Shown here one piece after another: positions 1 to 64,000 of a DNA stretch of 64,000 nt. The DNA lies in the NCBI RefSeq assembly GCF_044324875.1, contig NZ_CP172186.1, one strand, 5' to 3'. The position numbers and the translations under genes are program-made. Numbering within the stretch: position 1 is the stretch's first letter; each line of letters begins with the position of its first letter. This DNA comes from Escherichia coli. Its GTDB lineage: Bacteria; Pseudomonadota; Gammaproteobacteria; Enterobacterales; Enterobacteriaceae. The notes under the pieces are model-generated. The model was not told where the DNA came from, ran no database searches, and saw only the letters and a program-made list of their open reading frames with translations.

Positions 1-271
1 TTCCGCCATTTCTTCCTGAAGTGCGCTGATTCGCTCCTGTGCTTCCTGTATCTGCCGTTCGGTTTTTGCACGAAGTTTTTCTGAGCTTTTACCGAACTGC
101 ATACGTTGCAGTTTCGCAACCAGCGCCTTCAGCCGGTTGATTTCGGAAGCATAAGCCGCCACCCGCTGTGAGAGCAGGCGGTTGTATTCAGCCATCTGGC
201 GGATGGTGTCCTGTTGCGTCTGCAACAGTGCCCGCAGGCGGGCGTTCTCATGAGCAAGTGAGGTGTCCATA
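1..271 (-). CDS. tnpC: IS66-family transposase TnpC, N-terminal part only (continues past window start)
   Basis: Manual minus-strand translation from ATG at 271 gives MDTSLAHENARLRALLQTQQDTIRQMAEYNRLLSQRV..., an uninterrupted heptad-rich N-terminus typical of IS66 TnpC; sits directly downstream of tnpB as in IS66 operons. Confidence 0.7.
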
Positions 272-289
272 TCCTCACTTTACAACGGG

Positions 290-637
290 TTATATGCGGA
301 TTCCAGCGCGTTCCGTTCGTTTCGGGTGCTTCCAGTTGATACCTTCAAGAAGCATGGATAACTGAGCCGGAGTAAGGTGCACCTTGCCGTCACGGGTGAC
401 TGGCCAGACGAAGCGGCCCCGCTCCAGGCGTTTGGTGAAGAGGCACAGTCCGTCACTGTCAGCCCACAACACTTTTATCTGGTCACCCCGGCGTCCGCGG
501 AAGATGAACAGGTGTCCGGAGAACGGGTCATCCTTCAGGACGTTCTGAACTTTTGATGCCAGGCCGTTAAAGCCATTTCGCATATCGGTGATACCTGCAA
601 CCAGCCAGATACGCGAACCTGCAGGGAGAGATATCAT
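290..637 (-). CDS. tnpB: IS66-family accessory protein TnpB (Orf2)
   Basis: 115-aa ORF MISLPAGSRIWLVAGITDMRNGFNGLA... recognised as IS66 Orf2; stop/start overlap with upstream ORF. Confidence 0.9.
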   Translation of the reverse strand: MISLPAGSRIWLVAGITDMRNGFNGLASKVQNVLKDDPFSGHLFIFRGRRGDQIKVLWADSDGLCLFTKRLERGRFVWPVTRDGKVHLTPAQLSMLLEGINWKHPKRTERAGIRI

Positions 638-1314
638 CAGTGGCTGCTCCCTTTTATTTCGCGGATAAGTGTCTGTAATAACGCCGGCGTCAGTTTACCT
701 TTAAGCCTGAGAGTTCCGGCCGGCAGAACCAGCTCACAACACAGACTGTCGGACGGTGTATTTATCTGCTCTGGTTCCTGTGCGGGGGCCGGGATTTTAT
801 TATCCGGCTCCGGCGTTAACGTCACGGGAAGCAGTGCCGGCATATTTTTTCCGGAAGGCAGCAGGCCACCTTTCCGGTATTGATGGCGCCAGTTGAAGAG
901 CAGGTTATCGTTGATTCCGTTTTCCCGGGCGATCTGCGCCACACAGGCTCCGGGCTGCAGTGACTGCTCCACTAAGGCGATTTTAAACTCATAAGGGAAG
1001 TTGGGCCGCCGGGGACGTTTTTTTACCACGGGGGCTTCGGATATAACGGTGCTTTCAGGACGTACGACTGGTACCGTGGAAAATTGTCCGTAAAGGCAGG
1101 CATCAAGTTCCTGCTCCGACATGCCTGCGGGCAAAGGCCACGAAAGGCCAGCTCTCCGAAAGCGCACGAACATACTACAAACTGTTGATTTTGGTACACC
1201 CAGGCGACGCCCGGCCACAACCCGGGGTAAATGTTCTTCAAAGTGAAGACGTAAAGCTTCAGTGATCCAGGTCCGGTGTTTCATACGATAGTGTCCATTA
1301 AAAATGATGGACAT
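637..1314 (-). CDS. IS66-family Orf1 (TnpA)-like HTH protein; N-terminal ~95 aa resemble an IS21-family IstA N-terminus (possible in-frame fusion)
   Basis: C-terminal part (RRPNFPYEFKIALVEQS...AQIARENGINDNLLFNWRHQYRKG) has a transposase HTH pattern; N-terminal part (..GVPKSTVCSMFVRFRRAGLSWPLPAGMSEQELD) parallels the IstA N-terminus at 8063..9598 (..ASSLSWPLPADISHDTLE). Confidence 0.55.
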   Translation of the reverse strand: MSIIFNGHYRMKHRTWITEALRLHFEEHLPRVVAGRRLGVPKSTVCSMFVRFRRAGLSWPLPAGMSEQELDACLYGQFSTVPVVRPESTVISEAPVVKKRPRRPNFPYEFKIALVEQSLQPGACVAQIARENGINDNLLFNWRHQYRKGGLLPSGKNMPALLPVTLTPEPDNKIPAPAQEPEQINTPSDSLCCELVLPAGTLRLKGKLTPALLQTLIREIKGSSH

Positions 1315-1523
1315 TATTTTTGTAGAGCCGGAGGAAACAGACCAGACGGTTTAAATGAGCCGGTTACTTCCCGACAGACGACTCGGTGAAAAAAGTGGTG
1401 TGGCTGGCAATCCAGTCTGCGTCCCGGAAATGGACGATGCCGTTGAAGGACTGGCGAATGGCAATGAGCCGCTTTATTATCGAGTTCGGTGACCGCCTGG
1501 ACGGTCACTTCTGAGAAAGGCAT
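1314..1523 (-). CDS. hypothetical ORF, possibly non-coding remnant
   Basis: 69-aa ORF from track only; no recognisable motif. Confidence 0.15.
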   Translation of the reverse strand: MPFSEVTVQAVTELDNKAAHCHSPVLQRHRPFPGRRLDCQPHHFFHRVVCREVTGSFKPSGLFPPALQK

Positions 1524-1589
1524 TTACACAGAATCTTAAACAGGCTCAAGTGAAGCTAAGCACACAATCAATTCAGGTCTTTGACATCC

Positions 1590-1658
1590 TCCATCTTAAC
1601 TTCCAAAGGGTACTCCCGCCGACATAAGGCGGGAGTACCCTTTGGAAGTTAAGATGGA
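1590..1658. repeat. perfect 31-bp inverted repeat with 7-bp spacer (tccatcttaacttccaaagggtactcccgcc / gacataa / ggcgggagtaccctttggaagttaagatgga)
   Basis: Read directly; arms are exact reverse complements; related motif ttgacatcctcca occurs at about 1581 and 1759 and inverted at about 1782. Confidence 0.9.
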
Positions 1659-1801
1659 AAACCGACATAAGAACCCTCTGTTATCCTGAAACTCTTATAT
1701 TTATATAACTTGTGAAGGCGTTATGCACACAACCAATCTTCGCAAAGTCGGCGTCTCGTTGACATCCTCCACGCCCTGACGAATGTGGAGGAATGTCAAT
1801 A

Positions 1802-4075
1802 TTAATGTCCGGGCCACTCCTGTTGTTCAGTGACGTGATGTGATATTTCTTCTTTAGCTGTAGCCTCATTCTGGAGGTTTGAAGTAAATATACGCTCCAT
1901 TGTTTGTGCAACCGATGGTGGCATTTTTTCTTCCACACGTTCCTCTTCCGGACAACTCTGTGTGATATAGCATACGTGCCGTTCTTCCCGGGATGTGGTA
2001 TTGATGATGTGAACTGCCTTGTTCCACAGGCTGTTTCCCCGGGCAGAGATATCTGTATCATATTGCGGAAGCAGATCCAGCGATGTTTGTGTTTCGTTAA
2101 GCTGCTTCTGGAAGGTATCGATGATACGGTAAGGCTCTGTACGGTTTTTACGACGTTTACGGGATGGTTTTGCTGTCAGTACACCAATAATGCTGCTGAC
2201 ATGCTCCGGTGTGGGAAAACGGCGCTGCACTGTCCTGGGGACGAGACGGCGGAGACGCTCCAGGCGGGGGGCTTCAACGGAAATATAGCGGTTGATGACC
2301 ACCGGATCACTGTCGCAACTTTTCTCGCTGTCCGGAATATACACAGAGGCTGACGGCACCACATCCCCCTGGAAAACGGTAAAGAACTCACCGGCATTCA
2401 GTCTGATCAAATCCTGCACGTCGATTTTGCTTTCCATCTGGATGGTGATCTGGTTACCGTCCACCCAGGACTCACCCATCACACCATCGTGGCGCTGCAG
2501 GCTGCCCATTCTGGCCCGAGCCTCTTCACCGGCGGCATTTTTCACCGTTCTTGCCGTTTTGTCGTCACTGACAATGCGTCCGGCGAATTTGGTGCCGGCG
2601 TTCTGCATCAGTGTGGCGGTGTTGGTGGCGGAGGTCTGCCCTTCAATTCGCTCCTGATCCTGCGCCATCATTATCAGGGAAAACTCCAGTGAACGTACCT
2701 GGGTGGCCTCCACAGCAATGCGGTCTGTGTAGTAGGCACCGACTTCGTCAAGGATACAGATATAGGGGAAGCGGCCTTTGTATTTTTTTACTTCCAGGGT
2801 CTGTGCGTCTGTGCCTTCCAGGCGGTAGCCCAGGTCACGGGCGAGGATCATGCTCTGCTGGGTGATGAACATACGACCGAGTGCCGACGTGGTATGGGCT
2901 GATGTGTCCAGTGCGGGGATCATCACAATCAGAATTCGGTCGCTGTGGATACTGTCGCGAATATCGATGTCGCCGGCATCTGCCGCAAAGACGTCCCCGA
3001 AGGTTTCGGCAAAGGTTGTGAATGTTTCCGAGAACTGACCGGAGAGATAAGCATGCTGTTTACGGGGCTCCTCAGTCCAGGCTGACGGCGTTCTCACCAG
3101 TGACATATCGAATCCCGGAACGTCCTGCAGGTAATTTCTCAGTGGTGCGATGGCTTCTTCCGGCCACTGGTCATCAAGCCCACGGCAATAGAGTTTTGCC
3201 ATACCTTCCAGCGTCATATGCTCCCGTAACATCTGCAGGGACATGGTTTTTCTTTCCCGGACGCACCAGAATTTTGTGCCAAAGACCAGGGCTTTGTTCA
3301 TGGCTATCGCCCGTGACTGCCATTCACCCCCCTGAACGTTCTGGGGAAGCATGGACTGCATGGTTTCGGCGGTGAAGGCTTCGGTGCTGAATGCGAACGG
3401 GTTCCAGGTGTTTGACTGTGGGCGGGATTTTTCGCCGCTCTGAATGATTTCACTGCGGGATTTTCCGCCGTTCATGAAGTTGATGACCTCGATATCATCC
3501 TCCCGGCCAAAACGTCGGGAGAGATACCAGATTGTCCTCGTGGTATCGTTCTGTGCCTTTCCGTCAACAAAGGTAAAGCCTCTTCCCCAGCAGAGAGGGT
3601 TGAGCAGCCAGGCAAAGGTGGTTTCTGTTTTACCGCCACCGGTGGTGGAAAAAAATATGATATGCCGGGTGAGGTCATCCATGCTCAGCCAGAGCTCACG
3701 ACCGATATCGTTGATACGGCGGTAACCGACATAAAAAATCCCCCGTGCGGGGGATGTTTCATCTGCTTCATACTGAAACAGGGTGGGCCAGAAGCTGAAG
3801 AGGCTTCGCCTGACCTTTCTGTCCTGGGAGGGGTCATCAAGGCTGAGCGTCATGGGCATACGCAGGGGGCATCGCCAGCGTTGCAGCGTGAATATCACGG
3901 AGGTGACCAGGGTGAACAGCAGACAGACAGGAAGGGCCAGTGGCCATATCAGGGCCGTAATGATACTGCCGGCCAGACACAGACCAATGATGTTCAGGTT
4001 GTGCAGTGCATTCCACAGCGGGTTTCCCCAGGCCGTGCGGTGTATGAGGTCAGGATTAACGTGATGCTGGCTCAT
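1802..4075 (-). CDS. trbC: type IV coupling protein, DotL/IcmO-like (IncI1 TrbC-like)
   Basis: 757 aa; N-terminal TM segments; Walker A FFSTTGGGKTET; last gene of trbA-trbB-trbC arrangement. Confidence 0.8.
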   Translation of the reverse strand: MSQHHVNPDLIHRTAWGNPLWNALHNLNIIGLCLAGSIITALIWPLALPVCLLFTLVTSVIFTLQRWRCPLRMPMTLSLDDPSQDRKVRRSLFSFWPTLFQYEADETSPARGIFYVGYRRINDIGRELWLSMDDLTRHIIFFSTTGGGKTETTFAWLLNPLCWGRGFTFVDGKAQNDTTRTIWYLSRRFGREDDIEVINFMNGGKSRSEIIQSGEKSRPQSNTWNPFAFSTEAFTAETMQSMLPQNVQGGEWQSRAIAMNKALVFGTKFWCVRERKTMSLQMLREHMTLEGMAKLYCRGLDDQWPEEAIAPLRNYLQDVPGFDMSLVRTPSAWTEEPRKQHAYLSGQFSETFTTFAETFGDVFAADAGDIDIRDSIHSDRILIVMIPALDTSAHTTSALGRMFITQQSMILARDLGYRLEGTDAQTLEVKKYKGRFPYICILDEVGAYYTDRIAVEATQVRSLEFSLIMMAQDQERIEGQTSATNTATLMQNAGTKFAGRIVSDDKTARTVKNAAGEEARARMGSLQRHDGVMGESWVDGNQITIQMESKIDVQDLIRLNAGEFFTVFQGDVVPSASVYIPDSEKSCDSDPVVINRYISVEAPRLERLRRLVPRTVQRRFPTPEHVSSIIGVLTAKPSRKRRKNRTEPYRIIDTFQKQLNETQTSLDLLPQYDTDISARGNSLWNKAVHIINTTSREERHVCYITQSCPEEERVEEKMPPSVAQTMERIFTSNLQNEATAKEEISHHVTEQQEWPGH

Positions 4076-5174
4076 TGTGATTATCCTCGGTATCTGTGGC
4101 TTTCAGGAACAGGCTGACGGTAGTGGCGTCTTTCAGGATGCCGGACGGCAGGTGCCAGCCGGTATCGGATAACACCCATGGGGTACCGCCAAAACCGAAC
4201 TGGCGGAAAGCCTGGTTATTGACATCGATGGCAGCACGAGCAGCGGTCAGACACTTTTCATCCGGTGCAGCCGGTGCATCGCCGGTGGGTGCCATACCAC
4301 CGTCTGCGGAATACAGCTGATGCCATCCGGTCGCCCGTTTTTGTGCGTCCGGTTCACACAGCAGTGGCGCAGTCCGGTTTGTGCTGGCCTCTCCGCCGAT
4401 TACGGAGACCGGATAAATCACCACGCTGAATTCCCGGGCCAGTTGCTTAAGCGCGGGCTCCAGAAGACGGCAGTTGATGCATGCGGGGTCAAGGAAGGCG
4501 TAGAGTGTGCGTTCATGACCAGTGGAGAGATTAATGGTGAACATACCCCGGTCCGCGTTGCGTTTAAGTACAGTGGCCAGATTACGGCGGGCTTCAGCGA
4601 CCAGAGTATTTTTGTCTGCTGTTATCGCCGGGGTAGCGGATGTCTCCTGCATTTCCTGTGATGCCGGGTGAACGATTTCATTTTTCGTCTCTGACGGGGC
4701 TACTGACCGGACAATTTCCTTGTCGATGTGTAATGGTGCTGTTTCTGTTACGGATTCTGTGACAGGTACCCTGAGAGGGGAATCGCTGTCCGGTTTCAGT
4801 AAAATATATCCGGCTGTTACCGCTGTCAGAAGTGCCAGCACTAATCCTGCACCGTATATCAGCCCTCTCATGAAGCTGGTTTTCCGGGCAGGAAGTTCTG
4901 CATATGCCGCGCTCAGACAGCTGTCAATCGCGGAGAGCATTCTGCCGATGTGATGTCCGGGACGTTCAGTATCAACGGTATCAACAAGCAGTGTTTCGGT
5001 TATTTCACGAAAAGGGGTGCTGAAGGACAGGTGCATCAGCCTGTTATTACGGTTAATCAGTGCGCCCAGTTCTGTAACCGGCAGGATGGCAATAACCTCC
5101 TGACCACCGTCAGGGTACAGGGCGGTCAGGGACAGGTGTTTATTGTTCAGTGTTGCAGTGTAGCGGATGGTCAT
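4056..5174 (-). CDS. trbB: thioredoxin-fold protein with CxxC motif (TrbB-like)
   Basis: 372 aa; TM/signal-like N-terminal region; motif LDPACINCRLLEPA; position between trbA and trbC. Confidence 0.65.
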   Translation of the reverse strand: MTIRYTATLNNKHLSLTALYPDGGQEVIAILPVTELGALINRNNRLMHLSFSTPFREITETLLVDTVDTERPGHHIGRMLSAIDSCLSAAYAELPARKTSFMRGLIYGAGLVLALLTAVTAGYILLKPDSDSPLRVPVTESVTETAPLHIDKEIVRSVAPSETKNEIVHPASQEMQETSATPAITADKNTLVAEARRNLATVLKRNADRGMFTINLSTGHERTLYAFLDPACINCRLLEPALKQLAREFSVVIYPVSVIGGEASTNRTAPLLCEPDAQKRATGWHQLYSADGGMAPTGDAPAAPDEKCLTAARAAIDVNNQAFRQFGFGGTPWVLSDTGWHLPSGILKDATTVSLFLKATDTEDNHNEPASR

Positions 5175-6487
5175 TGTGCTTTTTCCTTGTCGGCGGGATG
5201 CTGTTTTTCGGTGGTTTCGGTGGTTTCGGTGGTTTCGGTGGTTTCGGTGGTTTCGGTGGTTTCGGTGGTTTCACCAGTGTCAGTGTCTTCGTCGTTATCA
5301 TGGCGGCGGGGTATCACGTCATCCGTGAGTGACCAGCGGGTCCTGATCTGACGTTTACGATCGCGATCTGGCTGAGGTTCGTCCCATATCAGGCCCAGCC
5401 CCAGCATGTCCCGTCGAAGCCCTTCAATGGCCTCTTCCACACAGGGTTCCGGGCAGGGGAGGCCGAGACGGCTGGCTTCATTTTCTGCCCGGGCAACGGC
5501 CACCACGCCGGCCCCTTCGATGAAGCCTTTTGTGGTGTTTGCCCGGTGAAGGGCATAGAAGAGCGTCCGGTCAACGCCCTTGAGCCACAGCCAGTTCGGA
5601 GGCGTCAGGCGCAAATCATGTGCGTAAAGCCAGACCAGACCGCTGCGAACGTAACGGTGCTGCCTGAGCCACTTTTGTGCGCCTTCTGTTTTGATGACCC
5701 GGATAAAGGCGTTTCTGGCCAGTGAATACACCGGCGTGCTGAAACGCCCCTGGTCCCGTTTACTTTTGAGCCTGCAGGAGAGATTGAGGTTGTTCATCAG
5801 GGCTACCGCTGCTTTCCGGTCACCGAGGAAGAACTGCAGGCCAAAGATGGCAAAGAGCGCTTTTTCATGTGGGGCCATGTCTTTCCAGCTGGTCAGTGGT
5901 TGCCCCAGTTGCGCCATGAAGCACTGGCGTGTGGACGCAACATCGAGCTGCATGTTGCGGATAAGGTTGTTCTGCTCCACAAAGGCTTCGGGGGTTAGTG
6001 CGACACGGCGCTCGGGACGTTTTTGTCCGTGGAAGAGTCTGTTGTTGTCTCCGTCAGCCAGAACGGGGGCGATCGCCGGTGACAGAGCTGAAAAAATATG
6101 GGGCAGTGTGTGGATATTCAGTGGCCTGCGGGTAAAACGGGGCTGGGCCGGATGGTGAAACCACATCCACAGAAAGCCGAATGTCATGGGAAGCAGAATC
6201 AGCCAGAGGATCCCCACTGTCCGGGACATAACATCCAGCCACTGGCTGAAAGTGATGGTTGCCGCGTTGTTAGCAGTGATGGCCAGCAGGTTGTAACGGG
6301 GGACGGCAAAGTTGTGAAAGGGCCCCCAGTCAATCATGCCCCACAGTGTGTGCAGGATCAGGCAGGAGGCGAAGACGATTTCAGGTAAAAAGCGCCAGAT
6401 GATAATCGCAAAGAGCAGGCATATGGCACCGACGATATACCATATAGCCATTGGATCTTCGGCGGCAGACGTCTGTTGGTAAGACAC
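5171..6487 (-). CDS. trbA: inner-membrane protein (TrbA-like, DotM/IcmP-like) with C-terminal (ETT)7 repeat tail
   Basis: 438 aa; several hydrophobic helices; C-terminus TGETTETTETTETTETTETTETTEKQ encoded by the 9-bp tandem repeat. Confidence 0.65.
   Translation of the reverse strand: MSYQQTSAAEDPMAIWYIVGAICLLFAIIIWRFLPEIVFASCLILHTLWGMIDWGPFHNFAVPRYNLLAITANNAATITFSQWLDVMSRTVGILWLILLPMTFGFLWMWFHHPAQPRFTRRPLNIHTLPHIFSALSPAIAPVLADGDNNRLFHGQKRPERRVALTPEAFVEQNNLIRNMQLDVASTRQCFMAQLGQPLTSWKDMAPHEKALFAIFGLQFFLGDRKAAVALMNNLNLSCRLKSKRDQGRFSTPVYSLARNAFIRVIKTEGAQKWLRQHRYVRSGLVWLYAHDLRLTPPNWLWLKGVDRTLFYALHRANTTKGFIEGAGVVAVARAENEASRLGLPCPEPCVEEAIEGLRRDMLGLGLIWDEPQPDRDRKRQIRTRWSLTDDVIPRRHDNDEDTDTGETTETTETTETTETTETTETTEKQHPADKEKAQ
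5207..5269. repeat. 7 perfect tandem copies of 9-bp unit ttcggtggt inside trbA
   Basis: Read directly from sequence; in-frame, encodes (ETT)n on minus strand. Confidence 0.95.
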
Positions 6488-6643
6488 GGGGATTCCTCCA
6501 TAGATGAATGGATAAATTTCGGGATTAAGTCGGGTGGCATGAATGCGAATCAGCGCCGGTAATAACCGGACAGGAATGAATTCAACAGGACATTTTTACA
6601 GAGAAGAGCGAACGGCAGAAGGTGGTGGGAGACAGGTACAAAA

Positions 6644-6680
6644 AAACCGACTGGTGAGGCCGGTTTTTTTGCGATTCCGG
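6644..6680. terminator. putative bidirectional intrinsic terminator (A7-CCG..CGG-T7 hairpin)
   Basis: aaaaaaaccgactggtgaggccggttttttt: short GC-anchored stem flanked by A-run and T-run; lies between IS21 end and trbA promoter region. Confidence 0.4.
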
Positions 6681-6797
6681 GGTGGAGTTGGTGGCTCTGA
6701 CCGGAGGAAGTCTCTTTTCAGCTAACAATGAGAGAGCTGTTGTGACAGGCAATGTAAGAGTAAGCAGCAGTGATTTCCTCCATTGACGGAGAAACGG

Positions 6798-6881
6798 ATG
6801 ATTAACCTGTTAATCATCGTTCTCAGGGCGGTTGTTGCTGTGGCTAACGCAGTGATAGCTCTCCGGGAACTGGTTGACTGA
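6798..6881 (+). CDS. candidate small hydrophobic peptide (27 aa, MINLLIIVLRAVVAVANAVIALRELVD)
   Basis: ATG preceded by GGAG at 6-nt spacing; start codon lies inside a 10-bp palindrome (gatgattaac-ct-gttaatcatc, 6797..6818); stable hairpin 6901..6930 downstream; below track size cutoff. Confidence 0.35.
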   Translation: MINLLIIVLRAVVAVANAVIALRELVD

Positions 6882-6943
6882 TAATCCCGGAAACGTACTT
6901 AAGGGCAGAGGGTCACCTCCTTCTGCCCTTTAACAAAATATGC

Positions 6944-7120
6944 TCAGGTTAAAAATCGAAAACCTTCCTGCACTTCCTGTGCCTGTTCCCGTGAGCCAAA
7001 CATGAGCCGGCTTTTACCCGGAACTCCCCAGGAAATATATTCTACATCCACCCACCATTTTCCGTATTCTTCATACGGTCCGGATATCACTTTAGTGACA
7101 AATGCATCAATCAGGTTCAT
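6944..7120 (-). CDS. candidate small protein (58 aa, MNLIDAFVTKVISGPYEEYGKWWVDVEYISWGVPGKSRLMFGSREQAQEVQEGFRFLT)
   Basis: Manual translation; AAGGTG-like RBS upstream; convergent with the 27-aa ORF and sharing the 6901..6930 hairpin; below track size cutoff. Confidence 0.35.
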   Translation of the reverse strand: MNLIDAFVTKVISGPYEEYGKWWVDVEYISWGVPGKSRLMFGSREQAQEVQEGFRFLT

Positions 7121-7290
7121 TTTTACACCTTTCTGTTATTCTGCTTATTACGACCAGCAGACAGCAAATATTAAAAATAACGCGGCGGTAATGCGTATTC
7201 CGCTCTATTCGATCACGGATTGGCATCGAAGTCCGATCAGCGATTCGCATCCATTCGATCAACCGGGAACTTAACTTTTTCTACCGCTTT

Positions 7291-8046
7291 TTAACGCGTT
7301 TTTTCGCTGCTTTCCACTACCGGGGGATTTTTCCTCAGTGACTCTCCCTGAAGGACCACTCGGTGTGAGTTATGTACCAGTCTGTCCAGGATGGCATCTG
7401 CTGTTGTTGGGTTCTCCATCAGACCATGCCATTTATCTACCGGGAACTGGCTTACCACTATCGTGCTGCTTTGTCCGTAACGATCCTCTATGAGCTCCAG
7501 AAGGTCATTACACTGGGCGTTACTTAACTGTTCCAGCCCCAGATCGTCCAGGATTAGAACCTGTATTTTTTGCAACTGTTTCAGATATTTCAGCCAGCTG
7601 CCATCAACACGTCCCTGAGCCAGTTGTTCCAGTAATCGCCCGGTTCTACAGTACCGGACGCTGTGTTTCTGTCGACATGCCTGTTCGCCCAGCGCATTGG
7701 CTATCCAGCTCTTGCCACATCCTGTCGGACCGGTTATCAGCAGGTTTTTCCTGTGGGTTATGTAGTGGCCGTTCAGCAGTTCTCTCATCTGTTCAGCCCG
7801 CAGACCTCTTGAGGCCGGATAGCGCAGCCCTTCCGGTGTTGCCTGGTATTTCAGGCCGGCATTTTTTCTCAACCGTGCCACACGGCTGTTTTCCCTGCTC
7901 AGAAGCTCGTCATCAACCAGCAGCGTCAGCCTTTCCTCGAACGACAGTTCGTCGTAGGTCTGAGGCGTTTCCCGCTGCCGTATCAGGCTCCCGGCCATCG
8001 CCGGGAGTTTCAGTTGGGTCAGTTTGTTTAACAGGTTATCACTCAT
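7291..8046 (-). CDS. istB: IS21-family helper ATPase IstB
   Basis: Walker A GPTGCGKSW, Walker B VLILDDLG; start taken at MSDNLLNKL (track ORF 7291..8289 begins further upstream). Confidence 0.85.
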   Translation of the reverse strand: MSDNLLNKLTQLKLPAMAGSLIRQRETPQTYDELSFEERLTLLVDDELLSRENSRVARLRKNAGLKYQATPEGLRYPASRGLRAEQMRELLNGHYITHRKNLLITGPTGCGKSWIANALGEQACRQKHSVRYCRTGRLLEQLAQGRVDGSWLKYLKQLQKIQVLILDDLGLEQLSNAQCNDLLELIEDRYGQSSTIVVSQFPVDKWHGLMENPTTADAILDRLVHNSHRVVLQGESLRKNPPVVESSEKTR

Positions 8047-8062
8047 ACTGTTGTTCCTTCTG

Positions 8063-9598
8063 TCAGTGGTAGTAGCCCGGACCACGCAGGTTTTCATGCT
8101 CTGAAGCATATGCCGGATGTTGTTCGCCCTGGCGGGATAATGGAAGCTCCAGGTTCTCCCGATGGTGACGCAGCAGATTGTCGATAAAGCGTCTGTCAGG
8201 GGCGTTATAGTGCAGGGCAACGTAACAGGCCTTTTCCAGCCGTTCCGGGCCGTATTTTTTCTGAAGTGCCAGCAGCCCCAGAACTGCACGATAAGCCAGT
8301 TCCGGATGGGGTTTTGCCTTCAGCATGGATTCAACCACCCGGCCTGTGGACGGGCCCGTACGTTTTCCCTGCTCGATCAGGCGTTCCGGTGTCCATGTCC
8401 CGTGCTGCCGGTGGCGCTCTGGCATGTGAAGCGGATTGGTTGTGTGTTTATATTCATGTGTGCTGCGCGGATGTTGCGCCACACACTGCCCCTTGTGCCA
8501 GAGCTGTACCACCGACTGCCCCGCCTTCAGTGACAGACGCTGACCGACCAGTTCGTGTGGAACGGAGTACCAGTGACGGGCATATTCAACGTGGTAGTCA
8601 GGGCCAACCTTCACAGCTTTGTATTCCGTGTATTCATAAGGTGCCAGAGGCAGCGGAGAGAGTGCTGGCGCATCCAGTATGCGGAAGCGTTCTGCACGGG
8701 TTTGATTGCCGTACCCCTTCATTGGCCGGTTATTCATGTCTGTCAGTAACTCCCTAAGGCGCGCATTCAGCGCCCTGAGCGTGTGGAAGGTTTCATTACG
8801 GATGCGGGCAAGAAGCCATCGTTCAACGATGAGGACGCCGTTTTCTGCTTTTGGTTTATCTTTAGGTTTGCGTGGTCGGGCCGGGATGATAACCGTGCCA
8901 TAGTGCTCAGCCAGTGCCTGATAACTGTCGTTGATGACAGGCTCATATCGATCGGCCTTTTTCACTGCGCTTCTGAGGTTATCGGGGATGAGCAGCTTCG
9001 GTACGCCGCCCAGGAAGGTCAGGCAACGGCTGTGGGCATTTAACCATGACATCATGTCCTGACCTTCGCACGCTTCAACGTAGGTATAGTTGGACGCCCC
9101 CATTACGGCCACGAAGATTGCCACGCGGCGTATCTCACCGGTGTCCGGATTAATAACAGGAACCGTAGGACCACAGAAGTCGATAAAAAGCTTTTCGCCG
9201 GCACGATGCTCCTGGCGCATGGAGAGACGTCGCGTTTTTTTCCACTCCCGGTAGCAACGGCAGAAGTGCGAGTATCCCATCGCTTTGTTACCCGCCTGTG
9301 CCTTGTATTCCATCCACAACAGTTGCCGCGTCACACCTGGTTTTCTCATTTCCGTATCGAAGTACAACATGTCAGGCATTACAAGCTCTGATGCAAAGGT
9401 GTCTTTGGGCGGAAAAATGAGTTTCTCCAGCGTGTCATGGGATATATCAGCAGGTAATGGCCATGACAGAGAAGAGGCTTTGAAGCGGGCAAGAACCTCA
9501 AAAACGGTTGAGGCGCTGATGTGTAACGTCAGTCCGATACAACGGTTAGTCAGCTTCTTGTCGAACTTGAGCTGAAGGATCTTAAAACAGGTTTCCAT
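8063..9598 (-). CDS. istA: IS21-family transposase IstA
   Basis: N-terminal HTH, DDE-type core; start taken at METCFKILQ with RBS (track ORF extends to 9709). Confidence 0.85.
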   Translation of the reverse strand: METCFKILQLKFDKKLTNRCIGLTLHISASTVFEVLARFKASSLSWPLPADISHDTLEKLIFPPKDTFASELVMPDMLYFDTEMRKPGVTRQLLWMEYKAQAGNKAMGYSHFCRCYREWKKTRRLSMRQEHRAGEKLFIDFCGPTVPVINPDTGEIRRVAIFVAVMGASNYTYVEACEGQDMMSWLNAHSRCLTFLGGVPKLLIPDNLRSAVKKADRYEPVINDSYQALAEHYGTVIIPARPRKPKDKPKAENGVLIVERWLLARIRNETFHTLRALNARLRELLTDMNNRPMKGYGNQTRAERFRILDAPALSPLPLAPYEYTEYKAVKVGPDYHVEYARHWYSVPHELVGQRLSLKAGQSVVQLWHKGQCVAQHPRSTHEYKHTTNPLHMPERHRQHGTWTPERLIEQGKRTGPSTGRVVESMLKAKPHPELAYRAVLGLLALQKKYGPERLEKACYVALHYNAPDRRFIDNLLRHHRENLELPLSRQGEQHPAYASEHENLRGPGYYH

Positions 9599-9702
9599 AG
9601 TGCTCCTGGATTTTCTCTTTCTGGACATTGACGTCTCCACTGGTTTAAACACGGCAATGGAGACTGTGGTGAAAAGAGTTAATTCCCGGAGTGACTGGCA
9701 GG

Positions 9703-9830
9703 ATGCCAATCAATGATCGGAAGCATGCCAAATCGTGATCGATTGTGATGCCAAACTGTGATCGGAGATGGATGCCAAATCATGATCGATTCGAATGCCA
9801 AACTGCGATCGATTCAGATGCCATTTTGCA
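9703..9830. repeat. direct repeats ATGCCAAA(T/C)NNTGATCG (at least 5 copies) at IS21-family left terminus
   Basis: Read directly; spacing about 22-27 bp; typical multi-site termini of IS21-family elements. Confidence 0.8.
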
Positions 9831-9913
9831 GGTAAAAATGGCAATTTTTTTCATGCTGTATTTTTGCCATTTATTTTCTTTGAAATGGTTTTTTTCTTCA
9901 TATCAGCAAATAA

Positions 9914-10381
9914 TTATTTCTTATTCTGTTTTCTCCAGGTCCATGGTGGTACCGGATTTTTATCTGCCCATAATCCCCGCTTCAGGGCGCGGGCATCACG
10001 CTGGAGCGGCGGGAGAGTATAGTCATTATTGTAGTCCGGGTACACCCAGGCAGCGCCGTTACGGACCTGCCAGCGATTTGCTTCTGTGCCGTCAGCGGTA
10101 TAGACCCGGCCGAGAATACGGCCATACCTGTCTGTCTGCGCGTATTGCACGGTTACGGGCTTTCCGGCCACCAGGTCCTTCAGCTGAGTGGCTGACCAGC
10201 GTCCAAAGGGCTGTTTCTTTTCCGGTGCATCAATATTAGCCAGACGGACCCTGACAGGCTTTTTGTCCTGTAATATTTCCAGCGTATCACCATCAAGAAC
10301 GCGGATGACGTGCCCCTGAATCTGTGCGGCACAGAGAGAAGCGGAAAAAATAATGGTGAGTGAAAAGATATATTTTATCAT
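9914..10381 (-). CDS. nuc: secreted thermonuclease (SNase/micrococcal nuclease fold)
   Basis: 155 aa; signal peptide; motif VIRVLDGDTLEI...RLANIDAPE. Confidence 0.8.
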   Translation of the reverse strand: MIKYIFSLTIIFSASLCAAQIQGHVIRVLDGDTLEILQDKKPVRVRLANIDAPEKKQPFGRWSATQLKDLVAGKPVTVQYAQTDRYGRILGRVYTADGTEANRWQVRNGAAWVYPDYNNDYTLPPLQRDARALKRGLWADKNPVPPWTWRKQNKK

Positions 10382-10483
10382 TTCATCGTCTCCTTTTTAT
10401 TTATGAAAACAGGTGCAATTAATATTGCGAAATAATAACGTTCAGGTGTGTTTTTTTTGGCAGTGTGATACTTCACGCAGGGC

Positions 10484-11164
10484 ATGAATTCCAGTACGCT
10501 GATATCCGTGATGATACGGCAACAGATATCCGGTGACGGTATGCAGGAACATATTGATTATCAGATTGAGAAATATCAGTTCAGGGCCAGGAATGAGTCA
10601 CCGCGACTGATGCGCCAGTGGGAAGATGTCATGCGTGAATGCCGTGATACCGGAGCAGGAGCCAGGGAGCGGCTGCGGATTGCCTTACTTAATGTTGATT
10701 ATGTGACCAGTTTTGAACTGCCGTTTCGTCTGCTGTTAACCCGGACACCGCAGATGATTGACAGCGTGCGGCGGGAATGGCAGCTCAGCCAGAAAAAAGT
10801 CGTATTCAATGAGCGGCAGCGGGGATGTGTATACAGTCTGCAGAATGACTTATCCGGCGTGCCGGATAGCTTCAGTTACAGTCTTGCGACGCGAATACGG
10901 CGGGTGGACAGCTATGGCATGACGACGCGTTGTTTCACTGATATAGCCGGGCAGGTTAAAGCCCCGACAGCACGGCTGAAACTGGCGCTGGAAAGCGGGT
11001 TAATTGTCACCGCGCTGGATGGTCTGTTCTGGCTTGGTATTCAGCGTATTGCCGCAGATGTGCAGCGGCTGCGTCAGTCCGGAATGACAATCATCACCCG
11101 GGATGTTGAGGTCTCAGACTCGCTGACCGGAACCACACGGGTTGTTTCCGGGTACAGACTTTGA
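10484..11164 (+). CDS. hypothetical protein, possible C-terminal winged-helix DNA-binding domain
   Basis: 226-aa ORF; C-terminal LKLALESGLIVTALDGLFWLGIQRIAADVQRLRQSGMTI resembles an HTH; convergent with the small-gene cluster. Confidence 0.4.
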   Translation: MNSSTLISVMIRQQISGDGMQEHIDYQIEKYQFRARNESPRLMRQWEDVMRECRDTGAGARERLRIALLNVDYVTSFELPFRLLLTRTPQMIDSVRREWQLSQKKVVFNERQRGCVYSLQNDLSGVPDSFSYSLATRIRRVDSYGMTTRCFTDIAGQVKAPTARLKLALESGLIVTALDGLFWLGIQRIAADVQRLRQSGMTIITRDVEVSDSLTGTTRVVSGYRL

Positions 11165-11365
11165 TTTATGCAACAAAGTATCGCAGCGTCGAATATGAGC
11201 TATGGCCAGATTTTTGTTAATCGTGGTTGTTGCAACATGTAAGGCGAATGACCACACTATTCTGGTACGCTCGTAATCACGCTGAAATTCTGCTTCCTGT
11301 CCTGCCGTGATGAGTTCCGACCAGGACATACGGCGAAGTGTATGTCTGTCAGTAATATCCGTCAT
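11114..11365 (-). CDS. hypothetical small protein (83 aa)
   Basis: Third ORF of a tightly packed three-ORF cluster (4-bp overlap with upstream ORF). Confidence 0.35.
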   Translation of the reverse strand: MTDITDRHTLRRMSWSELITAGQEAEFQRDYERTRIVWSFALHVATTTINKNLAIAHIRRCDTLLHKSKSVPGNNPCGSGQRV

Positions 11366-11577
11366 GAGCTCTCAGCCTCCTCCTTCGTATTTCCGTCAGA
11401 AACACAAACGCCCCGCAGAGAAAATTCGCCAACATTCTCCTTTTTAATGGCGCGCAATGCATCGCGGCAGGCCCGTTCGGTATGAAAGGCCTGGCTGTGC
11501 ACCGCCAGTGTGGGCTGACGGGCATCACCGGAAGAGACATTAAAGGGCGATGAAAGCCAGAAAATCAGTAGCCACAT
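11362..11577 (-). CDS. hypothetical small secreted protein (71 aa) with signal peptide
   Basis: N-terminal hydrophobic MWLLIFWLSSPF; two Cys in mature part. Confidence 0.4.
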   Translation of the reverse strand: MWLLIFWLSSPFNVSSGDARQPTLAVHSQAFHTERACRDALRAIKKENVGEFSLRGVCVSDGNTKEEAESS

Positions 11578-11580
11578 GCG

Positions 11581-11964
11581 TCACACCTCGTCCTTTTTAT
11601 GCGGGTATCTGGACAGAATATTGAGCGCCTGTAATGGCGCTTCATGCATTTCACGGATACAACGGGCATCGGTGATATTTTCCCGGTAATGTGTGGTTTC
11701 CAGCATCATATGATGCATATGGAGCATCCGGGCCAGGGCTGCGCGGAGTTCTTCAATATGTTGTTCATGGGAATGCTGGCGGGGCTGTATCCGGCAGAGA
11801 GGGATAACCTCCACATCATCCGGGTGCGCGCGAAGCCACGCGTCAGTGACTGCAATGTCGTCAGTGTAAAACCATGTGCCGGATGTCCCGTTGGCCAGAA
11901 AACGCATTTTCCAGGCTTCTGGGGTGGCGGTTGTGTTGTTATCTTTCATGGTGCCACCACTCAT
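11581..11964 (-). CDS. hypothetical protein (about 122-127 aa), His-rich
   Basis: First ORF of three-ORF cluster; 3-bp gap to next ORF. Confidence 0.4.
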   Translation of the reverse strand: MSGGTMKDNNTTATPEAWKMRFLANGTSGTWFYTDDIAVTDAWLRAHPDDVEVIPLCRIQPRQHSHEQHIEELRAALARMLHMHHMMLETTHYRENITDARCIREMHEAPLQALNILSRYPHKKDEV

Positions 11965-12406
11965 TCAACAGGCTTAATGCTGTCCAGGCGCAGTCTGCTC
12001 AGACTGTCGTGGCTGCCACAGCGGCGTCCAGTGCTTTTGCTGTAGCACTCCTGCCCCCTGATACACCATGCCGTTGGCGTTTCGTAGAGGCTGACACGTC
12101 GGGTTTTATCTTTAATGATGAGAAGCCCGGTGTGAGTTTTTGTCTTTTTCATCGGTGGGGTACAAACGCAGAAATTTTGTTGTCATTACATCATCAGTTT
12201 TAGCCTGCAGAGACGCTGAAAAATCAGCGTTTTCAGACCCTGTTCAGGTTAGTGAATATTCTTGCCTGGCCTTTCGGCAATATCAATCCCCTGATGTGTG
12301 CACACGTAGTCACTTTCCGGCTTTATTTCTGTCCCTGACACAAAATACGTGGTGGCATGAAAAGGATTGTGGCGGACAGGAAAACGATTAGAATAGCGGC
12401 GGGCGC

Positions 12407-12700
12407 TTGAGGCTGTATGCCGAAAGCGTTTTGTGGACGGCATGTAGCAGAAAGCCCCAGGCGATTTTTTTATCAATCAACCCAGGGCCCACTGTAATGC
12501 CTAGACAACATTATAGTAGCCCGATGACGGCCGAAAGGCAATGGAGGGGCTGCGATGCCACAACGAACGTTTTTAATGATGTTAATCGTCGTCTGTGTGA
12601 CGATACTGTGTTTTGTCTGGATGGTGAGGGATTCGCTTTGCGGATTTCGTATCGAGCAGGGAAATACGGTGCTTGTGGCAACGTTAGCCTACGAAGTTAA
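12407..12700 (+). CDS. pndC: pndC-like (mok-equivalent) overlapping reading frame of pnd locus
   Basis: ORF overlaps pndA in another frame, as in hok/mok-type loci. Confidence 0.45.
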   Translation: MRLYAESVLWTACSRKPQAIFLSINPGPTVMPRQHYSSPMTAERQWRGCDATTNVFNDVNRRLCDDTVFCLDGEGFALRISYRAGKYGACGNVSLRS

Positions 12701-12707
12701 ACGTTAA
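12555..12707 (+). CDS. pndA: Hok/Gef-family type I toxin PndA (50 aa)
   Basis: Manual translation MPQRTFLMMLIVVCVTILCFVWMVRDSLCGFRIEQGNTVLVATLAYEVKR: single TM helix plus conserved RDSLC motif of Hok family. Confidence 0.85.
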   Translation: MPQRTFLMMLIVVCVTILCFVWMVRDSLCGFRIEQGNTVLVATLAYEVKR

Positions 12708-12844
12708 CGGGCAACACGGCGGTAGAGAATCTGCCGCCGGATTGTTGCGAAGGCTGACCTCAATGCGCCTTGTTTGTCTTTTTTACCGGACGACTGCTGG
12801 TTGCTGCTGTCCGGCAGCTATTATTTTTTCCGTCCTGTGCGTCA

Positions 12845-13060
12845 TCAATTATGACAGTCGCTCTCATTTAGTTGTCTCTGGTTAGATGTATTATTATATA
12901 TTTTCGGGGTAATTCGATAAAAGTTATCCACTTCAGCACCAGACTGAATGATATATGCAATAAGATCTAAACGATGAATCTCGTATCGTGTACGTAACTC
13001 CATTATTTCACGCCATGGAGTACCATGTCGTGCTGGAAAATTGCTGCGGGATTCAGACAT
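12845..13060 (-). CDS. hypothetical small protein downstream of excA-like gene
   Basis: 71-aa ORF from track; low GC. Confidence 0.3.
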   Translation of the reverse strand: MSESRSNFPARHGTPWREIMELRTRYEIHRLDLIAYIIQSGAEVDNFYRITPKIYNNTSNQRQLNESDCHN

Positions 13061-13333
13061 GATTTTATCTTTATGTTTTCTAGGTACTGCCTTGAGTGTG
13101 TGGATATGATAATTATTTATAATGATATTGTTATCTTTTATAGATAACTGATATGCAGAATTGTATTGATTTTGTCTACAGTGGGCAAGACAGTGCTAAG
13201 AATTTGTGGGGAAAACATAGAGACTCCATGCTGCGTCCTGAGATAGACGGCAGACAGGCATTCTGCCTGAAAAGAAAAAGCCGGTTCAGAGAAAACCGGC
13301 TGACGGATTATCGTCTAACAGTTGATAGCTACC

Positions 13334-13981
13334 TCAAAATACTTCTGCAACAGGAACACCGGCAACTTTTTCCCACTCTTTAACCCGATACCGGATCATC
13401 TGTGGGAAACGTTCCTTGTACTCATATCCACGTGCAGCCATGGTGTGCATGGTGTTGGCCAGCGTCCTTGCTGAGATGCCGGAGATCTCAAGAGGAATCA
13501 TCGGCAGACTCACATAGGTGGTGTGGATTTCCAGCTTGCCGTCCTCAGCAACCGTGCGGGTAAAGTTGTGAATATCCAGACCAATCACATCCATCACATT
13601 GTTTGGATAAATACGCACATACAGCATGGTGCCGTTTTTAATGTCGATCCCGAAATAACAACTCTTCGAGAATGACAGTTGCTCATAATCGCTGGTCGGC
13701 GCAAAGGGACTGCTTTCTTTTATCTGCTGAACAACCTGCTGGACTTTCTTTTTCTTCGCCCTGGTTCTTAGATATAGCCAGAGTAATGGGAGGATAATCA
13801 GCGTTGAACATCCATATGTTATCATATAGATATTAGGGGAGGAGTATCTGGCGTAGCTAATACTTAATGTACCTAATATTGCATATATTAATAGGAATGG
13901 TATTCCAATAATAAAATAAGCATTGCGGATCAGGTAATAATATGCCCACCAGGAAGGATATCTGTTTTTTGTTGTACTCAT
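13334..13981 (-). CDS. excA: entry-exclusion inner-membrane protein (ExcA-like)
   Basis: 215 aa, low-GC, two N-terminal TM helices; sits immediately after traY as in IncI1. Confidence 0.55.
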   Translation of the reverse strand: MSTTKNRYPSWWAYYYLIRNAYFIIGIPFLLIYAILGTLSISYARYSSPNIYMITYGCSTLIILPLLWLYLRTRAKKKKVQQVVQQIKESSPFAPTSDYEQLSFSKSCYFGIDIKNGTMLYVRIYPNNVMDVIGLDIHNFTRTVAEDGKLEIHTTYVSLPMIPLEISGISARTLANTMHTMAARGYEYKERFPQMIRYRVKEWEKVAGVPVAEVF

Positions 13982-14068
13982 AATAAACCTCCATATTCAC
14001 CTGAATGTATTTTAATCTCTTCAGGTGAATATGGCAATGGTATTTTAGTGGTTTTTCGATATTTTCAT

Positions 14069-16228
14069 TTATTGTTTTATTCCGTCTTTATCATCTCTAT
14101 TAATATTTTTCAGTTTTTCTTCACGAACGCCAGGTGTTCTGCGCATATTGGTATTACCTCCGGCAATAATATCTTTGACGGATGAAACCATATTCCCCAG
14201 CATATTAACACCGTCACGTCCGCCCAGAAAATTAATCACATGGTCAGGCAGATAAGCCTGAAGCGCAAAAACGGCCGCAACCAGCGTGGTACAGACTCGG
14301 GCATAAATCAGCAAAAATCCTGCCATGCTGAATAGCCCCGTCAGGGAGTCTGTCTGTACATTGGCCAGTGCAGCTCCAAACAACGAATTTAGAATGGTTC
14401 CGGCAGCAATGATAGCGACTGACGCAAAGAAGAACCCGAATACCATCAGCAGCGGTCTGATCATGCTGTCTATCAGGTAGATGTAACCGTAAGCGGCCCG
14501 GCTTCCCCGGTCCTGGCTTGTTCCCAGGTGGGTGGCCGCCCAGAGGGGGCCAGCAGCACATCCAATCAGCACGCTGACTATCCAGTTACCAATGCCGGTC
14601 ATCCAGAAGATAAACGGAATAAACGGCAGGTAAATGGATAACGAAAAGCCGGCACAGAACAGCAAAAACAGCAGGAAGTAGAGCGGTGGAGCGGCTGCTT
14701 CCATAAAAGCCTTTGCAGCCTCAGGTAAGCCCGTAACGGTATTAACCAGCCGACCAAAAATGGAGTTGCTGCCGGCAGTCGAAAGCACCCTGACTGTGGT
14801 ATAACCCGCCCAGATGCTTTCAGTAATGCCCATAGTGTAATCACCGATATTTTTCATTTTTATCAGTGGGTTTAGTTGGTCAGTGGTTGTGCCGGTTTTT
14901 GTAAAGATTGTTGCTACATTATTTGTAAGTTCTACTCCAGGAATTGAACTTAAAATAGCACTTTGCGGATCGTTACTGCCTGCGCTGTTATATTCATTTG
15001 CTGATTTTAATGTTCCCAGTGCAGGAGTATACGTTGAGTTCTGTAGCTGTGCCTGGTAAGCCCCCTTGACTTCCTTCAGGAACTCCGTATCCCCGGCTTC
15101 GCCCAGTGACGAGACGCCACTCACAGTAGGAGCGCGGTTGGCCAGGTCTTCCAGTCGCTGGTTGGCGGTGGCAAAGGTCTGGTACCAGGCGCCCAGGGCA
15201 ACCCAGCCGTAGGTGGTCAGGTAGGATTTCAGCTGCTCCCTGCGCTCAGTTTCTGCGTTATCTGCCGGCAACGCCTTCTGCACCGTTTCTTCATACCGGT
15301 TGGCAGCCTGCTGAATACGGCTTTCAATATCCGGCAGGTTGCCGTTACCCGTGTCGCGTCGGGTCCGGTACGCTGACACAAATTCCTGCGCCGCGCTGTC
15401 CAGGTCACGGAGCATGGTATCCATGGCGGAGCGCTGTGCCGTCAGAACCCCCTGATATTCCGTTTCAATGAAGGGATTGAAAAAATGGGCCAGCGCGGAC
15501 TGCTTGTTACTGCCGTTTCCTTTCACGGAGAGACTCACACTCCCGCAGGTGGCGCTGCCATTTGAGACGGTGACGGTATATCTGCCATTCTCTGTCCGTG
15601 AGGATTCGCTCATGGGCGGCGTTGATGAACGTGCGGTACGGTTAAAGTCATCGAGGCCCGTATTCATGGCGTGTTTGCACAGTTCCATCTCCAGTATTCC
15701 CCGTGCTGCCGTGCGGGTGGAGACATGTACTGGCTGTACGGTCATTGAATAGCCTTCAGCGATGTTTTCTGCCGCTGTCTGAACCATGATATTGGCGGAA
15801 CCGATGCCCATGATGGATGCGCCCCACAGCATGACCAGTTGTGCCAGACTCCAGCCGGAAGCGGTGGGCACAATCATCATAAAACCGCTCACAATACTGA
15901 GCATTCCGACGACGTCCCGTCCGTTGTTAAAGACATTGCCCTGGTGTCCCGTGCGGACAGCATGACGGATACCAATAAACAGAAACCAGACTATCCCCAT
16001 CGTGGCGATAATTGCGTTAAACACCATGAACAGGTTGCCAATGATGGTGTTGCTGCTGGCTGTCAGGGGATTTGTGACCACATCACCAAAAATGGTGACC
16101 AGTGCCTGGCGCGACAGGTCATCCGGATTGGTGGCGGCACTCACAATGTCCTGATAGGTGACGAAAGCCTGTGCAGGTACGGCAGCCAGCGCCAGACCTG
16201 CACTCAGTGCTCTGGGTATGATTTTCAC
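14069..16228 (-). CDS. traY: integral membrane conjugation protein TraY
   Basis: 719 aa, multiple TM helices; size/position match. Confidence 0.7.
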   Translation of the reverse strand: MKIIPRALSAGLALAAVPAQAFVTYQDIVSAATNPDDLSRQALVTIFGDVVTNPLTASSNTIIGNLFMVFNAIIATMGIVWFLFIGIRHAVRTGHQGNVFNNGRDVVGMLSIVSGFMMIVPTASGWSLAQLVMLWGASIMGIGSANIMVQTAAENIAEGYSMTVQPVHVSTRTAARGILEMELCKHAMNTGLDDFNRTARSSTPPMSESSRTENGRYTVTVSNGSATCGSVSLSVKGNGSNKQSALAHFFNPFIETEYQGVLTAQRSAMDTMLRDLDSAAQEFVSAYRTRRDTGNGNLPDIESRIQQAANRYEETVQKALPADNAETERREQLKSYLTTYGWVALGAWYQTFATANQRLEDLANRAPTVSGVSSLGEAGDTEFLKEVKGAYQAQLQNSTYTPALGTLKSANEYNSAGSNDPQSAILSSIPGVELTNNVATIFTKTGTTTDQLNPLIKMKNIGDYTMGITESIWAGYTTVRVLSTAGSNSIFGRLVNTVTGLPEAAKAFMEAAAPPLYFLLFLLFCAGFSLSIYLPFIPFIFWMTGIGNWIVSVLIGCAAGPLWAATHLGTSQDRGSRAAYGYIYLIDSMIRPLLMVFGFFFASVAIIAAGTILNSLFGAALANVQTDSLTGLFSMAGFLLIYARVCTTLVAAVFALQAYLPDHVINFLGGRDGVNMLGNMVSSVKDIIAGGNTNMRRTPGVREEKLKNINRDDKDGIKQ

Positions 16229-16302
16229 GGTAACTCCGGAACCGAAGGGGATGCCCGGGCATCAGCCCCCGGAATGAGGAAAAGAAATTGCAGACCGGAC
16301 GG

Positions 16303-16872
16303 TCAGTACTGCCGGTGGGTAATGGCCAGCCATGTGGCCTGTTTCCAGCCGTGCCGGGCCTGCAGGTAATCGGGGAAGGTGCCCTGTTCGTCCTCGCTGA
16401 CCCGCCGTTCATTCAGCTGCCAGAGGCGGTATGACGCAATCAGGGCTTTTGAGGCACACAGTGCTGCAATGGTGCTCATCAGTAACAGGCAGACCAGGAT
16501 ACGTATCAGGGTGATGACCGGCAGTGCGGTGGCCGCAAGGGCCATACCACACAGCAGAAGTACCGGTATCATCATCAGCCAGAATCCTGTCCGCCAGAAC
16601 ATCCTGCGACGTCGCAGACGCCGGTCCAGTTCGTCGACCGTCAGTCCGCTGGCCCTGACCGCTTCCTCCCAGGTCATACAGACCGGACTCTCCGGTTGCC
16701 GGTCGGGCATGAGGCGCTTCAGGCGCGTTTTATGCTGGTCCAGCATATGGCGGCAGCTGCGCAGCATCCAGCGGGTTTCTGCCAGTGGTGCGAACAGATT
16801 TATCCCTATATCACCGATGCGGCGGAGACGGGGGGCCGGTTTTTTTTCGTCGATGCTGTTGTCGTCTTTCAT
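16303..16872 (-). CDS. traX: conjugal transfer membrane protein TraX
   Basis: 189 aa with TM helices; synteny. Confidence 0.6.
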   Translation of the reverse strand: MKDDNSIDEKKPAPRLRRIGDIGINLFAPLAETRWMLRSCRHMLDQHKTRLKRLMPDRQPESPVCMTWEEAVRASGLTVDELDRRLRRRRMFWRTGFWLMMIPVLLLCGMALAATALPVITLIRILVCLLLMSTIAALCASKALIASYRLWQLNERRVSEDEQGTFPDYLQARHGWKQATWLAITHRQY

Positions 16873-18179
16873 CTTACGCTCCCCTGGCTCATGGCCTGTG
16901 ACAGTTCGCCAAGGCGCTGTCCGTAATACTGCCGTGCGGCCAGCGCAAGTTGCTGCCCGGCGATAACGTTACCCTGACGAATCTGCTCTTTCAGGTCGTT
17001 CATCTGCCAGTTCAGCAGGGCGGTGGTGCGCAGCAGTTCACGGAGAAGGTTATCGCCTTCCATGCCCTGCAGATCCTGCTGCCAGTCGGTGTTTGCATAG
17101 CGTCTGCCGGCTTCAAAGGCCTCAAACTCCCGCTGGCTCATGTGACCACGGGTGCGGGCCTCTGATGATGCGGTCCGGTCAAAATATGCCGCAGCGGATG
17201 GTGACTGCAGGGCTTCAGTCAGCGCTCCACGGGTGGCCTCATTAGGGGTGCTGTCAGCTATCAGTGACAGTTGCGGATGAGAGGCGGCATCGATGATGCC
17301 GTTGTATTCATTCTGCAGGCCCACATACGTGCGCCCGGTCTGTGTTCCCACTTCACCTTTCCCCGGGGCACGACCCGCTGACGGTCTGGCGGTGTTTTTC
17401 ATGTAAGCCGTGGCAGCATCAATCTGTTTCTGATCCCAGGTGAGGGCGGCAGGGGTATCTGCTGTGCCTGCACCCTGATAGAGCGATCGCACCTGGCTGT
17501 CTCCGCCCGGCAGCTCGCCCACGGCAGGGCAGACATCGGTTCCGCCAAAGCGGGCATATTCAGCTTCCGTGCAGTAACCGGCATGAATGCCTGCACTGTC
17601 ATATGCCTCGCGGGTTGGTGAGTCTGCTGCCCGGGAGAGACGTTCACGGATGAGTTTACTGCTGACGCCTCCTCCCTGACTCAGACGTGCAGCCGCAGAC
17701 GCTGCTGCACGGCGACTTTCAGCTGCAACTCCGGAGGCGGATTCACTGCAGATGGAGTCCGGCACGCTGAAGCTCTTCCGGGCTTCCTCAAGCCGGCGGG
17801 TTTCATTACTGAATATCATCTGCTGACGGGTGGCCTGCCCATCCTGTGCGATGACAGAGGCCAGCTTCTCTGAACTCTGGTTGATGGCTGTGCCGGTGGC
17901 TGTCTGCATACGGACCATCTCTGCCATCACGCCCTGAATGGCGGCCAGCTCCGGCATGATTTGTGTGGTGACAGGCTGGCTGGCCACTACGGTCACAGAA
18001 TAGGCGTGGGTGGACGGGATAACCGCACAGCCTACCAGGAGTGCAAGCAGTGTGGTTGCTGGTTGTCTTTGCATTCTTTTTTCTCCGTTTTCAGGGGATA
18101 CAGGATGTCTGGTACGCGGTGACTGTGTGATTCCGGCAGCGGAGCCAGCGGGAAACACTGGAAGCGGCGCGTGATCCAT
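16869..18179 (-). CDS. traW: conjugal transfer lipoprotein TraW
   Basis: 436 aa; lipobox-like LVGCAV; synteny. Confidence 0.6.
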   Translation of the reverse strand: MDHAPLPVFPAGSAAGITQSPRTRHPVSPENGEKRMQRQPATTLLALLVGCAVIPSTHAYSVTVVASQPVTTQIMPELAAIQGVMAEMVRMQTATGTAINQSSEKLASVIAQDGQATRQQMIFSNETRRLEEARKSFSVPDSICSESASGVAAESRRAAASAAARLSQGGGVSSKLIRERLSRAADSPTREAYDSAGIHAGYCTEAEYARFGGTDVCPAVGELPGGDSQVRSLYQGAGTADTPAALTWDQKQIDAATAYMKNTARPSAGRAPGKGEVGTQTGRTYVGLQNEYNGIIDAASHPQLSLIADSTPNEATRGALTEALQSPSAAAYFDRTASSEARTRGHMSQREFEAFEAGRRYANTDWQQDLQGMEGDNLLRELLRTTALLNWQMNDLKEQIRQGNVIAGQQLALAARQYYGQRLGELSQAMSQGSVR

Positions 18180-29183: not shown

Positions 29184-29998
29184 ATGACGTACTTTTTGTC
29201 AGGAAACGAATCCGGCAGCAGGATAAGCGCCACACCGTCCATTTTCTCCCGCAACATTTGACGCTGTGCCGGCGGCCAGCGGCGCAGTGCATCAGCAAAA
29301 TCCGCCGGACGCCAGGTGCGAAATTTCTCCTCAACGGCCAGGCGGTTCTGTACCAGGGCATTCAGTACGGCCCGTCCCTGTCTGACTCGCTTACGCTCAT
29401 CGCTGAAAATTTCCTTCAGTGCCCGTGCATTGAGAGCAACTACCGAGGCCGGATGCAAATCAGGGAGCCAGACCATCACCCCCTGTGCGGCAGCGTAGCC
29501 GTTCAGGCAGTGCCAGGCGTGGCAGAAGGCACAGAGATGAAAGGGCGGGCCTTCCGGCTGCAGCAGTTCACTTTCATTTTCGCTGAGTGCATCTGTTGTG
29601 ACGATTTGTGACTTTTCCACATGACGCAGGGCCAGTCGCCTGGCCGACAGGCGGGCCTGTGCCAGGGACCGCTCCGCATCCTGCAGGGTTCGGGTGTGTT
29701 TCTTTTTTTCGTCAGCGTTTTCCGGTACCGGATGTTTTTTCAGGCGCATCACCCGGGTGAGGTTTTTTTCCAGCAGGACGACCGTATCCCGGCAGGTGTC
29801 AGCCATCTGCTGTAATGGCCATGAATCCTCCAGAATGAAGCGGTGAGTGACGGTCCTGCGACAGCAGGGACAGCGTCCGGGTGTTGAGAGCACGGGTGGT
29901 GGCAGCAGGGATTCACCGCTGAATACCGTGTCCGGTTGCGGGAGCGGGAAAAGCCAGCGTTCCCGGGCCGGGGCGATGAGTGGCGGTGTTTTGTTCAT
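29180..29998 (-). CDS. conjugal transfer protein (TraT-like by position)
   Basis: 272 aa; position before traU; no diagnostic motif. Confidence 0.5.
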   Translation of the reverse strand: MNKTPPLIAPARERWLFPLPQPDTVFSGESLLPPPVLSTPGRCPCCRRTVTHRFILEDSWPLQQMADTCRDTVVLLEKNLTRVMRLKKHPVPENADEKKKHTRTLQDAERSLAQARLSARRLALRHVEKSQIVTTDALSENESELLQPEGPPFHLCAFCHAWHCLNGYAAAQGVMVWLPDLHPASVVALNARALKEIFSDERKRVRQGRAVLNALVQNRLAVEEKFRTWRPADFADALRRWPPAQRQMLREKMDGVALILLPDSFPDKKYVM

Positions 29999-30197
29999 AC
30001 GTTTTTCTCTCTGTATACAGGGTGACGGCAGCCAGAATCAGTGCTGCGATGGCGGTGGAATAACACTCTGCAAACACAAACTCCTGATTATCCCGGTTGT
30101 CGCGGGCAATCACGTTGCCGTGCTCTGTTCTGAGCAGGGTGAAAGGGGGCAGCTCACAGGACATGGTCTGGTCCTCTTCATTGTGTGAAGACGGCAC
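29913..30197 (-). CDS. small membrane protein (TraS-like by position)
   Basis: 94-aa ORF with one hydrophobic helix; overlaps next ORF start. Confidence 0.35.
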   Translation of the reverse strand: MPSSHNEEDQTMSCELPPFTLLRTEHGNVIARDNRDNQEFVFAECYSTAIAALILAAVTLYTERKTYEQNTATHRPGPGTLAFPAPATGHGIQR

Positions 30198-30220
30198 CGG
30201 GAAACCGGTGCCGTTGTGGA

Positions 30221-30619
30221 TTAACTGATGGAGACCGGAGAAAGACCGAGCGTTTTCTGTCCGCTGCTCATCATTTCCGGTACGACGGCAAGACAGGCAC
30301 CGACCACAATGGACAGTATGCAGGCCAGCCCTGCTCCGGGTTTTTTACCGATTTGTTTGAGGCCAAGCAGGCCGGCAATAAAGAGCACCAGGCCAATAAC
30401 CTGAGCGATGGTCACAAATGAACTGCTGGAGCCTTTTGCACCATCGCCAACGGTTTTGATCATATCGAATAGGGTGTTTGCCATCGCTGTGTGGGGCAGC
30501 AGTATCACGGGAAGCAGAAGTAACAGGCGTATCAGCCGGTCACGGCAGGCCACCAGGCATAACTGAACATAAATAAATGCAGCGCACAGACGCGCCGCCA
30601 TGGCACGGAATCGTGACAT
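30221..30619 (-). CDS. traR: conjugal transfer membrane protein TraR
   Basis: 132 aa, multi-TM; synteny. Confidence 0.55.
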   Translation of the reverse strand: MSRFRAMAARLCAAFIYVQLCLVACRDRLIRLLLLLPVILLPHTAMANTLFDMIKTVGDGAKGSSSSFVTIAQVIGLVLFIAGLLGLKQIGKKPGAGLACILSIVVGACLAVVPEMMSSGQKTLGLSPVSIS

Positions 30620-30665
30620 ATAGTCTCCTTAACTAACAGACTGAATTACTGAAAATGAATGTGGA

Positions 30666-31196
30666 TCAGAAGGCGAGACCAAGACTCGCCAGAGAGGCAT
30701 CGATGACGCGATCGATAAAAACCAGCAGAACGCCGGCAACAAACTTGACGTTTCCTTTGCTGATGGACTCACTGCTGCTCAGGGCGGTATGCCCGTCCAG
30801 CAGGGATTTACGCCAGATGGAAATGCCGTTCATGGCAAATCCCACTCCGGCCAGTTTTACCAGTGAGAGCATGGCATTGGCGGCACCGGCAGCGGCACCA
30901 AAGGTGGTTGGTTGTACATAAGCGATAGGGCCGAAGGAATCTGCCCTGAATCCCATCTGGGTACCCCCGGCATTGATGAAGGATGGCAGGGCGACCAGCA
31001 TGCCGCAGATGACGATACCGGCGATAAATTTTCCCGGTCCCATACTGTGACGCCCTTCTGCCCGGGCGCGCATCAGATGACCAATCAGGCCGATAATCCC
31101 CAGCAGCTCTCCCCAGGTGAAGAGAAACTCCATGCCTGCACTGAATATACCGCTGGCAAAGTTCTCTATGGCTGTCAGGGCATCAATGCTCATCAT
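30666..31196 (-). CDS. traQ: conjugal transfer membrane protein TraQ
   Basis: 176 aa, multi-TM; synteny. Confidence 0.55.
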   Translation of the reverse strand: MMSIDALTAIENFASGIFSAGMEFLFTWGELLGIIGLIGHLMRARAEGRHSMGPGKFIAGIVICGMLVALPSFINAGGTQMGFRADSFGPIAYVQPTTFGAAAGAANAMLSLVKLAGVGFAMNGISIWRKSLLDGHTALSSSESISKGNVKFVAGVLLVFIDRVIDASLASLGLAF

Positions 31197-31906
31197 CGTA
31201 ATGTACCGGCAGAGGTGATGACTGAGCGGCTGGACGGTTCAATCCGGGTGATGGTGATATTCCCCAGCCTGTCACCTTCCCGTACTGCCCAGGCGCTACC
31301 CTGCCAGCGGATCCAGGCCATTCCTTTTTCCACCGACATGATTTGCATGCCCTGCAGGCGGGAAGGCGGGGTTTTCGTTGACTGGCCGTTATTCCCGGTC
31401 GGGATTTGCAGTGGTCCCTGCATCTGCAGGGCATGCACCTGCTTACGGGTTTCATCAAGCAACTGACGGGTTTCCTGTGCCCAGGCCTCATCTTTCCGTA
31501 TGGTGTCGCCAAGGGTTGTGATGCTCTCTTTCAGCATGGTCAGGGTACGTCGGATTTCCTCATCCCGCCTGTCCAGCTCTGCTTTCAGGTCACGGGCAAG
31601 CTGCTGCATGTCTGCCTGTGGGGTGACAGGAGGCGCGGACATGGTGTTTCCGCTCCCGGTCTCCGTTATGGGCATGGGCTCTGCCCAGCTTTCGGCTGCG
31701 GGCGGTGTGACAGCGAAGCCTGCATCTGCAGGGGGCTCTGAGGGTGTCCGCAGAAACTTGTACCAGACTGCGGCCAGGATGATGAGGACACAGCCGGCCC
31801 AGACTGGCAGGCTGTATCCCATATACTGGCGTTTCAGGAAGGATTTGCCGGATGCCGGTGTCGTTGTTTCGCCAAAACTGCCGGGATCTTCATGTTCGTT
31901 TTTCAT
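31193..31906 (-). CDS. traP: conjugal transfer protein TraP
   Basis: 237 aa, one TM helix plus coiled-coil region; synteny. Confidence 0.55.
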   Translation of the reverse strand: MKNEHEDPGSFGETTTPASGKSFLKRQYMGYSLPVWAGCVLIILAAVWYKFLRTPSEPPADAGFAVTPPAAESWAEPMPITETGSGNTMSAPPVTPQADMQQLARDLKAELDRRDEEIRRTLTMLKESITTLGDTIRKDEAWAQETRQLLDETRKQVHALQMQGPLQIPTGNNGQSTKTPPSRLQGMQIMSVEKGMAWIRWQGSAWAVREGDRLGNITITRIEPSSRSVITSAGTLR

Positions 31907-33234
31907 GGATGACTTTCCTGTTGTATTCCGTAACGTTGCCGCATTTCGTTCTGTTTACGCATGACAGCTGCCTGGATCCTGTCAGACGCCTGACGCTCTG
32001 CTTCTTCCTGGGTGAGCGGGCGTCCGGAGGGCGGTGGCACAGAAGGGGCAGTGCCGGAGGAGGGGGGACTGATATCGTTGCTCATGACCGGCTCAACAAA
32101 CAGAATGGAGACAACCTCTCCGCGTGACACTGTCACCTGCCGGTAAGGTTCGCTCTCCGCCTGGCGGGTCAGCAACTGACTGCCCCGTTCGGCCATGCCG
32201 CCTGCAATGACGCCAGCCAGCGCCTCGCCATCAGGCATTCCCACCCTGCCAGTAATGCTGCCGTAGTTTCCCTGAATGACCTGTGTGTTGGCGTCTTTGT
32301 AAAGACTTCCGACACTGCCCACCCCACCGAGCACAGACGGCAGAACGATATGCTTAAACCAGCGGTGGTTCACGTCGCTGGCCACGGATGACATGCCGGT
32401 ATGTTCATTCAGGGCATATGCATTGACTTTCAGAAACATGCCCCGCCACATCATCCGGTCAAAGTGGATATCCATTCCCTTGCCGGCGAGTCTGGCGTCC
32501 TGGCTGTAGAGGACGGCCCCGGCCCATGGGCCGGCAGGTACGGAGGCCACCACGCGGGAGACAGCATTGTCAGAGTCCACTTCCGTATCAATGAAGGCAG
32601 GTACGCGGGTCAGTGCCGGTATCAGCTGTATCCCTGTACGAGCTGCCGGGGTTGCCAGACTGGCCTCCTGCAGACGTGGTTGTGGTGATGTGCCGGTACC
32701 GGGTGGTGAGGCGTGTGAGCTTATCCCGGGAGCACCAGTGGCACCCCACATTGCAGCCGCCACTACCGGGGGGCGGGCGTCAGGATGCTGTGTGTTGATG
32801 CGGGCAAGCAGTTTTTGTAACGCTTCCCGCTGTTTTTCCCGGGCTGTTTGATCTGCCTGAGGGGGCGTTGATGGTTGACCAGAACCCTCGGCCTGGTCAG
32901 CAGGCTGAGTATCCCTACTTTGATTCTTTCCGTGATCAGTATCCAGTCCCCTGGGCAGACTGGCGATGAACGTCTGGTTATTACGTAATGCTTCTGCGGC
33001 CCCGCGCTCATTGTCAGCACGCAGTAAATCCCGGTAGTGCTGTGACTCCACCACGGTCCGCCCGCTGCCTGTTGTCGTGCTGTTGATATTGACTGACGAG
33101 AGCGATGCGCTGTTTTCGGGGGAAAGCCAGGTGAGCAGCAGGTATCCGCCCCCGATGATAATCACGCTCCCGAGAACCAGCAGGGCTGACAGTTTTTTGC
33201 CGGACTTTACGGCTGTGTCCTGTTCTGCGCTCAT
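31903..33234 (-). CDS. traO: conjugal transfer protein TraO
   Basis: 443 aa, N-terminal TM, Pro/Gln-rich linker; synteny. Confidence 0.55.
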   Translation of the reverse strand: MSAEQDTAVKSGKKLSALLVLGSVIIIGGGYLLLTWLSPENSASLSSVNINSTTTGSGRTVVESQHYRDLLRADNERGAAEALRNNQTFIASLPRGLDTDHGKNQSRDTQPADQAEGSGQPSTPPQADQTAREKQREALQKLLARINTQHPDARPPVVAAAMWGATGAPGISSHASPPGTGTSPQPRLQEASLATPAARTGIQLIPALTRVPAFIDTEVDSDNAVSRVVASVPAGPWAGAVLYSQDARLAGKGMDIHFDRMMWRGMFLKVNAYALNEHTGMSSVASDVNHRWFKHIVLPSVLGGVGSVGSLYKDANTQVIQGNYGSITGRVGMPDGEALAGVIAGGMAERGSQLLTRQAESEPYRQVTVSRGEVVSILFVEPVMSNDISPPSSGTAPSVPPPSGRPLTQEEAERQASDRIQAAVMRKQNEMRQRYGIQQESHP

Positions 33235-33237
33235 GAT

Positions 33238-34317
33238 TTACTCCAGTTCAGGGGTGACGTGAATGGACTGACCATTCACGGAGAAGGTGAGTAAGGGAGT
33301 CACCGGCAGTTTCCACAGACGCGTACCGTCAGCAGATGCCAGCGTCTGTTCAAATTCATCCCGCAGCATGGCCCGCGATCGCACGAGCAGATCATCGCCG
33401 TGCTGCCAGATGGTGGTGCCCGGAACATTTCCGGAGAATTTCAGCCGACGCACGGTGGGATCATCGGGAGGAACACCGTCCAGAAAGGCCTGCAGGGTGG
33501 CATCATGCAGGGCAATCTTCTCTGATGGTACGGCTACCACAGGACTGGCAGGTCCCTGACGGGGAATGCGCAGATCCAGACGGCTGTCGATCTCCTGACT
33601 CAGGGTATTGGTGTCGGTTTCACCACTGGTGATATTCAGAATGACCGGTACAGACAGTCCTTTGAGGTAGACCGTTACATTCCCTGCAGCCCAGGCGCGC
33701 AGGGGGGTGACGGAGACCATATTGCCGTTGAACTGCACATCAAAGTGACCGGGTGCCGCGTTATAAGGCGGATCCGACTGAGGCCACGGGGAGCCGTTGA
33801 TGTCCGTGAACGTTACCACGCTGACGTTATGCAGTGCGGTTCGGACAAGCGGCAGACTGGCCCCGGGTGACAGATTTACCGTGAGGGAGCTGATACGGGG
33901 CACCACACTGGTGACAGGTGCGCTGATGGCCCGTTCGTTATCGGCCATTCGTCCCCGCAGTTCCCGAATTTCACCTGCATTCAGGGGGGAATCCAGTGAT
34001 GCGGCTTCCTGAACAAGAGGAGAGGCAGGTGGCGGCAGGGGGCCTGTGAGTTGTGTGGCTGGCGGGGGGCCGCCTGCGGGGGCGCTCCCGGGAGCCTGTC
34101 CTGTCTTTCCGCCAGCCTGTGGGGTTCGTGCGTTCTGCCAGCCCGGGTTATCTGCAGCCGTGACAGTGCCGCACACAATAAGCAGTGCGCCAAGAAGATG
34201 ATGTATTTGCATGATATGAGTCTCAGGTTCCTGATGCGGCGTTACGGGAAACCATCTGGCTGATTTCCATGCCGCCGGGTTTGATTCGTGGGTCAACGCG
34301 CCGGACAGTGATTTCAA
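33238..34317 (-). CDS. traN: conjugal transfer protein TraN (secreted)
   Basis: Signal peptide MQIHHLLGALLIVCGTVTA at an internal start; synteny. Confidence 0.55.
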   Translation of the reverse strand: MKSLSGALTHESNPAAWKSARWFPVTPHQEPETHIMQIHHLLGALLIVCGTVTAADNPGWQNARTPQAGGKTGQAPGSAPAGGPPPATQLTGPLPPPASPLVQEAASLDSPLNAGEIRELRGRMADNERAISAPVTSVVPRISSLTVNLSPGASLPLVRTALHNVSVVTFTDINGSPWPQSDPPYNAAPGHFDVQFNGNMVSVTPLRAWAAGNVTVYLKGLSVPVILNITSGETDTNTLSQEIDSRLDLRIPRQGPASPVVAVPSEKIALHDATLQAFLDGVPPDDPTVRRLKFSGNVPGTTIWQHGDDLLVRSRAMLRDEFEQTLASADGTRLWKLPVTPLLTFSVNGQSIHVTPELE

Positions 34318-34918
34318 AGGTGAAGGCCTGCTCGGGGCGGGTGCTGGTCTGACCGACCAGACGCATCCTGACCGGATACTGGAATTTCCAGAACCAGATG
34401 CCGTTTTCCATCTGGCCCTGATTCACCAGCGTGCCGGCCCCGATGGTGGCTGTGAGGTTAAATTTCTCCTTTTTAATGGTGTCCAGAATGTTGGAGGCCT
34501 GAAGAGCATTCACATAGCCGGCAAAACCGGCTTCGGAAAAGCGTGGAGCCAGTGTCGTGATTTGTTTCCTGTAGTGGACAAAATCCAGATTAAAAGCTTC
34601 GCTCAGCGTCATGCTGCCAAACGTCATGACGTCGCTCTGACTCCAGGCTGGCTGACTGGTGGGGGCCAGGCGGACCAGCCGGCCATTGTCGGTGGCAAAG
34701 TATTCGCGCGTCACGTCGGTGGCATGCCAGTACTGTATGATATTGCCGGTCAGACTGATGACGAGAGCTGCGCTGCTACACAGCAAGGCCCTGACCAGTC
34801 CGGGAACCAGTGCGGCCCGTTGTTCTGACTGTGCGATGGTTCTGAGCACGGGGTTATAAATATCTCCGCTGTTATCCGCTTCCGGTGAGACAGGGGAGGT
34901 GGGTTGTGCTTCGCTCAT
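34223..34918 (-). CDS. traM: conjugal transfer protein TraM
   Basis: 231 aa; synteny. Confidence 0.55.
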   Translation of the reverse strand: MSEAQPTSPVSPEADNSGDIYNPVLRTIAQSEQRAALVPGLVRALLCSSAALVISLTGNIIQYWHATDVTREYFATDNGRLVRLAPTSQPAWSQSDVMTFGSMTLSEAFNLDFVHYRKQITTLAPRFSEAGFAGYVNALQASNILDTIKKEKFNLTATIGAGTLVNQGQMENGIWFWKFQYPVRMRLVGQTSTRPEQAFTFEITVRRVDPRIKPGGMEISQMVSRNAASGT

Positions 34919-34929
34919 GGTGCTCCTGT

Positions 34930-35280
34930 TCAGAGGTTATAGTCTTTCCAGGGGTCGATATTCCCCGGCAGATGTTCATTCACCCGATCCACGACGGCAT
35001 CACAGACCTGGTTTTCCAGGTCGCGGAGGAGTTTGTCCAGGCTGGGGAACTGCGGAAGAGTGATGCTGACGTCCTTGATGCGGGACAGGCAGGACTGCAG
35101 GGAAGAGGCGACGTCATTCTCCCGCTGTGACCATGCCTGGCTGGCTGTGCGCGCCCGCTCCCAGGCGGCTCTGCTGCCGGCTTCGGCAGCGGCCCCCGCC
35201 CGGCAGGTGGCGGCACCTGCCACCGGTGATGCCAGGGTGATGCCGGTCAGTATGACCAGCAGCGTTTTTTTCATGTTCAT
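34930..35280 (-). CDS. traL: conjugal transfer protein TraL (secreted)
   Basis: Start taken at MNMKKTLLVILTGITLASPVAGA signal peptide (track ORF extends to 35451). Confidence 0.5.
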   Translation of the reverse strand: MNMKKTLLVILTGITLASPVAGAATCRAGAAAEAGSRAAWERARTASQAWSQRENDVASSLQSCLSRIKDVSITLPQFPSLDKLLRDLENQVCDAVVDRVNEHLPGNIDPWKDYNL

Positions 35281-35296
35281 GGTCGTCCTTACCGGC

Positions 35297-38200
35297 TCAT
35301 CGGCCGGGGCTGTGAGATTGTGCCTGTTGCAGAGTTTTTTCCTGCCTGTCCTCCGCCTTTTGGCTGTCAGACCACTCTTTCCAGGTCTGCTCAAAACCCA
35401 GAGAGCGGAAAAGCTTGTCCGGCTGCTCTTCCGGTTTGTGGATGGCGGCAAACAACGGGGAGTCCTGTTGCTTCAGGTGAAACTGCATCAACTGTGGGGC
35501 AGGACGCTTAGGGCCGTCCGCATCCCGGTTGATGGCCTCACCGTAACCGGAAAACTGAAGGCCCCTGTCGGTCATGGCGTTGATGACCAGCTGACGGCTG
35601 TCCGCTGTCGGGGTGGCCAGTGCCGGGTAAAGGGTGCCGTTCAGGCGGACCACGCCCTGCATGTATTCGTCGGCGCTTTGTAACAGCAGCAGATCCAGAC
35701 GCTGGCTTTGTTTGTCGACGGAGAAGATGAGCGGCGTCAGTGTGGCGGGCGGTGTTCCGTTAAGTGGAACCCGCAGTGCCGGGTCTCGCGGTGCAGCGGC
35801 TGGCTGGCGGTCCTCCCCCAGATACAGGGTGTCGGGTACTTTGTCGGGGAGACGTACATCCTGCATGAGCTGTGGCCATCCCTGCTGTAACAGGGTCATC
35901 ATCTGGCGGAATGTGGCCGCCGGATATTCCCGGATGTACTGGCCTTCATGCGGGTTATCATGCGATACGCTGATCCCGTTACAGACCGGTTTCATGGTCC
36001 AGATATTTCGCACCCATTCCGGTTTGCCCTGTGATGAAGGTGATCTCTCCCGGGCCTGCAATGTCAGCGTGACGGGGTCGCCTTTCTGGTGGTTTTTGAC
36101 CAGTTCTTCCAGGCCTTTTCCCCAGTATTCCCGTTTGCCACTGCGGTTGGTGAGCTCCACAAAAAAGCAGCGCCCTTTTCCGGGCGCATACTCTTTTTCT
36201 CCGTAGTTTGTCAGGACGGCAGTCACACTTTCACCGGGTCTGAGTTTGCCGGGGGGCTCTTCCTCCGGTGTGTCGGGTTGCTGTGGCTGTGCACTGACAG
36301 CGACGTTTCCTGCTGACGATGACGGGGCGGCTGGTTGTTCCGGTGTGTCGGCCCGGGGGGCTTCAGCTTTTGCCGTGACCGGCGCTTCCGGATGCGGTGT
36401 TTCAGCCGTACTGCCTGCAGTTTGCTCTGTTTCTGCTTTCGGTGACACAGGGGGGGCCGGTTGTGCCATTGTTGTCTCTTCCGGTGACAGGCGGTTGAGT
36501 TCCGGCGTGGGTCTGTGGGTGACGATGGCATCATGCGCCATCCCTTTCTCCTGGCGGAGTTTTTCCAGCGCAGCCCTCTGGGTCGGGAGTTTCATGCGAA
36601 CCTTGATGTCGTATTCGACAATCAGTTGCATGGCTTTTTGTTTAAAGGCATCACTGCCGGTCAGCTCGATAACGCCGCCATAGAAATTGGTGGCCACAGC
36701 AAGGGCAGCCAGAACCTTTTTGTCATCCGCGCTGGCGCCATCCACCATTTCCAGACGGTTGAGTTTATCCAGGAATGCCGGTTCGCCGTCGACGCGGTAG
36801 AGCGCAGTATTGTCGGGTAACTCTTCGTGCTCAAGATTTTTAATAATCTCGTCCAGGTTGTGCCGCTGCGGACTGTCGGGACGGCGGGGCGCAAAGATAA
36901 TCGTGTCCGGTTCCGTTGACGATGTGTCTTCCGGGCTGTTTTCCGGTGGTGATGGTGGTGCGACCTCCTCTGTTGCTGTTTCAGCCTCCGTGGGCTTTTT
37001 CTCCTGAATAACGGAAGGTTCTGAGGTGCGTGATTTCCCACCGGTCAGAAAACGGCGCAGACGGCTGAAAAGCGATGGCGTTTCAGGGTGGGCTGCTTCA
37101 TTCGCTGTGCTGGTCTCAGTGGCAGACACAGGACGCTCTTCCTGCAGTTTATCTTCAGCCGTCGGTTCAGCGGTGGCCTGCCGGACTGGCTGAGTTTCTG
37201 CAGGTTCAGAAGGTGAGGCTGTTTCTGCTGTGCCGGTGTTGTGAACAGTGGCAGCAACCGTGGCATCGGCATTGAGCTCCTCAGGCGGTGCGTCACGGTT
37301 GTTATCGGGGACGGCAGAGGCACTCTTTTCACTGGTATCCGTTGCAGACAGAACATCCTCTTCCTGCGGTTTATTTTCTGCCGTTGCTTCAGGGGTTGCC
37401 TGCTGAACAGGCTGAGTCCCGGCAGGTTCAGAAGGTGAGGCTGTTTCTGTTGTATCGGTGTGGTGAGCCGTGGTCATCACAGTGGCATCAGCGTTGAGGT
37501 CTTCCGCAAATGCGCTCCAGTCGTCAGCGCTGGCCATGGAGACCTGCAGTTGTTCTTCAGTCTGCGTTGTGGTGGTGTGCTGTGTCCCGGTCGCGTCGGA
37601 GACGGAGGTTTCCGGTGTGTCGTCACCTGGGGAGAGCTCTTCTGCCTGTACGCTCTGGTTGTCAGCGGTGGTGGCAGAGGCATTTTTTTCACCGGTATCA
37701 GCGGCAGGTATAACGCTCTCCTGAGGTTTGTCTTCTGCTGTTGGTTCAGGGGAGGACTTCTGAACAGGCTGAATCTCTGCAGGTTCAGGAAGCGTTCCTG
37801 TTTCTGCTGTGTTGGTGTTGTGAGCGGTGTCTGTACCTGTGGCGTCTGTATTGAGGTCTTCCTGGTCGCCAGCGGTAGCCGCAGAGGTATTCTCTGTGCC
37901 GGTATCAGCGGCAGACGCAATATTCTCCAGTGGTTTATCCGGGGATAACGTCTCCGTAGTTACTGACTGCAGGGATGCATAGGCGGCATAGTCATCTTCA
38001 TATGCCTGGTTTTCTGTCTCTTCAGTGTGGATGTCATAAGGCGTATCCGGTGTCGCCAGCACCGTTTCCGGGGCTGTGCTCTGTTTGTTTTCAGGGGACA
38101 TTTGTGGCTTCTCATCTTTTACCGGTGTGAATATCAGGTTGCCGATCACGACAGCTTCACGGTGGTCGGCAGTGTCACTGTTGGGTGTGGGGATACCGAT

Positions 38201-39328
38201 ATGTTTTAACTGTGCGTTCATGACATGCTGAAAGTCGTCCCGTCCCCGGCTGGCGTCCAGGTCATTGAAATCGGTCAGTCCCTGTGCTTTTTCCTCCTCC
38301 GTAAAGGCCGGAATAATGACTTCGCCATTCGTGACTTCTGCGGCTTTTGTTGCACTAAAAACCCCCTTGTTAATTTCCCGTTGATGATCGTTGTCGGCAC
38401 AGAAGACAAAGGGGCTGTCAGTCCAGATTTGGCGGGCATTTTCTGCCACGGCAATCATATTGCCGGCATCAACTGTCATCAGAACCGGAAGGCCGGTGGC
38501 TTCGTGCAGGGAGGCGGCAGTAGCGTAACCTTCCGCAAATAACAGGGGACGGCCATTTTCCGGGGTTCCGAAGGTGAACCAGTTGCCGGTTTTCTCGGAG
38601 TCTTTCAGAATGCGGGCATCCTTCCCGCCGGTGACCGGAATACGCTGGTACGAACGTATTTCCCCCCGGCCGTTGCTGAAGGGAATAACCAGCTCATTTT
38701 TATTGTTCAGCCGCACGCCAGGCGCGGCCCGGATGCCCTTGCGCGTCAGGTATTCATGTGCTGTTGCCTGTGGCAACCCGTTAATATAGGAGCGGGCATA
38801 CCGGGCCTGTTTGTTGTACTGTTGCTGCAGTTTACGTGCGTTATCATCGCGCTGTTGCTGAGCGAATGCCCGCAGATGCAGTCTGGCCAGAGGATCGTGT
38901 TGTTCTCCGCCGGAAAATACCCAGTTTGTGGGACTGTCATCGGCGCTCCGGTAGTCGCGGTACCAGCCAGCGGGGCGCCCATCAAGATAGGCTTTGTATG
39001 CGCCACTTTTGGCCCCTTTTTTGTCATCCCGGGTGGCGACTCTGTGTATGGCGCCATCCATCTGTGGCAATCCCTGAATAACCAGCCCGGCGTTTTCCAG
39101 GACCTGAGCAAATTCGGTGACCGGATCGCCGGCATCCATCGACAGTTCCTGCGGCCGGGGTAACCAGCGCTCCAGCAGAGAAAGTTCGGTACCTGCCCGG
39201 GCATACCAGAGTTTTTTTTCTGGATCCCATGCGACAGCTTTGCGGCCATTTAACGGGGGTACTGCATTTTTTACGGCTTCTGTCTCCTCAGGCGGGACAG
39301 CAAGCCAGGTACGATATCTGGACTTCAT
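35297..39328 (-). CDS. sog: DNA primase Sog (plasmid primase, suppressor of dnaG)
   Basis: 1343 aa; primase motif LLFAEGYATAASLHEATGLPVLMTVDAGNM; long acidic Thr/Pro/Glu-rich repetitive linker. Confidence 0.8.
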   Translation of the reverse strand: MKSRYRTWLAVPPEETEAVKNAVPPLNGRKAVAWDPEKKLWYARAGTELSLLERWLPRPQELSMDAGDPVTEFAQVLENAGLVIQGLPQMDGAIHRVATRDDKKGAKSGAYKAYLDGRPAGWYRDYRSADDSPTNWVFSGGEQHDPLARLHLRAFAQQQRDDNARKLQQQYNKQARYARSYINGLPQATAHEYLTRKGIRAAPGVRLNNKNELVIPFSNGRGEIRSYQRIPVTGGKDARILKDSEKTGNWFTFGTPENGRPLLFAEGYATAASLHEATGLPVLMTVDAGNMIAVAENARQIWTDSPFVFCADNDHQREINKGVFSATKAAEVTNGEVIIPAFTEEEKAQGLTDFNDLDASRGRDDFQHVMNAQLKHIGIPTPNSDTADHREAVVIGNLIFTPVKDEKPQMSPENKQSTAPETVLATPDTPYDIHTEETENQAYEDDYAAYASLQSVTTETLSPDKPLENIASAADTGTENTSAATAGDQEDLNTDATGTDTAHNTNTAETGTLPEPAEIQPVQKSSPEPTAEDKPQESVIPAADTGEKNASATTADNQSVQAEELSPGDDTPETSVSDATGTQHTTTTQTEEQLQVSMASADDWSAFAEDLNADATVMTTAHHTDTTETASPSEPAGTQPVQQATPEATAENKPQEEDVLSATDTSEKSASAVPDNNRDAPPEELNADATVAATVHNTGTAETASPSEPAETQPVRQATAEPTAEDKLQEERPVSATETSTANEAAHPETPSLFSRLRRFLTGGKSRTSEPSVIQEKKPTEAETATEEVAPPSPPENSPEDTSSTEPDTIIFAPRRPDSPQRHNLDEIIKNLEHEELPDNTALYRVDGEPAFLDKLNRLEMVDGASADDKKVLAALAVATNFYGGVIELTGSDAFKQKAMQLIVEYDIKVRMKLPTQRAALEKLRQEKGMAHDAIVTHRPTPELNRLSPEETTMAQPAPPVSPKAETEQTAGSTAETPHPEAPVTAKAEAPRADTPEQPAAPSSSAGNVAVSAQPQQPDTPEEEPPGKLRPGESVTAVLTNYGEKEYAPGKGRCFFVELTNRSGKREYWGKGLEELVKNHQKGDPVTLTLQARERSPSSQGKPEWVRNIWTMKPVCNGISVSHDNPHEGQYIREYPAATFRQMMTLLQQGWPQLMQDVRLPDKVPDTLYLGEDRQPAAAPRDPALRVPLNGTPPATLTPLIFSVDKQSQRLDLLLLQSADEYMQGVVRLNGTLYPALATPTADSRQLVINAMTDRGLQFSGYGEAINRDADGPKRPAPQLMQFHLKQQDSPLFAAIHKPEEQPDKLFRSLGFEQTWKEWSDSQKAEDRQEKTLQQAQSHSPGR
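37080..37862. repeat. three imperfect in-frame tandem repeats (about 354, 216 and 210 bp) within sog
   Basis: Units start with E[DE]LN[AT]DAT..TAH..T..ETASPSEPAETQPVQQATPE at about 37862, 37508 and 37292 (minus strand). Confidence 0.8.
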
Positions 39329-39391
39329 GTCGTTCTCCGGGGATTAAAGATGAGGGCGTTGTGATACGCCGGGATGATGGACAAAAGAGGG

Positions 39392-39682
39392 CTATTCTGG
39401 TCCGTGCCATTCACGGGGTAATTCTGTGCGGTGTCGGTACCACCAGGGACGTCCTGATGCCTGCTTACCCTGAAGCAGGCTGTACAGACGTATACAGAGG
39501 GTGCGGACTGTCCAGCCGGAATATCCCAGGAGCATAAAAAACAGCAGAATGCCGCTGCACACCCAGAATGTCGTTTTTGACGGATACGGAAACAACAGCA
39601 GGTAAATCATGGTAAACGGCAGGGGGACACCATAAATGTTGAGCGGTGGAGTTACATCCCGCCAGAAGCCTTCGCGTTTCAT
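39392..39682 (-). CDS. traK: conjugal transfer membrane protein TraK
   Basis: 96 aa, two TM helices; directly downstream of traJ. Confidence 0.55.
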   Translation of the reverse strand: MKREGFWRDVTPPLNIYGVPLPFTMIYLLLFPYPSKTTFWVCSGILLFFMLLGYSGWTVRTLCIRLYSLLQGKQASGRPWWYRHRTELPREWHGPE

Positions 39683-40890
39683 CGGGGGAACTCTCCGGCC
39701 GGGATGAAGAGCGCTGCTTCTGATTTCTCAATGCGGTCGTTCTGATACATGGTCAGAACCTGATCCCTTATCCGCCGTTTTTCCTGACGAATGATTTCGT
39801 CAATGTAATGTCCCCATGTTGCATGGGATTGTCCGGAGAGCGTATTGCGCAGTTCGTCAGTCATGACGATGTATTCCCGGACAGCCTGCCTGCCGCCGTC
39901 ATTTGTTCTGACCAGTACCTGCACCAGAATGAACTGTACGAGGGAAAGCGTGGCTGCAGCCATCGAATCCCTGATTTCAGGAGGAAACAATCCCAGCAGG
40001 CGGGCAAAGGTTTCTCCGGGTGATTTTGTGTGCATGGTGCCGATACAAAAGTGTCCGGTATTACCCGCCTGGACTGCGGCATCTGCTGTTTCATAATCCC
40101 TGATTTCACCGATACCAATGATGTCCGGATTACGGCGAACGGCAGAGCGAAGTCCTGCAGCAAAACTTTCCACATCGCGCCCGATTTCGGCCTGATGGGG
40201 AGGCAGAAGGTCATTCTCTCCGCCCAGAATGTATTCCACCGGATCTTCATAGGTCACTATTTTGCGATCGGGGAAATTTTTCAGAATGTGGCGATACAGT
40301 GCCGCCGCCAGTGTGGATTTCCCGGAGCCGGTTTCTCCGCAGATGAAGCCCAGGCCGGTTTTTCTGAGCATGGCATCCAGCAGATCCGGTTCAATATTCA
40401 TAGTGAGGATGTCCGGAATATCTGACGGGATCACCCGCATGGTGACGGAAATGGCTTTTTCTTCTGTTGCCGATGTTCCCTGTATCAGGTGGCAGCGCAG
40501 GCGAACACGCTGACCTCGTTGCAGGCCATAGCGACCGGAGGCATCTCCGCTGACCTGAATGGTACGATCCACGGGATGACCTGACAGAACCCGGGGAAGA
40601 ACCTCCCGCCCAAACAGCTCATCACTCAGTGCCATCATGATGGAGGACGGAAGGGGATTTACGGATGAGCGAACCCGCCGTCCAAAGCGACTGACGGATA
40701 CCGGTGAACCGCCGGTCAGATCAATATCACTGACGCGGTGGCGGGCACACCAGGCAAAAAAATGGCGAAACTCTTCTGCCGTAAAACGGGAGAAGGGGAA
40801 GGTACCGAAGTCATCTGGTGATATCATTTTTCTCTCCTTCGGTGCTGACAAGAGGGCGCCAGCGCGATTTCTGCAGCGTAAATTCAGCAT
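39679..40890 (-). CDS. traJ: secretion ATPase TraJ (PilT/VirB11/DotB-like)
   Basis: Walker A GETGSGKST; about 380-400 aa; likely start at MISPDD about 40827. Confidence 0.75.
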   Translation of the reverse strand: MLNLRCRNRAGALLSAPKERKMISPDDFGTFPFSRFTAEEFRHFFAWCARHRVSDIDLTGGSPVSVSRFGRRVRSSVNPLPSSIMMALSDELFGREVLPRVLSGHPVDRTIQVSGDASGRYGLQRGQRVRLRCHLIQGTSATEEKAISVTMRVIPSDIPDILTMNIEPDLLDAMLRKTGLGFICGETGSGKSTLAAALYRHILKNFPDRKIVTYEDPVEYILGGENDLLPPHQAEIGRDVESFAAGLRSAVRRNPDIIGIGEIRDYETADAAVQAGNTGHFCIGTMHTKSPGETFARLLGLFPPEIRDSMAAATLSLVQFILVQVLVRTNDGGRQAVREYIVMTDELRNTLSGQSHATWGHYIDEIIRQEKRRIRDQVLTMYQNDRIEKSEAALFIPAGEFPR

Positions 40891-41647
40891 GTGTTTTCAG
40901 GCGGCGGACGCGATCGCCAGTGATGAGTTTTTGCCCGTTGCCGGTAACCGTCTGCATCTGCTCTGTGACATCTGGACGTGTGATCATGCCCTGACGCCAC
41001 AGAAGGGCGTAAAGCATCATGCCCCGGTAATCACGGGTCAGGCGCTTCTGATTAGCTTCCAGTGTGAGATCTGCGTTGAGGCGCCCTTCCTGCCATCCCT
41101 GACGTAAGGCGTTTTCCCATAGTCTGCGTTGTGCCCGGTCTTCCGGCACAACCCGGCCTTCAGTGCCTGGTGTGGCGGTGGTTGAGAGTCCTTTCAGCAG
41201 CCAGTCACGCCATCCAGGAGGATTACTGACAAAGCGTTCCGGGCGGAGGATAGTCCAGACACGGGAGGCTGTTCTTATCTGGTCCGGTCTGATGTGTGCA
41301 ACATCCTGCGCTTCATCGATAACAGGAGGCAGCCAGCCTTCCTTGCTGATGAGAGGCCGGAAATCATACAGGGCATTCAGGGTACTTTCCCGGGCATTCA
41401 GTGCCTGAATCAGTTCCCATGAGCGCTGTGCTTTTCCACCACGGAATCCCAGCGTTCTGCCGGCATCCGTGAGCATCTGACGACGGGTATCTGAAATACC
41501 ATCATCCTGGTTGCCGGAGGGCGTCAGCCATGCACGGATATCCGGGGGCGGTGCGTTTTCTGTCATGACGGCAGAAGAACGGTGATGCTGTCCGGCACAG
41601 CCTGTAAGCAGGAGAGCAGACAGCAGGAGACACAGGTGTGTTTTCAT
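40811..41647 (-). CDS. traI: conjugal transfer lipoprotein TraI
   Basis: Lipobox LLLTGCAG; 278 aa; synteny. Confidence 0.6.
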   Translation of the reverse strand: MKTHLCLLLSALLLTGCAGQHHRSSAVMTENAPPPDIRAWLTPSGNQDDGISDTRRQMLTDAGRTLGFRGGKAQRSWELIQALNARESTLNALYDFRPLISKEGWLPPVIDEAQDVAHIRPDQIRTASRVWTILRPERFVSNPPGWRDWLLKGLSTTATPGTEGRVVPEDRAQRRLWENALRQGWQEGRLNADLTLEANQKRLTRDYRGMMLYALLWRQGMITRPDVTEQMQTVTGNGQKLITGDRVRRLKTHAEFTLQKSRWRPLVSTEGEKNDITR

Positions 41648-42096
41648 TTTTTCTCCGGCGTCATAAAAGACAGATGTAAACGCCCGGCTGACTGCGAGAG
41701 TGTTGCCCGCCAGGCAGTCTGGGCTTCAGTGAGACGAAGGACATCAGCAAAGGTCATGTCGCGGACGTGCAGTGAGACGGGTAAGGGGAGACGGACGCCG
41801 CTGTAGCTGAACTGCTGGCCGCGCAGACGGGCCAGTTCGTTGAGCAATTCCAGGGCATCGCCTTCCCAGTCAAAGGAAACACGGTCGCTGTGAGCCTTCA
41901 GACTGCCGCCGGACTGACGCTCCGGAAGGGCTGCAGAGTAAATTCCCTGCCCCCATAGCTGATACTGCGCATGCCGGGCGACGGCGACATCAGAGGCAGC
42001 ACCATACTTTCTGGTCGGAGCTGTATTATCCGGGGGGAGATGGCAGCCGTTCAGGCAGAGTACGGCGAGACATCCCGCAGGTATCATACGGTTCAT
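41644..42096 (-). CDS. traH: conjugal transfer lipoprotein TraH
   Basis: Lipobox LCLNGCH; 150 aa; synteny. Confidence 0.6.
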   Translation of the reverse strand: MNRMIPAGCLAVLCLNGCHLPPDNTAPTRKYGAASDVAVARHAQYQLWGQGIYSAALPERQSGGSLKAHSDRVSFDWEGDALELLNELARLRGQQFSYSGVRLPLPVSLHVRDMTFADVLRLTEAQTAWRATLSQSAGRLHLSFMTPEKK

Positions 42097-42144
42097 GGTG
42101 TATTTTTCCTGAGCAGTGAAAGAAGAAAGCGTTGTGGGGAGGAT

Positions 42145-42327
42145 TTACTGGTTCGTGTTTTTGCTGAATGGCTGGAACACCTCAGAGGGTGACAGTGCTA
42201 CCCGGATACAAATATCGTTTGCTATCACGATATTACATTCGTTAGCTGTCGGATCCCGGAACGGTTCCACCATAAAGGCTTTGTTTTCGATATGCGTTTT
42301 ATTTTTGTTAAACATGCATTTCCTCAT
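42145..42327 (-). CDS. small ORF (TraG-like by position)
   Basis: 60-aa track ORF between traF and traH; no motif. Confidence 0.25.
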   Translation of the reverse strand: MRKCMFNKNKTHIENKAFMVEPFRDPTANECNIVIANDICIRVALSPSEVFQPFSKNTNQ

Positions 42328-42454
42328 GCGAAAATGATATGTCAGATAACAGCCAGATCAGAGGCAGCACTACAGGTCTGGCTGTGTCGTTTGATGGTCG
42401 GAAAACGCGAGGATGCAGGTCTGGATACCCCGGTCAGTACCGGGGCAGAGATGA

Positions 42455-43705
42455 TCAGAATGTGAACTGCAGTTGTGCAACGGCACCGTAGTTGTTGTCT
42501 GTGCCTGCTATACCCGCCACATCAATATGGACGACATCAAATGGTGAGATACCCAGCCCGGCGGTGAACGCACTGCCATCATTGCTGGCCAGATTCTGGC
42601 GGTAGCCTGCACGTAACTGTGCCCATTTCCAGGCATTAAATTCAGCACCAATGGCAGCAAACTGACGTTTACTGTCTGATGTGAAGCCACTGGCCGGGGT
42701 CAGGTCAACATCCAGTGCTGTAGTGAACATGTCGTTGTGCCAGGAGACACCGGCAGTCACCTGCGGGCGGATCCTGAAAGTTTCAGTGACACCGTTCACT
42801 TCTTTTGTCTCAATACTGCGGGGGAGCAGGTTCTGTGCGACCAGACCCAGTGTCCAGTTGTCATCCAGGTCCATGCTGGCCCCGATATCAGCGTTAATGC
42901 CGTTTCTGGTGTTGTGGTAACGGTCGCCTTTGAAAGCGCTGCTGTCGTAATTTTTAACCAGCACGTTGTAGCTAAACAGGTCAACACGCTGGAATTTTGG
43001 TGTGAAGCCCAGAGACCACTTTTGTCCGGCCGTTTCCAGTTCAGTAGCCAGAGCAATACCCACATCGGTGACCAGTGCGGCACGGGCAAAAGCCTGAGAG
43101 GTCAGTCTGTCTTTATCCACATCCTGACCGTTACTGTTTGCAATGCTTTCCAGATAGTTCAGGTCGGCATCACTGACTTTACCGTCGACACTGACCGTAC
43201 CGTAGCTTTTCAGCATCAGAGCGGCAGCGAGGGTGTCACCGGGAAGAGTCGCCACAGCAGATGTTCCCACCTGTGCGTCAGCATGCGTGTGACGGAAGTC
43301 CTGAAGTCGCGTCTTCAGACGTGCAGCAGTCTGCGACACGTTGCTCTGACTGTCGATGGCACGATCAAAGGCTTTCCAGTCATCACTGATTTTGTCTGCG
43401 TTGTCACTGATATTACCCGGATCGGACAATTGCCCACCAACGGACGGAATCAGAAGACTGAAGTCATCTTCCGGACCGGCTTTTGTCAGCAGGGCCGGGT
43501 TTGCCAGAGGTGCCACACCGTAGTGAGAGGAGGCTACCCCGGTTCCCCCCATTGCATCATTGCGGGCTTCAAAATATGAAGTTGCGGCTGTTGAATTAAA
43601 GGAAAATAAAACAGCAGATGCGATGAGAGTTCGGGTAATGTGCATATTCATCATCATTTCAGTTTCCTGGTTTGAGGTGTTTTGGGTACAGCAACGGTAT
43701 GACAC
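42455..43705 (-). CDS. traF: outer-membrane beta-barrel protein TraF
   Basis: Signal peptide, alternating beta pattern, C-terminal ..AQLQFTF terminal Phe. Confidence 0.6.
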   Translation of the reverse strand: MSYRCCTQNTSNQETEMMMNMHITRTLIASAVLFSFNSTAATSYFEARNDAMGGTGVASSHYGVAPLANPALLTKAGPEDDFSLLIPSVGGQLSDPGNISDNADKISDDWKAFDRAIDSQSNVSQTAARLKTRLQDFRHTHADAQVGTSAVATLPGDTLAAALMLKSYGTVSVDGKVSDADLNYLESIANSNGQDVDKDRLTSQAFARAALVTDVGIALATELETAGQKWSLGFTPKFQRVDLFSYNVLVKNYDSSAFKGDRYHNTRNGINADIGASMDLDDNWTLGLVAQNLLPRSIETKEVNGVTETFRIRPQVTAGVSWHNDMFTTALDVDLTPASGFTSDSKRQFAAIGAEFNAWKWAQLRAGYRQNLASNDGSAFTAGLGISPFDVVHIDVAGIAGTDNNYGAVAQLQFTF

Positions 43706-43746
43706 GACTGTGCCATTAAAAATTTACTGGTTTTTTCTCTGCGTTA

Positions 43747-44568
43747 TTACCAGGGTAATAACGGTATACTGAATAACTCAGCAGGTAATATTTTTCCTGT
43801 CATCAGATATTCTGCCTGTGCCGGACGAAGCGTTACGGTCCGGACGGATGTCTTTGCATATAAATTGCGGGCAGTGTGAAACCAGTTTTCTTTTTCCTTA
43901 TTCATTCTTACAGGTGATAAAGAAAGTACAGGATAAATGATGGCTTTATTAATTTCTTTTTTCTTGCGGAACAGTACACCGCAATATTCCTGTGAATGAA
44001 CACCGGCAAAAGGAAAACTGTGCCAGATAATAATATCCACATTATCGCTGGCTGAAATAAGCTGGCAGAACGCATCCTGTGTTGCTGGCCACTCACCGGC
44101 ACGGCTTAAAGGATAACGTACCCTGCCGTTCAGCCATTCCGGGTTGAGATAAAACCAGTCAGCCAGAGCAGTCAGAATCTCTCCTGTCAGATAATCTGCG
44201 AGTTTGTCCGGGTCACGGAAAACGGCAGGACGGATATTCCAGGGAGCCAGTAACGTTGTCATCGTTGTTACGCAGACATCATGTGCCTGCATGATGTGTT
44301 CTGTCCGGCAGATAAGACGGTGAACGATGTTTTCAGCCGGGAGAAACATTTCAGTTAATGCATCTTCGACCAGGATACGCGTCAGGTCGGATACAGAAAG
44401 GGAGAGTTGCTCGCTCATTATTCCGAGTGCTTCTCTGACGCCCTGCGGATAACGGATCTGCAGGGGAGTGGACTGCAACTGGCGGTTATTGAGCAGAGCT
44501 TCACTAATCCGGGCCCTGTCAATGGAGAGCATCATGCGGGCAGCAATGCCTGTGCTGTTGGGTTTCAT
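43747..44568 (-). CDS. traE: conjugal transfer protein TraE
   Basis: 273 aa; first tra gene after rci; synteny. Confidence 0.5.
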   Translation of the reverse strand: MKPNSTGIAARMMLSIDRARISEALLNNRQLQSTPLQIRYPQGVREALGIMSEQLSLSVSDLTRILVEDALTEMFLPAENIVHRLICRTEHIMQAHDVCVTTMTTLLAPWNIRPAVFRDPDKLADYLTGEILTALADWFYLNPEWLNGRVRYPLSRAGEWPATQDAFCQLISASDNVDIIIWHSFPFAGVHSQEYCGVLFRKKKEINKAIIYPVLSLSPVRMNKEKENWFHTARNLYAKTSVRTVTLRPAQAEYLMTGKILPAELFSIPLLPW

Positions 44569-44827
44569 TTCACCTCCGTGCGGTTCATATGTTAAGTCTA
44601 AAGAGCGTGTTTACTGAACGGAAACGAGTTATTTCGATCGTTATGATCGAGTGTGTTTCAAGAGTGCTTTTAACTCTGTTTTAAGCGTGAATGAAAAGGA
44701 TTCGGACAGGACGTGATTTAGTATGCCGCTGGTCTGGCATTATGCTGCAGAGCAGACGGAGTCAGGAGATTGAAAGTATTTCGTTATATAATCTTTTCCT
44801 TTTCGGGATGAAATCAACGAGGTTCGT

Positions 44828-45148
44828 ATGAAAATTAAACAGCATAAAGAAAAACTGGAGATTATAAGGGATATTATTCGAGAGACGCTGTTGGGTAATG
44901 CTGCTCTTATTGTTCTGGCAGCCATGGTTCCGGTTGTACTGGTGAAACCATGGGATTCGATGACATTTATTTTTATGGGGGCCGTGTGTGTTTCTTTTGC
45001 AGTCATTCTGTTTTGGCTGGTTTATATAGTTTGTTTGTATATAGGAACGCTTGTAAAGAATATTTTTATAAGGATTTTTGCTTTTTCTATTTGGGCCCTT
45101 TCTGCTGAGGGGGCAATTATTTATAACATGATAAAGATATTATCATAG
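44828..45148 (+). CDS. hypothetical small membrane protein (106 aa) in low-GC islet
   Basis: Three predicted TM helices; opposite strand to all neighbours; AT-rich context. Confidence 0.4.
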   Translation: MKIKQHKEKLEIIRDIIRETLLGNAALIVLAAMVPVVLVKPWDSMTFIFMGAVCVSFAVILFWLVYIVCLYIGTLVKNIFIRIFAFSIWALSAEGAIIYNMIKILS

Positions 45149-45239
45149 AAAAGTTGTTTATATATTGGCTCTATGTAAAAAGAATGGTACCTCTGCCAGA
45201 GTTCCCGGCGTTATTTTTATGTGTTGGGGCCATGAATGT

Positions 45240-45560
45240 TTATTTGGCATCCCTTATCTCGCCCATTAGCAGGCGGATACGCAGCCAGGTGTCATGATCC
45301 AGAACAGGTGATGGTGTTACCATGCAAGCACAGTGCCCGATGGCGAGCGTATCAAGGAAGCGTTTTGCATCGCTGGCACTTTCATATTCACCAGTATGGA
45401 TCAACATCCACCTTTGCCCCAACGCTGATTCGGTGTGAATTGGTTGCGAGAATGCGATTGTGTAAACGTCTTCAATTGTAACGATACGATTATTATCCGC
45501 AGTGGCTGCACGGGAGGATAAGTGTTTCATAAAGGGTCTCATAGCGTTAATTTTGAACAA
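45240..45560 (-). CDS. hypothetical protein (106 aa) immediately downstream of rci
   Basis: 12-bp gap after rci stop; no motif. Confidence 0.4.
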   Translation of the reverse strand: MFKINAMRPFMKHLSSRAATADNNRIVTIEDVYTIAFSQPIHTESALGQRWMLIHTGEYESASDAKRFLDTLAIGHCACMVTPSPVLDHDTWLRIRLLMGEIRDAK

Positions 45561-45571
45561 AAATTATTTGT

Positions 45572-46741
45572 TCAGGAGGAGGATATGAAAATACTGTTCG
45601 CTTTTGTCATGAACTGGCTGTTTGTTAACGGACAAATCATGACCCGTTCATCAATGTTTGCGGGTAGCTCGCCTGGTGTGGGGACGCGTTCACCCCGCTG
45701 AGCAGCCTGGGCCAGTGCGCGCAGCAACAATACGCTGGCGTGAGATATTGCCAGTTCCCGGGTTTCAGCACGGCTTTCAAGGTCGAAATCGTGCAGTGTC
45801 ACAATGAACACTCCGTTTCTGTTTCTGACAGTTGCAGGGTAGGGAACAAAATAAGGGGAAATTTTGCTGGTCTGTTTACGCCTTGCATCGAGTTTACTGA
45901 CCAGGTGATATGCCCGGAGATGTGTGTACCGTTTCAACATGTTCAGGGAGCGGTGACCGGAAATGGCTGCAATCTCCATAACGTTCAGTGTGCCGAGCTC
46001 GAACAGACGGCTGATGGCCTCATGGCGGAGATCGTGAAAATGCAGATTTTCTATTTTCAGATCCAGAAGAGCGGTACGCCAGGCGCTTTTGAAACCGGAC
46101 GAGGTGTAATTGAACACATTGCCGTTTATCTGTTGTGGCAGAATTTGCAGGTAGTTACGTGCTTTCCGGGAGAGTGGTACGTCGCGTGGTGAGCCATTTT
46201 TCGTTTCAGGAAGATGCGCCACGCCGTGCTGCAAATCGAGGTGTTCCCAGCGTAATGAGAGAATTTCTCCCTGGCGCATTGCTGTTTCCAGAGCCAGATG
46301 GAAGATAACGTAGAGCTGCGGATTTTTGTCCCTGAAATAGCGGGAAAGGCGGCGTTCTTCACCAGAAGTCAGTCGGCGGTCGCGGCCATTACTGATTTTC
46401 GGTTTTCGGACCAGTTCAACAGGATTCATACGGCATGTTCCCCATTCCACACGGGCGATATTGAATAATGATGATAAAAGGGCAAGTTCAAGACGGACGG
46501 TATTTCCGGTGATTTGACGCCCTGTTCGTGGGTTAATTTGAGCTAAACGCTGATCCCGGTAACCGGCGATATCAATGGTAGTGATTTCATCCATATAGCG
46601 CTCGGCCATAGGGTGACGTTTAATCACATTGACGCGATAAAACTCCTGCAGATGACCTTTTTTATGGACGGAAACGGTTTTCAGGTATTTGTCCAGCGCC
46701 CGGTTGAGAGTCATTTTGCGAATTTTGATTTTTCGAAACAT
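45572..46741 (-). CDS. rci: shufflon-specific tyrosine recombinase Rci
   Basis: Integrase-family motifs ..[16 protein letters not shown]..; adjacent to 19-bp shufflon repeats; start placed downstream of the repeat at 46804 (track ORF extends to 46810). Confidence 0.85.
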
Positions 46742-46803
46742 ATCTGCCTTCCACGATAAAAACGGGGAAGGTAGGAATAGTGAAACGGAAATGCAATATC
46801 GCC

Positions 46804-46822
46804 GTGCCAATCCGGTTCGTGG
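46804..46822 (+). repeat. shufflon 19-bp repeat gtgccaatccggttcgtgg
   Basis: Read directly. Confidence 0.9.
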
Positions 46823-47352
46823 ATTAGGGTATCAGGTAGCACTGTTCTGACAGGAAAAATCGCAAATGGAGAACGACTACCTTTGCCGTCTGGTTTTTCT
46901 GCCAGCCAGTGTACCTGGAGCGTCAGCAATGCTGAAAACCCGCATGGCTGGAAGCCAAATTACTTCGCAGGTTCTGTTGCGACATATGATTCGAACAGGA
47001 TTGTGAAGTGTGGTTACTACGATGAATACAATTTTCACGGCGGTACAAACAGGAACGACCTGACGGGGAAATGTAGTTACATTGTGGTTTGCCAGTAAAT
47101 CACTTTGTCATTGGCAAATGGCATGTACAGTTATTTTTCCAATGATGTGTTCTGTCGTATCGCAATAGCCATACCAGGCATTATTGTTTACAGGTATTGA
47201 ACGGACAAGCCAGATAAAGCCAATTCCAGAGCTGCATTCTGCACCACCCCCGATCACCTTCTTACCCATTGGGCAGGTGGCAGTAGCACCAGGCCAGCGG
47301 AGTTTTGATGCTGTTACTTTGACGATTTCAATATCGCCTTTTCCTGCATTTT

Positions 47353-47371
47353 TCCACGAACCGGATTGGCA
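47353..47371 (-). repeat. shufflon 19-bp repeat (inverted; exact reverse complement of 46804..46822)
   Basis: Read directly. Confidence 0.9.
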
Positions 47372-47379
47372 CGGAGGCC

Positions 47380-47398
47380 AGTGCCAATCCGGTATCTG
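47380..47398 (+). repeat. shufflon 19-bp repeat gtgccaatccggtatctgg
   Basis: Read directly; 8 bp from previous repeat. Confidence 0.9.
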
Positions 47399-47848
47399 GA
47401 CAACGACAAAAATGAACTTCACTACCAGTACATACAATATCGGGAAAAATACTCGTAATCTGAGCATTGGCGTACATGCGTACTGCTCGTGGACATACCT
47501 TAATGGCTCGCCTTTTGGTGGTTTTCAGCAGATATACGCCGACCAAAACAAGGTTTGGTATGTGAATAATTATGCGTGGGGAAATTATGAGTCCGGTGGC
47601 ACAATTACAGTGACATGCCTCAACCTTCCTGGTGCCGGAATCTAACCAAAAGGGCAACAGTAAGCATCGACGTGCTCTTCATCAATACCATCTCCGATGC
47701 CGTACATTCTTGTACCTGTCATGACGTACCCGGCAGGGCACTGAATCGGCTTGTAATAAATAGAACCTCCACTTCTGCCACCGATAAAATGTGCGGAGGT
47801 CGCTTCATACCATTTACAGGCAGAATAGTTCACTTTATTGCCTCCAAG

Positions 47849-47867
47849 CCACAAACCGGATTGGCAC
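47849..47867 (-). repeat. shufflon 19-bp repeat (inverted)
   Basis: Read directly. Confidence 0.9.
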
Positions 47868-47875
47868 TGGCCTCC

Positions 47876-47894
47876 GTGCCAATCCGGTGTGTGG
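47876..47894 (+). repeat. shufflon 19-bp repeat gtgccaatccggtgtgtgg
   Basis: Read directly; 8 bp from previous repeat. Confidence 0.9.
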
Positions 47895-48270
47895 GTTGGC
47901 TTTGAATCCTACCCTGTGGGAAGCCCTATCCCGTGGCCATCTGCCACTCCTCCACAAGGCTATCTGTTGATGAACGGCCAGTCGTTTTCCTGTTCCCGGT
48001 ATCCTCAGCTTGCCCGTGCTTATCCTGGCTGTAAATTGCCCGATCTGCGCGGTGTTTTTATCCGTGGCTGGGATAACGGGAAGGGACTTGATGGTGATCG
48101 GAACAGACAACTCCTGAGTTATCAGGCCGATCAATCAGGCGTCTATCACGAACGTGGCGGATGGCTGAAAGGGCATCATAGTGGTATGCCATACTGGGCA
48201 CAGGGGAGTACCACAGAAATGCGTCCCAAAAATATTGCATTCAACTACATTGTTAAAGCCAGCTAGGGAC

Positions 48271-49605
48271 TCACATCTGATAGGCATACACAGAGAAAAC
48301 ACCGTTACCACAGGCGTAATTTTGTGTTGGTCTGGAGATGATTTGATATGACGCTCCCACTGGCACGGCAAATGAAATAAATGCTGTCTTTCCGTAGGAG
48401 GGGTTATTGCTGGCATTCATACCAATGAAAGCGCCGTTCACATAGCCCTGAAGATTTGATGTGTTGGCGCAATCACCGCCACCGGCACCATTTCCACCGG
48501 AAGCGTACACAAACAAAGTTCCTCTGCCGTTATTTCTCCCGTTAAATGTTCCCCGGTGAGAACCCAGATTGCTGTAACTTCCGTCAGGTGCACCAATCGT
48601 TCGCCACACACCGGATTGGCACGAAAGTATTGCCCCTTTACTGTCGCGGCCTACAAGTCCGTCCGGTGAGCAGGAAGTACCTGCGGTGGCTGTTTTATCC
48701 AGCTGTAAATACTCACCCGTGGAAAGACGCCCCTCAGACCGGACAGTTCCACCACTGACTTTTCCTCCTTTGAGCTCTCCTTCGGTTGTGATCCCTTTGT
48801 TGTTAACAGCACGTATCCATTGGCTGTCCGTCATGGTGAAACCGCCTCCGTGCGTCGTGTTCATCCACCCCTTGTTGTTTCTGGTGATAAGCCAGCCGTC
48901 TTCGCTGGTTATATCGCCTTTCACCGTGGCTTTCTGACCATTGAGGTTACCGGCGTTATTGATGTCATTTCCGCCCATGTTGATAGCTGTGTGCATCTGG
49001 TTCAGCTCTGATCTCCCCGGGACCTGGAAACGATACAACCTGTCGCTTTCCTGCAGATCATCACCCGTCATGACGACGGCAATGTGACCTGCCGAACAGG
49101 TGAGTCCGTAATCCCCCGGTTTGTCTGTCCAGGCGCCGAATGCGCCGGTTGCTGTTCCGTTTTTACCAATATAACCACCCAGCCCGGGAAGCTGTCCTGC
49201 CACACTGCGCAGACCATCTTCTTTGATATTCTGCCCCCCTGTTGAGCAGGTCAGGGCTTCAAGACGTCCTGTAGTCTGGTTACGGCGGATACCCGTGATA
49301 TAACTCTGCCCAAACGGAGAATGATTAAATCCCTGTTTCAGGTATCCCTTGCGAATCAAATCATCGGCTGTAAAGTTTGCCGGAAGGCTGCCGTTGTGCA
49401 GAGTGGCATTGTTATCGGCAATGTAATTTCTGGCTGCGGTATTGTAGGCATCTGCATGAGAAGCAGCACTCTGGTAAAGCTGTTCATTCAGCCAGTTTTC
49501 TATTTCGGAATAAATCAGCGGCGTGGCGATACCAATCACTATCAGTCCCGCCAGTATTTCAAGCAGAATAAAACCTTTGTCGTCATCGTGTCTGAACTTT
49601 TTCAC
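48271..49605 (-). CDS. pilV: thin-pilus minor pilin/adhesin PilV (current shufflon configuration)
   Basis: Prepilin-like N-terminus KGFILLEILAGL; constant region joins variable C-terminus at the 19-bp repeat. Confidence 0.9.
   Translation of the reverse strand: MKKFRHDDDKGFILLEILAGLIVIGIATPLIYSEIENWLNEQLYQSAASHADAYNTAARNYIADNNATLHNGSLPANFTADDLIRKGYLKQGFNHSPFGQSYITGIRRNQTTGRLEALTCSTGGQNIKEDGLRSVAGQLPGLGGYIGKNGTATGAFGAWTDKPGDYGLTCSAGHIAVVMTGDDLQESDRLYRFQVPGRSELNQMHTAINMGGNDINNAGNLNGQKATVKGDITSEDGWLITRNNKGWMNTTHGGGFTMTDSQWIRAVNNKGITTEGELKGGKVSGGTVRSEGRLSTGEYLQLDKTATAGTSCSPDGLVGRDSKGAILSCQSGVWRTIGAPDGSYSNLGSHRGTFNGRNNGRGTLFVYASGGNGAGGGDCANTSNLQGYVNGAFIGMNASNNPSYGKTAFISFAVPVGASYQIISRPTQNYACGNGVFSVYAYQM
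48604..48622 (-). repeat. shufflon 19-bp repeat (inverted) inside expressed pilV
   Basis: Encodes the CQSGVW junction of the current PilV. Confidence 0.9.
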
Positions 49606-50309
49606 GTGAATATCTCCGAAGTGCGGAAAACGGAATCAGGGAGGAGGGTTAGTGCATACAGTGATGCGCAGAGAAACGGGGCGAACGGCAGTGCCTGCTG
49701 ATGTCTGTGACGGCAGAAGAGGAGGATAAACAGAAATGCCCCGGAAGCTGCGGCGGTGATTAGCAGCGGCGTGTGTTGTGGCTGTGTCCACATTGCAATT
49801 CCTGCTATCAGGAATACATCACCAAGGCCGAGTGCTTCTGTTCCTTTTGCCGTTATGAAAAACTGCCGTAGCAGGTATGTCATGCCGAACCAGAGTGATG
49901 CGTTGAGGAGGCTGTATGTGAGCTCCTCCAGGCTGTACCTGAACGCTGCCCCCAGAACAATCAGTGAAAGCGTGAATATCCGGGGAAGCCGACAGACGGC
50001 GATGTCCGTCAGCGTCATTACAGTTAATAATCCCGTCAGAATGGAAAGGAATAACAGCCCCGTGGCTTCAACACCATATGCGCCGTTGAGGCTGACACTC
50101 ACTATGGCCAGAAGGCAACACACGTACACCACCGGCCTGGGCGGCCGGGTGTCGTGTACTGCTGACAGGTAGAGAGCGGCGGTGATGTATGCAATATAAA
50201 GAATAACCGCCAGGATGATGATTATTATTGTCATGCTCAGTAATGCGCTCACCGTCACCTCGTATTTATTAATATTGTCTGAAATACCGGTTGTGGATTT
50301 TTCGGGCAT
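49602..50309 (-). CDS. pilU: prepilin peptidase PilU
   Basis: 235 aa polytopic membrane protein; position between pilT and pilV. Confidence 0.75.
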   Translation of the reverse strand: MPEKSTTGISDNINKYEVTVSALLSMTIIIIILAVILYIAYITAALYLSAVHDTRPPRPVVYVCCLLAIVSVSLNGAYGVEATGLLFLSILTGLLTVMTLTDIAVCRLPRIFTLSLIVLGAAFRYSLEELTYSLLNASLWFGMTYLLRQFFITAKGTEALGLGDVFLIAGIAMWTQPQHTPLLITAAASGAFLFILLFCRHRHQQALPFAPFLCASLYALTLLPDSVFRTSEIFT

Positions 50310-50745
50310 ATATCATGCGCCGGGCTGTGTTATTTTTGCTGAAACCGGCGTTATAGCTGCCAAGGCATTCCCAGTTAACGCCGCAGCGTTGAAAATGGCG
50401 GGCCAGTATCCAGGCACCGGTATGAATATTCAGGCAGGGCTTTTTAAGCAGTTCATCCTTGTTTTTAATGACGCCCAGTTTTTTCAGTTCAGGAATATGC
50501 ACTGAATTAATCTGCATTATTCCGTAATCCGTACTGATAATTTTTCCGGATTTGTTTTTATTGTGATTTATCGCAGTGGCGACCAGGCCGCTTTCCTGCT
50601 GTGCAATGGTTTTAAGAAGCTCAGGCGCAATCAGGTAACGTTTTCCGGCCTGAATAAAACAGGAATCGAGATGATTATTATTCATCACAGATGCGATTGA
50701 TGTGTGACTGAATAAAAGCAGGACAGAGAGATATAACCATTTCAT
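50269..50745 (-). CDS. pilT: lytic transglycosylase PilT
   Basis: Signal peptide; SLT-like motif ..AQQESG..YGIMQIN.. Confidence 0.75.
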   Translation of the reverse strand: MKWLYLSVLLLFSHTSIASVMNNNHLDSCFIQAGKRYLIAPELLKTIAQQESGLVATAINHNKNKSGKIISTDYGIMQINSVHIPELKKLGVIKNKDELLKKPCLNIHTGAWILARHFQRCGVNWECLGSYNAGFSKNNTARRMIYARKIHNRYFRQY

Positions 50746-50803
50746 TATGATAATCCCGGCAGTGACAGCATCCTCTGGTATTTAAGGATGCTGTCCGGAA
50801 ACA

Positions 50804-51340
50804 TTAGCTGTTTGTTTCAAGGGTGATGTTATTTTTGTCGTTACTACATACTGTTACGGGATCCACAGTAGCCGGGGCGGTATTCATGATTTTGGTAAAC
50901 ATGGATGAACTGCGCAGGCTGTTAATGAGTTCCACGCAATTTTCTTTCGGTACATTATTGCTGGTAATCGTATAACCATACTTATCTGCTGTTGCCTTAA
51001 TGGTGACATCACCGCCCCAGGCATTTTTGGCCTTGTTACCACCGGCGATCATATCGGCCGGCAGGGAACCACTCTGCGTCAGCGTTTTGATATAATCACT
51101 GCTGGTATATTGTCCCTGGAACTTGTACTGCTTCATTTTGGTTGCAATGGTCTGCAGGTTTTTCACTTCGCGCTGGTTATCACTGGATGACATGGTACTG
51201 GACATCTGACTCATTGCGAGAACAACCACAATACCGATAATAATCAGTGCGCCGGCAACTTCCAGTAAGGTTAAACCTTTATCCTCCTCTTTCTCTTTTT
51301 TTAAAGCAAAATAAGAATAAAGACATGATCTGAAGTTCAT
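50804..51340 (-). CDS. pilS: type IV prepilin PilS (thin-pilus major pilin)
   Basis: Leader followed by GLTLLEVAGALIIIGIVVVLA prepilin cleavage/hydrophobic segment. Confidence 0.8.
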   Translation of the reverse strand: MNFRSCLYSYFALKKEKEEDKGLTLLEVAGALIIIGIVVVLAMSQMSSTMSSSDNQREVKNLQTIATKMKQYKFQGQYTSSDYIKTLTQSGSLPADMIAGGNKAKNAWGGDVTIKATADKYGYTITSNNVPKENCVELINSLRSSSMFTKIMNTAPATVDPVTVCSNDKNNITLETNS

Positions 51341-51389
51341 ATATCACTCCTGGTTTATGGGATGTTTCAGAAATATTCTGTATGCGGGA

Positions 51390-52556
51390 TTATTGTTTCA
51401 GCATGTCGCTGATACTGTAGATGGCAGATATCATGTTAAGAATAAAAAAGAAGACAAAACCTCCTGATATACCGGTAATAATTAATCCAATTCGTTTTAC
51501 CCGTTTTTTTGCTTCCTCCAGCCACTGATCGGCATAGAGTGCCATGGTTGCCACACTGTCCTCCCTTTCGGAGTTCAGGAGCAGTTTATTGATGCATATT
51601 CTGGACGGAAAATCGTAACCGGAATTTCGCATTGCTGTGGCCAGATTCTGACCGGATAATACATGTTTTCGTATTGCCTGAATTCTCTCCTTTAACCATT
51701 TATTCTTTTCTGCACCTTTTTCCATTCGGAGCAGCGCCTGCGAAAGAGGAATATTAATCTGCAGCATGGATGAAATACTGAACAGATAATTCACCCCGTG
51801 TAAGGTCTGATACAGTGACCAGGGGGGAGCCTTGTCCAGCATCCTCCGGCCGGGGCCGGTATACCGGCTGAATGAAAAACGGATCAGAAGCGTCAGGGCG
51901 AAAATGGTCCCACAGAGCCAGAATCCGTACCCGATGAAAAATTCCGACATGCCGGCAAGCAATTTCATCTGGAATGACCATTTATCTTCTGAAGCAAACG
52001 CACTGACGATGGGGATGATACGGGTATGGGCGTTGTACATATTCACCACACAGAGCGAAAGCAGCAGAAGGGGGTAGAGGCAGACGGCAATGAGGCTGGA
52101 TGTCATTTCCCGCCGGGCTTTAACGGTTCTGGCCACCTGGAAAAGGGCGTCGGCAATATTTCCGCGCTCTTCCCCGTTTCTGATTAACGTGGCTTCCTCC
52201 GGTGGCACCCAGGTTAACAGGGCACCGGATAACATGCCGCTGGCTTTGATGGAATCGATGCATTCTTTTGCCAGAAAATACATGCCGGATGTGCCTTTCT
52301 TTTCACCAAAATCGGTTTCGATCTCGCAGAGAAATTCGAGTGCACGCAGGGACGGCGTTCCGTCACGTATCATGCCGCCCAGGGCTTCGTAGAACTCCAC
52401 CCGGTTCAGGGCAAAGGTTTTTCTGGCTATCCAGACAGTCAGTGCTGTCAGCTCAATGTCGGTGTTGTTGAGTTTTTCCAGAAATCTCATGTCAGTGCAG
52501 CAGCGTATAGCTGTCCTCGTCGATGGGAGAGATGTAATGGGCCGCCAGCGGATCAA
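51390..52556 (-). CDS. pilR: type IV pilus inner-membrane platform protein PilR (GspF/TadB-like)
   Basis: 388 aa polytopic membrane protein downstream of the ATPase. Confidence 0.7.
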   Translation of the reverse strand: MIRWRPITSLPSTRTAIRCCTDMRFLEKLNNTDIELTALTVWIARKTFALNRVEFYEALGGMIRDGTPSLRALEFLCEIETDFGEKKGTSGMYFLAKECIDSIKASGMLSGALLTWVPPEEATLIRNGEERGNIADALFQVARTVKARREMTSSLIAVCLYPLLLLSLCVVNMYNAHTRIIPIVSAFASEDKWSFQMKLLAGMSEFFIGYGFWLCGTIFALTLLIRFSFSRYTGPGRRMLDKAPPWSLYQTLHGVNYLFSISSMLQINIPLSQALLRMEKGAEKNKWLKERIQAIRKHVLSGQNLATAMRNSGYDFPSRICINKLLLNSEREDSVATMALYADQWLEEAKKRVKRIGLIITGISGGFVFFFILNMISAIYSISDMLKQ

Positions 52557-54000
52557 CCTGCCCGCTGTTGATTTTTCCCAGCAGATGCTGATTTCGTGTC
52601 ATGCCGCCCAGCTCCCGGTGCCAGTATGTTCTGGCCTCAATACGCCCCTTTTCCCGGTACAACTGGAAAAAACGGGCATCCGGGGAGATGACTTCTGCGA
52701 TCACCGTTCGTCCTGTCACGCCACGCCAGCAGTGCGGGCAGCCTTCATGATTTCGCAGATATACCTGGTCCGGGTTGCAGACGCTTTCCACCAGGTGCCG
52801 TTCATCATCCGTGCGCTCGGTAGCCACCTCATGCCAGGGGCGACGGCAGTGCGGACATATCAGCTGAACCAGACGCTGGCTCAGCAGGCCAATGAACAGT
52901 TGCGGGTCGGCAATCATCCTGGCCTGTACCCCCTCCATCTCAAGACGTTCGAGGATGTTAATCGGGTCGTTCGCATGGATGGTGGTCAGCATCAGATGGC
53001 CGGTCATGGCGGCTTTTATTGCCGTAATGGCGGAATCGTGGTCGCGGATTTCACCGTTCAGGATCCCGTCGGGGTCAAGACGCAGTGCCGATTTGATGGA
53101 GTCCACCCAGCCCTGCGCGGTATCCATGACGGCGGTCTGAATGGCACCGGGAATACGCCCTTCCGGCGGGGATTCGATGGTGAACAGCCTGCGACGGGGA
53201 AGAAGAATATCGCCGGTGTTGTTGAAGCCGTACTGTTCAAGGTACGCCGCAGAGGCGGTTCTCAGCGTGGTGGATTTTCCTGAGCCGGTGGGGCCTGAGA
53301 GCGTGATAATGCCTTCAGGGCGCTGCAGAATGCGGCGAAGAGTGCGCTCCTGGTCAGGGTGATAGCCCAGCATACTGAAGGTCGGGATTTGCTGACTGTC
53401 ATCCTTGATCAGACGGAGCACAGCATATAGGCCGCCCACACAGGGGTAGTGGGAGTAGCGTGCACCAAACAGACCGGCCAGTTTCAGATACTGCTCTGAA
53501 AGACGTGCATCCTGAGGCACCCCGGGATCAAACTGTGTGCCCTTGATAACATCGGTCATGCCGGAATAGGTGGCCCCCAGTAATTCGAGGCCTTCTTCTT
53601 TCCGGAGGATATCGAGCACTTCCAGTTCGCCGTGAACCCGGGCTTCCACATAGGTGAAGTCCGTGTTGTCTCGTCCCGGGGTCATATGAAGGTCTGAGGC
53701 ACCAAGAGAGGCAGAATGGCGGATATAGCCGAGCATTTTCTGCTGTACCGGGTTAATGACGCTTTCATCACCGGCGGTTGTGGTGTCCTGTCTGAGGCGG
53801 GCTATCACATCCAGGGTGGTGAATTCAAAGTCTCCCACACGCCCCTGATGACGTGCGCGCAGGCGGGTCAGATATTCCTGGACGGCACGCAGATGTTTTT
53901 TTCCCTCCACGACCCTGACCCGCAGATGACCGGTTTTATCTGTGTCGATAGCCACATAATCCAGAATGTCATCCGGTGGCAGGTCTGCAGGCTCCAACAT
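52492..54000 (-). CDS. pilQ: type IV pilus assembly ATPase PilQ
   Basis: Walker A LSGPTGSGKSTT; Cys-rich C-terminus; 502 aa. Confidence 0.8.
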   Translation of the reverse strand: MLEPADLPPDDILDYVAIDTDKTGHLRVRVVEGKKHLRAVQEYLTRLRARHQGRVGDFEFTTLDVIARLRQDTTTAGDESVINPVQQKMLGYIRHSASLGASDLHMTPGRDNTDFTYVEARVHGELEVLDILRKEEGLELLGATYSGMTDVIKGTQFDPGVPQDARLSEQYLKLAGLFGARYSHYPCVGGLYAVLRLIKDDSQQIPTFSMLGYHPDQERTLRRILQRPEGIITLSGPTGSGKSTTLRTASAAYLEQYGFNNTGDILLPRRRLFTIESPPEGRIPGAIQTAVMDTAQGWVDSIKSALRLDPDGILNGEIRDHDSAITAIKAAMTGHLMLTTIHANDPINILERLEMEGVQARMIADPQLFIGLLSQRLVQLICPHCRRPWHEVATERTDDERHLVESVCNPDQVYLRNHEGCPHCWRGVTGRTVIAEVISPDARFFQLYREKGRIEARTYWHRELGGMTRNQHLLGKINSGQVDPLAAHYISPIDEDSYTLLH

Positions 54001-54096
54001 AAGGCCTCCTTACGGGCAGCGGCGCCCGGAAAATATGTTTTCTGTTATTAAGCGAGGGAAATAATCAGTTCTTCTGCGGAGAGAATCTGGACATTT

Positions 54097-54771
54097 TCAG
54101 CACAGGCTTAACAGTGTAAAAATGATTACGCCTCCAAAAGCGAATAACAGGGGAATGTTTTTCTCCGGCTGTGTTGATCTCAGCGTTAATACCGGTGTGG
54201 CGAGAGCGTAAAAAATAATACCTGCGGTATAAATAAAATAAGGTGTGATGCCGGACAGATTACATACACTGGCGAATATCATAAGCATGACGGCAACTAC
54301 CGATAAAATAATGGAAGTATTCTTCCATTCACCAGATGGTGTAAGTGAAATGATATCGCCATCCTGTTTATAGTTCGTGTTCAGCTTCAGGAAATGACGG
54401 ATATCTTTCAGCGTGTTCAGTTTCTGCTGGATATCTTCCACAAGTTCCTGTCTGTCGGTTTTTTCACGGAGCAGCTGGAATTTTGTCTCCCTCAGTACAG
54501 ATATAATACGGTCCACCTGGCCGGGGGAGGGATAGTAATGATGTTCGAGCATCCACCGGATATCGGCGATTAACCGGTCAGTTACCGGTGTATTACCGTT
54601 GTTAATGAGAGGTGTTTCGTGCATCCACTGAAATATGCGGTAGATATGTTGCTTAACAAAAATAAAATCATCGGTGGTTTTATTCTCCAGCATGAGATAT
54701 ATCCCGTCGAGTGTTAATAATAAAACGTCCCGGGTGTGAGGTGATTTGTGATGTATTGTACGGAATATCAT
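54097..54771 (-). CDS. hypothetical membrane protein (224 aa): soluble N-domain plus 3 C-terminal TM helices; not a recognised pil gene
   Basis: Track ORF; TM segments SIILSVVAVMLMIFASV, ITPYFIYTAGIIFYALATPVL, IPLLFAFGGVIIFTLLSL; lower GC than flanks. Confidence 0.5.
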   Translation of the reverse strand: MIFRTIHHKSPHTRDVLLLTLDGIYLMLENKTTDDFIFVKQHIYRIFQWMHETPLINNGNTPVTDRLIADIRWMLEHHYYPSPGQVDRIISVLRETKFQLLREKTDRQELVEDIQQKLNTLKDIRHFLKLNTNYKQDGDIISLTPSGEWKNTSIILSVVAVMLMIFASVCNLSGITPYFIYTAGIIFYALATPVLTLRSTQPEKNIPLLFAFGGVIIFTLLSLC

Positions 54772-54788
54772 TTCTGCACTGTAATCGT

Positions 54789-55343
54789 TTACGCAGGTGA
54801 TATATCACACCAGAGTAAATACAGCGGAATGAAGCTGTAGAGTGACCAGAAAAGCCCGAGGGGATCTTTTGCCCACAGGCATAAGAATGTCAGTCCGGTG
54901 CACCATGCGCCGGCAAGTGCCGCGCATAATTCAGCGCCTCCGGAATTGCCGCTCTTCATCATATAACAGAGCGCGATCAGCAGTGGGATAATGAAGACGA
55001 GCGGCAGGACAAAGGATTCGGCTGCGGATATCCATTCCCGGTAACGCCAGCGGTCGTTTAATCTGTCGGCATCATATTTCAGACAGTTGCTCAGGAACGC
55101 CAGATCGTTCATGAGGGGGGCGTCCTGGCCATACTGCGCCGCGAGGCGCATTCTGGCACCCCACAACCGGGCACTCAGGGCACGGAGTTGTGCCGGGGTG
55201 ACCTGTTTTCCCCGACAAAGTTGTACCTGTAATTGTGTTGCCTCGTGGACAATATCTGTGTGGTTCACCCCATATTCTGCAGCGGCTGTTTCCAGGTCAC
55301 GGATGATCAGGCTGAGCCAGGATATCAGTTCACTGATGTTCAT
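54789..55343 (-). CDS. hypothetical membrane protein (184 aa): soluble N-domain plus 3 C-terminal TM helices; not a recognised pil gene
   Basis: Track ORF; TM segments FVLPLVFIIPLLIALCYMM, LCAALAGAWCTGLTFLCLWA, LFWSLYSFIPLYLLW. Confidence 0.5.
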   Translation of the reverse strand: MNISELISWLSLIIRDLETAAAEYGVNHTDIVHEATQLQVQLCRGKQVTPAQLRALSARLWGARMRLAAQYGQDAPLMNDLAFLSNCLKYDADRLNDRWRYREWISAAESFVLPLVFIIPLLIALCYMMKSGNSGGAELCAALAGAWCTGLTFLCLWAKDPLGLFWSLYSFIPLYLLWCDISPA

Positions 55344-55391
55344 TGTCGTTCATCCTTTTGTACGGACAGCCGCCTGTACTGGCGGCCGGTT

Positions 55392-55844
55392 TCATGGTCG
55401 CAGGGTTTTTCTGATGCCGGACTGCTCCAGTACCACACTGTCCGGTGTGATTTTCTCCACGAGATAAGGGGTTCCGGGGATGTTCTGGCCCGTCTTCACA
55501 TCGGTGATGTGTCCACCCGAAAGTTCTATCCGGGCGCTCAGCTGAGGCTGTACACCAAATATTTCTGTCAGACGGGGGGATGTCGCCGTCGACGGGGCAG
55601 TCGGGATGGCGGACGTGCTTTCCTGCGGACGACCGGGCTCTGCGGGAATACCCTGCTCCAGCATGCGCAGTTCATGACGGATTTTCTCTCTCGCCAGCAT
55701 GGCTTCATACAGGGCTGTTTCGTCCTGTATCCGCTCAATCTGCAGTTGCCGGGGACTCTGTTCCTCTGCGTTTCCGGTTGTGGCCATTGCCGTTGCCGGT
55801 AACAGCAGCGCTGAAACCAGAAGGGCTTTTGTTTTAGCGTGCAT
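55392..55844 (-). CDS. pilP: thin-pilus assembly protein PilP
   Basis: 150 aa with signal peptide; size/position match. Confidence 0.6.
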   Translation of the reverse strand: MHAKTKALLVSALLLPATAMATTGNAEEQSPRQLQIERIQDETALYEAMLAREKIRHELRMLEQGIPAEPGRPQESTSAIPTAPSTATSPRLTEIFGVQPQLSARIELSGGHITDVKTGQNIPGTPYLVEKITPDSVVLEQSGIRKTLRP

Positions 55845-57129
55845 AATATTTACCTGTAAATTGATAGTGGAAACGACCGTTCTCCAGTTGTCGTGTGACA
55901 GAGATAAAACGGACAGAAGGCGCCTTCAGACGTTCAACCAGCTGGTATGCCGGGAGTAGCGTCTGTATCTGAAGGTCATACTCTTTCCACGGAGGCTGGA
56001 TAATATTTCCGTTTTCATCGGTGACGCTGTTACTGACCTCCTGCCAGTCCAGCGTCAGTGGCATTGACTGAGCAAGCGTGGTCAGTTGTTCTTGCAGGAC
56101 AGAGCTTTCCGGCAGAGCATCAACGTCGACGGGATGTTCAGGCAGGCGGAAGCTGACTGGCAGGCCAATGCCGCCGGTCTTTCCTTCCGGCATCACAATA
56201 AAGGGGCGGGTACCCGTCATATCACTGATGCGCCGGATGAAGTCAGTCACTGTCGCGCCAGCTGTATTAGTGTACGAGGCGCGAAGATTGCCGCTGCCGC
56301 CGTCAGTTGAACATTCAGCCAGCGAATAACGCCATCCGGAGGCAGACAGTGGCAGTGACGTCCATATGTCAGCACATCCCTGGATAAAGGCGTCGGTTTC
56401 GGGGAGTCCGGGCCAGGGGGGACTGATTTGTTCCTCTGTGACCTGTCGGGCAGCTGCTGCCTGCGCGGCTTGTTCAGTCTTCCACCGTTCATAATACTGC
56501 CAGCCGTACCATGCAGCGCCGAGAAGGGCGATGATCAGCGAGACAGTGATGAACTGCGCTCCCCGGGATACCGGATTCAGGCGCGCGGCAGCCGGATGTT
56601 TACCAGAGCCGGTCAGGGTGGACAGCGGCAGGGCCTGATTCTGATCGCCTGCTGAAAATGCCACCGGTTCATAGCGTGTCCAGCCCTGCTCCGGTTCGGT
56701 GTTGATGGAAAGAAAGGTATCCCGGGCTTCACGGACCTCTTCTCCGCTTCCCACCAGGTCACTGACGAGAACACCGTCGACAGCGGAAACAAAGCTGTAG
56801 CGCGGTGTTTCTCCGGGTAACGTCAGTTCCGTGATGGCATAGCCGCCCTGTTCAAGCAGTGGCAGGATCAGCAGGGCGAGGGAGAAGCACTGACGGGGTT
56901 TTCCGGGCAGTATGCGGCGACTGGCTGTGGCCACCATGGTGTGGGTATCGGCATCTTCATTACTGAGATACTGACAGGCCAGGAAAAGGTCGGCTTTCTG
57001 TGCCCGGGCAAAGTCGCGGGCATGCCGGTACTGTGAGGGCAGTGTTTTCCATTCCAGACCGGCCAGAAACACATTGCGCCCTGCCGTCAGCGGAAACACC
57101 TGCCGCTCTGTCGGTGAAATATCCGTCAC
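55834..57129 (-). CDS. pilO: thin-pilus assembly protein PilO
   Basis: 431 aa; size/position match. Confidence 0.6.
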   Translation of the reverse strand: MTDISPTERQVFPLTAGRNVFLAGLEWKTLPSQYRHARDFARAQKADLFLACQYLSNEDADTHTMVATASRRILPGKPRQCFSLALLILPLLEQGGYAITELTLPGETPRYSFVSAVDGVLVSDLVGSGEEVREARDTFLSINTEPEQGWTRYEPVAFSAGDQNQALPLSTLTGSGKHPAAARLNPVSRGAQFITVSLIIALLGAAWYGWQYYERWKTEQAAQAAAARQVTEEQISPPWPGLPETDAFIQGCADIWTSLPLSASGWRYSLAECSTDGGSGNLRASYTNTAGATVTDFIRRISDMTGTRPFIVMPEGKTGGIGLPVSFRLPEHPVDVDALPESSVLQEQLTTLAQSMPLTLDWQEVSNSVTDENGNIIQPPWKEYDLQIQTLLPAYQLVERLKAPSVRFISVTRQLENGRFHYQFTGKYYAR

Positions 57130-57149
57130 GATCGTCCTCCTTGTGAAAA

Positions 57150-58769
57150 TCAGATGATATTGGGCGTGATCAGCACCACGAGAATGGTGTCGTCGTTTTC
57201 ACTGTTGATCCCACCGCCAAGACCGAAGAATCCCGGCGTGCCTACACCCTGTTTTCCGCTGCGACGTCCTGACTGCTGGAAGCCACTGATAATGACCGTC
57301 TGCCCGGATTTCAGATCCACGGTCTGATTGATGGTTTTCAGATCCACATTCGGCAGCTGGGCTTTACTTCCACCGCTCTCATAATTCTCAATAACCGGTT
57401 TGTCGGAGAGACTCATGGAATAGAGCAACTGCAGTGTCTGTGAGTCCGGGAGAATGAACGGCAGAAGGGTCATGTTAAAACCGGTGGTGATGGTGGCCGC
57501 ATTCAGGGAGGTGGATGAGCCGACATTGGCAGTGGTATCCGTCGTCACACTCTCGATGTAACTCTGCTGATTGGCGATCTGCATTGGCACCGGCGTCAGG
57601 TTTTTGGTGACGGCAGAGTTCTGGGTCACCACACTGACATCCCCCTGGGAAGACAATGCTTTCAGGAAGGCTTTTGAACCGGTGAGTTTACCGTCCACAA
57701 TGGAAACACCACCTGTGATGGCATCACTGGCTGCACTGGTGAATGTGCTGCCGAGACTCAGTCCCAGCGTTCTGTCGCTGAAGACTGCGTTCCAGTCGAT
57801 ACCGGCCTGCTCATTGCGGGTTTTCCGGATACTCAGAATTTCCACATTCAGCACCACCTGACGTTTCATCTCTTCATTGCGTTTTTCAATGAATGCCCGG
57901 ACCGTTTCCAGAACCTGTGGATTATCTGTGACGGTGATAAAGCCCGTGGACATGAACATGCGTCCGATACCCGGGGTCAGCATTGATGTGACCGCATTTT
58001 TCACATCCTGATACAGCGCAGACTTCATATCCACGGTGGTGGTCTGGGTATTGCTGGCATCACCGGAAATGGCATCTGATGCACTGCCTCCTGATGAGCC
58101 GTTTGAGGACATGGTGCCGCTGACCACAGTGGCGTTATAGGTCACCTGACTGTCCATATAGGTGATGGGGAAGGTCTGTGTCTCGAGATAATAGAAGATG
58201 ATATGCGAGCCGTCATAGCGCCAGGATATACCGAGACGGGAGGAGACCGCATTCAGCAGGGTCGTCAGGCCGGAGGCATTCAGTTCAGACAGTGCTGCGG
58301 TATTTCCCGGCAGACGGGATGGTGGCGTGTCAGATGCGCCAATGGCGGCAAGGGGGACCATGCCGCTCGCATCTGGTGGGGGTAACGCGCCCTGGATTTG
58401 TTGTGTGCTGCCGGTTGTGGATGTATTCAGGTATGTCAGTACATCAGGTGTGATCCGTACCGGAATATGGCAGCTTTCCGTGATTCGCTGAACCACCTGC
58501 TGAAGGGTGATGCTCTGACGGGTATGAATGACAATGGGACAACCGGGAACGGTTTTGCCGGTGTTTTTATCCATGACCGGACGGGGATTGATCCATTGTC
58601 GTGATGATTCCTTAACAACCGGCGTCCGGGTTCGCAGATCAGACATCATTTCCCGTGCCCGTTGTTGTTCCGCAACGGCTTCCTTTCTTGTGCTCTCAAG
58701 CTCTCTGTAACTGGCACAGCCCTGTAACAGAGCGGCGGCAATCATAATGGCAAGAATTTTTTTATTCAT
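57150..58769 (-). CDS. pilN: secretin-like outer-membrane lipoprotein PilN
   Basis: Lipobox LLQGCAS; 539 aa; Gly/Ser/Thr-rich beta-rich C-terminal domain. Confidence 0.7.
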   Translation of the reverse strand: MNKKILAIMIAAALLQGCASYRELESTRKEAVAEQQRAREMMSDLRTRTPVVKESSRQWINPRPVMDKNTGKTVPGCPIVIHTRQSITLQQVVQRITESCHIPVRITPDVLTYLNTSTTGSTQQIQGALPPPDASGMVPLAAIGASDTPPSRLPGNTAALSELNASGLTTLLNAVSSRLGISWRYDGSHIIFYYLETQTFPITYMDSQVTYNATVVSGTMSSNGSSGGSASDAISGDASNTQTTTVDMKSALYQDVKNAVTSMLTPGIGRMFMSTGFITVTDNPQVLETVRAFIEKRNEEMKRQVVLNVEILSIRKTRNEQAGIDWNAVFSDRTLGLSLGSTFTSAASDAITGGVSIVDGKLTGSKAFLKALSSQGDVSVVTQNSAVTKNLTPVPMQIANQQSYIESVTTDTTANVGSSTSLNAATITTGFNMTLLPFILPDSQTLQLLYSMSLSDKPVIENYESGGSKAQLPNVDLKTINQTVDLKSGQTVIISGFQQSGRRSGKQGVGTPGFFGLGGGINSENDDTILVVLITPNII

Positions 58770-58799
58770 GGGAGATCCGTGATTTATTCAGATTCGTGA

Positions 58800-59237
58800 C
58801 TAATTCATCCAGAGGATGACGTGATCGGGGATCACTGACGGAAGTGTGATGGAAAGCGCTCTGCCGGCAGTGTCCAGCAGTCGGCCGTTTTCCACCCTGC
58901 CGAGCAGAGCAGAGTCATTACTCTGTTCCCTGAGCGCGGCCATCAGGCCCGGGGTTTCTGTAGCCCAGACAAAAACACGTTGCTGGCTGATGATATGACT
59001 GACGGTATCCGTCCCGGGAATCCCGAGCTGAGCGGATGTCAGCCGCCCTCCGGCTGTCCGTCGTTCCGGATGCTGATGCAGGTAATCATTGATGGCGTTC
59101 ATATAACGAATGAACGTTGCTGCCTGTTGTGTGTTTTCTGCGGCCTGATGACGGTGTTCGCTGCGGGAGAGCTGACTGGTGAACCAGAAATTGCCGGTGG
59201 TCGTGATGACCATGATGAACACGATGAACCAGCCCAT
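58800..59237 (-). CDS. pilM: thin-pilus assembly protein PilM
   Basis: 145 aa, N-terminal TM; size/position match. Confidence 0.6.
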   Translation of the reverse strand: MGWFIVFIMVITTTGNFWFTSQLSRSEHRHQAAENTQQAATFIRYMNAINDYLHQHPERRTAGGRLTSAQLGIPGTDTVSHIISQQRVFVWATETPGLMAALREQSNDSALLGRVENGRLLDTAGRALSITLPSVIPDHVILWMN

Positions 59238-59241
59238 AAGG

Positions 59242-64000: not shown

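Follow-up and report, generated by a model that had tools for sequence, protein, structure and literature searches.

The window, the whole 64-kb stretch of DNA analysed here, is 100% identical to pLH50-c-A, an Escherichia coli I-complex plasmid typed as IncK2/Z and MPF_I. The spacer between rci and traE measures 1003 bp in this plasmid and 150 bp in R64 and ColIb-P9. It holds two small genes, ORF-A and ORF-B (Table 1), which the first-pass annotation had marked as falling outside the known rci-traE interval. Alignment to the two reference plasmids bears this out, as their 150-bp spacers contain no ORF, are missing both ORF-A and ORF-B, and align solely to 44569-~44700 of the window. The extra ~870 bp (roughly 44700-45571), bounded by the stop codon of rci and the conserved element ahead of traE, are an accessory insertion that among I-complex plasmids is confined to the IncB/O/K/Z branch; the two genes within it are unrelated to each other. 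GC content is 41.1% in the insert (44700-45571) and 52.1% in the whole window, so the earlier description as a low-GC islet is sound.

Table 1. Features of the rci-traE interval and its flanking genes, in window coordinates
Feature	Position	Strand	Description
traE, left flank	43747..44568	-	273-aa ORF; annotated conjugal transfer protein TraE in CP063731; dN/dS 0.20 between alleles
Conserved element upstream of traE	44569..44700		Common to the R64/ColIb-P9 spacer (alignment)
Inverted repeat TCGATC-N6-GATCGA	~44635-44652		Two GATC sites; within the conserved element upstream of traE
Putative -10 box of ORF-A	44787..44792	+	Perfect TATAAT, read from the sequence; candidate assignment
Shine-Dalgarno GAGG	44819..44822	+	5 nt ahead of the ORF-A ATG
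ORF-A	44828..45148	+	106 aa; identical to WP_000695052.1 ('hypothetical protein')
Spacer between convergent 3' ends of ORF-A and ORF-B	45149..45239		91 nt
ORF-B	45240..45530	-	96 aa from ATG 45530; identical to WP_065898789.1 ('hypothetical protein')
rci, shufflon recombinase, right flank	45572..46741	-	Pfam Phage_integrase E 6e-25; PGAP site-specific integrase; dN/dS 0.10

The whole interval is present in ~130 plasmids. No IncI1-typed plasmid was found among the tblastn matches to ORF-A or ORF-B that were listed or examined. In ~300 more I-complex plasmids the match is confined to 44583-44726 of the window at ~88% identity, and the one examined is without rci. A terminator scan flagged a terminator-like hairpin on the plus strand at 44633-44651, an Rfam search over 43500-47000 gave no match at E <= 1, and no phage relatives of the islet ORFs were found.

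ORF-A has the length, coordinates and strand first proposed for it. It opposes the transfer region, as had been claimed, since every annotated-gene ORF of at least 140 aa at 35-60 kb lies on the minus strand. Its GC content of 35.8% is within the lowest 0.9% among 321-nt windows of the 64-kb window. The TATAAT block that may serve as its -10 box is partly kept upstream of F artA; a canonical -35 is absent (TTGAAA at 44770-44775 is just 11 nt upstream), and a consensus promoter scan called no promoter at this site. An equivalent GAGG or GGAG precedes both F artA and the Klebsiella artA-like gene. No convincing bidirectional terminator was found in the spacer between the convergent ends of ORF-A and ORF-B (fold z-scores of +0.47 on the plus strand and -1.98 on the minus strand). 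Hydropathy supports the three transmembrane helices of the earlier description, and an AlphaFold2 model places helices at residues 2-39, 44-75 and 79-105 (mean pLDDT 85.8); searched with Foldseek against the PDB, this model matched generic helical bundles only, at E > 1. Pfam, NCBIfam, PADLOC and PHROGs returned nothing significant for ORF-A or for F ArtA, and the best PHROGs match in the ORF-A/ArtA family searches was a weak one to an entry with no assigned function (E 0.078).

Judged by its sequence, ORF-A is clearly homologous to F-plasmid ArtA. BLASTP aligned it to F ArtA with 35% identity over 91 aa (E 4e-11) and to a Klebsiella ORF in the ArtA position with 37% identity (E 2e-13), while tblastn against the whole plasmid database recovered F-type ArtA genes and the Klebsiella homologue at E 3e-3 to 2e-5. 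A profile search joined the I-complex alleles, including the truncated I-complex allele P0028, to proteins named ArtA by NCBI. ORF-A and ArtA share a near-invariant N-terminal motif, KEKLEIIR[DN]IIRE[ST]LLGNAA, or in broader form K-E/D-K/T-L-x-I-I-R-D/N-I-I-R-E-S/T-L-L-G-N-A-A, whose columns are kept in alignments of four and of 21 sequences; R14, I16, R18, G23 and A26 are invariant in both. The gene is also similarly placed, as artA lies opposite to the transfer genes between traQ and trbA in F and between traQ and traF in a Klebsiella IncF plasmid, and in F the ends of artA and trbA are 1 nt apart. All ArtA genes examined have a GC content of 32-36%.

ORF-A is under purifying selection, very strong at the N-terminus. 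Its dN/dS is 0.41 (p 4.5e-4). Over the first 27 codons the window and the pSTEC2018 allele differ by eight synonymous and two nonsynonymous changes (p 2.7e-5), and against F artA the synonymous sites of the conserved N-terminal codons are saturated. MPF_F and MPF_I plasmids thus share a strongly conserved N-terminus, whereas the membrane helices diverge fast and occur in several alleles. Members of the family are 104-113 aa long, and alleles only 31-50% identical have kept the ORF open; frameshifted and truncated alleles are common.

The second gene had been described as a 106-aa ORF separated from rci by a 12-bp gap. Both figures apply to the longest frame (45240..45560, minus strand, TTG start at 45560), whose start is 11 nt short of the rci stop codon (45572). 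PGAP, however, places the start at ATG 45530 in those window-type records that were checked, which gives a protein of 96 aa and a gap to rci of 41 nt. MKH is the aligned N-terminus in nine of ten family members, one allele being annotated from an ATG four codons upstream. It is more likely that ORF-B is a protein of 96 aa from the conserved ATG than one of 106 aa. The in-frame ATG at 45542 is another possible start.

ORF-B belongs to a family that homology searches show to be tiny, with roughly 16 hits. Searches of Pfam, NCBIfam, PADLOC and PHROGs found no significant match to it, and none to T2SSE, although its relative P0055 matched Pfam T2SSE at E 6.7e-4 (18.8 bits vs a gathering cut-off of 24.9). 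Comparison of the ORF-B family with a VirB11-like ATPase by hhalign yielded a probability of 90.7 (E 1.3e-6), where 200 column-shuffled controls reached no more than 18.5; when restricted to the E. coli sequences, the similarity was only borderline (score 26.4, with the best shuffle at 26.5). Of the eight top-scoring PDB profile matches for the family, seven were secretion ATPases whose alignments cover Walker B and the His box, with CpaF, VirB11 and PilT ranking first, and the Serratia homologue of ORF-B matched a genuine Vibrio ATPase. In the window allele RIVTIED (Asp box), MLIHTGE (Walker B) and IGHCAC (His box) are recognisable in order. Other alleles are degenerate, with TIED changed to TGRD and TGE to TGN (LTGN). 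ORF-B has no second histidine, and the Walker A P-loop (GxxGxGK[ST]) is absent from every ORF-B allele, the ATPase alignment beginning past it. From these comparisons ORF-B appears to descend from the Asp-box/Walker-B/His-box core of a VirB11/CpaF-type secretion ATPase; as it lacks Walker A and the N-terminal domain, it cannot be an ATPase itself. An origin from the plasmid's own TraJ or PilQ was considered and rejected, the similarities being marginal (E 0.015 and 0.062) and equalled by shuffled sequences. Homology to F TrbA was likewise rejected (hhalign E 0.32), and matches to the repeat proteins P0046-P0048, P0056, P0057 and P0059 in the full HMMER search were dismissed as artefacts because these proteins are tandem-repeat or compositionally biased and were matched over many weak stretches.

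In the first-pass reading neither gene was accounted for and the one after rci had no recognisable function. The window-type records examined agree in labelling both 'hypothetical protein'; with regard to descent the reading needs correction, ORF-A being a homologue of ArtA and ORF-B having an apparent ATPase ancestry. That reading was to be refuted if both ORFs proved to be conserved named genes of reference plasmids or showed no coding conservation. The first outcome partly applies to ORF-A, although ArtA is named in F and not in the IncI references; ORF-B goes some way towards the second, with weak coding conservation and a dN/dS near 0.75 that is not significantly below 1.

Across the comparisons made, dN/dS of ORF-B ranged from 0.73 to 1.1, never significantly below 1, whereas traF, traE and rci gave 0.10-0.20 in the same plasmid pairs; in a VirB-type pair the ORF-B relative gave 1.3 vs 0.11 for virB10. 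Because ORF-B evolves at 0.7-1.1 and its neighbours at 0.1-0.2, it is probably non-catalytic, and vestigial or weakly functional. ORF-B lies downstream of rci and is probably carried on the rci transcript, and its pattern of change suggests that it is most likely a vestigial or weakly functional mini-protein riding along with rci. Several observations count against a vestige. Some 200 plasmids keep the gene intact, three or more alleles are represented, and the 9-nt indel preserves the frame; its N-terminal 18 codons carry four synonymous and two nonsynonymous changes; in the deep comparison with the Serratia homologue pN is 0.33 and pS 0.59; and T4SS clusters unrelated to this one have retained the short form, internal deletion included.

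A functional alternative would make ORF-B a mimic of the surface of a VirB11-type ATPase near the nucleotide pocket or subunit interface, binding the hexamers of TraJ (T4SS) or PilQ (thin pilus), or a partner of these, and so modulating transfer or pilus assembly; co-expression with rci would tie it to shufflon activity. It would explain why the deletion-sharing short form recurs in the E. coli I-complex, a Serratia VirB-type plasmid and metagenomic T4SS loci, why outside the I-complex loci it always sits beside virB10 or virB11, and why the gene stays intact with conserved termini and with pN below pS in the deep comparison. It is hard to reconcile with dN/dS values of 0.73-1.3 in every close comparison, with the variation between alleles in the very residues that would make catalytic or surface contacts, and with the marginal similarity to TraJ and PilQ. 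The AlphaFold2 model of ORF-B is also poor (pLDDT 39), and a piece of a RecA-like core would hardly be expected to fold by itself. We regard such a mimic as unlikely. Rather less credit is due to the suggestion that ORF-B is no gene at all, its frame having stayed open by chance in decaying non-coding DNA downstream of rci. Its dN/dS is indistinguishable from 1, its structure model is poor, no family model matches the window protein, and 14% of simulated sequences remain open after 63 random substitutions; yet its resemblance to secretion ATPases and small ORFs of other T4SS loci shows coding descent, the start region is conserved with synonymous changes, and the indel does not shift the frame.

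Between ORF-B and traE lies a swap-prone cargo slot, whose contents alternate among ArtA alleles, other small ORFs and an insertion sequence. In some plasmids it is filled by unrelated minus-strand ORFs in place of ORF-A. The 94-aa transmembrane ORF of pSTEC636 was considered as a TrbA homologue, which comparison ruled out.

The F gene was reportedly described by Wu and Ippen-Ihler in 1989 and by Kathir and Ippen-Ihler in 1991 as an 'anti-tra' ORF between trbA and traQ, and in the latter study F artA insertion mutants are said to have been viable and without phenotype. To our knowledge, ArtA has been a named F gene since 1989 without a known function. The literature searched on what ArtA does, on any sign of a toxin and on a link between ArtA and shufflon (I-complex) plasmids yielded only citations of the 1991 mutant study. 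The presence of a homologue in the same anti-tra orientation in a mechanistically unrelated Dot/Icm-like system argues against a part specific to the F pilus. ORF-A would be read from its own putative promoter, convergent to rci and ORF-B as artA is to trbA in F, and its product would be an inner-membrane protein of three predicted helices with a basic, amphipathic and predicted cytoplasmic N-terminus of ~20 residues. The N-terminal helix may touch a partner that enterobacterial hosts, or shared plasmid backbones, have in common, and not a T4SS-specific part, while the variable helices would supply allele specificity. ORF-A would then fit a dispensable accessory envelope protein of exclusion or immunity type better than a part of the transfer machine, a role that we infer from its allelic diversity and architecture only. 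Immunity proteins of the pore-forming colicins (three-transmembrane type) resemble ORF-A in size, helix number and their usual coding on the opposite strand; this is a lead only, and no Pfam match of ORF-A to the colicin immunity families was found at E <= 1.

Taken together, the islet is probably best read as an accessory insertion of IncB/O/K/Z plasmids that carries, in a cargo slot, a homologue of ArtA and a likely vestigial, ATPase-derived ORF-B. Its anatomy, homologies, selection statistics and distribution are shown by the comparisons made here, and what is said of expression, topology, the ORF-A partner and function is proposed from them. A bolder joint version is very unlikely in our estimation. 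In it ArtA would be a portable accessory module for any T4SS, with the anti-tra orientation required, its N-terminal helix docking on a host or shared-backbone partner and its fast-evolving transmembrane helices giving allele-specific recognition of an exclusion- or immunity-like kind, and ORF-B would separately found a new class of P-loop-less mini-VirB11 proteins that act as regulators of secretion ATPases in T-type as well as I-type conjugation.

Many members of the ArtA family carry the NCBI product name 'toxin ArtA', and ORF-A could accordingly be seen as a small membrane toxin for post-segregational killing or abortive infection, with the transcripts of the convergent genes as an antisense antidote. 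It is small and hydrophobic, its AT-rich gene has its own putative promoter, and convergence with its neighbours makes antisense overlap plausible. However, no type I toxin, toxin-antitoxin or defence model in Pfam, NCBIfam or PADLOC matched it, 104-113 aa with three helices exceeds typical type I toxins, and frameshifted or truncated alleles are common. The literature searched reports no toxicity of ArtA; every 'toxin ArtA' in it is the unrelated Salmonella ArtAB toxin, so the product name may be a collision. The F insertion mutants mentioned above, viable and without phenotype, also speak against a toxin, which we consider improbable. Least probable of all is that the act of transcribing ORF-A matters and not its protein, by insulating the pil-shufflon-rci operon from the traE-traY operon or by tuning rci and ORF-B through transcriptional interference or antisense RNA: the anti-transfer orientation is kept in two unrelated T4SS types and no strong terminator separates the convergent genes, which in F all but abut, but protein-level conservation of the N-terminal 27 codons despite synonymous change, together with a whole ORF kept open across divergent alleles, shows selection on the ORF-A protein, and the slot in some plasmids holds minus-strand ORFs instead.

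The islet is of real yet modest interest, a new member of already-known kinds. IncK/B/O/Z plasmids have an important part in carrying ESBL and AmpC genes, which gives their accessory genes some practical interest, and the rci-traE junction, a hotspot of recombination and cargo, may help in typing. The invariant N-terminal helix and variable membrane part of ArtA are open to direct experiment. ORF-B is a small case of fragments of machine genes persisting as annotated 'hypothetical proteins'; only if this 'mini-VirB11' proved functional would it define a new class of regulator.

Comparison with known systems sets the islet in context. The IncI1 plasmids R64 and ColIb-P9 have the same flanking genes and the same conserved element upstream of traE, and differ in having neither ORF-A nor ORF-B in their short, ORF-less spacer. 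Alignment with the VirB11/CpaF/PilT ATPases (T2SSE, PF00437) pairs ORF-B, in the right order, with the Asp box (RIVTIED), Walker B (hhhhTGE) and the His box (xGHxxC), but it is without Walker A, the N-terminal domain and the second histidine, has ~20 residues deleted between Asp box and Walker B, is 96 aa long against 320-500 aa, scores below the Pfam gathering threshold and evolves near-neutrally. Its nearest relatives are BEM75880.1 of Serratia marcescens pE36_3 (a 'hypothetical protein') and the metagenomic P0055 and P0058, with 46%, 44% and 26% identity in a five-sequence alignment. They carry the internal deletion seen in ORF-B, have the motifs EIAFTP and TGHxGC(M/L)VTPP in common with it, and lack the 12-residue N-terminal extension of ORF-B (HLSSRAATADNN). 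Whereas ORF-B follows a shufflon recombinase on an I-type plasmid, these relatives sit in VirB/D4-type clusters by virB10 or virB11: in the virB10-virB11 gap in Serratia pE36_3, following TrbI in locus L014, and immediately ahead of a T2SSE ATPase in locus L012. The T4SS genes of L012 and L014 showed no similarity to the window plasmid or R64.

The closest parallel to ORF-A is F ArtA (WP_000415566.1), which is 104 aa long against 106 aa, has a near-identical N-terminal motif and three hydrophobic helices, and is encoded by an AT-rich gene with its own GAGG; this gene runs against the transfer genes and converges on a small neighbour downstream. Overall identity to ORF-A is just 31-35%. The settings differ as well, ORF-A lying between rci and traE of an MPF_I (Dot/Icm-like) plasmid and F artA inside the F tra operon, and so do the convergent partners, ORF-B in one case and the membrane protein TrbA, to which ORF-B is unrelated, in the other.

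The interval between traE and rci in the window is 100% identical to that of the E. coli plasmid pLH50-c-A (typed IncK2/Z, MOBP, MPF_I) and is found whole, at no less than 97% identity, in about 130 plasmids. In the records examined, both WP_000695052.1 (ORF-A) and WP_065898789.1 (ORF-B) are annotated as 'hypothetical protein'. The first-pass annotation had counted neither ORF as part of this interval in R64, and rightly: in R64 and ColIb-P9 the rci-traE spacer is 150 bp long and contains no ORF. Since this spacer can be aligned only to window positions 44569 to about 44700, some 870 bp of the window are an insertion relative to IncI1. We regard the interval as a cargo slot specific to this lineage and missing from the IncI1 references. 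The operon shows a further small difference in cargo in the traF-traH gap, where R64 and ColIb-P9 have a histidine phosphatase family gene and window-type plasmids have a 171-nt hypothetical ORF alone (WP_001597011.1).

Coordinates of the rci-traE interval, its flanks and related loci
Feature	Sequence	Coordinates	Strand	Remark
traE	window	43747-44568	-	flank of the ORF-A/ORF-B interval
Conserved element	window	44621-44675		
ORF-A	window	44828-45148	+	106 aa
ORF-B, longest form	window	45240-45560	-	106 aa from TTG start
rci	window	45572-46741	-	other flank of the interval
traF-traH gap	window	42096-42455		
181-aa ORF, WP_029391928.1	pESBL3156 (NZ_MW390523; locus L003)	2751-3296	-	in the ORF-A slot
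94-aa hydrophobic ORF	pSTEC636 (locus L004)	3058-3342	-	unannotated
Histidine phosphatase family gene	R64 (locus L010)	44097-44681		585 nt
P0058	locus L012	1746-2066		106 aa
ORF-B remnant	Serratia marcescens pE13 (MOBF; locus L015)	2408-2665	-	frameshifted 5' end plus upstream sequence

ORF-A had been described as a three-TM protein in an AT-rich stretch, running against the direction of the transfer region, and each of these points was borne out. At 35.8% GC, against 52.1% for the window, it falls into the bottom 0.9% of 321-nt windows, and the whole insert has 41% GC; all annotated-gene ORFs of at least 140 aa between 35 and 60 kb lie on the minus strand; and AlphaFold2 predicts three long helices (pLDDT 85.8), in agreement with hydropathy. 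The 106-aa length claimed for ORF-B holds if translation begins at the TTG, and the claimed 12-bp gap after rci applies only to this longest form. In the window-type records checked, PGAP starts the protein at ATG 45530 (96 aa, MKHLS...), and the aligned N-terminus is MKH in nine of ten family members, though the annotation of one allele begins four codons earlier, also at an ATG; the gap is therefore likely 41 nt. While the observation itself was confirmed, its interpretation stands only in part, as ORF-A proved to be a homologue of ArtA, the 'anti-tra' membrane protein of the F plasmid, and ORF-B to be ATPase-related.

The interval is mosaic across I-complex plasmids, and the window arrangement is one of several forms. 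Some plasmids, pSTEC2018_166 among them, carry an ORF-A allele of 48-51% identity, separated from ORF-B by 430 bp without an annotated gene. pSTEC636 has a frameshifted version of that allele together with a 94-aa minus-strand TM ORF, which is convergent with the ArtA-like allele and overlaps its 3' end, a layout that recalls F artA/trbA; no similarity of this ORF to TrbA is detectable. In pSTEC2018_166 the 430-bp stretch takes up the corresponding position. In pESBL3156, ORF-A is replaced by an unrelated 181-aa ORF that gave no match in Pfam or PHROGs searches, and the breakpoint relative to the window falls exactly in the ORF-A promoter region (window ~44766-44775). One plasmid has an IS3 insertion in the interval. 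When the traE-rci segment was compared with pSTEC2018_166, pSTEC636 and pESBL3156, traE was almost identical (99.9%) to the one in which rci is 88% identical, and 80% identical where rci is 97-98% identical; these opposite patterns imply recombination breakpoints inside or beside the islet.

About 300 plasmids keep only the element upstream of traE, and the single one examined lacks rci and the shufflon. This conserved element (GAAACGA.T.ATTTCGATC......GATCGA.TGTGTTT...GAGT..TT..AACTC) is common to all examined I-complex variants, R64 and ColIb-P9. The core shared by the window, R64 and ColIb-P9 spacers includes an inverted repeat, TCGATC-N6-GATCGA (window ~44635-44652), and the palindrome holds two GATC (Dam) sites. 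In the rci-traE gap, this element might act as an operator or as a terminator.

The ORF-B family is tiny in both word-indexed and exhaustive HMMER searches. Matches to repeat proteins were discarded as artefacts, and the distant relatives then left among the inspected matches were two metagenomic proteins, P0055 (83 aa) and P0058. P0055 matches Pfam T2SSE (E 6.7e-4, positions 196-258 of 370), while the gene immediately downstream of P0058 encodes a T2SSE ATPase, to which P0058 is similar (E 2e-7). With hhalign, the ORF-B family profile aligned to this ATPase with probability 90.7 and E 1.3e-6 (score 45.3; 200 column shuffles, mean 12.4, maximum 18.5); when only the E. coli sequences were used, the result was borderline (26.4 vs a shuffle maximum of 26.5). 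A PDB profile search placed CpaF (2.5e-4), VirB11, PilT, VirB11-like protein, HP0525 and PilU at the top, all aligning on the Walker B and His box, and on the Asp box too. In Serratia marcescens pE36_3 the order is virB8, virB9, virB10, an 83-aa ORF-B homologue, a 165-aa ORF, virB11, a 117-aa ORF and virD4, where virB9 and virB10 are labels by position and size for genes recorded as 'hypothetical protein'. This homologue is 46% identical to ORF-B, matches it at a database-wide E of 1e-8, and matches a genuine Vibrio ATPase (3e-4). Because no family member has a P-loop and all share the loss of ~20 residues from the stretch that separates the Asp box from Walker B, ORF-B is probably a much reduced, non-catalytic descendant of the core of a VirB11/CpaF-type ATPase and does not belong to that family as an enzyme. 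The C-terminal tail of P0058, RLNVILRGKTGKGKT, resembles the Walker A segment KLNIIIFGGTGSGKT of the ATPase directly downstream, and its motif order is circularly permuted relative to that ATPase; an ancient duplication of part of the gene may lie behind this. In pE13, the ORF-B remnant (…FKINAMRFFMKQLST…) adjoins an F-type traI and is 82% identical in nucleotide sequence to window 45418-45571. Evidently, to judge from this remnant, the ORF-B region has travelled from one type of plasmid to another.

Between alleles, dN/dS of ORF-B is 0.73-1.1 and not significant; for traF, traE and rci in those plasmid pairs it is 0.10-0.20 (p down to ~1e-36). The Serratia/metagenome pair of relatives gave 1.3 vs 0.11 for the adjacent virB10, and in simulations with the observed count of random substitutions ORF-B stays open in 14% of cases. 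Pointing to constraint are the N-terminal 18 codons (four synonymous, two nonsynonymous changes), an in-frame indel, and a deep comparison with pN 0.33 vs pS 0.59. We conclude that ORF-B, a relative of secretion ATPases that lacks the P-loop, is under relaxed, weak constraint. Most likely it is a mini-protein, either a vestige or of marginal function, that is carried along downstream of rci; the rival reading, a regulator that mimics an ATPase, seems unlikely.

When ORF-A was searched by tblastn against all plasmids, it recovered I-complex alleles, IncF ArtA genes (35% identity over 85% of its length) and a Klebsiella IncF ORF (E 2e-5). Pairwise BLASTP gave E 4e-11 with F/pOX38 ArtA and 2e-13 with the Klebsiella protein, and a profile search collected 128 family members, many of which NCBI names 'toxin ArtA' and one of which is a truncated I-complex allele. 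Neither Pfam nor NCBIfam has an ArtA model, and a search with the predicted fold gave no informative match. The N-terminal motif KEKLEIIR[DN]IIRE[ST]LLGNAA is nearly invariant in every ArtA group aligned. Synonymous differences are numerous in its codons, so it is the protein and not the DNA that is conserved. Codons 1-27 of two I-complex alleles differ by two nonsynonymous and eight synonymous changes (Fisher p 2.7e-5); in the N-terminal comparison with F artA, synonymous sites have reached saturation. Over the entire ORF dN/dS is 0.41 (p 4.5e-4), with far faster evolution in the membrane part (pN 0.41-0.57). ORF-A adds a new I-complex member to the ArtA family, which is known but functionally unexplained.

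In the searchable text of papers, the sole functional ArtA work cited is an insertion-mutant study from 1991. That study reportedly found no transfer defect. The N-terminal helix, predicted to be cytoplasmic, is the invariant part of the protein and the membrane helices are its fast-evolving, allelic part; the gene acts like a cassette that can be swapped, and the family is kept across two unrelated T4SS types. For these reasons we tentatively suggest that ORF-A may be a dispensable envelope protein with an allele-specific role of the exclusion/immunity type, a better fit than a machine component. A rival reading, that it acts as a toxin, would accord with the NCBI product names of F-type members ('protein ArtA' or 'toxin ArtA'). 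However, no report of ArtA toxicity was found in the literature searched, and since every text match to 'toxin ArtA' refers to Salmonella ArtAB, an unrelated ADP-ribosylating toxin, the label may stem from a mere clash of names. A role as RNA only, through convergent transcription, is weakened by the clear selection at the protein level.

F artA, flanked by traQ and trbA, runs against the tra operon and stops 1 nt short of trbA; the Klebsiella artA-like gene has traQ and traF as its neighbours and likewise occupies the opposite strand, and all ArtA-family genes compared have 32-36% GC. No mention of an ArtA homologue in an MPF_I plasmid was found in the literature searched. ORF-A thus belongs to the same sequence family as F artA and resembles it in size, architecture, composition and anti-tra orientation; it differs from F artA in sitting in an MPF_I plasmid.

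Follow-up and report, generated by a model that had tools for sequence, protein, structure and literature searches.

The region at positions 46804-48622 of the analysed DNA (a 64,000-nucleotide stretch of the Escherichia coli contig NZ_CP172186.1, hereafter the window) is almost certainly a multiple-inversion shufflon of the Rci/sfx type, which closes the pil operon of an IncK2/Z conjugative plasmid of the I-complex at its 3' end and is organised in the A/BD/C layout of R721. The shufflon is real, of textbook type and already known, its layout matching that of R721 and of many sequenced IncK2/Z plasmids. Four features that define such elements were found together: inverted sfx sites with the GTGCCAATCCGG arm, an adjacent rci gene, a pilV gene with the Shufflon_N domain, and a position at the end of the pil operon.

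Inverted repeats and junctions

A pattern search of the window returned six exact matches to GTGCCAATCCGGTNNNTGG (0 mismatches), three per strand, at 46804(+), 47354(-), 47381(+), 47849(-), 47876(+), and 48604(-); the six copies of alternating orientation reported in the preliminary description were thus correct to the base. Even with three mismatches allowed, only 0.83 matches were expected by chance, and six or more sites occurred in none of 100 shuffles. A separate repeat finder returned identical sfx sites. Each site contained the 12-bp arm GTGCCAATCCGG, the same as in R64 and R721, and a 7-bp core TNNNTGG, following the arm/core model of PMC11852207. Four core types were recognised, named according to PMC5350095 and matching the sequences given there: e (tcg), f (atc), g (gtg), and h (ttg). 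The repeat-e core TTCGTGG was carried by sfx 1 (46804..46822, +), at the rci-proximal end of the shufflon, and by sfx 2 (47354..47372, -). Sfx 3 (47381..47399, +) had the repeat-f core TATCTGG and sfx 4 (47849..47867, -) the repeat-h core TTTGTGG, while sfx 5 (47876..47894, +) and sfx 6 (48604..48622, -) shared the repeat-g core TGTGTGG, the last site being joined in frame with the constant region of pilV. These types, in the pairs e-e, g-g, and h-f, are those of the IncK2/Z shufflon.

The two 46-nt junctions were mutual inverted copies with 91% complementarity, as determined with the repeat finder. Their 8-bp spacers, ggaggcca at 47373..47380 (the same as the R721 spacer) and tggcctcc at 47868..47875, are exact reverse complements of each other, as had been read initially. 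The accompanying proposal of a past inversion spanning a junction also held up: group inversions yield opposite spacers, all four combinations of spacer orientation occur in relatives, and the spacers of R64 and R721 are likewise opposite. With segment identities of 75-85% and only eight positions to compare, conservation of the spacers between the window and R721 is not significant on its own.

When the whole window was scanned with the 13-mer GTGCCAATCCGGT, allowing up to three mismatches, no sites with one or two mismatches were found, and every three-mismatch match lay outside the shufflon. No seventh repeat was therefore overlooked in the window, and the additional 19-bp copies that might have restored the standard arrangement, a possibility raised in the preliminary description, did not appear. 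The idea, prompted by inverted repeat I2 of the repeat finder, that a relic of the pilV constant end is preserved in the rci-proximal flank was rejected, as only 9-10 of 30 flanking bases matched in the window, R64, and R721, which is chance level.

Recombinase, pilus genes, and alternative PilV tips

The rci gene (45572..46741, -), separated from sfx 1 by 62 bp, encodes a shufflon-specific tyrosine recombinase of 389 aa, identified from its ORF and a match to Pfam Phage_integrase (E 1.4e-24, residues 123-276). About 110 residues beyond this domain aligned to the R64 and R721 Rci proteins as a C-terminal extension, and the conserved motifs, including KRYTH, were present. Identity amounted to 89% with R721 Rci over 374 aa and to 75% with R64 Rci, and the protein was one residue apart from the annotated integrase of NZ_CP069173. 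The pilV gene as currently assembled (48271..49605, -) encodes 444 aa, composed of the constant region and tip T6. Its Shufflon_N matches (Pfam, E 5e-60 and 2e-47) covered residues 37-332, the CQSG motif started at residue 329, and the constant region ended at the sfx site; identity was 57% to R721 PilV and 48% to R64 PilV.

Within the pil operon, pilV is immediately preceded by pilU (49602..50309, -), assigned to a prepilin (A24) peptidase from its ORF and the annotation of NZ_CP069173. The upstream ORFs matched genes annotated in the same plasmid as A24 peptidase, lytic transglycosylase, major pilin, PilR-like, and PilQ-like. The shufflon thus closes a pil operon for a thin pilus (type IVb), a context annotated in NZ_CP069173, which is 99.4% identical. 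A PK-repZ replicon element was located at 63839-63988, and the best plasmid matches were typed IncK2/Z. Scanning positions 45000-50000 for promoters and terminators gave no enrichment over shuffles.

Alignment to R64 and R721, proposed in the preliminary description as a check, identified the three segments as homologues of BD, C, and A. The six convergent, CQSG-starting tips described there were also recovered: all six sfx-initiated frames were open (97, 87, 87, 74, 129, and 116 aa, including CQSG), with one convergent pair per segment. Tip names follow the RefSeq products assigned to identical sequences in relatives, together with the homology to R64 and R721; NCBIfam HMMs gave no matches to the six isolated tips, so the assignments of B versus B' and of C versus C' are approximate.

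Segment 1 (46804..47372, 569 bp) is the homologue of R721 BD, with 74.6% nucleotide identity over the full 569 bp. It carries the D'-like silent tip T1 (46805..47098, +, 97 aa), with 87.6% amino acid identity to the R721 tip (L015 14446(-)) and 79.6% to the ORF of the R64 D segment; the T1 sequence bears the product label shufflon protein D' in NZ_MZ062604. The opposing B'-like silent tip T2 (47108..47371, -, 87 aa; 65.5% amino acid identity to R721, 56.3% to R64) is labelled shufflon protein B in NZ_MG825371. Segment 2 (47381..47867, 487 bp) is a C homologue, with 85.2% nucleotide identity to R721 C and 77.5% to R64 segment 2. Its C-like silent tip T3 (47382..47645, +, 87 aa), labelled shufflon protein C in NZ_MG838206, is 94.3% identical in amino acids to R721 and 82.6% to R64, and the other C-segment ORF, silent tip T4 (47642..47866, -, 74 aa), shows 82.9% and 81.3% identity, respectively. 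Segment 3 (47876..48622, 747 bp) is an A homologue with A' replaced, and only its A half aligned to A segments (71% nucleotide identity for R721, 67% for R64). This half encodes the A-like tip T6 (48271..48622, -, 116 aa; PilV residues 329-444), in frame with pilV. This tip is 77.6% identical in amino acids to its R721 counterpart and 67.2% to that of R64, and it carries the label prepilin, shufflon protein A in relatives. The remaining silent tip, T5 (47877..48266, +, 129 aa), contains a phage tail-collar domain and is without a counterpart in R64 or R721.

In the proposed mechanism, Rci would recombine any two inverted sfx sites, each consisting of the conserved 12-bp right arm, the 7-bp core, and, within the segment, a left arm that is not conserved, and would thereby flip single segments or groups of segments. 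The two 8-bp junction spacers would flip in any group inversion that spans them. The CQSG(x)W join is encoded in every sfx, so the half-segment adjoining the pilV constant region would become the tip at the C-terminus of the PilV adhesin, with six alternatives. In the window copy the A-like tip is the one expressed, as the preliminary description had also read it; the 444-aa pilV ORF and the frame from the 48604(-) site form one uninterrupted reading frame. Which recipients R64 reaches in liquid mating is determined by its PilV tips (PMC5430464), and the tips described here would, by analogy, set recipient (LPS) specificity.

Tip T5 matched Pfam Collar (PF07484, E 4.1e-13) and was 42-47% identical to the C-termini of tail fibres from lambdoid, P1-like, and other phages; compared with the R64 and R721 tips, it gave no match. 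Its presence in place of A' is the sole departure from R721 and R64 to be named. At an identity of at least 95%, it occurs in 408 plasmid records. The chances seem about even to us that T5 represents a receptor-binding module of a phage tail fibre captured into a plasmid shufflon. In phages, such modules are followed by a tail-fibre assembly chaperone. If the capture is real and T5 works as a PilV adhesin without the chaperone, IncK2/Z and related I-complex plasmids would gain a recipient specificity beyond the seven characterised R64 tips, and modules would be swapped directly between the host-range switches of phages and the mating-range switches of plasmids. This tail-collar PilV tip, widespread in I-complex plasmids, is the only point of modest biological interest in the region.

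Arrangements among sister plasmids

The window and eight IncK2/Z records with the same three segments displayed nine distinct configurations of order, orientation, and spacers, with breakpoints at sfx sites only, and each of the nine can be reached in 2-7 legal inversions. A breadth-first search reached all 192 possible configurations by legal inversions, and the notion that segment order constrains spacer orientation was accordingly dropped, as there is no invariant. Six sfx sites were present in 11 of 13 IncK2/Z relatives sampled, making this the commonest form; some relatives had a fourth, e-e segment with eight sfx (L003) or fewer segments with four sfx (L008), and in most relatives the h core was converted to g, with an h-to-g-plus-1 variant hinting that exchange may reach into the left arm.

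The order and orientation shown by the window might be a product of assembly, that is, a consensus or chimera of co-existing isomers and not one real molecule, which we regard as unlikely. Shufflons are among the hardest regions to assemble, with isomers co-existing within a clone (PMC5430464), and multiple forms were reported in the pCT assembly (PMC3377399). Mis-assembly of shufflons from short reads is recorded in PMC5430464 and by Brouwer 2015, cited in PMC5350095; the order in the window may accordingly be one isomer among many or the choice of the assembler. Against this, the configuration is fully legal, with strictly alternating sfx sites and intact junctions and ORFs, and since all 192 configurations are legally reachable, nothing marks the window arrangement as chimeric. 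The nature of the element would be unchanged in either case.

A frozen relic, in which repeats and cassettes are kept but switching has ceased in this lineage of the plasmid, is far less probable still. Inactivation of shufflons through loss of rci or insertion of an IS is documented in related plasmids (PMC3377399), and relative L008 has four sfx sites without an annotated rci. In the window, by contrast, the rci ORF is full-length, differs by one residue from the sister-plasmid copy, and keeps its conserved motifs, all six sfx sites are exact, and all six tips are open. Moreover, nine arrangements on backbones at least 99% identical imply recent activity. An active Rci/sfx shufflon is the preferred reading, with no observation speaking against it, and judging from the sister records and the R64 literature, inversion is probably ongoing in the population of the window's plasmid.

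Beyond correct annotation, the result matters little; it confirms that the window belongs to an IncK2/Z I-complex conjugative plasmid with a thin-pilus shufflon that looks functional. Names of independent genes, for example phage tail protein or hypothetical protein, should not be given to the silent cassettes. The region is easily assembled ambiguously, and where otherwise identical plasmids differ in it, the differences should not be taken as phylogenetic signal.

Comparison with known switches

For the IncI1 plasmid R64, NC_005014 was used in place of AP005147. The 12-bp sfx arm, the TNNNTGG core, and the gene order pilV-shufflon-rci were shared with the window, as were back-to-back sfx pairs with 8-bp spacers in both orientations (TGGCCTAC/GTAGGCCA in R64, one nucleotide different), and five of the six tips had R64 homologues with 56-83% identity. 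R64 has seven sfx and four segments (A-D), whereas the window has six and three, a difference due to one extra, unpaired internal sfx in R64. The extra site splits off a single-ORF D segment in R64, whereas in the window D' shares its segment with the B'-like ORF; neither this seventh site nor a separate D segment was found, no further site within two mismatches of the 13-mer being present in the window. Two R64 tips, one of 85 aa (L004 28209+) and A', gave no match in the window. The preliminary description was therefore right that the layout differs from R64, but the unusualness it implied did not stand, given the identical layout of R721, the same junction design in R64, and the six sfx of 11 of 13 relatives.

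R721 carries exactly the window's layout. Three-segment shufflons are on record for ColIb-P9 and R721 (PMC5430464), and the R721 segments are given as A, BD, and C in the summary of Komano et al. (1990) contained in that paper. Window and R721 share six sfx in three inverted pairs (+ - / 8 bp / + - / 8 bp / + -), identical 12-bp arms, identical spacers (GGAGGCCA/TGGCCTCC), homologous BD (569 bp in both), C, and A segments with the B' and D' ORFs together on BD, and a similar rci-proximal flank. They differ in the backbone, which is IncK2/Z with IncI1-type (MPF_I) transfer in the window and IncI2 (MPF_T) in R721, in the core triplets (e, f, g, and h versus ACG, ATC, GTG, and CGG), and in the PilV constant region, which is only 57% identical. 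The A tip is present but A' (73 aa) is absent, swapped for the 129-aa tail-collar tip, and the A segment is consequently 747 bp long in the window and 574 bp in R721. A structurally novel architecture, to which the sfx and segment counts differing from R64 and the T5 tip without R64 or R721 counterpart could point, is the least probable reading and was refuted by the identity of layout and spacers with R721, the sfx counts of the relatives, published IncK2 shufflons with these repeat types (PMC5350095), and the 408 records of T5, PilV-collar fusions having already been published (PMC9881135).

Near-identical elements are found in IncK2/Z plasmids such as NZ_CP069173 and pEGY2, with the same four repeat types (e, f, g, and h), segments at least 99% identical, rci and pilV differing by 1-2 aa, and the same three segments permuted otherwise; only the current order and orientation set the window apart. 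Seiffert et al. (2017; PMC5350095) had already described IncK2 shufflons, in which the repeats number 2-8 and belong to types e, f, g, and h.

A more distant parallel is offered by the Gin switch of phage Mu and the Cin switch of P1, in which an invertible segment likewise exchanges the receptor-binding C-terminus of a fibre protein, and the resemblance extends to T5 through its tail-collar domain and its 42-47% identity to phage tail-fibre C-termini. Gin and Cin rely on a serine invertase and one segment with symmetric sites, whereas in the window the recombinase is of the tyrosine type, the sfx sites are asymmetric, and there are several segments.

Recombination sites, reading frames and recombinase

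A pattern search for GTGCCAATCCGGTNNNTGG, the sequence of the Rci recombination sites (sfx), found exactly six copies in 46804-48622, each with 0 mismatches, at 46804(+), 47354(-), 47381(+), 47849(-), 47876(+), and 48604(-). Even when 3 mismatches were allowed, the chance expectation was 0.83, and six copies were reached in 0 of 100 shuffles. Scanning the whole window with the invariant 13-mer at up to 3 mismatches gave no site with 1-2 mismatches, and the 3-mismatch matches all lay outside the shufflon; thus, no seventh repeat had been missed. The preliminary description, which proposed six alternating repeats and reverse-complementary 8-bp spacers, was correct on both points. Strands alternate, each of the two internal junctions consists of a (-) site and a (+) site with 8 bp between them, and the spacers ggaggcca (47373-47380) and tggcctcc (47868-47875) are exact reverse complements. 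The six sites were also picked up independently by a repeat finder, with the two 46-nt junctions appearing as inverted copies of each other.

One open frame runs from each sfx into its own segment, and upon translation all six (97, 87, 87, 74, 129, and 116 aa) start with CQSG-x-W and converge in pairs, as had been proposed. The segments are coding almost throughout, on both strands, with paired stop codons 9 nt apart in segment 1 (46804-47372), overlapping by 2 nt in segment 2 (47381-47867), and 4 nt apart in segment 3 (47876-48622). The frame from 48604(-) continues unbroken into a 444-aa pilV ORF (48271..49605(-)), in agreement with the earlier view that the tip at 48271..48622 is the one expressed. 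In PilV, the Pfam Shufflon_N constant region extends to residue 332, and CQSG begins at residue 329.

The rci gene (45572-46741, minus strand), a 389-aa ORF located 62 bp from sfx 1, encodes a Phage_integrase domain and about 110 extra C-terminal residues. The protein retains the recombinase motifs and is 75% identical to the Rci of R64 (IncI1) and 89% identical to that of R721 (IncI2). In R64, Rci bound to the conserved right arm brings in a further monomer, which occupies the variable left arm; strands are exchanged in the 7-bp core, and because the site is asymmetric, only inversion between oppositely oriented sites results (summarized in PMC11852207). The sites, frames, enzyme, and homologies required for this mechanism are all present and intact in the window. 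For this plasmid, we infer current inversion activity, and recipient specificity via LPS recognition.

The silent tip T5 and the plasmid setting

T5, a silent PilV tip of 129 aa (47877-48266), contains a phage tail-collar domain (PF07484, E 4e-13) and shares 42-47% identity with phage tail-fibre C-termini across 92-96% of its length. Such fibres are found, for example, in HK106, P1-like phage-plasmids, and Aeromonas phages, usually with a tail-fibre assembly gene after them. At an identity of at least 95%, T5 occurs in 408 plasmid records, in many of which it is the expressed PilV tip; silent copies are labeled in RefSeq as a free-standing 'phage tail protein'. A PilV-tail-collar fusion has been described as a target of programmed inversion (Milman et al., 2023; PMC9881135). 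T5 is a known kind of tip variant, not a rare one, with a putative receptor-binding role.

Upstream of pilV lie a prepilin peptidase, a lytic transglycosylase, the major pilin, and more pil genes, named after the annotation of a 99.4%-identical locus on K. pneumoniae plasmid pC (NZ_CP069173). The best-matching plasmids were all typed as IncK2/Z, MOBP, and MPF_I, and 2316 plasmid records in all matched the region. Rfam gathering-threshold matches were the PK-repZ pseudoknot of I-complex replication control at the window's end (63839-63988, +), the sok antitoxin RNA of hok/sok (12401-12557, +), AgrB, the antisense RNA of a DinQ-like toxin (6638-6725, -), and the ALIL pseudoknot (22935-23051, +), an IS3-family frameshift element that indicates an IS3-type insertion near 23 kb.

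Configurations among IncK2/Z relatives

Sister plasmids served as a surrogate for reads when judging shuffling, and 13 IncK2/Z relatives were compared. Six sfx were present in 11 of the 13, four in one, and eight in one; the same three segments as in the window occurred in eight. With the window, these eight make nine records and as many distinct configurations, which differ in order, in orientation, or in the way the spacers face; breakpoints fall only at sfx. All four spacer-orientation combinations were present, and a breadth-first search placed every configuration 2-7 legal inversions (between inverted sfx) away from the window's. These legally reachable configurations support the earlier proposal that the flipped spacer records a group inversion across a junction, and show that spacer flips are routine among IncK2/Z relatives. 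IncK2 shufflons with 2-8 repeats of the same four types (core triplets e tcg, f atc, g gtg, and h ttg), paired e-e, g-g, and h-f, were reported by Seiffert et al. (2017; PMC5350095). Eight-repeat forms, such as relative L003, comprise the window's set and one more e-e segment.

Several relatives showed local differences. In NZ_CP123269 (L009) and NZ_CP119733 (L014), a different segment, first or second in the shufflon, substitutes for the window's A segment; it has unlike flanking cores (g and e) and carries a tip resembling R721 A (CQSGVWRTSGSSNG...) along with one that is unmatched (CQSGSWKGNKEKEH...). The BD segment of NZ_CP019253 (L006) has both its tips frameshifted right after the sfx, which could be sequencing error or decay, and pilV is unannotated in this relative. 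NZ_CP080166 (L008) has four sfx only, and its rci is unannotated. The C-segment sfx (sfx 4, 47837-47867) combines core TTTGTGG with left arm CTTGG in the window and relatives L003, L005, and L012, and TGTGTGG with GTTGG in 10 other relatives (e.g. positions 4761-4791 of L001, the locus from NZ_CP069173). The T5 sfx shows the latter combination exactly in its first 12 nt (47888-47899). Both differences occur together, one falling 1 nt beyond the canonical 7-bp core, and with them the tip begins CQSGVWV instead of CQSGLWL; on sequence comparison, two unlike sfx seem to have undergone an exchange or conversion that extended into the left arm.

Comparison with R64 and R721

R64 (NC_005014) has seven sfx, ordered plus, minus, TGGCCTAC, plus, minus, GTAGGCCA, plus, plus, minus. 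Its junctions are likewise back-to-back sfx pairs with an 8-bp spacer, and its two spacers are also oppositely oriented, so the paired-sfx junction of the window is the canonical R64 junction. The difference from R64 noted in the preliminary description lies in the site number, six here versus seven: the sole extra in R64 is an unpaired internal sfx, which splits off a single-ORF D segment. R721 (NC_002525), with six sfx ordered plus, minus, GGAGGCCA, plus, minus, TGGCCTCC, plus, minus, has exactly the window's layout and the same spacer sequences. Sekizuka et al. (PMC5430464) described four segments in R64 (A, B, C, D), three in ColIb-P9 (A, B, C), and three in R721 (A, BD, C), where BD holds B' and D'.

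The segment alignment suggested earlier assigned segments 1, 2, and 3 as homologues of BD, C, and A (A half only). Segment 1 (569 bp, as is R721 BD) is 74.6% identical end to end at the nucleotide level, its D'-like and B'-like tips sharing 87.6% and 65.5% aa identity; segment 2 (487 bp) is 85% identical to R721 C, with tips at 94% and 83% aa. In segment 3 (747 bp), the currently expressed A tip shares 77.6% aa identity with that of R721, whereas the 73-aa A' tip of R64 and R721 is not in the window and T5 takes its place. RefSeq labels on identical sister-plasmid sequences ('shufflon protein D'', 'B', 'C', 'prepilin, shufflon protein A', 'phage tail protein') fit these assignments.

The rci-shufflon-pilV module (45572-49605) is nearer to IncI2 R721 than to IncI1 R64, despite the plasmid's IncI1-type MPF_I transfer system. 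The PilV constant region is 57% identical to that of R721 versus 48% to that of R64, and the rci-proximal flank resembles R721's. This closeness in Rci, PilV, spacers, and flank within an MPF_I plasmid suggests that the thin-pilus tip switch was exchanged as a module. The element is a real shufflon, correctly identified and accurately described from the outset, and it is already known: its junction design from R64, its whole layout from R721, and the exact element from many sequenced IncK2/Z plasmids and the literature.

What the first reader, a model, noticed from the sequence alone, without database searches (positions are those of the whole stretch)
54097..55343. Two membrane-protein genes inserted between pilP and pilQ of an otherwise canonical thin-pilus operon
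All other genes from pilL to pilV match the known IncI1 order, with clear anchors (PilN lipoprotein, PilQ ATPase, PilR platform, PilS prepilin, PilT transglycosylase, PilU peptidase, PilV). Between the 150-aa pilP and pilQ sit two extra same-strand ORFs of 184 and 224 aa. Both have a soluble, helical N-terminal domain followed by three C-terminal TM helices and no pilus-assembly signature, and the second has lower GC than its flanks. This looks like a two-gene accessory module riding the pil operon promoter, possibly exclusion, immunity, a membrane-acting defence effector or a pilus modulator.
Basis: partly seen in the sequence, partly recalled or inferred. Interest (0 to 1): 0.62.

Follow-up and report, generated by a model that had tools for sequence, protein, structure and literature searches.

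The report
Uncharacterised membrane-protein cassette inside pilus operon
Two extra genes between pilP and pilQ of this IncK2 plasmid's thin-pilus operon are real, encode two related inner-membrane proteins of a family nobody has characterised, and belong to a hypervariable cassette so far seen almost only inside conjugation-machinery operons, which suggests a conflict or protection role rather than a pilus part.

Summary
Two same-strand ORFs (minus strand, 54789-55343 and 54097-54771) lie between pilP and pilQ, where related plasmids have only a 10-100 nt gap.

Three corrections:
- The plasmid is IncK2, not IncI1. Its PilQ is only 44% identical to IncI1 PilQ.
- The second protein is probably 198 aa (start 54693), not 224 aa.
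- The two proteins are distant paralogues (hhalign probability 98.5%). Each has a cytoplasmic helical bundle followed by three C-terminal transmembrane helices.

The pair is a reduced form of a three-gene cassette, A, antisense B, C. That cassette, or C with or without B, occupies seven positions in three kinds of mating-machine operon:
- the thin type IVb pilus operon;
- F-type traU|trbC;
- I-type tra clusters.

In F-type plasmids the flanks are 95-96% identical in DNA right up to the traU stop and the trbC start. The cassette proteins there are only 22-32% identical. In pECOED-type plasmids a RelE/ParE pair has replaced most of the cassette.

None of the three proteins matches Pfam, NCBIfam, PADLOC, PHROGs or PDB, and fold searches were uninformative.

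My best reading (about 0.35) is a barrier or immunity module at the inner membrane, made together with the mating organelle. The function is untested. Interest is moderate to high.

The parts
54789..55343 (-). orfA, 184 aa. Predicted inner-membrane protein with a cytoplasmic helical N-domain (motif GK.VTPAQLR.L.A.LW..RM, then RW.YR.W before TM1), about three TM segments, and a conserved LWAKDP.GLFWS.YS motif.
   Evidence: ORF; RefSeq CDS WP_021532699; family alignments A3/A5; hydropathy; AAGGA 9 nt upstream of the ATG; GC 0.541.
54097..54693 (-). orfC, 198 aa (the maximal ORF reaches 54771, giving 224 aa). It is a paralogue of orfA, with a cytoplasmic helical bundle (motif YPSPGQVD..I..LR..KF...RE) and three TM helices (122-146, 152-172, 180-197).
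   Evidence: RefSeq start; nearly all homologues start at M27; no upstream ATG in L024; AlphaFold, pLDDT 84.7; hhalign A versus C, probability 98.5%, E 2.7e-15; GC 0.429.
54042..55343 (-). The inserted segment relative to an empty IncK2/Z pilP-pilQ junction, about 1302 bp. It runs from the ATG of orfA to 55 nt past the orfC stop. Only about 6 nt of overlap or microhomology at the joint; no target duplication or inverted repeat was seen in the junction alignment.
   Evidence: blastn breakpoints against L005/L006; junction alignment.
54694..54788 (-). The orfA-orfC spacer, 95 nt. This is where the antisense gene B sits in full cassettes. The B-less joint is homologous to that of a chromosomal allele (L024).
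55367..55388 (-). Stable hairpin just after the pilP stop (GGCCGCC-AGUACA-GGCGGCU) with no U tract. It belongs to the backbone flank on the left of the insertion and is not an intrinsic terminator.
   Evidence: -19 kcal/mol, z -2.96; also present at the empty site.
54001..54041 (-). Backbone leader of pilQ (small hairpin GGGCGCCGCUGCCC plus AAGGAGG), immediately right of the insertion.
55392..55844 (-). pilP, the left flank.
   Evidence: TIGR03021, E 5e-31.
52492..54000 (-). pilQ, a GspE/PilB-type ATPase, the right flank. From here to pilV the operon is closer to a chromosomal element (88.7%) than to the IncK2/Z plasmid L005 (81.4%).

Best explanation
SHOWN
- The pair is a lineage-specific insertion into an IncK2 thin-pilus operon.
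- It encodes two paralogous small proteins, each with a cytoplasmic helical bundle and about three C-terminal TM helices.
- They belong to two uncharacterised families confined to Enterobacterales.
- The pair is a reduced form of a three-gene cassette, A -> <- B C ->.
- Wherever enough context is available, the cassette lies inside operons for conjugative mating organelles. At the F-type traU|trbC site it behaves as a sharply bounded, hypervariable allele.

INFERRED
- orfA and orfC are transcribed by read-through from the pil promoter, so they are made only when the thin pilus is made.
- They insert N-in into the inner membrane and probably act together as a hetero-oligomer.
- They are dispensable for pilus biogenesis.

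MECHANISM I COMMIT TO (about 0.35)
The complex is a conflict or protection device coupled to expression of the mating organelle. It forms a barrier at the inner membrane against something that exploits the pilus or T4SS as a door. The most likely target is pilus-dependent phage entry. Unwanted incoming transfer (an exclusion-like effect) is the alternative.

Antisense B, present in full cassettes, would be its partner or regulator, expressed when the operon is off. IncK2 keeps only the A and C halves.
For: Insertion and polymorphism.

Paralogy and architecture.

Real, constrained genes.

Three-gene cassette, with B often lost or frameshifted.

Location inside mating-machine operons (seven positions, three machine types):
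- pilP|pilQ in IncK2;
- pilO|pilP in a chromosomal integrative element;
- traU|trbC in F-type plasmids of E. coli, Salmonella and Klebsiella;
- traF..|traH;
- traK|DUF5710;
- traR|..traU;
- pilV|traH.

Hypervariability between conserved flanks:
- L011 against L023: TraU 95.9% and TrbC 96.7% identical, but A 31.8% and C 26.2%.
- L013 against L023: TraU 95.3%, but A 29.5%, B 31.0% and C 25.5%.
- DNA identity of 95-96% stops exactly at the traU stop and resumes 1 nt before the trbC start.

Site turnover: pECOED-type plasmids carry a RelE/ParE pair in place of most of the cassette.

Divergence of orfA: dN/dS is 0.64 against the closest chromosomal allele. By eye, the differences look concentrated in one cytoplasmic helix (alignment).

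Expression: no internal promoter or terminator of note, and the essential pilQ-pilV genes lie downstream.

Pilus not required: pil operons without the pair are the large majority (2740 PilQ-bearing plasmids, against 114 with the module).
Against: - There is no experimental or homology evidence for any activity. PADLOC, PHROGs, Pfam, NCBIfam and PDB give no hit.
- There are no homologues in 50,697 phage genomes, which is neutral at best.
- Co-transcription, topology and A-C interaction are all inferred.
- Frequent decay of B, and sometimes of A or C, fits dispensable cargo equally well.
- One B-C pair sits on short contigs next to toxin-antitoxin genes, with no visible tra context.
- In one clade of I-type systems a C-family gene keeps a fixed position after traR. 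That looks more like a resident machine accessory than cargo.
Confidence: 0.35

Rival explanations
1. Orphan immunity genes of a toxin/immunity (addiction-type) cassette. B would be a membrane-anchored effector, and A and C its paralogous, cognate inner-membrane immunity proteins. IncK2 lost B and kept the immunity pair.
For: - B is the first component to decay. It is absent in the window, L011, L021 and L024, and frameshifted in L003, L017 and L018.
- All three proteins diversify together between allelic types.
- A toxin-antitoxin pair occupies the same site in pECOED.
- A B-C pair lies beside HigB and Phd genes.
- B has an invariant polar C-terminal motif (SHL...E...LN..YGG.TR.R...KH.N) that could be catalytic.
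Against: - B has no recognisable toxin fold or family, and its model is poor (pLDDT 65).
- B is antisense to A and C rather than co-transcribed with them.
- B's conserved domain is shared across alleles, whereas polymorphic toxins usually vary there.
- C-family genes occur alone, without B, in several I-type clusters.
Confidence: 0.2
2. Neutral or selfish hitch-hiking cargo with no role in conjugation. The gaps inside long transfer operons would simply be permissive, well-transcribed and co-transferred landing sites.
For: - Other small cargo nests in the same kinds of gaps: RelE/ParE at pilP|pilQ, a ParE-like gene at traR|traC, and an HNH endonuclease at trbC|traN.
- The distribution is patchy and pseudogenes are frequent.
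- The GC step along the cassette is foreign to its hosts.
Against: - Purifying selection over long distances.
- The cassette holds the same traU|trbC site across alleles as divergent as 22-30%.
- Almost all contexts with enough flanking sequence are transfer operons, across three machine types.
- No recombinase or transposase travels with it.
Confidence: 0.2
3. Auxiliary structural or regulatory subunits of the mating machines, for example inner-membrane platform accessories that tune pilus or T4SS assembly or dynamics.
For: - They are always co-located and co-oriented with assembly genes.
- In one clade of I-type systems a C-family gene holds a fixed slot after traR, where IncI1 has traS/traT.
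- The inner-membrane topology with a conserved cytoplasmic motif would suit docking to a cytoplasmic ATPase.
Against: - Absent from most functional relatives: IncI1, IncI2, IncK1 and a pKpQIL-like IncFIIK plasmid.
- The same family serves three unrelated machines.
- Extreme allelic divergence next to 95% identical partners is not what a docking subunit shows.
- No similarity to any named Pil, Tra or Trb family.
Confidence: 0.15

Closest known systems
Entry-exclusion determinants of conjugative elements (F TraS, IncI ExcA, SXT Eex). Named from established knowledge, not from any homology found here.
   Same: They are small inner-membrane proteins encoded inside transfer regions. From prior knowledge, their alleles diverge strongly between otherwise conserved tra operons, which defines specificity groups. 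Here A/B/C are 22-32% identical beside TraU at 95%.
   Different: There is no sequence similarity: the HMMs find nothing in an IncI1 excA/traY region. The IncK2 and F-type hosts already carry their own exclusion genes. The same family occurs with three different machines, so a machine-specific partner (TraG or TraY) is unlikely. Here the unit is a paralogue pair plus an antisense gene rather than a single gene.
Non-essential ORFs nested in the F tra operon, including the antisense-oriented artA (recalled from the F-plasmid literature, not tested here), and the orfX genes of pED208 (bioRxiv 10.1101/2023.12.05.570194).
   Same: They are small genes of unknown function embedded between essential transfer genes. 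One of them (artA, like B here) lies on the opposite strand. They are dispensable for transfer.
   Different: No homology: NCBIfam holds the F Tra/Trb families and gives no hit. F itself was not examined. A pKpQIL-like IncFIIK plasmid lists traU and trbC as consecutive genes. The present cassette is polymorphic and is shared with I-type and type IVb pilus operons.
RelE/ParE toxin-antitoxin cargo at the same pilP|pilQ site in pECOED-type IncK2/Z plasmids.
   Same: It occupies the same intergenic slot and is a small accessory module riding on the plasmid. It replaced most of the cassette and left a 71-codon remnant of orfA.
   Different: It is a known family with soluble proteins, it lies on the opposite strand, and it has its own expression signals.
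IncI1 (R64-type) thin-pilus proteins PilI-PilV.
   Same: The same operon and the same strand. The flanking genes pilL-pilV follow the R64 order.
   Different: orfA and orfC match none of PilI, PilJ, PilK or PilL, nor any NCBIfam or Pfam Pil family. They are absent from R64-type operons.

Membership tests
Core type IVb thin-pilus (Pil) proteins of I-complex plasmids | Sequence homology to a named Pil family (PilI-PilV) | tested here: not met
   NCBIfam and Pfam give no hit for either protein. HMMs of both families score 3.2 bits or less on IncI1 pilI/J/K/L ORFs and find nothing else in the window.
Core type IVb thin-pilus (Pil) proteins of I-complex plasmids | Present at this position in related pil operons | tested here: not met
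   pilP and pilQ are contiguous in IncI1, IncI2, IncI-gamma/K1 and another IncK2/Z plasmid. 114 plasmids carry the module, against 2740 with a PilQ homologue.
Entry-exclusion proteins (TraS / ExcA / Eex type) | Small inner-membrane protein encoded in the transfer region | tested here: met
   Hydropathy, the AlphaFold model and the absence of a signal peptide indicate an N-in membrane protein. It lies inside transfer operons.
Entry-exclusion proteins (TraS / ExcA / Eex type) | Homology to a known exclusion protein, or covariation with a donor partner (TraG or TraY) | tested here: not met
   No HMM hit on the IncI1 excA/traY region. No covariation with neighbouring TrbC or TraU. Covariation with TraG or TraY was not examined.
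Entry-exclusion proteins (TraS / ExcA / Eex type) | Reduces plasmid entry when expressed in recipients | not testable with these tools
   Needs mating assays.
Known anti-phage defence systems | Match to a described defence protein model | tested here: not met
   PADLOC-DB gives no family at E up to 1 for either protein. The only PHROGs matches are non-significant (E 0.16 and 0.28). tblastn with orfC finds nothing in the phage collection.
Type II toxin-antitoxin modules | Two small co-transcribed genes with a recognisable toxin or antitoxin fold | tested here: not met
   No Pfam or NCBIfam toxin or antitoxin hit. Both window proteins are membrane paralogues.
Named F-type Tra/Trb accessory proteins (TrbA, TraP, TrbD, TrbG and others) | Homology to the NCBIfam/Pfam model of a named Tra/Trb protein | tested here: not met
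   NCBIfam gives no hit for A or C and only non-significant hits for B. In RefSeq the F-type copies are 'hypothetical protein' between annotated traU and trbC.
The A/B/C transfer-operon cassette defined here | An A-family and a C-family protein adjacent and co-oriented inside a mating-apparatus operon | tested here: met
   HMM E-values are 1e-73 (A) and 2e-66 (C) for the window ORFs. They lie between pilP and pilQ.
The A/B/C transfer-operon cassette defined here | Antisense gene B between A and C | tested here: not met
   Only a 95-nt spacer is present, with no B HMM hit in the window. The same B-less joint occurs in L024.

The most novel reading that the evidence does not exclude
The A/(B)/C cassette is a previously unrecognised class of conjugation-coupled conflict system. 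It would be a polymorphic inner-membrane module switched on together with the mating organelle, with antisense B expressed when the operon is off. Its job would be to protect piliated donor cells against pilus-dependent phages, or to discriminate incoming transfer. It would have been exchanged as allelic cassettes among F-type, I-type and type IVb pilus operons of Enterobacterales.
Probability: 0.3. Interest if true: 0.8.

Novelty: new variant of a known kind. Interest (0 to 1): 0.6.

Why it matters
IncK2 plasmids are epidemic carriers of blaCMY-2 in poultry and humans. F-type plasmids of Klebsiella and E. coli are the main vehicles of carbapenemase and ESBL genes.

A conserved but unannotated membrane-protein cassette sits in the middle of their transfer operons. 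It is hypervariable between nearly identical flanks. That pattern points to an unstudied selective pressure acting on cells at the moment they display a mating pilus.

If the cassette is a barrier to pilus-specific phages or to competing transfer, two things follow:
- It bears directly on proposals to use male-specific phages against resistance plasmids.
- It would add a new kind of expression-coupled defence.

If instead it is an assembly accessory shared by three unrelated machines, that would be equally unexpected.

Either way, the finding gives three orphan protein families a context and a set of cheap, decisive experiments.

Tried and rejected
1. Relocated or mislabelled Pil proteins: rejected. 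pilP and the pilQ ATPase were confirmed by NCBIfam, and RefSeq names the 431-aa gene PilO2. The A and C HMMs find nothing in IncI1 pilI-pilL or the tra/exc genes.

2. Spurious ORFs: rejected on conservation, RefSeq CDS calls and dN/dS.

3. Family or fold assignment led nowhere:
- Pfam, NCBIfam, PADLOC and PHROGs.
- PDB sequence profiles.
- Foldseek on AFDB50 gave only 'uncharacterized protein' from E. coli, Salmonella, Klebsiella, Erwinia and Serratia.

4. Transposon-like insertion: the junction alignment showed no target duplication or inverted repeat. The repeat-finder call itself failed on a strand argument and was not repeated.

5. Structured RNA in or around the module: no Rfam match at E up to 1.

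6. Phage origin: tblastn against the phage collection was empty.

7. Literature: six full-text searches and five papers read in part. These included the paper that defined IncK2 (PMC5350095), an IncFIIK transcriptome (PMC6286996) and the pED208/F swap study. None mentions these ORFs.

8. A remnant of B in the 95-nt spacer: the alignment shows only scattered short matches.

9. The 224-aa start of orfC: rejected in favour of 198 aa.
Full report
WHAT IS THERE

The thin-pilus operon lies on the minus strand:

| Gene | Window coordinates |
|---|---|
| pilL | 59242-60312 |
| pilM | 58800-59237 |
| pilN | 57150-58769 |
| pilO | 55834-57129 |
| pilP | 55392-55844 |
| pilQ | 52492-54000 |
| pilR, pilS, pilT, pilU | 49602-52556 |
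| pilV | 48271-49605 |

Between pilP and pilQ sit two same-strand ORFs. I call them orfA (54789-55343, 184 aa) and orfC (54097-54771 as the maximal ORF).

The replicon is not IncI1. The 1.4 kb segment is 99.7% identical to pTMSA1088 and to about 110 other E. coli plasmids typed IncK2/Z, MOBP, MPF_I, mostly from poultry. The gene order matches R64, but the IncK2 PilQ is only 44% identical to IncI1 PilQ, 65% to IncI2 PilQ, and about 87-94% to the sampled IncK2/Z and IncI-gamma/K1-typed relatives.

IT IS AN INSERTION

pilP and pilQ are contiguous in IncI1 (10 nt), IncI2 (24 nt), IncI-gamma/K1 (about 100 nt) and another IncK2/Z plasmid (84 nt).

Against that last empty site, homology stops at window 55344, the base before the orfA ATG. 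It resumes at 54041, which is 55 nt after the orfC stop and 41 nt before the pilQ ATG. The insert is therefore about 1302 bp. The joint shows about 6 nt of overlap, and the junction alignment showed no target duplication or terminal inverted repeat.

The insert lies between two backbone hairpins. The one after pilP is stable (-19 kcal/mol, z -2.96) but has no U tract.

The site has three states:
- empty;
- orfA plus orfC, in 114 PLSDB plasmids and in 85 of 5426 complete E. coli genomes;
- in pECOED-type plasmids, a 71-codon remnant of orfA followed by a RelE/ParE pair on the opposite strand. One such plasmid was inspected; 17 records share the remnant signature.

THE GENES ARE REAL, AND orfC IS 198 aa

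RefSeq annotates both genes as CDS nearly everywhere.

Homologues at 22-45% identity conserve distinctive motifs:
- orfA: GK.VTPAQ.R.L.A.LW..RM, then RW.YR.W, then LWAKDP.GLFWS.YS.
- orfC: (G)YP.P..V..I..LR.EKFR.VRE.G....IQ..I..LK.

dN/dS is 0.24 for orfC and 0.18-0.27 for both genes at long range. orfA against its closest chromosomal allele gives 0.64. By eye, the differences look concentrated in one cytoplasmic helix (alignment).

Nearly all homologues, and RefSeq, start orfC at M27 (window 54693). The upstream ATG is missing in the closest chromosomal allele. The protein is therefore most likely 198 aa, which leaves a 95-nt spacer after orfA.

GC is 0.541 for orfA and 0.429 for orfC, against 0.572 and 0.575 for pilP and pilQ. 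The same step (A 0.50-0.54, C 0.42-0.46, B 0.36-0.41) recurs in every replicon that carries the cassette.

ARCHITECTURE AND PARALOGY

Hydropathy and an AlphaFold model of orfC (pLDDT 84.7) give a helical N-terminal domain (residues 3-106) followed by three TM helices (122-146, 152-172, 180-197). There is no signal peptide, and the N-terminal domain holds 16 of the Lys/Arg residues. The predicted topology is therefore N-in.

Profile-profile comparison shows that orfA and orfC are distant paralogues: probability 98.5%, E 2.7e-15, 163 aligned columns. Cross-hits of the HMMs confirm this.

NO KNOWN FAMILY

Neither protein matches Pfam, NCBIfam, PADLOC or PHROGs at any useful threshold, nor any PDB sequence profile.

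The families are small. The C family has 39 representatives at 50% identity among 1.84 billion proteins. The A family has 30 clusters.

HMMs of both families find nothing in IncI1 pilI-pilL, in the IncI1 tra/exc genes or elsewhere in the window. The proteins are therefore not displaced PilJ, PilK, TraS, TraT or ExcA.

THE WIDER CASSETTE

Distant homologues of both proteins always travel together. In most loci they flank a third gene, B, on the opposite strand. B is 224-276 aa, with N-terminal TM helices and a C-terminal domain carrying the invariant motif SHL...E...LN..YGG.TR.R...KH.N. B also has no family or fold match.

B is absent in the window, L011, L021 and L024, and is frameshifted in L003, L017 and L018. 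The B-less joint of the window is homologous to that of a chromosomal allele, L024. The loss of B therefore predates the IncK2 copy.

WHERE THE CASSETTE LIVES

| Position | Host element | Components |
|---|---|---|
| pilP\|pilQ | IncK2 plasmids | A, C |
| pilO\|pilP | E. coli chromosomal integrative element (integrase, TraI_2 relaxase, pilL-pilV) | A, B, C or A, C |
| traU\|trbC | MPF_F plasmids of E. coli, Salmonella and Klebsiella, including 55 IncFII-type (MPF_F) Klebsiella-group plasmids | A, B, C; some without B |
| after traF, before traH (DotD) | Salmonella diarizonae plasmid | A, B, C |
| traK\|DUF5710 | MPF_I contig | B, C |
| after traR | MPF_I contigs | C, in one case with a short paralogue |
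| pilV\|traH | MPF_I contigs | C alone |

In the chromosomal element, the cassette still carries the pilP 3' end on its left and the pre-pilQ leader on its right. A duplicated pilO-3'/pilP segment lies after it. This arrangement derives from a pilP|pilQ insertion followed by rearrangement.

One B-C pair lies on short contigs next to toxin-antitoxin genes, with no visible tra context. There are no homologues in the phage collection.

The window's operon is itself a recombinant whose joint lies at the module:
- pilL-pilP is 94.8% identical to the IncK2/Z plasmid L005 and about 74% to the chromosomal element.
- pilQ-pilV is 88.7% identical to the chromosomal element and 81.4% to L005.

HYPERVARIABILITY

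At traU|trbC, plasmids whose TraU and TrbC are 95-97% identical carry cassette proteins only 25-32% identical:
- L011 against L023: A 31.8%, C 26.2%.
- L013 against L023: A 29.5%, B 31.0%, C 25.5%.

DNA identity of 95-96% ends exactly at the traU stop codon and resumes one base before the trbC start. No detectable nucleotide similarity lies between them.

A pKpQIL-like IncFIIK plasmid lists traU and trbC as consecutive genes (PMC6286996).

This is the behaviour of a sharply bounded allelic cassette under diversifying selection or frequent exchange. From prior knowledge, it resembles the traS exclusion alleles of F-like plasmids. It does not look like a docking subunit of a conserved machine.

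HOW IT MOST LIKELY WORKS

Shown:
- insertion;
- paralogy;
- membrane architecture;
- cassette membership;
- confinement to mating-machine operons;
- hypervariability;
- dispensability for pilus-bearing relatives.

Inferred:
- The pair is transcribed by read-through from the pil promoter. It has the same strand as the operon, only one weak promoter-like match and no convincing terminator on that strand, and the essential pilQ-pilV genes lie downstream.
- A and C act together in the inner membrane.

I commit, at about 0.35, to a conflict or protection module whose expression is coupled to that of the mating organelle. It would form an inner-membrane barrier to something that uses the pilus or T4SS as an entry route. 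Pilus-dependent phage is the favoured target, and exclusion-like discrimination of incoming transfer is the alternative.

Rivals:
- orphan immunity genes of a B-toxin cassette (0.2);
- neutral hitch-hiking cargo in permissive operon gaps (0.2);
- an auxiliary machine subunit (0.15).

None of these can be settled without experiments.

COMPARISON AND NOVELTY

The closest known things are entry-exclusion genes (similar placement and polymorphism, no homology), the non-essential nested ORFs of F-type tra operons, and the toxin-antitoxin cargo that replaces the cassette in pECOED.

Six full-text searches and five papers read in part gave no mention of these ORFs. That includes the paper that defined IncK2.

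I rate it a new variant of a known kind: a hypervariable accessory locus in transfer operons, built from three orphan protein families with an unusual A -> <- B C -> layout and a cross-machine distribution. Interest is 0.6.

Noticed in passing
window 60434-60829 (+) and 60830-61261 (-): Two low-GC (0.37-0.40), multi-TM ORFs of 131 and 143 aa lie back to back just upstream of pilL, where IncI1 has pilJ/pilK. The 131-aa ORF is 'hypothetical' in RefSeq; the 143-aa ORF has no CDS in the plasmid gene table used here. They are not related to orfA, orfB or orfC.
   Followed up: partly
window 46880-48270: Overlapping ORFs on both strands repeat the translated strings [11 protein letters not shown] and [11 protein letters not shown]. 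These are the shufflon repeats and alternative PilV C-terminal segments downstream of pilV.
   Followed up: no
L004 (pECOED, NC_011754) 5959-6865: At the same pilP|pilQ site, a 71-codon remnant of orfA is followed by a RelE/ParE toxin gene and a small partner gene on the opposite strand. The slot therefore turns over its cargo.
   Followed up: partly
L015 9817-9889 and 11951-12020 (E. coli chromosomal element): The pilO-3'/pilP-5' segment is duplicated on either side of the cassette, and the upstream pilP copy is internally deleted. A full pilP has thus been restored directly in front of pilQ, possibly to re-couple pilP and pilQ expression.
   Followed up: partly
window 48200-53701 against L015 and L005: The IncK2 pil operon is a mosaic. 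pilL-pilP is closest to other IncK2/Z plasmids (94.8%). pilQ-pilV is closest to a chromosomal integrative element (88.7% against 81.4%). The switch lies at the inserted module.
   Followed up: partly
L010 9826-10245; L021 864-1115: Other small cargo is nested in F-type tra operons: an HNH endonuclease ORF between trbC and traN, and a ParE-like gene between traR and traC.
   Followed up: no
window 50269-50309 and 52492-52556: pilT and pilU overlap by 41 nt. The maximal pilR ORF (TTG at 52556) overlaps the end of pilQ, whereas RefSeq starts pilR just after pilQ.
   Followed up: no
L025 7578-8045: In an MPF_I cluster, the C-family gene after traR is followed by a shorter paralogue of 144 aa (HMM E 8e-8). 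Tandem paralogue pairs of this family have therefore arisen more than once.
   Followed up: partly
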